A stretch of 35,086 bases of DNA from a virus (IMGVR_UViG_3300009678_000106:1-35086), one strand, 5' to 3'. Counted from the first letter of the stretch, positions 1 to 35,086 are shown. A program made the numbers and translations. Notes: generated by a model from the sequence alone, not told the origin.

Positions 1-1
1 A

Positions 2-451
2 AAAGCCTCTGCTCCACGATTACAACTCACTTCGTTATATGATGAACGAAAGGAAAGAAACGCGCTTAAACGAATGATTTTAAGTACTAAGACGATTGTT
101 CACAAATATATCCGTAATCGCGACAAAGGAAAGCCTTGTATTTCGTGCGGTGATAATTGGAAAGATAGTTTTCAAGCTGGGCATTTTTACGCTTCCGGAT
201 CATTTGAAACGCTTAAATTTAATTTTGATAACATAAACGGACAATGTGAAAAATGTAATTTGTATCTAAACGGTAACTTTGAAAACTACTCTTTAAACCT
301 TCCTAAACGAATAGGAGAAGAAAGATACAATGCGCTTGTTAAACTTGCAGAGATTGACAAACAGTTTGTAAAAGTTTGGACTATTGACAAATTAAAAGAA
401 ATACAAAAAGAAGTAAAAATTCTAAATAAATCTTTGCAGGTAACAAAATAA
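2..451 (+). CDS. ninG: NinG/Rap-family recombination endonuclease (5' end runs off window)
   Basis: IRNRDKGKPCISCG...AGHF...NINGQCEKCN motif pattern; frame is open from position 2 to the ATG at 74. Confidence 0.85.
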   Translation, partial: KASAPRLQLTSLYDERKERNALKRMILSTKTIVHKYIRNRDKGKPCISCGDNWKDSFQAGHFYASGSFETLKFNFDNINGQCEKCNLYLNGNFENYSLNLPKRIGEERYNALVKLAEIDKQFVKVWTIDKLKEIQKEVKILNKSLQVTK

Positions 452-463
452 TAACTATATTTG
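433..463 (+). promoter_or_regulatory. Bacteroidota primary-sigma promoter (-33/-7)
   Basis: TTTG (433-436), 19 nt spacer, TATATTTG (456-463) matches TTTG-N19-21-TAnnTTTG. Confidence 0.7.
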
Positions 464-476
464 CTTTTGTAATGAG

Positions 477-567
477 GTGAGATGCATTATCAACATATCG
501 GAAAAAATTATAATAATCCTATCAGGAAAGCGCATCTCACAATACCGCCGACTTGATGGGATTTTTT
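477..567 (+). promoter_or_regulatory. Structured 5' leader / putative attenuator
   Basis: Terminator-like stem AATCCTATCAGG(515-526)/CTTGATGGGATT(552-563) plus T-tract; GCATCTCAC (532-540) inside it is the exact complement of GTGAGATGC (477-485). Confidence 0.55.
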
Positions 568-585
568 AATTTAATACACTACACT

Positions 586-786
586 ATGATTTACAAATTT
601 ATTGAATTGGGTACTCAAGATACCTATTTAGAATTCTTTTTAACTACAAAAAAAGAAGTAACATTTCAAATTACAAACATCGAAGGATTAACTGAAGATG
701 TAACTCTAACTAAAAATCAAGTATTTGATTTAATCGGCGCTCTTTTATCTATTCAACACAAATTGAAAGGAGGTTCTAATGGATAA
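586..786 (+). CDS. Hypothetical protein
   Basis: ATG 586 lies downstream of the leader hairpin; overlaps the next gene start. Confidence 0.65.
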   Translation: MIYKFIELGTQDTYLEFFLTTKKEVTFQITNIEGLTEDVTLTKNQVFDLIGALLSIQHKLKGGSNG

Positions 787-1318
787 GCCAGAAAGAAAAC
801 CGATTAGTAAAAAACTGCGTTTTGAAGTTTTTAAAAGAGATTCATTTACTTGCCAATATTGTTCTGCAAAACCTCCGAAAGTTCCTTTAGAAATCGATCA
901 TTTAATTCCGGTTTGCAAAAAGGGGACTAATCATATTGATAATTTAGTTACAGCTTGCTTTGATTGCAATAGAGGTAAAGCAGGAAACGAACTTACTTCT
1001 ATTCCTAAAACTATTTTAGAAAAATCAGAAGGTAAAAGAATTGCATTACAACAGTATAAAGAATATCAAAAAATACTTTCTTTAGAAAAAGAACAAATTG
1101 AAAACGATATTAATACAGTAGAAGTGCTATTTAATAATATTTTTAATGATTCATGCTTTAGTAATAAATTCAGAATTTCTGTAAAGACTTTTTTAAAAGA
1201 GTTAGATATAGAAGTTGTTTCTGATGCAATGGAAAAGGCTTGTAATAAAATGCGCTATCCTGAAAAGGCGTTAGCTTACTTTTGTGGTATTTGTTGGAAT
1301 AATATAAAACAAAGATAA
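779..1318 (+). CDS. HNH endonuclease with C-terminal helical extension
   Basis: RFEVFKRDSFTCQYC...LEIDHLIP...GTNHIDNLVTACFDCNRGK. Confidence 0.9.
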   Translation: MDKPERKPISKKLRFEVFKRDSFTCQYCSAKPPKVPLEIDHLIPVCKKGTNHIDNLVTACFDCNRGKAGNELTSIPKTILEKSEGKRIALQQYKEYQKILSLEKEQIENDINTVEVLFNNIFNDSCFSNKFRISVKTFLKELDIEVVSDAMEKACNKMRYPEKALAYFCGICWNNIKQR

Positions 1319-1992
1319 TGAACGGCTACGAACTTTCAAGAGCGTGGTTCGATTGGTGCTTTGAAAATCCGGAGAAAATAACTCCGAACCACTCAGCAAT
1401 TTACTTTTTTGCTATTGAACATTGTAACCGTTTAGGATGGCGCGATAAATTCGGCTTCCCTACTCAAATGGCAATGGATGCAATAGGAATAAAGAAGCAC
1501 CAGACATATACTAAATATCTTAATGATATAGTAGACTGGGGGTTTATTAAAATGGTTCAAAAAAGTAAAAATCAATACTCTGCAAATATAATTAGCTTAG
1601 TATGTGCTTTGCCAAAAAACGGTAAAGCACTAGACAAAGCAATAGTAAAGCACGCGGCAAAGCAAATCAATAGCACGGGGCAAAGCAATAGTAGTATAGA
1701 TAAACAAGAAACTATAGACAATAAACCAACAAAAGAAGAACAATTTATTTTGTTTTGGGATTTGTATAAAAAGAAAGTTGATTTAGATAAATGCAAAGGG
1801 AAGTTTTTAAAATTAACTGATGCTGAAATTGAAAAGATACTTGATGTAGTAGAAAATTACGTTAAGTCAACACCCGATAAACAATACCGTAAAAACCCTC
1901 AAACGTGGTTAAATGGTAAATGCTGGGAAGACGAAATACAAAACACAGACGAACAAAAGCCGGAAGTTAAAAACAAATTCTTTTACTTATAA
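1318..1992 (+). CDS. Phage replication initiator protein
   Basis: N-terminal wHTH-like part, low-complexity linker, C-terminal FWDLYKKK...KNPQTWLNGKCWEDE motif; directly upstream of primase-helicase. Confidence 0.7.
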   Translation: MNGYELSRAWFDWCFENPEKITPNHSAIYFFAIEHCNRLGWRDKFGFPTQMAMDAIGIKKHQTYTKYLNDIVDWGFIKMVQKSKNQYSANIISLVCALPKNGKALDKAIVKHAAKQINSTGQSNSSIDKQETIDNKPTKEEQFILFWDLYKKKVDLDKCKGKFLKLTDAEIEKILDVVENYVKSTPDKQYRKNPQTWLNGKCWEDEIQNTDEQKPEVKNKFFYL

Positions 1993-3782
1993 TGGATTAC
2001 AGGGACTTTAACATAGACATAAGAAGTAGTAAAACATCGGGAGAGGTGCAAACTACTTGCCCACAATGCTCGCATAACAGAAAAAAGAAAACAGATAAAT
2101 GCCTTTCAATAAATTTGGATAAAAGTACTTGGTTTTGCCATCACTGTAGTTGGAAAGGCGGTTTAATTAATCATGTTGAAAAAATCGAGTATGTTAAGCC
2201 TATTTGGAAAAACAAAACTGAACTTTCTGAAAACGTAGTTAAATGGTTTGAAGGTCGTGGGATTTCACAAAACACGCTAAAGCATTTTAAAATTTCGGAG
2301 TCGTTGGAATTTATGCCACAAGTGAATAAAGAAGTAAATACAATTCAGTTTAACTACTTCCGTAACGATGAGTTGGTCAATGTGAAGTACAGAAGCGGTT
2401 CTAAGGCATTTAAATTACACAAAGGCTCAGAGTTATTATTTTACAATTTGGATTGCTTAAAAGGCTTTAAAACGGTTTTGATATGTGAGGGCGAAATTGA
2501 TGCAATGACTTTCTTTGAATGTGGTTTTGAAAATGTTATTTCAGTTCCGAATGGCGCAAACATAAATACAAATAATTTAGTGTACTTAGATAACTGCATA
2601 AATGAGTTGGAAGGGGTTGAAACTTTTTACATCGCAACTGATAACGATATTGCAGGGCGTAAATTAAGATATGATTTAGCGGAACGGTTAGGAATTGAAA
2701 ACTGCAAGTACTTAGAATTTGACGAATACAAAGACGCAAACGATTTATTTCAGCACAAAGGCAGCATTTCAATTAAAAACGCAGTTAACAACGCAAAAGA
2801 TTTTCCTTTAGAGGGAGTGTTTACCATTTCGGATATAGATAACGAGATAAACGATATGTATGTTAATGGATTAGATAATGGCGTTGCAACCGGAATGAAT
2901 GAATTTGATAAGCATTTGAGATTTGTTAAGGGATATATCACAACAGTAACCGGAATACCAGGACACGGTAAATCCGACTTCGTAGATCAAATAGCATTGC
3001 TTTTAAATATTCAAAACGGTTGGAAATTTGCGTTTTACTCACCGGAAAACAAACCGACACGATTACACGTTTCTAAACTTGCAAGAAAGTTAACAGGCAA
3101 AAAATGGTTTGGCGATGGCAGATTATCAATTGACGAATTAAACGACTGCAAAAACTATTTAGACGGCAAATTTTGGTTTGTTAAGCCGGAAAAGGATTTT
3201 ACCTTAGATAGTATTTTATCGCACGTTAAAAGACTTAAAAAGACAAAAGGAATAGATGCGTTTGTTATTGATGCGTGGAACAAATTAGAGCATAAATTTA
3301 CTCAAAACGAAACTAAATACATTGGTGAAAGTCTGGATAAGTTAGCGACGTTTTGCGAAGATAACCAAGTGCATTGTTTTTTAGTTGCTCACCCGACAAA
3401 GATTTTTAAATCAAAGGAAACAGGTAAATATGAAGTTCCAACGCTTTACAATATCGCAGGATCAGCAAACTTTTATAATAAAACTGATAACGGTATAACT
3501 GTTTACAGGGATTTTCAGGAAGAGAAAACAAATATATTCGTTCAGAAAGTTAAGTTTTCGCATTGGGGGGAAGTTGGCTGTGTTGACTTTAGGTATCATT
3601 TAGATTCAGGAAGGTACATTGACGACCATAACGAAAAAATATTTAGTTGGTTAGATTATAAAAACCAAAAAGAACAACCGGAAGTTAAAGAAGTTGAACA
3701 AATTGATTATACTATTCCAAAAGTATCTTTATTAGATGCGTTTGGAGAAAGTTACAACGAAGAAAGTGAGGTAGTATTTTAA
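1992..3782 (+). CDS. Bifunctional primase-helicase (T7 gp4/Twinkle-like)
   Basis: Zn finger CPQC...CHHC, TOPRIM EGEIDA and DNDIAG, SF4 Walker A GIPGHGKS, VIDAW, LVAHP. Confidence 0.92.
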   Translation: MDYRDFNIDIRSSKTSGEVQTTCPQCSHNRKKKTDKCLSINLDKSTWFCHHCSWKGGLINHVEKIEYVKPIWKNKTELSENVVKWFEGRGISQNTLKHFKISESLEFMPQVNKEVNTIQFNYFRNDELVNVKYRSGSKAFKLHKGSELLFYNLDCLKGFKTVLICEGEIDAMTFFECGFENVISVPNGANINTNNLVYLDNCINELEGVETFYIATDNDIAGRKLRYDLAERLGIENCKYLEFDEYKDANDLFQHKGSISIKNAVNNAKDFPLEGVFTISDIDNEINDMYVNGLDNGVATGMNEFDKHLRFVKGYITTVTGIPGHGKSDFVDQIALLLNIQNGWKFAFYSPENKPTRLHVSKLARKLTGKKWFGDGRLSIDELNDCKNYLDGKFWFVKPEKDFTLDSILSHVKRLKKTKGIDAFVIDAWNKLEHKFTQNETKYIGESLDKLATFCEDNQVHCFLVAHPTKIFKSKETGKYEVPTLYNIAGSANFYNKTDNGITVYRDFQEEKTNIFVQKVKFSHWGEVGCVDFRYHLDSGRYIDDHNEKIFSWLDYKNQKEQPEVKEVEQIDYTIPKVSLLDAFGESYNEESEVVF

Positions 3783-3842
3783 CAAAGACGCTCTTCCTTA
3801 TTTAATTGACGAAGGATTTATTTAATTAGAAAAAACAATATT

Positions 3843-4474
3843 ATGAAAGTATTAAATTTATATGCTTGTTTAGGCGGAAACAGATTATTGTGGGATAATT
3901 GCGAAGTAACAGCAGTTGAATTGGATCCAGAATTAGCACGAATGTATCAGGAACGATTCCCGAATGATACGGTAATCATTGCGGATGCGCACAATATTTA
4001 TTAGGCCATTATAAAGAGTTTGATTTTATTTGGACTTCACCGCCTTGTCCTACCCACTCAAGGGCTAGGTTTGCAAGACATGAAAGCACAACGCCTGAAT
4101 ATCCAAACATGATGCTTTACCAAGAAATTATATTTTTAAAACATTACTTTAAAGGTAAGTTTTGCGTTGAAAATGTTGTGCCATTTTATGAGCCACTTAT
4201 TACAGCAGCAAAAAGGGGACGGCATTTGTATTGGACAAATTTTAATTTGCCAAATGTGTTATCTGAAAGAAAATCTAACTTTATGGAAGGCAAAGACGAG
4301 GTGACAAAGTGGCAAGAATTTCATAAAATAGATCTAAGCAGTTATAAAGGTGAGCAACGAAAAGATAAAATAGCCAGGAATTTAGTCGATTACGTAGCTG
4401 GTAAAACTATTTTCGACACTATGAGAGGGATTACAGAGCAAACTAAAAATAATCAGATTTCAATGTTTAAGTGA
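3843..4474 (+). pseudogene. C5-cytosine DNA methyltransferase with a 1-nt frameshift near 3992
   Basis: First frame MKVLNLYACLGG...VELD...ADAH (motif I) stops at 4004; a second frame continues YLLGHYKEFDFIWTSPPCPTHS (motif IV) and VENV (motif VI) to 4474. Confidence 0.85.
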
Positions 4475-4518
4475 AATGTTAAAATTTCGTGCAGTTCGTC
4501 GATTAATTAAAAAAAGTA

Positions 4519-4549
4519 GTTGCTAGTGTAAAAATAAGTATTACTTTTA
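4519..4549 (+). promoter_or_regulatory. Possible variant Bacteroidota promoter
   Basis: GTTG-N19-TACTTTTA, one mismatch in each box. Confidence 0.35.
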
Positions 4550-4581
4550 CATCATAATAATAACACATAAAAATAAATATT

Positions 4582-4809
4582 ATGAAAACTTCATCAACAC
4601 ACACAAACCCGGTAGCAACAGAAAAAAGAGCTAAAGAAATATTAATTTCTTTAGGTGCTACAAATTTTGAAAATAGAACAACTACTAAATGGTTCGGGGA
4701 TTGTAATCAAATAGTTGGATTCGATGACGATTTTGATGTAATAGGGCACATTTCAGTAGATGAAAATGAAGGAGATGATTCTTTTTCTATTGAAGAGGTA
4801 TTAAGTTAA
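4582..4809 (+). CDS. Hypothetical protein (stand-alone, moron-like unit)
   Basis: ORF with A-rich leader, flanked by a possible promoter and a terminator. Confidence 0.7.
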   Translation: MKTSSTHTNPVATEKRAKEILISLGATNFENRTTTKWFGDCNQIVGFDDDFDVIGHISVDENEGDDSFSIEEVLS

Positions 4810-4818
4810 AAATAATAA

Positions 4819-4839
4819 AGCCCTTTCGGGGGCTATTTT
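4819..4839 (+). terminator. Intrinsic terminator-like hairpin
   Basis: AGCCCT-TTCG-GGGGCT followed by ATTTT. Confidence 0.65.
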
Positions 4840-4848
4840 AAAAAAAGT

Positions 4849-4977
4849 ATGAAAAAAGCATTTTACTTTTTAATCCTGATTCAAGGAATAAGAGAATACA
4901 ACCCGAATAAGGAACGATACGCAAGAATGAAACTAACAAAGTATTACGAACCAACAACATTAAAAATTTTATCATGA
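4849..4977 (+). CDS. Small hypothetical protein (42 aa)
   Basis: MKKAFYFLILIQG...; ATGA overlap with next ORF. Confidence 0.45.
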   Translation: MKKAFYFLILIQGIREYNPNKERYARMKLTKYYEPTTLKILS

Positions 4978-5147
4978 AAGCACTAGAGTACAAAGGATAT
5001 GCGATATATAAAAGTGATCACGTTGTTTACATTCCATTGCAAAAAAACCTGAAATATGAATTTTACAATTTAAATAATTGTGATGAATGTATCTACTTTG
5101 GAGAAACAATTGAAGACTGCAAAAAACAAATAGACGAAAAACTTTAA
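4974..5147 (+). CDS. Small hypothetical protein (57 aa)
   Basis: MKALEYKGYAIYK...TIEDCKKQIDEKL; below the ORF-track cutoff. Confidence 0.6.
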   Translation: MKALEYKGYAIYKSDHVVYIPLQKNLKYEFYNLNNCDECIYFGETIEDCKKQIDEKL

Positions 5148-5159
5148 ACACAAAAATAC

Positions 5160-5372
5160 ATGGCATATTCTAACAGATTATATTTAAAAGAGCATATTGG
5201 ATGTTTCGGTTTATTTTATAACGACCAAAAGGACAAGACAATTAAAATAGGTAAATTAATATCTGTAACTGAAAATGGAAACTGCGAAGATCAAGATATG
5301 ATATATTATGACAATTTTCGCCCAAAAACAAAAGAAGAAATATTTAAATTATTAGACCGTAAAATAACATAA
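5160..5372 (+). CDS. Hypothetical protein
   Basis: ORF tightly packed in the + strand operon. Confidence 0.65.
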   Translation: MAYSNRLYLKEHIGCFGLFYNDQKDKTIKIGKLISVTENGNCEDQDMIYYDNFRPKTKEEIFKLLDRKIT

Positions 5373-5378
5373 AAAATT

Positions 5379-5885
5379 ATGAAAAAAATTATCACAATCG
5401 CGTTATTAGCTATCGGAATGACAGCAAGCGCACAGTTACAATTTGGACAAAAAGAGTATTTTACAGGCTCTGTTTATGTCGATCCTTCAGCGTCTATTAA
5501 AGAAGGCGGAATAAATGCCGGTGCAGAAATAGAACTTGTATCGTATTTCGGATATGTTAAAGCTGGAGTACAAACATTTGATTCTCTCGAAGGTGGATAC
5601 TTTGATATTTCAGGGGCATTAGGTTTAAACCTTACAAGTGGATTATTTGAACAATTTAGATATTACGGAGGTATTAGGCTAGGGGTAATTAATAGAGGCT
5701 ACAAAGACAGCGGCTCACAGCCTTATCCTTTATTTGGCTTTGAAAGCGGAATTGATTACAATGTAAGTGAAAAGTATTTTGTTGGCTTACGTGGCACGGC
5801 AGACTATCGAGAAGACTTTTTATACAGCGGTGCAAGCCCTGAATACAGATTAAGCGGGTTTATTAGAGCAGGATTTAAATTTTAG
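5379..5885 (+). CDS. Small outer-membrane beta-barrel protein
   Basis: Signal peptide MKKIITIALLAIGMTASA|Q, alternating hydrophobic/Gly strands, C-terminal RAGFKF ending in Phe. Confidence 0.8.
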   Translation: MKKIITIALLAIGMTASAQLQFGQKEYFTGSVYVDPSASIKEGGINAGAEIELVSYFGYVKAGVQTFDSLEGGYFDISGALGLNLTSGLFEQFRYYGGIRLGVINRGYKDSGSQPYPLFGFESGIDYNVSEKYFVGLRGTADYREDFLYSGASPEYRLSGFIRAGFKF

Positions 5886-5888
5886 GTC

Positions 5889-6047
5889 ATGAAAGCAGTG
5901 TATACAATCCAACATGATAATTTTAATAAATCATGCGATGAAATAAAAGAAATTGCTTTGTATAATTGGTATGTTCTTAATATAGTCGAATATCATTATA
6001 TTACATATTACGAAGAGAGACATAGAAGCTTAGTTTATGGCGGATAA
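5889..6047 (+). CDS. Small hypothetical protein (52 aa)
   Basis: MKAVYTIQHDNF...; fills the gap and overlaps the next start. Confidence 0.45.
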   Translation: MKAVYTIQHDNFNKSCDEIKEIALYNWYVLNIVEYHYITYYEERHRSLVYGG

Positions 6048-6270
6048 AATACAAATAAAAGATAAAGTTATCAGAGTCGATACTTTTGAATGGCAGGAGT
6101 ATGAAGGAAGGAAAATAAGGCAGTCAGGGCTTAGAATAAACGGACAGATGCCGGAAAAATATGTAGAAGGATATTGGAAAAGGCATTGGATTTACACTTT
6201 CTTTTACGAGGATTTAAGCTACTTTGAAATTGAAGTTGATTATTCAGATAAATTCGTTAAAAAGTTATAA
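6037..6270 (+). CDS. Hypothetical protein; stop codon forms the TAAC of the first att-like site
   Basis: ORF ends TTA TAA C at 6265-6271. Confidence 0.7.
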   Translation: MADKIQIKDKVIRVDTFEWQEYEGRKIRQSGLRINGQMPEKYVEGYWKRHWIYTFFYEDLSYFEIEVDYSDKFVKKL

Positions 6271-6342
6271 CGTTCGATGGCTTTAATTCAGTTGCGCCCT
6301 ACGCGCAAACTACTTTGGCGCAATTGATTAAAACCATTGTTA
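6268..6342. repeat. attC-like hairpin 1 (75 bp)
   Basis: TAACgttcg ATGGCTTTAATTCAGTTGCGCC ... GGCGCAATTGATTAAAACCAT tGTTA. Confidence 0.85.
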
Positions 6343-6395
6343 ACCGCTGTTTTTTACGCAAGATTAGAAAATAATTAAAATATTTTTCAAAAACA

Positions 6396-6426
6396 TTTGG
6401 CAATTAGAGAATAAGACGTATATTTG
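6396..6426 (+). promoter_or_regulatory. Bacteroidota promoter internal to cassette 1
   Basis: TTTG(6396-6399)-N19-TATATTTG(6419-6426). Confidence 0.7.
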
Positions 6427-6468
6427 CTAAAGAAATGACAACGAAGTTATTTTGTAAATCTTAAAAAA

Positions 6469-6753
6469 ATGGAAACTCAATTAGCAAAAAACTGGAACAG
6501 ATTAGAAAGAAGCGAAAAATTAGAAGTTATCGAAAACGCAATTGATATGTGTAACACAAAAGAAGGTTTTTTGATGTTAAGAACTTGGGCAAAAGACAAT
6601 TCTGTAACCGCTCACATTCAAATAGAATTAGACAATCATTTATGTTCAGAAGCTGTATCTCAAGACACTTTATTTTCTTTATTTGGTTCGGATTATGATT
6701 TTAAAGAAGAAGATGCGGAAGTTATTTTAACTTGGATGGAAAGCCAAATATAA
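6469..6753 (+). CDS. Cassette 1 gene A, acidic hypothetical protein
   Basis: 94 aa ORF after the internal promoter. Confidence 0.75.
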   Translation: METQLAKNWNRLERSEKLEVIENAIDMCNTKEGFLMLRTWAKDNSVTAHIQIELDNHLCSEAVSQDTLFSLFGSDYDFKEEDAEVILTWMESQI

Positions 6754-6956
6754 TGCCATTCATTTTAAAAAATAAAGAAACCGAACAATACAGATTGTTC
6801 GGTTCTTTACCTATCCTTTGCCGCAGTATTGGATTTGATGAAAAACAAGAGAAATCACTTAGTTATATTTTCTCACAGAAAAAAGAGATTAAAACCGAAA
6901 AAGAAGGTTTTGAAATTATCAAGTTAGATCTTGAACGCGGAGGTTTTTCAAAATAG
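6753..6956 (+). CDS. Cassette 1 gene B, small hypothetical protein (possibly DNA-binding)
   Basis: TAATG coupling at 6751-6755; MPFILKNKETEQYRLFGSLPILCRSIGF... Confidence 0.7.
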   Translation: MPFILKNKETEQYRLFGSLPILCRSIGFDEKQEKSLSYIFSQKKEIKTEKEGFEIIKLDLERGGFSK

Positions 6957-6960
6957 CGGT

Positions 6961-7050
6961 TAACGAGTTGCCAGTTTTGCGAGGTAACTTGAAAGCACAC
7001 AACTACCAAACAATTAATCACTTAGCAGTTATCTTGCAAAACTGCTGTTA
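6961..7050. repeat. attC-like hairpin 2 (90 bp)
   Basis: TAACgagttgc CAGTTTTGCGAGGTAACT ... AGTTATCTTGCAAAACTG ctGTTA. Confidence 0.85.
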
Positions 7051-7064
7051 TAAACAGTAATATT

Positions 7065-7334
7065 ATGGAAAGACTTAGTGATAATAATAATATATTTTTA
7101 GAAGACGGTTCTTTTTGCTCTAAAGATGATTTAATAAATTTATACAGATTACAACGTGTTTTGTTAATTGAAGAAAATATACTAGTAAATATAATTGAAT
7201 GTATAAATATTTGGCAAAATTTTTCTTCATCATTACAGGCATCTTGGTTATTTTTCCCTGATAAAGATGAAGAAATTTTAAAATATATTTATTCAAGTGA
7301 TTATTTCACAACGTTTGAAGATTATTGTTTATAA
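7065..7334 (+). CDS. Cassette 2 hypothetical protein
   Basis: ATG 15 nt after GTTA; stop codon lies inside the next TAAC; very AT-rich. Confidence 0.75.
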   Translation: MERLSDNNNIFLEDGSFCSKDDLINLYRLQRVLLIEENILVNIIECINIWQNFSSSLQASWLFFPDKDEEILKYIYSSDYFTTFEDYCL

Positions 7335-7461
7335 CGTCCCGGTGCTTTCTGTCAGTGGCTTCGAGTAAACACTTACCACACCAACGCAAAACCAACATTA
7401 AACTAATTGACGTTTTTCCGAAGGAAAAACATAACCAAGCCATTGCAGAAAACACTTGTTA
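7332..7461. repeat. attC-like hairpin 3 (130 bp)
   Basis: TAACgtcccg GTGCTTTCTGTCAGTGGCTT ... AAGCCATTGCAGAAAACAC ttGTTA; inner hairpin GTTTTTCC-GAA-GGAAAAAC. Confidence 0.85.
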
Positions 7462-7502
7462 TGCGATGGTGTTTTTAGATATTAATTTAATAAATTATAA
7501 AA

Positions 7503-7883
7503 ATGAAAATACAAGAAAACTACTTCTACAAATTAGACAATTCAAAAGAAGTAAAAGTAATTTGGAAAAAATATGATAAAGCCAATATTTTAGAAATTGG
7601 AATTGAATACCCAACCGCAATAGTTGACTTGGATAGGTTTACAGGAATGCCATTAACTAAAGAATGGCTTTTAAAATTTGGTTTTTTTGTTGTGGGAATG
7701 AATGGATTAATTGAAGCTACATTACCAAATTTTAGATACACACTAAATCAAGTCAAAGACTACGACGGTTTTATACTTTGTGAAAATGAAAATGCACTTA
7801 TGTATATTGATTATGTTCACGAACTTCAAGATTTATTTTATGTATTATTAAAAAGAGATTTATTATTTTCTAATGCGGTTTAG
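7503..7883 (+). CDS. Cassette 3 hypothetical phage-type protein
   Basis: PLTKEWLLKFGF...YVHELQDLFYVL, recalled as a Bacteroidota phage hypothetical family. Confidence 0.75.
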   Translation: MKIQENYFYKLDNSKEVKVIWKKYDKANILEIGIEYPTAIVDLDRFTGMPLTKEWLLKFGFFVVGMNGLIEATLPNFRYTLNQVKDYDGFILCENENALMYIDYVHELQDLFYVLLKRDLLFSNAV

Positions 7884-7895
7884 TAGCATCTCGCA

Positions 7896-8024
7896 TAACG
7901 ATTCGCCCGCTTTACGCTGACAAGGAAAAACAAACCATAAACTTTGATTTACGCTAAAAGTTTACTGATACAAAACAAACATTCAATTAATAAATACAGC
8001 CTTGTTTGCGTAAAACGGCTGTTA
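7896..8024. repeat. attC-like hairpin 4 (129 bp)
   Basis: TAACgattcgc CCGCTTTACGCTGACAAGG ... CCTTGTTTGCGTAAAACGG ctGTTA. Confidence 0.85.
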
Positions 8025-8039
8025 TAAACAGGCTACATT

Positions 8040-8354
8040 ATGGATATGGTAGAAGAATATTTACAAAAGTACAAAGTAGGATTCCCCACTTTTGAAAAAT
8101 TATTCAATCTTAAAAAAGAGGAATTAATTAAAATATTGAGAGAATTATGTTCTCACGATAAAAATTGTGAGGAAGTTTTAGAAGATAACAGCAATGTTTA
8201 TAAATTTATCGAAAACGATAAGCCAACAAAAATAAAAATATGCTCTTGGAGTATTATTGAAATTACGCCAACAGGAATTTATTATAAACCTGAGCATGGA
8301 ATAGGAAAAGACATCGTTTTATTCAACAAGTTTTTTACACTAAGTTTGGAATAG
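8040..8354 (+). CDS. Cassette 4 hypothetical protein
   Basis: ORF fills the space between hairpins 4 and 5. Confidence 0.75.
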   Translation: MDMVEEYLQKYKVGFPTFEKLFNLKKEELIKILRELCSHDKNCEEVLEDNSNVYKFIENDKPTKIKICSWSIIEITPTGIYYKPEHGIGKDIVLFNKFFTLSLE

Positions 8355-8362
8355 CTTGTAGA

Positions 8363-8452
8363 TAACGTATCGGGGCTTTGCGTAGTAGCCCTTAGTAGAA
8401 ACTTAAAATTAACCACGACACTTTATAGGGCTATTACGCAAAACCCTTGTTA
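8363..8452. repeat. attC-like hairpin 5 (90 bp)
   Basis: TAACgtatcg GGGCTTTGCGTAGTAGCCCT ... AGGGCTATTACGCAAAACCC ttGTTA. Confidence 0.85.
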
Positions 8453-8473
8453 TGTGCCGTTATTATTCGCAAG

Positions 8474-8680
8474 ATGAAAGCAGAAACAAAAAAGATATTG
8501 AAGGAACAAGGCAAACTTGACCTTTACACAGATGAACGATTTGAGCAGGTTAAAGCCGTAATGAAACACGGAATAACCAAAGACGCTTGGTTGAAAAACT
8601 ATCTGTCATTAGACCCACTAAATAAGGCTCAATGGTGTGCAGACCACTTGGTCAAGTTTGTTGAAGGTGGTCACTTATAA
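8474..8680 (+). CDS. Cassette 5 hypothetical protein (68 aa)
   Basis: ATG 8474 (MKAETKK...) preferred over the TTG inside the hairpin. Confidence 0.7.
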   Translation: MKAETKKILKEQGKLDLYTDERFEQVKAVMKHGITKDAWLKNYLSLDPLNKAQWCADHLVKFVEGGHL

Positions 8681-8687
8681 TTGCACA

Positions 8688-8770
8688 TAACTCAGATATT
8701 GACGCAATGCTCAAAATTAAATATATTTATAAAGCATTGATAATCAATTAAAACTAATTGCGCAAAAACA
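8688..8770. other. Terminal att-like site of the array (attI-like or degenerate sixth site)
   Basis: TAAC closes cassette 5 but is followed by TCAGATATTGACGCAAT instead of the consensus hairpin; ATTGATAATCAAT palindrome at 8736-8748. Confidence 0.5.
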
Positions 8771-8780
8771 AATATTAACT

Positions 8781-8888
8781 ATGAATATATTTTTTACAAT
8801 ACCGGTAATAGCTTTAATTTCAGCTATTGTAATTTACAAACAAGCAAAAAAAGCATATAAAAAACAATCTAAAAAAAATAAATTATGA
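8781..8888 (+). CDS. Small membrane peptide (35 aa)
   Basis: MNIFFTIPVIALISAIVIY followed by a Lys-rich tail; ATGA overlap with next gene. Confidence 0.5.
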   Translation: MNIFFTIPVIALISAIVIYKQAKKAYKKQSKKNKL

Positions 8889-9076
8889 AAATTTCACAAC
8901 TACCAACAGCGATTAGATTAAGAGCTGAAAGATACCAAATAGAGCAAGAAAAAGGAAATGAAAATACTGACTGCCTTATGGATGCTTTTGTATGGGAAGA
9001 AACAAAAGAAGGTCATTTATATTGGGATAACCTTTATAACGCAATTGAATATTTCACACTTGAACGATCAGAGTAA
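8885..9076 (+). CDS. Hypothetical protein
   Basis: ORF; AFVWEETKEGHLYW motif. Confidence 0.7.
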   Translation: MKISQLPTAIRLRAERYQIEQEKGNENTDCLMDAFVWEETKEGHLYWDNLYNAIEYFTLERSE

Positions 9077-9465
9077 TGAAAGAGCCTAAAAGAAACAATA
9101 ATACAATGTCATCTTTTTATAAAAAGGAAATGATATTAAACGCGAATAAGGCTTTTAACGTTGCTAACTGTCTTGAGCCAAACAGCAAGCGTTACAATGT
9201 CGAAACAAGGGCAGCAATAGCTTACTTTTCAAATATGGATAAAGGGCTCACATTACACGCAACAGGTAAAATAATCAATAAAGACCACTCAAACGTTATG
9301 CACTTAAAAAAGTTACACATGAGCCTGTTAAGATTTAACAAAGAATATAAATTGAAATACGACTTATTTATTCAGTCGATGAAAGGAACAACTCAAAACC
9401 GTTGGTTATGTATAGAAACAACTTTTAACATTCAGAGGTATGATAACAGACTTACAGCGTCATAG
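9076..9465 (+). CDS. DnaA domain IV-like helix-turn-helix protein
   Basis: R..IAY....TLHATGKIINKDHSNVMH resembles DnaA SLPEIG..FGGRDHTTVLH. Confidence 0.65.
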   Translation: MKEPKRNNNTMSSFYKKEMILNANKAFNVANCLEPNSKRYNVETRAAIAYFSNMDKGLTLHATGKIINKDHSNVMHLKKLHMSLLRFNKEYKLKYDLFIQSMKGTTQNRWLCIETTFNIQRYDNRLTAS

Positions 9466-9775
9466 GGTAATGATTAAACACGCCAAAGTAGGGAATTGGA
9501 TATTGTGGCAAATAAATCAAAGACAATGGACTCAAAGACATTGGAACGAATTTAACCAAGTTGCATCCGGAGGAACACCGAAACTCTTAAGAGAAGACCC
9601 GAATAAAGATATAATCAAAAAACATAACGATCCAATTGTTTACATCCTAACAAGAGGTAAAGAAGTTTTAGAAGGAACAGCAAAACAATTATCTAAACAA
9701 TTACTTTGTGAGGAATACTCAATCAGAAGGAATGCAGGAAAAATTTATAAAGGTTATTTGATAAGTAAAAAATAA
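9440..9775 (+). CDS. Hypothetical protein, possible C-terminal HTH
   Basis: GTAKQLSKQLLCEEYSIRR segment. Confidence 0.6.
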   Translation: MITDLQRHRVMIKHAKVGNWILWQINQRQWTQRHWNEFNQVASGGTPKLLREDPNKDIIKKHNDPIVYILTRGKEVLEGTAKQLSKQLLCEEYSIRRNAGKIYKGYLISKK

Positions 9776-9801
9776 ACACTATCTTTACAAAAAGATTAAT
9801 A

Positions 9802-9990
9802 ATGAAAAAGACAGTAATAGTAATTGAAAGATATAGTGATTCTCCAGAAGTGTACGGGAACTTTAAACTTGCCTGTGATATATTAGGGCTACCATATCAC
9901 ACTTTGAAAATGCAGAAGTTCCCATTTGAACACGATAATTATTTCATTCACAAAGTAGAAAGAATAACAGGCGACAGCCGGAAAAAGTAA
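9802..9990 (+). CDS. Small hypothetical protein (possibly DNA-binding)
   Basis: VYGNFKLACDILGLPYHTL. Confidence 0.65.
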   Translation: MKKTVIVIERYSDSPEVYGNFKLACDILGLPYHTLKMQKFPFEHDNYFIHKVERITGDSRKK

Positions 9991-9994
9991 AAGT

Positions 9995-10096
9995 ATGAAA
10001 ACTGAATTAGAAGAAAAAAGAGAAAGGCTAAATGATTGGATTAACCAAATGGATGAGGAAGGACTAGACCAATTGATTGAAGAGTATTTAACTTAA
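9995..10096 (+). CDS. Small hypothetical protein (33 aa)
   Basis: MKTELEEKRERLNDW...; fills the intergenic gap. Confidence 0.45.
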   Translation: MKTELEEKRERLNDWINQMDEEGLDQLIEEYLT

Positions 10097-10107
10097 AAAC
10101 AATAATT

Positions 10108-10341
10108 ATGTCAAACAAATTAAACCCTAAAAATGTTTCTGTAATTGACTCAAATAAAATACACGGTCAATCAGCAGAGGCACTACAAAGACAAAAAGCC
10201 TTAAACGCTTTAGAAATAGCTAAGGCTAACGAAATTTATAAACTTGAAAGAGGTTATAAGTACATGACTTTAGGCAAGACCAGTAAGCTAATCGCTCCGA
10301 GAGATTTTGGAATTTATCTAAATGACGGATATAAGTTCTAA
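10108..10341 (+). CDS. Hypothetical protein
   Basis: ORF with A-rich leader. Confidence 0.7.
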   Translation: MSNKLNPKNVSVIDSNKIHGQSAEALQRQKALNALEIAKANEIYKLERGYKYMTLGKTSKLIAPRDFGIYLNDGYKF

Positions 10342-10390
10342 CAGTATGATATATTTAGATGAAGTATTAACCAACGAAACACAAAACATT

Positions 10391-10906
10391 ATGAAAATCA
10401 AAAAAGAATTATTATTAAATAATCCAGATAAGACAGTTAAAGAATTGTTCCCGGAATTGTTTGAAGTTAAGTTAGAAGCGGGTAAGTGGTATAAAAATAA
10501 ACATAGCTTCTTATTTAACTTTGTAGGCAGATATGACGAAGATAAATATCCTCTCGGATATGGAATTGATATGTACGGTAATTGGAGTAGTGATAAAGAT
10601 TATGGATGGGGTACAATCGGTTTAAAAGAAGCGTCAGGAAAAGAAGTCGAAGCCGCTTTAATTGAAGAGGCGAAAAGAAGAGGGTATAAACAATGTTATT
10701 CAGTAGTAATTTCTGATTGGGCTGGGAAATGTGAATTAAATAATAACGGATATGATTTCGATGAGAAAGGGCATTTATGGCTAGGCGATTGTAGAATATT
10801 TGTAGACGGTGTTTGGGCTGAAATAATAAAACAAAAAGAAGTAACAAAAGAAGAAATTGCACAGGCTTTTAATACTACCGTTGGTTTATTGAAAATAATT
10901 GATTAA
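10391..10906 (+). CDS. Hypothetical phage protein (start may be 10322)
   Basis: ATG 10391 has an A-rich leader; Trp/Gly-rich. Confidence 0.7.
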   Translation: MKIKKELLLNNPDKTVKELFPELFEVKLEAGKWYKNKHSFLFNFVGRYDEDKYPLGYGIDMYGNWSSDKDYGWGTIGLKEASGKEVEAALIEEAKRRGYKQCYSVVISDWAGKCELNNNGYDFDEKGHLWLGDCRIFVDGVWAEIIKQKEVTKEEIAQAFNTTVGLLKIID

Positions 10907-10909
10907 ATT

Positions 10910-11137
10910 ATGGAAGCAGGAAACAATTTAATTTGCGATAAATGCAAAACTGTTATATCAAAATCAGGATTTGAAGATTACGACTTTGAACTATCACAAA
11001 TGAAAGGTCAATGGTTTCCTGAATGTTCATTCGGAATAAAAAGAGAAATACACCTTTGTCAAAATTGTTCAGATGGATTAATAAACCTCCTTGAAGATGA
11101 AGGGTATAACATAAACGAAAGCGAATACTCATTTTAA
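10910..11137 (+). CDS. Small zinc-finger protein
   Basis: CDKC...HLCQNC. Confidence 0.7.
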   Translation: MEAGNNLICDKCKTVISKSGFEDYDFELSQMKGQWFPECSFGIKREIHLCQNCSDGLINLLEDEGYNINESEYSF

Positions 11138-11158
11138 AATAATTTTGTATATTTGATT

Positions 11159-11365
11159 ATGAAACGATACATAACCACATTTCAAGCCTTAGACCGGAAC
11201 GACGGAAAAATAAAAACCTTCGTTGGAAATGATGTGTATAGTTCAGACCGGGAAACAGCCGAAACAATGGTTAAAAACAATTTCCCTTACTTAACCATAG
11301 TAGGGGAGTTTGTTTCTGAAGTAGACGAGTTTACAGGTAAAGAATTAGACGTAAGAAAGAATTAA
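11159..11365 (+). CDS. Hypothetical protein
   Basis: MKRYITTFQA...; ATG follows TATATTTG. Confidence 0.65.
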   Translation: MKRYITTFQALDRNDGKIKTFVGNDVYSSDRETAETMVKNNFPYLTIVGEFVSEVDEFTGKELDVRKN

Positions 11366-11366
11366 G

Positions 11367-11465
11367 ATGAAAGAAAGCGAAAAAATATACCAATGTATAG
11401 TTATAGGATATACTGAAACAGGAGAACCGATAAGAAAATTTGTTTGCATAAATGACGATGAATAA
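11367..11465 (+). CDS. Small hypothetical protein (32 aa)
   Basis: MKESEKIYQCIVIG...; TAATG coupling to terS. Confidence 0.4.
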   Translation: MKESEKIYQCIVIGYTETGEPIRKFVCINDDE

Positions 11466-11926
11466 TGGCTAAGAACGGAAACATACACCCTACTAGAAAC
11501 TTTAAAACTCCTGAAGACTTAGAAAAGGCTTTTGAAGAGTATAAAGAACACCTTAAAAAAGAGGCTCTAGAATGGGTTAAAGTTCAGTATGTAGGTGCAG
11601 CAGGAATGAAGAAAGAGGACGCGTTTAAATTACCTTATACTATGGAAGGGTTTTCTGTTTTCTGCTTTAAAAAATACGGAACAATAAAACATTATTTCAA
11701 TAATACAGATGAAATGTATAATGACTTCTGTACTATCTGTTCACATATTAAAGAGGAAATTAGGTCAAATCAGATTACAGGCGGTATGTTAGGACTTTAT
11801 AATCCTTCAATTACTCAGCGATTAAACAACATTAGAGAGAATACCGATATTACCTCAGATGGCAAATCAATACAGTCAATGCCAACATCGATACAAATTG
11901 AAATAACAAAGCCGGATGAAGATTAA
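11465..11926 (+). CDS. terS: Terminase small subunit
   Basis: FKTPEDLEKAFEEY...PYTMEGF...GLYNPSITQRL; overlaps terL start. Confidence 0.8.
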   Translation: MAKNGNIHPTRNFKTPEDLEKAFEEYKEHLKKEALEWVKVQYVGAAGMKKEDAFKLPYTMEGFSVFCFKKYGTIKHYFNNTDEMYNDFCTICSHIKEEIRSNQITGGMLGLYNPSITQRLNNIRENTDITSDGKSIQSMPTSIQIEITKPDED

Positions 11927-13109
11927 AGCTACTCCGGTTTTTGAAAAGAACTGGAACGCTCTTAACAGCGGAAAATATAAGTACATAATAAACTCAGGGT
12001 CTTCACGTAGTTCGAAGACCTTTAGCATTTTACAGATATTTTGGTTATTAGCCTGGACAAAAGAACGGACTAAATTAGCAGTATTCAGAAACACAAAGAA
12101 AGACTGTAAAGACACTATTTTGCAAGATATGTTAAAGTACTATCCAACTTTAGAAAACTATGAACATATACGATTTAATAAGACAGAAAGTATATTTACA
12201 TTCCCAAACGGAAGCACAATCTGCATTGAAGGAACTGACGACGATTTAAAAGTACATGGCTATCATTCGGATTACTTATGGTTCAATGAATTTTATCGTA
12301 TGCCTAAAGAAACATTTGATCAGTTAGACATGAGGTGTTCAGGGACTGTTTTTATGGATTATAACCCTGTTGGAAGGCTTTGGAGTGATGATTTAATAAA
12401 ACAGGATAATGCTATTTTAATTCATTCAACCTTTAAAGACAATCCTTTTTGTCCGGCAGAGCAAAAGAAAAAGATTCTGTCTTACGAACCAACAGAATAT
12501 AACATCCAGCAAATGACTGCTGATAAGTACATGTGGTGCGTATATGGTTTGGGCTTAAAAGCAGAAAAGCCAAATAGGATTTTTAAAGATTGGCAAATAA
12601 TAGACGACGAAGATTTTAAACTATTATCATATCCAAGTTACTACGGTTTGGATTTCGGGGTTTCAGCACCTACCGCATTGATAGAAATGAAAACCGATGG
12701 CGACGGGACTTACTTTTTAAAAGAGTTGCTTTACAAGCCTCTTAATGATATGAAAGGCACATTATCACAAGAACTTGAGGCTTTGGGAGTACCAAAGCAT
12801 ATTGAAATTATTTGCGATTGTGGAAATGAATTAAACGAGTCAGAAACAAGGAAGTTAAAGAATGCAGGATTTAACGCAATCAAAGCGATGAAAGGGCAAG
12901 GTTCAGTCGTTTCGGCAATTGAAACAATGCAAAAGAGTAAAATCTATTATACTAAAAGCAGCTACAGCCTAGAAGAAAACTATGAAAATTACGCTTGGAA
13001 AGTTTATCAGGGCATTCAATTGGATATTCCTGAAGAAACAAGGGAAGATTTAATCGACGCTGCTAAATATGTTATTAAATGGTATTCTAAAACTAGATAT
13101 TTATCGTAA
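11916..13109 (+). CDS. terL: Terminase large subunit (PBSX/SPP1-like)
   Basis: GSSRSSKT Walker A, LWFNE Walker B, DYNP, HSTFKDNPF, YGLDFG nuclease, DLIDAAKY. Confidence 0.92.
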   Translation: MKIKATPVFEKNWNALNSGKYKYIINSGSSRSSKTFSILQIFWLLAWTKERTKLAVFRNTKKDCKDTILQDMLKYYPTLENYEHIRFNKTESIFTFPNGSTICIEGTDDDLKVHGYHSDYLWFNEFYRMPKETFDQLDMRCSGTVFMDYNPVGRLWSDDLIKQDNAILIHSTFKDNPFCPAEQKKKILSYEPTEYNIQQMTADKYMWCVYGLGLKAEKPNRIFKDWQIIDDEDFKLLSYPSYYGLDFGVSAPTALIEMKTDGDGTYFLKELLYKPLNDMKGTLSQELEALGVPKHIEIICDCGNELNESETRKLKNAGFNAIKAMKGQGSVVSAIETMQKSKIYYTKSSYSLEENYENYAWKVYQGIQLDIPEETREDLIDAAKYVIKWYSKTRYLS

Positions 13110-13139
13110 ATTTAAACAATAATTAAAATATAAAATAGC

Positions 13140-13313
13140 GTGAAAGACTTAGAAAAAGACGACTACGGAATTTATGTAAATGCGCCTAATTATGAAAGCG
13201 TAAGGGCTGATATAGTTTTGAATTATGAATTATACTACGATATGTATGTTAAACGAAAAAAAATAAGCAATAAACTTTTGGATGGCTTTTGTTCTATATT
13301 TACAATAAGATAG
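13140..13313 (+). CDS. Small hypothetical protein (57 aa, GTG start)
   Basis: Open frame between terL and portal. Confidence 0.4.
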   Translation: MKDLEKDDYGIYVNAPNYESVRADIVLNYELYYDMYVKRKKISNKLLDGFCSIFTIR

Positions 13314-13378
13314 TTGGATATTAATATTTTTTTATATATTTGTTTATTATTAATGCTGTGAAGCGTGGATATACAGGA

Positions 13379-14590
13379 ATGGAAGTTATAAAATCGATCA
13401 GATTTTTAGGAAAAGAGCTTGTCAGAGTCGAACGAAATCGGTCTGGTGAGCTTTTTTATTCATATATGGAAGGCAACAACTTCCGAAACGATGATAATTA
13501 CTTAGAGTTATCATTAACTAATCCGGTCTTAATGACTGTGATTTTATTGCGTGCAAGGCTTTACTCTCAAATGAAGATTAAGCACGTTGACAAGAACGGT
13601 AAGGAAATCGAAAATAGTCCTTACATAGCTTTATTAAAGCAGCCTAATTACTTTCAATCACAAGAAGACTTTTTATTCCAACAAATGTGGTTTTTATCAG
13701 CAACAGGCAACGACTACATTTACCAAATAAAAGCATTTCAAAACGATACACCTAAATCGTTGTATAACCTTATTCCTTCCGAAATAGACTTTAAAGAAAC
13801 TTACAAGCTGAATAAGTTCGTAGTTACTGAACAGGATAAAAAGAAATTCGGGGATCAAACTATTAAATACAAGTTAGATAAGCAGGAATATAATATTAAG
13901 CTATCCGAACTTATTCCGTTGTATGATATGGCAAACGGATTAACTTGTAATTCTTTTTTTCGTTCAGAAAGCAGAGTAATGGGGTTAACCAAGCCATTGC
14001 AAAACATTGAGGAAAATCTAAAGTCTAAGAATAAGAATTTACAATTTAGTGCTAAGTATATCGGAACTAATAAATCAGATGGGAATGAGGCTTTATTACA
14101 GCCGGAAGACAGAACAGCAATAGAAAAGATTTTAGGCAGTAAAGACGTGCTTACAACAAATAAAAATATTTCATATACTCATTTAGTGAGCGATATGAAA
14201 AGGCTTTATCTTGATGAACAATTTGCCGATGATGCTAATAAGATTGTTTTAGCTTTTGAAATGTCTAAAGACGTAATCAACTACTTTGCCAAAGATTCAA
14301 CATTTGAAAATCAATCGCAAGGTATAATATCTTACATTCAGAATTCAATACAAACGACTGCAAAAAATACAATGAACTCACTTTCTTCACAATGGGGATT
14401 GATTGAGAAAGGAGAAATGTTAGTAGCTAGTTACGACCATTTAGCAGCTATGCAGAGCGTTGTAAATGAAAAGATAAATAGTTTCAAAGCAATGCAGGAA
14501 ACTATTAAAATCGGGTTAGAAAACGGCACGATTACGACATTAGAAGCAATCAAAATGAGCAACGAGTTTAAACTTAAATTAGGGTTATGA
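13379..14590 (+). CDS. Portal protein
   Basis: Follows terL; about 400 aa; LLKQPNYFQSQEDFL...TGNDYIY HK97-type portal motif. Confidence 0.88.
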   Translation: MEVIKSIRFLGKELVRVERNRSGELFYSYMEGNNFRNDDNYLELSLTNPVLMTVILLRARLYSQMKIKHVDKNGKEIENSPYIALLKQPNYFQSQEDFLFQQMWFLSATGNDYIYQIKAFQNDTPKSLYNLIPSEIDFKETYKLNKFVVTEQDKKKFGDQTIKYKLDKQEYNIKLSELIPLYDMANGLTCNSFFRSESRVMGLTKPLQNIEENLKSKNKNLQFSAKYIGTNKSDGNEALLQPEDRTAIEKILGSKDVLTTNKNISYTHLVSDMKRLYLDEQFADDANKIVLAFEMSKDVINYFAKDSTFENQSQGIISYIQNSIQTTAKNTMNSLSSQWGLIEKGEMLVASYDHLAAMQSVVNEKINSFKAMQETIKIGLENGTITTLEAIKMSNEFKLKLGL

Positions 14591-14703
14591 GCACAAAGTT
14601 AACACCCGAAGAAATAAAACGCGAGATTCTAAAAGAAGAGGCGCGTAAACAAAACGAAAAAAAACAAGCGTATATCAATAAAGCTAAAGAAATAAAGAAA
14701 TGA
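14587..14703 (+). CDS. Small charged protein (38 aa)
   Basis: Overlaps both portal stop and next start (ATGA couplings). Confidence 0.5.
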   Translation: MSTKLTPEEIKREILKEEARKQNEKKQAYINKAKEIKK

Positions 14704-15533
14704 TAAAAAGCCATTACTTCCCAGATAAGTCTTTCGAAACAAAAGAAGACTTATTCAAAGAGTTAAAAGAAAACTTGGATTTCTTTATTGATAAGAAAAA
14801 GTCTGAGATACAAAAATCATGTGATAAAGGTACTGCGGTTAGTTGTAAATCTTTGGACTTATTGAAGTTTGAAGACCAATTGAAAGGAATTAAGATTGAC
14901 GACAACTTTTATTACATCGCTGTTAATTCAACTAAAATATTGGATTCCCACGATGATTTGCACGTTGACGGTATTTGGAATAAATCTGTTAAAGAGCAGC
15001 AAGGAAAAGTTTATTTAGTTGCGGACCATGAATTATGTATTGAAAACGTAATTGTACGTAAAGAACATATCGAAATGTTTACCGCCTCAATTCCTTTTTC
15101 GATGTTAGGCAAGCCATACGATGGAAATACGCAAGCATTGATTTACAAGGTAGCTAAAAGCCAGGTTAAGAATGAAATCGTTAAAGAATGGCTAGATAGT
15201 GGGGATTCAATTGAAGCAAGTGTACGTATGCAATATGTAACTATTCTTTTTGCAATGGATTCAAACAATCCGGAAGATGAAACAGAAAAACGCAATTATG
15301 ACGCGTATATCGACACAATAGCCAATAAAAATGAATTCGAGTACATTCCTTACTTCTTTATCATAAAAGAGGCTAAGAACGTAAAAGAAAGTAGTTTAGT
15401 TGTATTTGGAAGCAATCACACAACAGGAGTATTAAACACAAAAGAAGACGAGCCGGACGATAAGCCCACTCCATATAAAGAAGAGCCGGCAACAGAAGCC
15501 ACTCAAACAATCGAACGTAGAAGAAGAAATTAA
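14700..15533 (+). CDS. Prohead protease / scaffold-like protein
   Basis: Between portal and capsid; DSHDD...DH...ASV...ESSLVVFGSN resembles HK97-type protease motifs. Confidence 0.7.
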   Translation: MIKSHYFPDKSFETKEDLFKELKENLDFFIDKKKSEIQKSCDKGTAVSCKSLDLLKFEDQLKGIKIDDNFYYIAVNSTKILDSHDDLHVDGIWNKSVKEQQGKVYLVADHELCIENVIVRKEHIEMFTASIPFSMLGKPYDGNTQALIYKVAKSQVKNEIVKEWLDSGDSIEASVRMQYVTILFAMDSNNPEDETEKRNYDAYIDTIANKNEFEYIPYFFIIKEAKNVKESSLVVFGSNHTTGVLNTKEDEPDDKPTPYKEEPATEATQTIERRRRN

Positions 15534-15549
15534 TTAAAAAATTAAAAAG

Positions 15550-16746
15550 ATGTTTACAAAAAAAACACAAGCGGAGATTGACAAAATGACTCCGGAACAC
15601 GCTGAAGATTATTTCGCAGCAAAAGAGGCTTATGAGTTGACTCAAAGAGATGAGGCAATCAAAGCAGCTACTGAAAAATTGGAAAAAGAACTTACTGACA
15701 CAATGAATAAAATGGATCAGTTAGGGCTTAAAATTCAAGAACTTGAAACTAAAGGGACTGTTGGTGAGGACAACGCTGTCCGTAAAGAGTTTGAGGCGAA
15801 CAAAGAAAAGATTCGCTCTATTATGAAAGGTGGGCGTGAGGCGGTTGTAATCAAAGCACTTACTACAAGAGCAAGCGCGGTTAACAATCCCAATTTCTAC
15901 GGTTTGCCAGACATTGGACAATTGCAGCACAGAGCAATCAGAGTAACTGACTTATTCATGAAAAAGAAAATTTCCGATGCTAACACAAATGGAATTATCA
16001 CTTACATGGATTGGGATGCCGACACTACTGTAAGAGCCGCAGCAATGAGAGCAGAGGGTGCGTTATTCCCAGAATCAACTGCTAAATGGAAAAAAGGAAG
16101 TATTCCAATTGAGAAAATCGGTGATACATTGGTTGTTACAGAGGAATTCGGTGAAGATGCTCAAGATTTCGAAAACGAGTTAGTTCCCTTTTTGCAAACA
16201 AATATCGCATTAACTGAAGAAAACCAAATCTTCCAAGGTGGTGGCACTTCAAATGAGTTATTCGGTTTGGCTACGGTTGCTCCGGTTTACGTTCCAACTG
16301 CTCAAGCTATTCAAGATCCGACAATTTACGATTTGATTAACGCGGTTAAGGCTGACATTACTACCGGAACTAACTTTATGCCGGATTTCGTAATTATGAA
16401 TGAAACTTGCTACAACAAGATGATTTCTACAAAAGACGATCACGGTAATTACATTCAGCCTCCATTTGCTGACAGACAACTAACTAATATTTCTGGATTA
16501 ACAGTAGTTATTTCAAGCGTATTAGCTAATTCAAACGCAATGATGATTGGGCAACGTTCGAAAGGTGCAATCTACGAAAGAACAGGAATTGAATTGTCAG
16601 AAGGTTACACAGGGACTCAATTTACAGAAGATGAAAAAACTATCAAAGCTAGAAAAAGAATGGCTTTCTTGGTTCGTGACTGTGAAAAAGACGCTTTCCG
16701 TTATGTAACTAACATTTCTGGCAACTTAGTTACTTTAGGCTCTTAA
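15550..16746 (+). CDS. Major capsid protein (HK97 fold)
   Basis: N-terminal coiled-coil delta domain, AEGALFPES, KDDHGNYI; position in the head module. Confidence 0.92.
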   Translation: MFTKKTQAEIDKMTPEHAEDYFAAKEAYELTQRDEAIKAATEKLEKELTDTMNKMDQLGLKIQELETKGTVGEDNAVRKEFEANKEKIRSIMKGGREAVVIKALTTRASAVNNPNFYGLPDIGQLQHRAIRVTDLFMKKKISDANTNGIITYMDWDADTTVRAAAMRAEGALFPESTAKWKKGSIPIEKIGDTLVVTEEFGEDAQDFENELVPFLQTNIALTEENQIFQGGGTSNELFGLATVAPVYVPTAQAIQDPTIYDLINAVKADITTGTNFMPDFVIMNETCYNKMISTKDDHGNYIQPPFADRQLTNISGLTVVISSVLANSNAMMIGQRSKGAIYERTGIELSEGYTGTQFTEDEKTIKARKRMAFLVRDCEKDAFRYVTNISGNLVTLGS

Positions 16747-16748
16747 TT

Positions 16749-16913
16749 ATGGCTAAGCAGTTAAAAGTAATATTCACAGAAGATTTCGCAACTAAGAAGA
16801 AAGGCGATATTTGCGAGTTTGGGTATTCTTTGGCTACTACGCTTGTAAGAGTTGATAAAGTAGCGGAGTTCTACAAAGAAAAGGCGAAAAAAGTATTTAA
16901 AAATAAAGAGTAA
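16749..16913 (+). CDS. Small head-associated protein (54 aa), bL9 N-terminal-like pattern
   Basis: MAKQLKVIFTEDFATKKKGDICEFGYSLATTLV; TAATG coupling to next gene. Confidence 0.65.
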   Translation: MAKQLKVIFTEDFATKKKGDICEFGYSLATTLVRVDKVAEFYKEKAKKVFKNKE

Positions 16914-17560
16914 TGAATATAATAAACTTAGGACACTTTCAAAAAGCGAATGTATTAAACATTCCGTTAAGCGTTTCTGCTCCGGTTGCAAATGCAGCTT
17001 TGGCAACGCCGGACAACACGGATTATTTAGATAATTTAATAACGAAAGTTGAGAAAGGCATATTACTAAACGCTCTACAATTAGATACGTATAATGAACT
17101 ACAATTAGCGTTGGCGGATGACTTTGTTAATCCGTCATACGCTTCTTATAAAAAGTTAGTAGAAGGGGAAGAGTATAACGGTAAAGTTTGGAAGGGATTA
17201 CAAGACGATTATTCTTTGATTGCTTTTAGAGTTTACGAATTATTCTTAACTGAAACTAACGAAAGATTAGCTAGTGCTGGCGCGGTTCGAGTTAATGTTG
17301 AAGCAGCTACTTTAGTAACTCCGGCTTACAAGATTGCAAATGCAAGTCAGGAATTTTACAAAGGTTATCAAAATGGTTACTGCTATTATCCGACTATTTA
17401 TTTAGACGGTTTTTTTATTGATTGGTTTACTAATACAACAGACGTTTATGTTTCATTGTGGCAGTATATGAATGATAAAAAAGCAGATTTTCCACTATTC
17501 AACATTGATAAGTTCTTTATTTACGACGAATTGCAGGAGAAAAATTCATTTGGAATATGA
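16913..17560 (+). CDS. Putative head-tail adaptor
   Basis: Position after capsid. Confidence 0.55.
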   Translation: MNIINLGHFQKANVLNIPLSVSAPVANAALATPDNTDYLDNLITKVEKGILLNALQLDTYNELQLALADDFVNPSYASYKKLVEGEEYNGKVWKGLQDDYSLIAFRVYELFLTETNERLASAGAVRVNVEAATLVTPAYKIANASQEFYKGYQNGYCYYPTIYLDGFFIDWFTNTTDVYVSLWQYMNDKKADFPLFNIDKFFIYDELQEKNSFGI

Positions 17561-18063
17561 TAGTTTTTGAAGACCAATTAGCGCGATTAATTGAGGTTTT
17601 GCCTAAAATAACAGACGCAAAAAACAACGAATATCCTATTAATTTTAATTGGGGTACAGAGGAAGTTTTAGCTTCTTATTTAGCTTTAAAAGGAAAACTA
17701 TCATTTCCTTTGGTTTGGTTGGTAGAAGGTGAAGATACAAACGATTTACGCGAGCCATCTGTTAGAAGGTCAGCAAGAATTGTAATATTAACCGAAAGCC
17801 AAGCGCCAAACGAATTTAATCCGTATCAGCATCAATACGATTATGATGTGATATTGCAGCCGATACTAGATAACTTATTACAAGCATTAACGCAAAGCGG
17901 AATAAGTAGATACGACAATCAGACGTTTAGAACGAGAAGGGTAAAAAAATACTCTTTAAGGGAAGAAAAAAAGAACTTAGTATTTATCTGTAACGCTATT
18001 ACTTTGGATGCAGACATTACGTTCAGCGGGATTAGTTCCTGCTTACAAACAATTCAATTCTAA
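17557..18063 (+). CDS. Putative tail terminator/completion protein
   Basis: Directly before major tail protein; size and FPLVWL motif. Confidence 0.55.
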   Translation: MIVFEDQLARLIEVLPKITDAKNNEYPINFNWGTEEVLASYLALKGKLSFPLVWLVEGEDTNDLREPSVRRSARIVILTESQAPNEFNPYQHQYDYDVILQPILDNLLQALTQSGISRYDNQTFRTRRVKKYSLREEKKNLVFICNAITLDADITFSGISSCLQTIQF

Positions 18064-18082
18064 TTATTAAAAAAGATAAAAA

Positions 18083-19015
18083 ATGGCAATACCTATCAAT
18101 CAAAAGGACTGTGTTACAGTTCGCCACAATTTAGGCTTACCTGATTGCATTATAGAAAATGGAAGGCTTACAGGTTACATCTTAGTGCCTAAAGGATGGT
18201 CTTTAGATACAACTACTGACACTTTCGACAAAGCCTATGTAAACGATCAGATTCAACTTGGTAATTTCATTCCAATTTTGGGAGCTGTTGAAGCAACTAA
18301 CAATACGCCGGAATCAACTACTGAGGAATTTCAAGGCGGTGTTTTATCGGTTGTTCGTAACGGACTACCTTACTACACTTTCAAATTCTTAAAAGGCGGT
18401 TGGAAATTCGCTAGTGCTTTATACACTTACAACTCACAACAAGCGTTTGATGTGTTATTTGTATTTAGTTCTGGAGCAATTGCCGGAGCAACAAGCGGAA
18501 CAACTTTCACAGGCTTCGACTTGGGGATGTTGAATACTGGTACTTACATGTTTACTGATGGTTCTGTTTCCGCTAGTGTATCAGTAACAATGCAGTTAAT
18601 GAACGAAACACAATTTAACAGAGATGTAGCGATTTTAGACGCTTCTGTTTTAGATTTCAACGTTAATACTGAAATTTTGCCTATTACTGATATTGTGTTA
18701 ACCGCTCGCGCTGATGCTTCTGATGCAAAAGTTTACTTTAAGGCTCAATTCAGAATGAACTTAAATACTAATTTATTAGGAATTGCAATTGCAAATTTAA
18801 GATCATTTGTAAATGATGCTGTCGATGTTATTACTCCGGCTTCATTGTCTTATAACTCATTAACTGAGGAATACGAATATACTCCGACGGCTGTTTTGAT
18901 TGCTTCTGACACGGTTGTAGTTCAGTTATACGATTCTGTAAATGTTGCTGATGCTGCTATAATCGGTACTAAGTACTACAAAGGAAAATCAAATACTGCT
19001 GTAACAGTAGCTTAA
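18083..19015 (+). CDS. Major tail tube protein
   Basis: 310 aa, Thr/Ala/Val beta-rich, followed by a terminator. Confidence 0.7.
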   Translation: MAIPINQKDCVTVRHNLGLPDCIIENGRLTGYILVPKGWSLDTTTDTFDKAYVNDQIQLGNFIPILGAVEATNNTPESTTEEFQGGVLSVVRNGLPYYTFKFLKGGWKFASALYTYNSQQAFDVLFVFSSGAIAGATSGTTFTGFDLGMLNTGTYMFTDGSVSASVSVTMQLMNETQFNRDVAILDASVLDFNVNTEILPITDIVLTARADASDAKVYFKAQFRMNLNTNLLGIAIANLRSFVNDAVDVITPASLSYNSLTEEYEYTPTAVLIASDTVVVQLYDSVNVADAAIIGTKYYKGKSNTAVTVA

Positions 19016-19032
19016 TTGAAATGTAATTATTT

Positions 19033-19063
19033 AAAAGCGGTTATTAATTTAGCCGCTTTTTTT
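19033..19063 (+). terminator. Intrinsic terminator
   Basis: AAAAGCGGTTA-ttaatt-TAGCCGCTTTT plus T-tract. Confidence 0.8.
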
Positions 19064-19084
19064 GTAACTTTAAAACAAAAATAT

Positions 19085-19414
19085 ATGCAAATATTTAACA
19101 AACAAATTTTCGGTGATGATGCTTTAGACTTTTGCAGTTGGAGCAAAGCAGAGCAAAAAGAATGGATTAAGAAACACACAAATCAACAATCGGACACGGT
19201 TATTGACGAGTTTTTAAGCAATCCTTTGAAGATTGGAGGAATGGAGTGTAAGAAATGCGGTGAAATGAATAATAAAATAGTACGTCATGACAGCAATATC
19301 AGCAAAGGAAATGCAGAAGAGAGTAGCATCGATAGCCTCAACGTCTTGGATAAAACCGAAGGTCAACGAGATGGTGGAGAACGACCAAAAGGCTTTAAAA
19401 GAAAGAAAGATTAA
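19085..19414 (+). CDS. Hypothetical tail-region protein
   Basis: ATG 19085 after the terminator; 3' part overlaps the next gene by 128 nt. Confidence 0.55.
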   Translation: MQIFNKQIFGDDALDFCSWSKAEQKEWIKKHTNQQSDTVIDEFLSNPLKIGGMECKKCGEMNNKIVRHDSNISKGNAEESSIDSLNVLDKTEGQRDGGERPKGFKRKKD

Positions 19415-19745
19415 CGAATTTGAATTCGGGTTAAGACCTAATAACAAAAAGATAGGTAAATACGAAAGTCAAGATTACGCATTTCGTAAAAATATGATGA
19501 ATGGACTTGCCGGATTTGGAAATGTTGATTTAATAAATACTAAATATTTTAGTAGTAGTTTATTCGTTTTAAGTAATTCCGTCGGTTATATTTTCGATTC
19601 GCCAGCCGATTATAAAGATAGATTAGTTACTACTTATGGCAGGGATATTTTAGGGCTTAATCAAAAATGGTTTAACGATAGGCAGCAAAAAGTTTATGCG
19701 CCTATATTAATTTCAGATATTTCCAAAGTTTTGAATAAAAAATGA
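19287..19745 (+). CDS. Putative neck/tail completion protein
   Basis: Basic protein, VDLINT...YGRDILGL; position in tail module. Confidence 0.6.
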   Translation: MTAISAKEMQKRVASIASTSWIKPKVNEMVENDQKALKERKINEFEFGLRPNNKKIGKYESQDYAFRKNMMNGLAGFGNVDLINTKYFSSSLFVLSNSVGYIFDSPADYKDRLVTTYGRDILGLNQKWFNDRQQKVYAPILISDISKVLNKK

Positions 19746-19767
19746 TTATCTTTGATTTACAAGGATG

Positions 19768-19798
19768 AGGACGTATATTAATTTATGCGTCCTTTTTT
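19768..19798 (+). terminator. Intrinsic terminator
   Basis: AGGACGTATA-ttaatt-TATGCGTCCT plus T-tract. Confidence 0.7.
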
Positions 19799-19817
19799 GG
19801 TTTAATACACTTTAATT

Positions 19818-19976
19818 ATGGAAAATTTAATAGACAAAGACCTTATTAAAAAAGTTAACGACGAATTAAAACAAGTTAAGTCTGTTTTAGATTTAATTAT
19901 AAAAAATGAACCATTATTAAATAAATGGGGAATGTTTATTGAAATAAAACATAGTCAAGAAGATGCCGAAGTTTAA
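19818..19976 (+). CDS. Small hypothetical protein (52 aa)
   Basis: MENLIDKDLIKKV...; overlaps next start. Confidence 0.5.
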   Translation: MENLIDKDLIKKVNDELKQVKSVLDLIIKNEPLLNKWGMFIEIKHSQEDAEV

Positions 19977-20571
19977 CAGTGTAGAAAATATACCAGCGAA
20001 AACTTTCTTTGAAATACTCAAAACAAAGAACTATCAACTACTTTGCCCTAAACCCAGAGAAAAAGGCTTAGAACTTGTTTTTATGGCTATTTATGACGAG
20101 TTTTTCCTAAAGTCTGACAATGACGAGGCAAAAGAATATTTAAGGCTTACAAACGAAATAAACTTCCTTAAATACAAGATTATAACCTTAAAGCGTTCAT
20201 TGCATTTTTACTACTACACAAAGACAACGGAGAAAATGCGTACTGACTTTGTAAAGGCTTTAAAAGATGGTTTTGATATTGTTTTGGATATGTCTGTAGA
20301 TTTTACAGAGGAAGTTCATAGGGTTTTAACTATTGAAATAGGCATTATACAAAACGATTTATCGATGTTGGAAATGGATTTCGATGCAATGGTAAAACGA
20401 TCCAAAGGCAAAGATTTTGATTACTTTGATAGTATAGTAGGGCTTTCAAATATTTTGCCAAACAATTCACTATTGAAAGAAGAAATGACACTAGCTACTT
20501 ATATTTCATTGGAAAAAGCGGCTAAAAAGATTATATCACAGCAACAACAAGCAAATAAAAAGATTAAGTAA
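19963..20571 (+). CDS. Putative tail assembly chaperone
   Basis: Helical protein immediately before tape measure. Confidence 0.5.
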   Translation: MPKFNSVENIPAKTFFEILKTKNYQLLCPKPREKGLELVFMAIYDEFFLKSDNDEAKEYLRLTNEINFLKYKIITLKRSLHFYYYTKTTEKMRTDFVKALKDGFDIVLDMSVDFTEEVHRVLTIEIGIIQNDLSMLEMDFDAMVKRSKGKDFDYFDSIVGLSNILPNNSLLKEEMTLATYISLEKAAKKIISQQQQANKKIK

Positions 20572-23500
20572 TGGCAGAATTCGTTGAGATACTCAGTCCT
20601 AGTGCGTTAAAAGACCTAGAAAAAGCAAACGCTGAACTTTTAACAATGGTTGCAAACGTTAATAAAGTAGGCGCAGCAACTAAAAACATTTCAACTCCTT
20701 CCGGTTCGGATAGTGCCGTTAAGGAACTGACAAAGCAATATGAACAACAGGAAAAAGTGATAAAATCGCTTCAAACGCAGTTAACAAAACTTTCTGAAAA
20801 GCAAACGCAGCATAACAACACGACTAATAAATCTGTTCAATCAATACTTAATCAAAGTAAATCTTATCAGGATTTAGAGAAACAACGAAATAAAGCGATT
20901 GCGCAAATGGATAGAGAGCAGGCTAAACTTGCAGCGGCTCAAAACATTTATAATAAAACACAACAACAGTTAAACATTGTACAGGCAGCATATAATAATT
21001 TAGCAGCTAAAAAAGAACGTTATAATAATTTAACCGCACAGGAAGAGGCAAGGCTAAACACTCTTAGAGCAGTAACAGAAAAATATAATACTACTTTAAG
21101 AGCAGTTGACGCAACAGTCGGAAAACACACTAGAAACGTCGGAAATTATGCAAGCGCCTTTAATCCGTTAAGTAATTCCATTAATCAAATCGGGCGTGAG
21201 ATGCCTGCTTTTGCTAATAGCGTTCAGACCGGATTTATGGCGATATCGAATAACTTACCGATATTCTTTGATGCAATGCAGAATGTTATTGCGCAAAATA
21301 AACAATTACAAGCAGAAGGAAAACCAACACAAAGTGTATTAAGTCAAATAGCAGGCAGTTTATTTAGTTTTCAAACACTTTTAACAGTAGGCGTTACTTT
21401 GCTTACAGTTTACGGAAAAGAAATAGTTAACTGGGCAGCTTCTTTATTTGGTGCTTCTGAGGCTTTAGACGAATTAAATAAAAATCAAAAAGAGTTTAAT
21501 AAGTCAAGGGTAGAAGGTAGAAAAAACGCTCAGGATGATATTATTGAATTAAGAAAATATTTATCAGTTGCAAAAGACGTAAATGCAAATGAAGATTTCA
21601 GAGCAGAGGCTATTAAGAAATTACGCGCTCAATACTTTTATTACTTCAAAGATTTAACCGATGCACAAATTAAATCAGGTCAATATGGTGATGCTGTAAA
21701 AGATTTGACTAAAGCACTGGAACGCAAAGGGCAAATTGAATTAGCTACTGCTGCAAATGTCAGTAATAAACAAAGATTAATAGATTTAGAGCAAGAAGAG
21801 AAAAGCCAAAAAGCAGTTGTTAAACAATTAACAGAACGTGCAAAAGCATTATTTAAACTTAATGAGCAAGGTGGGGTTGATCCTCAAATATTATATAACG
21901 CTACAATTAACCAAACAAATGCAGAAAAGAAACTATTAGGAGTTCAAAGAGATATTAATGCGTTTAGAAGTGGTATAACTAAAAATGATGCAATTATATT
22001 CGATTTAAAACAAAAGACAATAGCATTAGAAATTCAAGAAGATAAACAGCGCGAAAAGAAAATAAAACAGGTAAAAGATTTAAGCTTTGAAATGCAGGAT
22101 TTTTTAGCCAATCAATACGAATTGATTAAGCAACAAAAAGAATTAGAGGCGCAAGCTTTAGAAGGTATATTTAAAGACGAAGGAAACAGTTTAGATCAGC
22201 GATTAACTGCTTATGATGCTTTTATAACTAAAAAGATTGAGCTTGCAAATTTAGAGCTTGCAGAACAGTTACGCCTTAATAAAAAAGGAACTGAAGAGCA
22301 AAAAGCAGAGTTAAACGAAAGATATAACGAATTCATACGAACTGAAGGCGTAACAGCTCAACAACGTATTGACGCTAAAAAAGAATTAGATAGTGCTTTA
22401 TTTTCTTTGGATAAAAAGACAGCCTTAGAAATTGAGTTGATTCAATTGAATCACGGAGTTAAGGTTTTCGATATTGTAAAAGATACAAATGATAAAATAC
22501 TGAAATTAAAACGCGAAACGAATACTTTAGAAGTTCAAAGAGATTTAAATGAACAGGAATTAAAGGACTTAGAGCAGTTTAATTTGCAACTTGCAAACAT
22601 TACGACAGCAACCACTAAAAAACGCCTTAAAGAAGTAACAGGATTTGAAAAAAGCTATAAACAGCAAAAACAAAAAGAGTTATTACAATTAGAGTTACAA
22701 AATTTAGCTGAAGACTTAGAAGCAACTCAAACTACTTCAGATGAAAAAACTAAAATACAAACTAAATACTTTGCAAAAAGAAAAGAACTTTTAGACTTAG
22801 AAAATGCAGAGTTAAAAGAAAATGCAGAAAATCAAAAAAGATACCTGCAAGAAGTTTCTAGCTATATGCAAGGCTTTATGTCTGAGTTTGCAGCAGATTC
22901 AGGATTCCCGCAATTGTTTAAAATTCTTAACGACCAGATAACCGGATTCGGAGAAAATACAACTGTTACAATTTTAGCAATAACAGAAGCATTTCAGGAA
23001 TTAGGAAACTTTTTATCTAAGTCTTCAGAGGAACGATTTAAACGAGAGTTTGAACGTTTGGCAATGGAAAAAGAAATAGCTTTACAATTTGCTGGAGAAA
23101 GCGCAGTAGCTAAAGAAGAGATTGAAAGACAGTATGAACAAAAACGCGAGAAAATAGAGCGTGAAAAAGCAGAAAAACAGCGTAAAATAGCAATATTTAA
23201 TATAATTTTAGATACTGCTCAGGCTATAATGGCTTCAGTAGCAGAAAGTCCGTTAACCTTTGGTTTGCCTTTCTCAGCGGTTGCTGCCGCTATTGGTGCT
23301 GCACAAATTGCAATGATAAGTAGTGCGCCCGCTTTTGCGGTTGGTACGGATAACGCACCGGAAGGTTTAGCATGGACTCAGGAAAAAGGGGCGGAGGTTA
23401 TAACTGATAAAAACGGTAAAATAAAAAGTTTAGGATCTGATAAAGGGGCGCAATTAACTTACTTAAATAGAGGCGATAAAGTTTACACCGCTAGTGAGTC

Positions 23501-23750
23501 GGCTATGATGTTTGACAATGGATTAAACGGAATTCTAACTAATAACGGAATTTTACCTAATATTGTAATTAATCAATCTGATAACTCGGAATTGAAAGCG
23601 GAATTAAAAGCGATTAACGACACGATACGAAATAAAGAAAGTATTACAATAGTTAAAGACGAAAAAGGCGAAAGAATTTACCAAAAGGTTAACGGACAAC
23701 GAAAAGAAATGTTAAATAATAGATTAAGGATAAAAGGATATGACATTTAA
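20571..23750 (+). CDS. Tape measure protein
   Basis: 1059 aa coiled-coil, RNVGNY motif, hydrophobic segments, C-terminal AFAVGT...EKGAE. Confidence 0.9.
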   Translation: MAEFVEILSPSALKDLEKANAELLTMVANVNKVGAATKNISTPSGSDSAVKELTKQYEQQEKVIKSLQTQLTKLSEKQTQHNNTTNKSVQSILNQSKSYQDLEKQRNKAIAQMDREQAKLAAAQNIYNKTQQQLNIVQAAYNNLAAKKERYNNLTAQEEARLNTLRAVTEKYNTTLRAVDATVGKHTRNVGNYASAFNPLSNSINQIGREMPAFANSVQTGFMAISNNLPIFFDAMQNVIAQNKQLQAEGKPTQSVLSQIAGSLFSFQTLLTVGVTLLTVYGKEIVNWAASLFGASEALDELNKNQKEFNKSRVEGRKNAQDDIIELRKYLSVAKDVNANEDFRAEAIKKLRAQYFYYFKDLTDAQIKSGQYGDAVKDLTKALERKGQIELATAANVSNKQRLIDLEQEEKSQKAVVKQLTERAKALFKLNEQGGVDPQILYNATINQTNAEKKLLGVQRDINAFRSGITKNDAIIFDLKQKTIALEIQEDKQREKKIKQVKDLSFEMQDFLANQYELIKQQKELEAQALEGIFKDEGNSLDQRLTAYDAFITKKIELANLELAEQLRLNKKGTEEQKAELNERYNEFIRTEGVTAQQRIDAKKELDSALFSLDKKTALEIELIQLNHGVKVFDIVKDTNDKILKLKRETNTLEVQRDLNEQELKDLEQFNLQLANITTATTKKRLKEVTGFEKSYKQQKQKELLQLELQNLAEDLEATQTTSDEKTKIQTKYFAKRKELLDLENAELKENAENQKRYLQEVSSYMQGFMSEFAADSGFPQLFKILNDQITGFGENTTVTILAITEAFQELGNFLSKSSEERFKREFERLAMEKEIALQFAGESAVAKEEIERQYEQKREKIEREKAEKQRKIAIFNIILDTAQAIMASVAESPLTFGLPFSAVAAAIGAAQIAMISSAPAFAVGTDNAPEGLAWTQEKGAEVITDKNGKIKSLGSDKGAQLTYLNRGDKVYTASESAMMFDNGLNGILTNNGILPNIVINQSDNSELKAELKAINDTIRNKESITIVKDEKGERIYQKVNGQRKEMLNNRLRIKGYDI

Positions 23751-26379
23751 ATATTATTTCAATTTTCTTGGATTGCCGGAAATAGGCAAAATTGAAGTGT
23801 CGGAATTTTTCGGATTCGATGGCGCGAGTCATAAAGTAAGCCAGGACGAAGGGCGTTTTGGGCGCGATGTAATTATAGGAAATGAAGAAATAGAGCTGAC
23901 TGTAACACGTGGATACTTTGAAAAGATGTCGTCAATTCAGTCATTGCAAAACGGAATGAGATTTCAATACGCCTCACAAGGATTTGATTATTTAAGTGCT
24001 GAAATAACGAATAAAGGATGGGAATGTGAGGTAGAAGTTATTTTAGAGAAAGACGGTACTCAATTTGTAACAGGCATAGTCGATGGGTATACTGCTATTG
24101 TTTTGGAAGATGAAATAAAATTCAAAGTAATCCAAAATACAAAGCGCGAGGAAATTAAAAGACGTGAGGATATTTATGTAAATGCTTTTTCTGATAAGGA
24201 CTTGGACGGAAATACAATTGCGCCTTGCCAAACGACTAACATACTTTTAAAGGCAAAACCAATACAGCAAAATAGTAAATGGGTAAACAGTACAAACGTA
24301 AATACTAATTTCGTCTTTTACGGTCAGGATTTCGCATTTATTTCACCTGTTACAAACTTAGTCACATTTGGTATTGAAGATAGTTTTGTCCCTTTTGAGC
24401 AAGTTCAACAAACCGGATCATTTCCGCCTGAAAATGAATTACAGGAAATAAGAAACGAGCTTACTTATGTGCGTGCAAAATTTGAGTTAACAAACGCTGT
24501 AATAACCTTAAAAAATGTTAATTTATTAGTTAGTACTACCGGATTTAGTACAAATACAGTTTTAACAATTGGTTATGGAACAAATTACCAAACAGGACAG
24601 CACACAACACAAAATATATTTCAATCAACAAACCCTGTAATAAACGTAAATCAGGATTTTACTTTTACAATACCAAATTTACCCGCCGGAGGTTTTATTT
24701 ACGCTTATGTTGCAATTGGTTCTGCTTATTCAACGCCGGGCGGTACTCCGGTCAGTAGTTCAACGGTTCAATTCAGTTGTGATGAAATGACAATTCAAAC
24801 AACGTCAACAGCGATTGACTCAGTTATAAAAGGAGTTAGGTTAATTGATTTAATGAAACACACTACTAAATCAGTAGGCAATGTTCCGTTAATTGCGCCG
24901 GATTACGACAACGGAGGCGAACACTACGATAATTTTACATTCAATGGGTATTTACTTAGTCAGATAATAGATAAGCCGTTTAATAATAAGTTTTCCGATA
25001 TTGTTGATATTCCTAAAGAAATTTGCGGTGATTATCAAATTAACCCGACTAATGTAGAAATAAAAACATTTGATAAGTTTTATGATAATGTTGAAATAGG
25101 CGCATTTTTGGAATTACCTGATGAAAATAATAATTCAATATTCAATAAAAGATTTTTCTTAAAAGAGTATTGGATGGGTTACTCCAAAAGCTCAGAGGCA
25201 CGTGAAAACAACGGAGAAAATACTATTGACGATATTCATACAGACAGTCAATGGATGTTTGACAGCAAAAAGACAGACGGTAATTTGCGAATTCAATTAA
25301 AGCATATCAGGTCAGCTTATTTAATTGAAGAGCAACGCAAAAGGGCTACACAGGTTTCGGAAAAATCCACATCGTTGCAAAATGATGAGAGTCTTTTTCT
25401 TTTGGATTGCGTACGACTTGCGCCGGGTTCAAGAAATGAATTTACAGCAGTTTTAACGTATAGAACTATAAACAGCACTCAAATTGAACTTCTTTCAAAC
25501 GGTACTTTTAACTGGACTTTACTTGGCTTTAATGTAGGCGCAACAATTACTTTAATTTCAGGAGGTGATACGCATAATTACACCGTTGCTGTTTTAAAGG
25601 ATTTCGTTATAACATTAACAACTAACGAATACACGCCTACCGGAAGCGGAACAGGTTCTTTTACGGTTAATTATCCATTATCTAATGTAACATATACAAA
25701 TAGAGGCGACGAAGGGTTTACAAGCGTTACAGGTGTATTTTTGCCTACTAAATATTCAAACCTTAATTACTCAATAAAAAGAAATATTCAAAGATGGTTT
25801 CCGTATTTGGCAACAGCCGGAAAATACATTCCGAACCGGTTAATTAAAAATACTTTGTTTAGGATTAACGGAGAATTAAGAAGTCAAAAAGTAGGCGAAA
25901 TTATCGAGGTTGTGGACCGCGAAAACATTTCAATTAACGATATTGCAGAACAAAAGATTTTAAACCCGATAATTCACAAAGTAACTGTTTACTCTGAATT
26001 TGATACTGCTACACAATTATTTGAAGACGTACAGAATTTAAAAGGATTTGTTCGGGTTCAATTAAATACAAATGATTTAATTTCAGGTTATCCAAAAGAA
26101 TTAGATTATGAATGGAGTACTAACAAATTGACTTTAACTTTAGAAGAGAAATTTGTTTCTGATTTTGTAGAAATAACCGGATCAGCCGGAACAATTACTT
26201 TAAACGGTATAAATTATACAGGCGTATCGTATAAGATAAACAATAATTTTGTAAGTTTGTATGATAGCAATGATATTTTAATAAATAAAATTGTTAGATT
26301 TGAGCAAATAAGCATAAACGGAGTTAATTATACGAATAGCACATTATTTTCAGATGCATTAACTCAAATATTAACGTAG
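23740..26379 (+). CDS. Tail tip / baseplate hub protein
   Basis: 879 aa beta-rich protein following TMP. Confidence 0.65.
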   Translation: MTFKYYFNFLGLPEIGKIEVSEFFGFDGASHKVSQDEGRFGRDVIIGNEEIELTVTRGYFEKMSSIQSLQNGMRFQYASQGFDYLSAEITNKGWECEVEVILEKDGTQFVTGIVDGYTAIVLEDEIKFKVIQNTKREEIKRREDIYVNAFSDKDLDGNTIAPCQTTNILLKAKPIQQNSKWVNSTNVNTNFVFYGQDFAFISPVTNLVTFGIEDSFVPFEQVQQTGSFPPENELQEIRNELTYVRAKFELTNAVITLKNVNLLVSTTGFSTNTVLTIGYGTNYQTGQHTTQNIFQSTNPVINVNQDFTFTIPNLPAGGFIYAYVAIGSAYSTPGGTPVSSSTVQFSCDEMTIQTTSTAIDSVIKGVRLIDLMKHTTKSVGNVPLIAPDYDNGGEHYDNFTFNGYLLSQIIDKPFNNKFSDIVDIPKEICGDYQINPTNVEIKTFDKFYDNVEIGAFLELPDENNNSIFNKRFFLKEYWMGYSKSSEARENNGENTIDDIHTDSQWMFDSKKTDGNLRIQLKHIRSAYLIEEQRKRATQVSEKSTSLQNDESLFLLDCVRLAPGSRNEFTAVLTYRTINSTQIELLSNGTFNWTLLGFNVGATITLISGGDTHNYTVAVLKDFVITLTTNEYTPTGSGTGSFTVNYPLSNVTYTNRGDEGFTSVTGVFLPTKYSNLNYSIKRNIQRWFPYLATAGKYIPNRLIKNTLFRINGELRSQKVGEIIEVVDRENISINDIAEQKILNPIIHKVTVYSEFDTATQLFEDVQNLKGFVRVQLNTNDLISGYPKELDYEWSTNKLTLTLEEKFVSDFVEITGSAGTITLNGINYTGVSYKINNNFVSLYDSNDILINKIVRFEQISINGVNYTNSTLFSDALTQILT

Positions 26380-26395
26380 TGATTACGTCGATACT

Positions 26396-27544
26396 ATGAA
26401 CGATTACTCTTTTATACGCTTAGAGCCGAACTTCCTAAAAGCGAAGTCTGAAAGTTTGCCGTCATTGGCGAAAATTGGATATTTCGATCAGATACAGTTA
26501 CACCCAACCGAAACTTATTTACAGATAACAAACACAAAAGAAGGCATTGCTTTTGATGGCAATTACTCTGTTTTTGTTGTTGACTGTATCGGAACGGAAT
26601 TGTTAGATATTACTAGCAAAGTAGCAATTTCTGAATTTACAGATTCAAACGGACTTCCTCAGATTGCTTTCGAGATTGCAAATATAAATCAGGACTTTTA
26701 TTATCGTTCTGTCTTTTTAAAATTCGTTCATACTGTTTCGGACTATGTTTGGTATTCAAACCAGATATTAATTTCATCGTATAAGATTGAAGAAACAAGC
26801 CGATTTGATTACAGAGATTTCACGACTTTCTATTTAAGTGCGGATTATTTTCAAAGTATAAGATTACGTTGTAATTTCGAGTTAAACGATTCGGAAAGCA
26901 CAAGTTCGCAATACACGTCTATAAACGGTACAAAAGTTACTTCAAGACTAATTGAAACGGAGTTTGAAAAGTACAGATTTCAAAAGATTGATAACTTCAC
27001 TTATAGACGTTTAAATAAATTACTTTCTCAATCTGTTATTTACGTAAATGGCAACCGAGTTACAGATAAGCAAACAATTTCATCAACTGAAAGAAAAGGC
27101 GATACGAATGTTTTTGATATTGATTTTAAAGTAGCTATTAATTACGCTGATACTTTTACTTCTGAATTACAAATATTCGAACCGTTAACTTTAGTTGATT
27201 TTGCGCCGGATGGATTTTATACGTTGGCTTCTTTCCCGTTGACTATTGACGGACAATTTAACAGAGATGTAACGCTTATTAATGGCGGTTATGTTACAAT
27301 TATTAATATTGATACAGATACGGTTATAGGCACTTTTGATACAACAGAAATAACCGTTACAGGCAATTCTTTCTCAATAGATACATCTTTCCTTTTCTGG
27401 GCAAATGGCAATTATAAAATCACTTTATCGGATAATTTATTTTTAAGTGAGTTTAACGAAATATTCAACGCTTTTGAGTGGGATTTCTCAATTGCTACAT
27501 CTGATTATGCAGTAGCAGATTATTCAACAGATTATTTTTCATAA
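26396..27544 (+). CDS. Tail structural protein with C-terminal Ig-like domain
   Basis: FAPDG...FNRDV...ITVTGNSFSID...YKITL Ig-like pattern. Confidence 0.6.
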   Translation: MNDYSFIRLEPNFLKAKSESLPSLAKIGYFDQIQLHPTETYLQITNTKEGIAFDGNYSVFVVDCIGTELLDITSKVAISEFTDSNGLPQIAFEIANINQDFYYRSVFLKFVHTVSDYVWYSNQILISSYKIEETSRFDYRDFTTFYLSADYFQSIRLRCNFELNDSESTSSQYTSINGTKVTSRLIETEFEKYRFQKIDNFTYRRLNKLLSQSVIYVNGNRVTDKQTISSTERKGDTNVFDIDFKVAINYADTFTSELQIFEPLTLVDFAPDGFYTLASFPLTIDGQFNRDVTLINGGYVTIINIDTDTVIGTFDTTEITVTGNSFSIDTSFLFWANGNYKITLSDNLFLSEFNEIFNAFEWDFSIATSDYAVADYSTDYFS

Positions 27545-27547
27545 GAT

Positions 27548-28018
27548 ATGAGTACAAAAAACACAATACAGGCGTTGTCAGATGCAAATTTAGCAAGCGC
27601 ATCGAATATAACAGCAGCAGAGCACCGAGCGGTTAATGATTCATTTATAGATGAATTTTACGGAGTTGCACCAATTCAAGAAACGCAAGCATCAAATGTC
27701 ATAACAGACGTTTCAGGTGATGGCAATTTTTATTCTGTTTACTTTTCAAAACAAGGGAATAGGGTTAAAATAACAGGCGTTTTAATTAATAAACAGACAG
27801 TTATTACAAGTACGACATCTTTTTTTGAGATTATCGACGCTGAATATTTACCTAACACGTCATCTTTAATTAATTCACGTATTTACGGTAATAACTCAAT
27901 AAATCATACACCTATTAAATTATCAATCGGAGTTGATAATGTTTTGAGAATTAGCGGTTCATCTTTAGGCGTAGGGCAAAATATAAACATTGATTTTGAA
28001 TACTTAACACAAGATTAA
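27548..28018 (+). CDS. Minor tail/structural protein
   Basis: Beta-rich; SKQGNRVKITG pattern; position. Confidence 0.55.
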   Translation: MSTKNTIQALSDANLASASNITAAEHRAVNDSFIDEFYGVAPIQETQASNVITDVSGDGNFYSVYFSKQGNRVKITGVLINKQTVITSTTSFFEIIDAEYLPNTSSLINSRIYGNNSINHTPIKLSIGVDNVLRISGSSLGVGQNINIDFEYLTQD

Positions 28019-28020
28019 TT

Positions 28021-29763
28021 ATGGCATTTTTAGAACTAATAGAACAATGTACGTCCGAGTATAACGACAATTTACTCCCAACAATATCAACTTTTGAGGA
28101 TAATGTGACTATTAATCATAGTGGTGACGGCGCAGTAACTCAAGCTAGCACACGAAGTTTTGAAGGCAATAGAAGTATAGAAATGTTTACAAATGTCGAT
28201 CCGGTAAACGCTACATTCTGTAATTTTGATTTCGGCGATGCTTTAGAAACAACAGTAAATAGAACAGGGACTTACATTCTAAGTTTACGACTATTAAATG
28301 GGACAACATTCGCAACTGATTTTGATACTAAATTTAAAGTATATGTATATGTAAACACAGTACTTTTTACTTCTTTAGATATTGATATTTTAACACTTTC
28401 ACCTGACAATAAAGACATTTGGCGTACGTTTTCGCAAGTTATTAATTTAACGTCCGGCGACGTTATTAATTATACTTTTGAATTTGATACAAACCCACAA
28501 CCGGAGATAAATCCAAATGCGTATTTATACATGGATGGGTTAAAATTAGAATTTGACAATAAATCACTTGGGTTACCTTCAATTTATACTTTACCAAATC
28601 AAAGACTTTTACCAGAGGCTTTTGTTTTTGTTACTGATAAATCAGATTTACCTACTCCGGTAGGTGGTGTTATATCGTTAAAAGCAGGAGTTATTTACAC
28701 GATTCTGAATGAGGTTGATTTATTAGGTGATAGAATTTTTATGGAAGATGGGTCAATTCTACGCGGTCTTTCATCGCATAACGCATTACTAAGAAGTACA
28801 GGGAAGGTGTCAGGGGCTTTACTTTCTTCTACCTCAGACGTTGATTTATCTAATATGTCTATTGCTGATGATAGCGAGGTATTTGATTTAAACGGGAATG
28901 GAACAACAGATAACTGTTTTTTAAATGGGCTTACAATATCAAATTGCGCTTCTTTAGGTAGTATTCAAAACTACGCCGCTATTTTAATGAATGAGAGTAC
29001 TTTTAACAATAATGGTACTTTAGATTTTGACGGAACAATCGGGACTATCGGGGCAAACACATCTTTATTTATTCCGGCTTCAGGAGCAACAGCAATAAAC
29101 GTGCTATCAACAGCTACAATTACACGACGAATAAGAATGTTATATTCTGGGTGGGTGATTAATGGCTCGGCAGTTGGTATTAATTTAAATGCCTCTGCTA
29201 CAATTGCAGATGAGTCTTATTTACTAGATTCAAACAGTTTTACAGGTACTTCTGTTAATTATTTATTAGGAGTTACACAAACTAGCAATAAAGCATTATT
29301 TGTGGCAAATAAAGGACTTGAAAACACTTTTGTAAACGGTCAGATGTATATGCAAAATAACGCAGTTGCTACGGTTATAGGCGCAACAAACACATGGACT
29401 AAGTTAGCCGGAGTTACAACTGCAAGTGCTGACAATGCAAAGTATTTACATTCTGATAATCGTTTGACCTGTGATGCAGTAATAGAACGTAAATACTTAA
29501 TTTCTTGCGCGAACCTAAATTATTCAGCAGGCAATAATAACGTTTGCAAATTTGGATTTTATGACAGTAAGTTAGGGGCGGTTCGTGTTCCTTCACAAAC
29601 AGAATCAACAACTTCAGGGGTTGGGGTTGCTGAGCAGGTAGCGTTTCAATGTGTTGTATCGCACTCACAAGGGGACTACATCGAAATTTGGGGACAAAAC
29701 AATACAGCAATTACAAATATTACAGCTAAAAATCTAAATGTTATCATAACACAAATCGGATAA
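28021..29763 (+). CDS. Tail spike/fibre (jelly-roll N-terminus, beta-helix-like middle)
   Basis: YMDGLKLE, VTDKSDLPTPVGGVISL, Asn/Thr/Gly-rich repeats. Confidence 0.6.
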   Translation: MAFLELIEQCTSEYNDNLLPTISTFEDNVTINHSGDGAVTQASTRSFEGNRSIEMFTNVDPVNATFCNFDFGDALETTVNRTGTYILSLRLLNGTTFATDFDTKFKVYVYVNTVLFTSLDIDILTLSPDNKDIWRTFSQVINLTSGDVINYTFEFDTNPQPEINPNAYLYMDGLKLEFDNKSLGLPSIYTLPNQRLLPEAFVFVTDKSDLPTPVGGVISLKAGVIYTILNEVDLLGDRIFMEDGSILRGLSSHNALLRSTGKVSGALLSSTSDVDLSNMSIADDSEVFDLNGNGTTDNCFLNGLTISNCASLGSIQNYAAILMNESTFNNNGTLDFDGTIGTIGANTSLFIPASGATAINVLSTATITRRIRMLYSGWVINGSAVGINLNASATIADESYLLDSNSFTGTSVNYLLGVTQTSNKALFVANKGLENTFVNGQMYMQNNAVATVIGATNTWTKLAGVTTASADNAKYLHSDNRLTCDAVIERKYLISCANLNYSAGNNNVCKFGFYDSKLGAVRVPSQTESTTSGVGVAEQVAFQCVVSHSQGDYIEIWGQNNTAITNITAKNLNVIITQIG

Positions 29764-29764
29764 T

Positions 29765-30676
29765 ATGGCAACATTACAAATAAAAAAGAAGTCTTTAAAC
29801 ACGTGGGAACATATCGATTCCGAGCTGGGAACTTTTATATTGTCTAAATTCTATTTTTCTGCTGATGGGACTAAATTTCAAGTAGTTGAACAAGGACAGG
29901 CAAAGAGAAGGATTTATGATATAACTGAGATAAGCGTTTTTGATATTGGCGGTTCGGCTGAAACATTTGCCACTATTACTGCTTTATCGTTAAGATTGGA
30001 AGAGTTAAAATATCCGGCTTATAACTTAGGCGGGGTATTTTCATTTGATCCGTCTAATTATGATTTGGATGATTTCAATAATAATAGTTTAGATCCTTAT
30101 GTTAGAGAATCAGAAATACCTGTAAGCGGAGTAATTACGACAGAGTATACATTATTATCATCTTCTTTAGCGACTCAAGACGTTTCAGGAATAACTACAT
30201 ACATAAATAGCAGGAATCCTGCTTTAGTAATAGAAGATAATGAAACTGCATATTTCAGGGTTACTGATACAGGTCAAATTTTTGAATTAAAATTACACGG
30301 TGTAACTGTTGGTATAGCCCAAACGCCTATATTAAGTTCTGACGTTTTGGATTTTGGTCAAGACACTCCTATAATAACAAAAAACATACAAACAGGAACT
30401 AGTTATACATTACTTTCTTCTGATAATGGCAAGAAAATAATAACTACAAATTCATCTGCAATCACAATTACAATACCAACATCGCTTCCTTCCGGGTTTA
30501 ATTGCGAGGTCTACCAAAGCGGAACAGGACAAATAACATTTGTGGCATCAGGGACAACACTGGTGATGAGTTCTTTTGAGGTGGCTACTACTCAAGAAAG
30601 GAGAGCGTTAGTAGGAATAGATAATACTGACGTAGCTAACGAATATCATTTGTACGGAATGTTAACAGCTATTTAA
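29765..30676 (+). CDS. Tail fibre-like protein
   Basis: C-terminal QTGTSYTLLSSDNGK...ITIP...QSGTGQITF module. Confidence 0.6.
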   Translation: MATLQIKKKSLNTWEHIDSELGTFILSKFYFSADGTKFQVVEQGQAKRRIYDITEISVFDIGGSAETFATITALSLRLEELKYPAYNLGGVFSFDPSNYDLDDFNNNSLDPYVRESEIPVSGVITTEYTLLSSSLATQDVSGITTYINSRNPALVIEDNETAYFRVTDTGQIFELKLHGVTVGIAQTPILSSDVLDFGQDTPIITKNIQTGTSYTLLSSDNGKKIITTNSSAITITIPTSLPSGFNCEVYQSGTGQITFVASGTTLVMSSFEVATTQERRALVGIDNTDVANEYHLYGMLTAI

Positions 30677-30677
30677 T

Positions 30678-33143
30678 ATGAAGTTAAAAAGAAAAGCAAG
30701 GATATTAGCAGCAGGAAAGTCACCGTCACTTATGGTGATGAAACGTACATATAATAGAGCAATATTAAACGGTGGAGTTACACAAGACTTCTCTGCTAAT
30801 GTGGAGAATATCCGTGAAATCAGTAGGGATTTAGGATATAATATTTTATCAGATGCTCCATTTGTTTACGTCCCTTCAAGCTACGGAGAAGGAAAGAATT
30901 TTGCACAGGTTCAGAATAAGAGGAATTTGTTGCAATGGAGTGAGGATTTTAGTAATGCGTTTTATATTAGGAATAATATGACGTTAACAGCTAATTCTAC
31001 AAATGCACCTAATGGAACGTTAACAGCAGATTCGTTTGTTGAAACAACTGCAAACGCCTCACATTATATATCTCTAACTACTACCGTTGGAATAGTAAGT
31101 TTGAGTACTACTTATACTTTGTCAGCATATGTAAAGTCAAATGGCAGACAATGGACAGTGCTTAATTTTTTTAACTCTATAGACAATGCTGCTTATTTTG
31201 ATATAATTAACGGAGTAGTAGGAACCGTATTCGGAGGAGGGGTTAGTGCGAAAATATCTAATGAAGGCAATGGCTGGTTTAGATGCTCAATAACTAAGCT
31301 AAGCACTACGTCGACTACAGCAAACGCCTATATTATGGCAGCTCTTGCGGATAACAGTAATACTAATTATGTGGGTGATATTACGAAAGGATTAGTTATT
31401 TATGGTTTTCAACTAGAAACAGGAGCATACGCAACACCCTACCAAAAAACAGTAGCCGCAGGAGATGGAATAGTTGACTTTAATTTCACAAGAGCAACAC
31501 GTTCAAGTGTTACGAATAAGTTGGGTATCATTGAGGATAGTTGTTATAATTTATTGCAGAGAAGTGAGGAATTTGATAATGCAATTTGGAATAAAACGCT
31601 AAGTACTGTACAAGTAAATCAAACATCAAATCCAATTAATAATTTAGTAGACGCTGATTTATTAAAACAAGATGGAATAGCCTCTACTTTTAGCAGAAGG
31701 GTATCAGCTATAGTATCTTTAAATGGCACTTATACCCTTAGTTGTTATGTGAAAAAGAAAGATTTAAATGGTATTTTTTTACAAATAGTAGATAATACTA
31801 CAACTTATGGGGCTTCTTTTAATACCATAACTGGCGCTTTCATATCAGGGAATATAAGCATTGGAGCAACTAATTCTGAAGTTTTATCAAATGGTTGGTT
31901 TAGATTTTCAATAACAGTAACAACAACAAATATAATTAGAATAGATATTGGATTACATGATGGAACTACAACAGTTTTAGATAATACAGATACTTTTGGT
32001 AACTATATATGGGGTGCACAACTAACACAAGGCTCAACACCAAGACCATACCTCAGAACAACTAATAGATTAAACGTTCCTAAGTTAGATTATAGTTTAA
32101 GTTTGAGTGAGCCGAGTTTATTGATTGAGCCACAGAGGACTAATTTGTTATTACAGAGTGACAATTTAGGAACAACACCGTGGGGGGGGAATGCCTCAAC
32201 CATAACTGCTAATACAAACTTAAATCCTTTCGGGACAAATAAAAGTTTTTATATTAACGAAGCTAACACTTCACTATCTACATCGTGGGTTCAGAATAAT
32301 TCTATCACATCAGGAACTATTTATACTGCATCATTCTATATTAAAAAAGCTGACGATTCTTGGTGTCAATTCACATTAGGTACGGCTGCTTTTGGGACAG
32401 ATACGTGGAAAAATTTCAACTTTGATACAGGATTATTTGGTAATGGAGGGGCTACAGGGATATGGAATGTAAAGCAAGTAACTAATGGATATTGGTTAAT
32501 TACTGTAACAGCCACAGCTATCGCAACAGTTACAGCAACATCAGTAGCAATAGCTGGGGTTAACAACATTGATTCAGCTACAAGATTGCCTGTTTATACA
32601 GGTTCAGTTAGAAAGTTTGCTGATATATCTGCAATACAATTAGAAGCAGGAGCAAACGCAACAACCTACATTCCAACAACTACAGCAACAGTAACAAGAA
32701 ACGCAGAAACGTCATACGTAGATTTGTTCAATAACTCTGTTTTAAATCAAAACAATTTCACTCTGTTTGTAGAGGGTTATTTATACGGTAATGCAACGAC
32801 TAATTTATCAGTAGGATTAAGTGATACAACAGCAACAGGAGCAAGAGCAAACGATATAGGTTTTTTTGACGGCATAAAAGCCACAAGAACGAGTTCATCG
32901 GTGACGACTTCAGACACGGTGAATTTAGCTGTAAACAACTATTATAAATTTGCTATTCAAAGGGATGGAACTTCTGTTAAATTCTTTAGAAATGGAGTGC
33001 AAGTTTGGACTACTCAAGTTGTTCCGGTTGTCAATTACAGGTATTTAGTAATAAATAACGGAGGAAGTACATTTACAGTAGATAAAGCATTTTTATTCAG
33101 CCGAACATTAACAGATTCGGAATGCATTGATATAACGTCCTAA
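30678..33143 (+). CDS. Fibre/receptor-binding protein with three tandem CBM-like domains
   Basis: Three NLL..SE.F...NGW.R.SIT...QLE.G..ATPY units and a C-terminal LamG-like tail. Confidence 0.7.
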   Translation: MKLKRKARILAAGKSPSLMVMKRTYNRAILNGGVTQDFSANVENIREISRDLGYNILSDAPFVYVPSSYGEGKNFAQVQNKRNLLQWSEDFSNAFYIRNNMTLTANSTNAPNGTLTADSFVETTANASHYISLTTTVGIVSLSTTYTLSAYVKSNGRQWTVLNFFNSIDNAAYFDIINGVVGTVFGGGVSAKISNEGNGWFRCSITKLSTTSTTANAYIMAALADNSNTNYVGDITKGLVIYGFQLETGAYATPYQKTVAAGDGIVDFNFTRATRSSVTNKLGIIEDSCYNLLQRSEEFDNAIWNKTLSTVQVNQTSNPINNLVDADLLKQDGIASTFSRRVSAIVSLNGTYTLSCYVKKKDLNGIFLQIVDNTTTYGASFNTITGAFISGNISIGATNSEVLSNGWFRFSITVTTTNIIRIDIGLHDGTTTVLDNTDTFGNYIWGAQLTQGSTPRPYLRTTNRLNVPKLDYSLSLSEPSLLIEPQRTNLLLQSDNLGTTPWGGNASTITANTNLNPFGTNKSFYINEANTSLSTSWVQNNSITSGTIYTASFYIKKADDSWCQFTLGTAAFGTDTWKNFNFDTGLFGNGGATGIWNVKQVTNGYWLITVTATAIATVTATSVAIAGVNNIDSATRLPVYTGSVRKFADISAIQLEAGANATTYIPTTTATVTRNAETSYVDLFNNSVLNQNNFTLFVEGYLYGNATTNLSVGLSDTTATGARANDIGFFDGIKATRTSSSVTTSDTVNLAVNNYYKFAIQRDGTSVKFFRNGVQVWTTQVVPVVNYRYLVINNGGSTFTVDKAFLFSRTLTDSECIDITS

Positions 33144-33162
33144 ATTTAATAAATAATAAAAA

Positions 33163-33408
33163 ATGAGAATTTACAAATTAAAATATAATACAACAGAGGA
33201 AGGGATAGCCGATTTATTAGATAAAGGCGTAGTTGGTGTTTCGTGGACTCCTCCAACAAATGCAGTAGTTGATTTAGGGGATGGGTGTTTTGATATAATG
33301 TCAGAGATAGAAGATTTAGTATTTGAAAGTGAAATATTTCCTGAAACACCTAACCATGAATTTTCAGGGCATCAAGAAACAGACCCCGAAGATATTATAG
33401 AGTCTTAA
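33163..33408 (+). CDS. Small acidic protein (possible fibre assembly chaperone)
   Basis: Follows the fibre gene; PETPNHEFSG. Confidence 0.6.
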   Translation: MRIYKLKYNTTEEGIADLLDKGVVGVSWTPPTNAVVDLGDGCFDIMSEIEDLVFESEIFPETPNHEFSGHQETDPEDIIES

Positions 33409-33525
33409 ACAATACAATAATATCACATTCTAATATTAGGCACATTTTAACAAGTGTGCCTATTGTTATATTATCGTGATTAAAGCGTTCTATTGAAACT
33501 GTACTTTTCTGAATAACAAAAAATT

Positions 33526-33551
33526 AAGCCCTGAAATACGGGCTTTTTTTT
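33526..33551 (+). terminator. Intrinsic terminator ending the tail operon
   Basis: AAGCCC-tgaaatac-GGGCTT plus long T-tract. Confidence 0.8.
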
Positions 33552-33596
33552 ATTCATATTAAATTTTTTGTATATTTGGTAGTAAAATATAACAAC

Positions 33597-33734
33597 ATGG
33601 ATTTTAAACAAATGATTTTAGGGCGTGAAGCTACTGAGGAAGAAGCAAAAGCAATCGAGGAAGCACAAATTATTTTAGACAGTTTAGAATTGTCTATAAT
33701 GGGCGTTTTTCCAAAACCAAGACCAAAGCAATAA
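33597..33734 (+). CDS. Small peptide (45 aa) ending in PKPRPKQ
   Basis: MDFKQMILGREATEEE...GVFPKPRPKQ; TAATG coupling to next gene. Confidence 0.6.
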   Translation: MDFKQMILGREATEEEAKAIEEAQIILDSLELSIMGVFPKPRPKQ

Positions 33735-34084
33735 TGAAAAATATCAGAAGCGAAATAAAAACCCATTCAGAAAGAATACCTTTCTTTATAGTATTGCTTT
33801 CTGCTATGTTTTATTTTTGTGCCGCTACTGAAATATATTTTTATTGGTTTAAATTAATACAGAACATTGGGGAAGTTTCTCTTTTGTTCTGTTTTTTTAT
33901 GTGGTTACATTCTGAAAAATGGGGGGTAATTGCGAAAAAAAGCATTAATACGTTAATGGCTTTAAATATTTTAAACATTGCAAATGAGTATTTTGAAATA
34001 AATAATTACTACTTTTACTACATAACCTTAATTTACTGTTATTTCATAACGGTAGTAATTTATTCCAAATGCAAAAATACATAG
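33734..34084 (+). CDS. Multi-pass (about 4 TM) membrane protein
   Basis: Four hydrophobic segments. Confidence 0.7.
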   Translation: MKNIRSEIKTHSERIPFFIVLLSAMFYFCAATEIYFYWFKLIQNIGEVSLLFCFFMWLHSEKWGVIAKKSINTLMALNILNIANEYFEINNYYFYYITLIYCYFITVVIYSKCKNT

Positions 34085-34332
34085 ACTTGTTTAAATTTAT
34101 AGTTAAATTAGGCAAGGAAAACAAATTATTCGTAGTTATGCTTTCTGTAATTTTATTTTTAGCTTATACAAATATCATAAATGAAAGAAATTATAAAAGA
34201 GACATTAACTATTGCAATAGGAGACGTGATATTGACAGGGATAATTTTCAGAAAGAAAATAAAGCGGTTTACAATATGCTTGTTAATAAATATGAAAAGT
34301 TATATAATGAAACAAAAGAGCTATCGAAATGA
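34069..34332 (+). CDS. Single-TM lysis-module protein (holin- or spanin-like)
   Basis: One TM then a charged helical tail; upstream of endolysin. Confidence 0.5.
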   Translation: MQKYIDLFKFIVKLGKENKLFVVMLSVILFLAYTNIINERNYKRDINYCNRRRDIDRDNFQKENKAVYNMLVNKYEKLYNETKELSK

Positions 34333-34523
34333 AAACAATTAGTATAACATGTATCACGGTATTGTCTTTGCTTTTTGCTTACAAGCCGGTACAAAGAGAA
34401 AATTATGAAAAAACTTTGGTTTATAAAAAAGACCTTATTGCGCCGGAACTATTAGAGTGTAAGGCGTACCATGATAAAATACAGGAAAATTTAAACAAGG
34501 CAAAAAATGAAAAACGTAATTAA
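34329..34523 (+). CDS. Small exported/membrane-anchored lysis-module protein
   Basis: N-terminal signal-like hydrophobic stretch. Confidence 0.5.
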   Translation: MKTISITCITVLSLLFAYKPVQRENYEKTLVYKKDLIAPELLECKAYHDKIQENLNKAKNEKRN

Positions 34524-34695
34524 CCACATTATAAGCACCTTGATAGGCTTATTTTTTATTTTCGTGGCATTTTATTTCGAGTGGGAAACTTGGGAAATGT
34601 TCGCGTTTATCGGAATTGGGATAATTCTACTATTCGCAAAAGACGAACTCCCGGCAGTAATCAGAAAAGCAACCGACAAATTCCTATCAAAATAA
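34507..34695 (+). CDS. Putative holin (2 TM)
   Basis: Two TMs, charged C-terminus, directly before endolysin. Confidence 0.6.
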   Translation: MKNVINHIISTLIGLFFIFVAFYFEWETWEMFAFIGIGIILLFAKDELPAVIRKATDKFLSK

Positions 34696-34739
34696 AATAT
34701 TTAAACACTTTCTAAACACTTTTAAACGGTTTATAAATT

Positions 34740-35086
34740 ATGGATAAGATAACTATTGAAAGAATCGGGAAAGCGCACCCGAAAATTAGAGAATCACTTT
34801 TACAACAGTATCAGGAAGCGAATAACTTACTTGGTACAGGTGTAAGATTGCGTTTTGCATACGTATTTAGAACACCGGAAGAACAGGCAGAACTATTTAA
34901 GAAGCGTCCAAAAGTTACAAATGCGAATAGTTGGCAATCAATACATAATTACGGTTTAGCGTTTGACATTGTTTTATTGATTGATAAAGACTTAGACGGT
35001 AATTTCGAGGCTGCAAGCTGGGATACGGTTAAGGATTTCGACAAAGATAAGCAAGCCGATTGGATGGAAATTGTAACGTACTTTAA
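34740..35086 (+). CDS. Endolysin, M15 family (L-Ala-D-Glu peptidase-like), 3' truncated
   Basis: MDKITIERIGKAHP...FRTPEEQAELF...QSIHNYGLAFD (SxHxxGxAxD); runs off the window. Confidence 0.88.
   Translation, partial: MDKITIERIGKAHPKIRESLLQQYQEANNLLGTGVRLRFAYVFRTPEEQAELFKKRPKVTNANSWQSIHNYGLAFDIVLLIDKDLDGNFEAASWDTVKDFDKDKQADWMEIVTYF

Follow-up and report, generated by a model that had tools for sequence, protein, structure and literature searches.

The 35,086-base viral sequence analysed here (IMGVR_UViG_3300009678_000106, hereafter the window) most probably carries an array of five phage gene cassettes, each a hairpin followed by one or more genes lying between paired 15-base ends, which an integron-like tyrosine recombinase from a Bacteroidota host probably shuffles (Table 1). 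The window comprises an entire virus record, estimated by software at 92% completeness, with genes for NinG, primase-helicase, terminase, portal, capsid and endolysin all on the + strand; the array lies with replication genes on one side and the terminase on the other. Flavobacterium phages contributed 27 of the 28 phage records matching the first hairpin (H0), so the host is likely a Flavobacterium-type bacterium, judging from these matches. A strict finder combining hairpin signature and end pairing, run on both strands for chains of at least two modules, returned exactly the five modules C1-C5 in 35 kb, and such module finders favour end pairing by construction. In all counts, copies of the window phage (L001, L035, L044, L099 and L129) were omitted and overlapping loci were merged.

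The five hairpin bodies (67-122 nt) stood one ahead of each module, with none after C5. No matching GTT arm was found upstream of the left border, which is likely either an arm of the original insertion site that was displaced or the worn end of a cassette. The ORF that ends there had no relative that we could find, a 20-base query of viral contigs for an empty insertion site returned only a copy of the window phage, and L006, a distant relative, was without a clear array. Pfam and PHROGs assigned no family to the cassette proteins of the window other than that of C3, and all 54 homologs of the C5 protein were named "hypothetical". C1 also held a TAnnTTTG motif at 6419, which we take to be promoter-like. 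Rfam searches of the window and of 22 related loci gave no credible hit; the Flavo-1 RNA motif (RF01705) was considered as a candidate and rejected, as there was no Rfam model match and its published example sequences looked unrelated.

Table 1. Features of the cassette array in the window
Feature	Position	Strand	Details
Left array border	6257..6271	+	End of ORF 6037-6270, its stop codon inside TAAC
67-nt hairpin body H0, opening unit 1	6272..6338	+	Folds; homologous to 28 phage records
Module C1, 15-bp paired ends	6339..6964	+	ORFs 6469-6753 (94 aa) and 6753-6956
82-nt hairpin body H1, opening unit 2	6965..7046	+	Folds
Module C2	7047..7335	+	ORF 7065-7334 (89 aa), no family
122-nt hairpin body H2, opening unit 3	7336..7457	+	Folds
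Module C3	7458..7899	+	ORF 7503-7883 (126 aa), phrog_10066 (unknown function)
121-nt hairpin body H3, opening unit 4	7900..8020	+	Folds
Module C4, two end mismatches	8021..8366	+	ORF 8040-8354 (104 aa), no family
82-nt hairpin body H4, opening unit 5	8367..8448	+	Occurs elsewhere with other genes
Module C5	8449..8691	+	ORF 8474-8680 (68 aa)
Terminal non-hairpin site, likely attI-like	8689..8707	+	No hairpin fold; placed by position and profile rank

Module ends pair with each other and covary

An earlier note on this sequence had proposed that the two ends of each cassette match each other and not their neighbours, and all ten end sequences that it listed were found in place. Beyond GTTA, the ends of the five modules matched at 43 of 55 positions (positions 5-15; 10, 10, 6, 8 and 9 of 11 for C1 to C5), compared with 12 of 55 for the flanks of one and the same hairpin (3, 3, 2, 1 and 3 of 11). 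When ends were permuted between modules, the true pairing was the best of 120 at lengths of 12, 15 and 20 nt, and tied (2/120) at 9 nt. Complementarity thus extended up to 15 nt, exceeding the 7-bp R box of classical attC sites, as had been claimed. Of every GTTA/TAAC combination in the window (231 x 241), C1 and C2 alone reached 10/11; the background frequency was 0.003 for at least 8/11 and 0.055 for at least 6/11, so C3 taken alone was not significant, its ends pairing gap-free for only 9 nt. The two mismatches in C4 were true ones. Its first 11 nt are common to C2, so that at positions 5-9 its start fits the end of C2 (5/5) better than its own (3/5). At position 11, G stood opposite T in all five modules. 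Joining own ends improved folding by 11.7, 4.5, 5.2, 1.0 and 6.7 kcal/mol in units 1 to 5.

Related loci showed the same rule with different sequences, the covarying own ends being separated by hundreds of bases. Homologs of C3 in three loci (L002-L004) aligned from 7457 to 7899-7906 only, in differing neighbourhoods, and their ends read GTTG/CAAC in place of the GTTA/TAAC of C3. The C3 end pair itself occurred around many unrelated genes, with a partner end at 58 of 91 motif matches, and most of these 58 partnered modules were about 50% identical to C3. Likewise, the C1 gene pair had a different but self-matching end pair in L007, the C1 end pair enclosed other genes in phage lillamy9-1, and the first C1 gene was without cassette ends in L009-L014. 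Across 349 distinct end pairs (excluding the C3 type; the finder required 4/6 pairs plus the G and T), positions 5-9 were paired in 95-99% versus 27-41% after shuffling, with all four pair types present. Own ends outdid same-hairpin flanks at 315 of 325 junctions in other loci. When sites were found from the hairpin alone, 6-7 of 7 positions matched between own ends in 173 of 242 intervals versus 8 of 242 for same-hairpin flanks, and 140 of 180 well-paired modules had G·T at position 11.

The hairpins form an asymmetric site

On the strand reading AAC-hairpin-GTT, about six unpaired bases followed AAC versus two before GTT (the 2-nt side being set from folds of the window), after which came a stem of about 15 bp with an invariant T-A. 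There was no bulge in 213 of 313 hairpins, and of these 213 a G·T pair occupied a fixed place in the stem in 207; together with the G·T at position 11 of the gene-side arm, this gives one G·T per arm. No conserved extrahelical base was found in the hairpins, and none of the five window ends fully fitted RYYYAAC / GTTRRRY, the 7-bp R box consensus. The G·T strand was the better-folding one, with a margin of about 4 kcal/mol, at 97% of the 278 phage-type junctions and at 96% of the 53 chromosomal ones; in the window this preference was small in units 3-5, and unit 3 had none. Within one chromosome the hairpins were near-uniform (L286, L266).

Units move with the upstream hairpin

Two cultured Baltic Flavobacterium phages, lillamy9-1 and lillamy9-3, both 38,268 bp, differed over 6.7 kb by one base and by the position of a 439-bp unit made up of a 119-bp hairpin and a 320-bp module. 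This unit lay mid-array in lillamy9-1 and at the terminal non-hairpin site in lillamy9-3 and 9-7, with 6 and 7 bases common at the joints, and the relocation could have run in either direction. It was absent from sniff9-2, and snork6-2 was without a terminal 342-bp unit. Relocation, recurrence in other neighbourhoods and breaks at AAC bear out the proposal that units move independently with a crossover in the AAC core; each joint fell within 6-12 bp that ended on, or adjacent to, the AAC of the AAC/GTT triplet. The same cassettes were also found in different neighbourhoods, a check that the earlier note had suggested, both as the C3 homologs described above and as modules at least 99% identical in different settings.

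The moving unit is not the GTT-to-AAC stretch as a whole, as the earlier note had it: the upstream hairpin travels along, and exchange occurs at the AAC of the gene's 3' end. Where modules at least 99% identical sat in different settings, 7 of 7 pairs had retained the upstream hairpin and 11 of 12 differed in the downstream one, these pairs coming mostly from a few related arrays and not being independent. In the exception (L021/L075), the hairpin and about 20 nt of the next module were in common, and the cargo differed inside that module. Retention of the upstream hairpin fell to 2 of 7 pairs at 90-99% identity and to 0 of 15 below 90%, and L042 and L094 shared an identical module from one base before GTT behind different upstream hairpins, indicating that hairpins are, less often, exchanged at the GTT side as well. 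Candidates for this replacement are opposite-strand exchange and cassette-making events; the possibility that neither hairpin travels with the gene held for diverged pairs only.

In sequencing reads, a contig of run X7 departed from C2 directly after AAC into another hairpin-type sequence. The end of H4 together with C5 was found on contigs spanning 8432-8691 (run X12) and 8433-8694 (run X20), and loose contig ends at H4 fell at 8362-8363 and 8451-8479 in runs X12, X19 and X20. Low-depth contigs from 8 runs contained no circle junctions at cassette boundaries and no cassette-skipping joint.

We propose that the coding strand would fold as single-stranded DNA and be cut within AAC, and that hairpin and module would then be excised as a circle in which the module's own ends pair. 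This would complete a two-armed site composed of a 15-bp gene-side arm, an asymmetric central loop and a hairpin-side arm, with the one G·T per arm possibly serving as a recognition mark in place of extrahelical bases. Completion of the 15-bp arm by own ends in a circle would explain selection on their pairing. The circle would re-insert at the terminal site, with the enzyme presumably acting in trans from the host. The earlier note had held that the full stem forms solely in an excised circle; own ends are complementary, while the circle is a deduction and a linear single strand could bring them together by looping out the gene.

A tyrosine recombinase lies beside related arrays

Several related arrays stopped at a conserved site 43-54 bp before a tyrosine recombinase of 266-267 aa. 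We fetched 80 viral loci and counted the 53 with 1.5 kb upstream, of which 42 had an array upstream of the recombinase on the same strand; the count for the other strand was 0. A further 80 genome loci, mostly from Bacteroidota and with recombinases about 40-45% identical, placed the array on the opposite side, downstream of the recombinase in 26 of the 47 with room downstream and upstream in 0 of 72. Neighbourhood is what ties the recombinase to the arrays, and suggests that it acts on them. The enzymes that were scored failed the IntI cut-off of 265 bits (TIGR02249), at 127-139 bits for phage (n=4) and 200-206 for chromosomal (n=2) enzymes. Compared with VchIntIA (2A3V), about 48 residues were missing in the phage enzymes and about 42 in the chromosomal ones, the gap falling at the IntI insertion. 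The phage enzymes (266-267 aa) scored 158-192, below NCBIfam NF040815.

The window record, at 92% completeness, had 0 matches to the tyrosine recombinase family PF00589 (control 14/14), and the best tblastn hit for a remnant had an E value of 8.4, which suggests that a host enzyme may act in trans. A tyrosine recombinase was likewise found in 0 of 4 cultured Baltic phages. The hosts of the cultured phages are LMO6/LMO9. The site at the end of the array (8689..8707) is likely an attI-like insertion site, given its position and a modest profile score: among 734 YAAC sites it ranked second with a profile of 17 other terminal sites and fourth with the chromosomal profile. Its score was 3.3 with the chromosomal profile and -0.8 with that of the phage recombinases, a difference that agrees weakly with a host enzyme. 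The lillamy equivalent of this site is the one holding the moved 439-bp unit in lillamy9-3 and 9-7, and it scored below zero on both recombinase-adjacent profiles.

Phage and chromosomal arrays have opposite polarity

In modules of at least 300 nt, the G·T strand carried the longest ORF in 217 of 234 phage and metagenome modules, whereas the opposite strand did so in 69 of 77 chromosomal ones. Chromosomal arrays thus follow the classical order of insertion site, gene and hairpin, whereas in phages, the window included, the hairpin comes before the gene and the gene points towards the insertion site. Four metagenome loci (L052, L054, L080 and L084) carried the C3 end pair around a reversed gene, indicating that ends are common to the phage and chromosomal pools.

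Alternative explanations

An ordinary CALIN, in which classical attC sites are served by a classical IntI as in 17 phages, would account for the AAC/GTT core, the hairpin lengths and the own-end rule, and phage CALINs are known, including one in a Polaribacter phage (Qi 2023, PMC9892861). We nonetheless consider it improbable here, given that the R box consensus is not matched in full by any window end, most hairpins are unbulged with an asymmetric spacer, the adjoining recombinases fall short of the IntI cut-off and are without the IntI insertion, and the hairpin lies 5' of the gene. Very unlikely, in our estimate, is phage mosaicism generated by homologous or micro-homologous recombination between repeats, with the hairpins acting as RNA (terminators or processing sites). 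The window phage is without a recombinase, common ends and leaders offer homology, and cargo has been swapped within common ends, all of which would suit such a process; yet only 6-7 bp are common at the joints of the relocated unit, one unit sits at a non-hairpin site, and own ends covary at a distance. As for an RNA role, the strand-specific G·T marks of chromosomal arrays are on the non-coding strand, and Rfam offered no match.

Bracketing of a gene by paired ends also recalls a miniature transposon with terminal inverted repeats that targets hairpins, and the swapping of hairpins on both sides of diverged modules, once exactly at GTT, would agree with it. Recent moves include the upstream hairpin, however, the free variation of ends over 349 pairs is unlike transposase-bound repeats, and the linked enzyme is a tyrosine recombinase, so we regard this reading as scarcely credible. 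Chance complementarity in AT-rich DNA could be entertained for five units of which C3 alone sits at background, but the true pairing was the best of 120 permutations and hundreds of covarying pairs occur elsewhere; it is refuted by covariation in related loci, and we attach practically no weight to it.

Relation to integrons

The preferred reading, an array of mobile hairpin-gene units, describes a system that works like an integron and is outside the classical family, several defining features of which were examined and found absent; this placement is based on features of the site and enzyme rather than on attC models. Like sedentary chromosomal integrons, it has an AAC core, similar hairpin lengths, near-uniform hairpins in chromosomes and one non-hairpin site at the recombinase end, with probable excision and re-insertion at such a site and an own-end complementarity that is broken in arrays. 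Classical attC sites have a 7-bp R box, 2-3 extrahelical bases and spacers of 5-6 nt in each arm (Nivina 2016, PMC5027507), unlike the 15-bp gene-side stem, G·T in both arms, lack of a conserved extrahelical base and asymmetric central spacer seen here, and the recombinase is without the IntI insertion. In phages, moreover, the hairpin is 5' of the gene, genes point towards the insertion site and the coding strand is likely the substrate; the classical polarity, with attC 3' of the gene, is absent from the window and other phages and is found in the chromosomal arrays (69/77). Poor pairing of the flanks of one hairpin, which the earlier note had pointed out, is real but follows a known integron rule of own-end complementarity in arrays (Loot 2017, PMC5371416); what is unusual relative to integrons is the 15-bp stem with its G·T, the missing extrahelical base and the inverted phage polarity.

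A non-hairpin site that receives cassettes, which defines attI, is present, that of the window being assigned by position and a modest score. A cluster of sites with no adjoining integrase, which defines a CALIN, is also present, the sites being attC-like and not classical attC. The phage CALINs described by Qi et al. (2023, PMC9892861) resemble the window array as integrase-less arrays with DNA methyltransferase cargo in some, whereas those CALINs were detected using classical attC models and are mostly acted on by IntI1 on the bottom strand, a comparison made by their published description; Polaribacter phage P12002L, one of them, may carry sites of either kind. A related enzyme family by name is NCBIfam NF040815, 'site-specific tyrosine recombinase/integron integrase' (XerA-like), and integron-like recombinases with an incomplete insertion have been reported (Smyshlyaev 2021, PMC8138268); neither the NF040815 entry nor the available text of that paper describes these sites or arrays. 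IntegronFinder 2.0 recorded one complete integron in Bacteroidetes proper (PMC9024848). The words integron, cassette and hairpin are absent from the available text of Nilsson 2020 (PMC7077304), and the portions at hand of PMC8618304, PMC11602168, PMC9723704, bioRxiv 2024.07.02.601686 and the PMC2864571 supplements give no description of the system. More widely, we found no published description in open PMC papers or bioRxiv, subscription papers being outside this scope.

If active, this would be a large gene-shuffling system that has been overlooked, with arrays beside the recombinase at 26 of 47 genome and 42 of 53 viral loci, and it would show single-strand cassette recombination to be possible without the IntI insertion and without extrahelical bases. 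Host cassettes entering phage arrays would be expected to fall silent through the inverted polarity, and the reverse. More speculatively, the arrays may belong to a separate integron-like lineage common to Bacteroidota and their phages, in which phages invert the array and borrow the host recombinase to reorder or drop host-range methyltransferase cassettes, and in which the 15-bp ends, freely varying yet always paired, arise jointly during cassette formation, with one end copied from the other and promoter-bearing DNA captured directly. We hold this wider idea only tentatively; were it true, the origin of gene cassettes could be tested in a cultured phage-host pair. The long, variable, paired ends provide a handle on cassette creation, and cultured phages with natural cassette moves exist.

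Cassette cargo and host range

Among phage cassette proteins of at least 100 aa, 45 of 102 were scanned, yielding 6 DNA methyltransferases and 37 proteins without a Pfam family; of 54 chromosomal cassette proteins, 50 were scanned and 24 had varied families. Phages without one methyltransferase plated 3-4 log lower on LMO6 (Nilsson 2020, PMC7077304), and in Table S13 of that paper the column of sniff9-1 orf 17 and snork6-1 orf 16 is blank for lillamy and morran. These ORF numbers fall on a 775-bp cassette, and it is likely that a cassette-borne methyltransferase tracks the 3-4 log plating difference, which is a correlation.

Cassette duplication, relocation and apparent capture

The first cassette of the array (C1) possessed its own promoter-like element (window positions 6390-6430). 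The same element precedes homologs that lack cassette ends (L009-L014), and C1 seems to have been captured as DNA rather than from mRNA. At a related locus (L008:3900-4500), the C1 gene pair lacked the 5' arm (the GTT-side end of the module), with its 3' end kept and the hairpin after it still in place; the oldest unit looks as though it is being absorbed into the phage backbone. The hairpin H4 (window positions 8367-8448) is widely reused: two sequencing runs (X12 and X20) contained it at high depth, flanked on both sides by several different genes.

Two copies of a 970-bp cassette were situated in a single chromosomal array of Flavobacterium saccharophilum DSM 1811 (L266:12662-15705), each with the same hairpin attached but with different neighbours. 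Among arrays of the cultured Baltic Flavobacterium phages lillamy, sniff and snork, we found natural excisions and one relocation of units. The gene that Nilsson 2020 (PMC7077304) links to plating efficiency on host strain LMO6 likely corresponds to a methyltransferase cassette of 775 bp in these phages. Phage arrays L112 and L122 comprised 16 and 18 units, respectively. A Chryseobacterium plasmid encoded a related recombinase (70% identical), and a Clostridium plasmid encoded another related one.

Chromosomal cassette cargo and arrays of cultured phages
Feature	Locus	Position	Strand	Remarks
LinB-like nucleotidyltransferase, chromosomal cassette cargo	L264	16677-17444
MerT-HMA, chromosomal cassette cargo	L239	13316-13912
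GmrSD restriction enzyme, chromosomal cassette cargo	L287	11738-13876
Cassette arrays, lillamy/sniff/snork phages	L291-L298	about 2,000-8,000	minus	10-12 units, inside first 8 kb

Genes preceding the array

A methyltransferase-like reading frame (window positions 3843-4474), judged by look rather than family match, was in two pieces (3843-4004 and 4109-4474), possibly owing to a frameshift near 4000. Closer to the array, a 168-aa protein (5379-5885) had no match in Pfam or PHROG; its signal-peptide-like start and C-terminal Phe are suggestive of an outer-membrane beta-barrel. A gene of similar look was situated ahead of the array in related locus L003.
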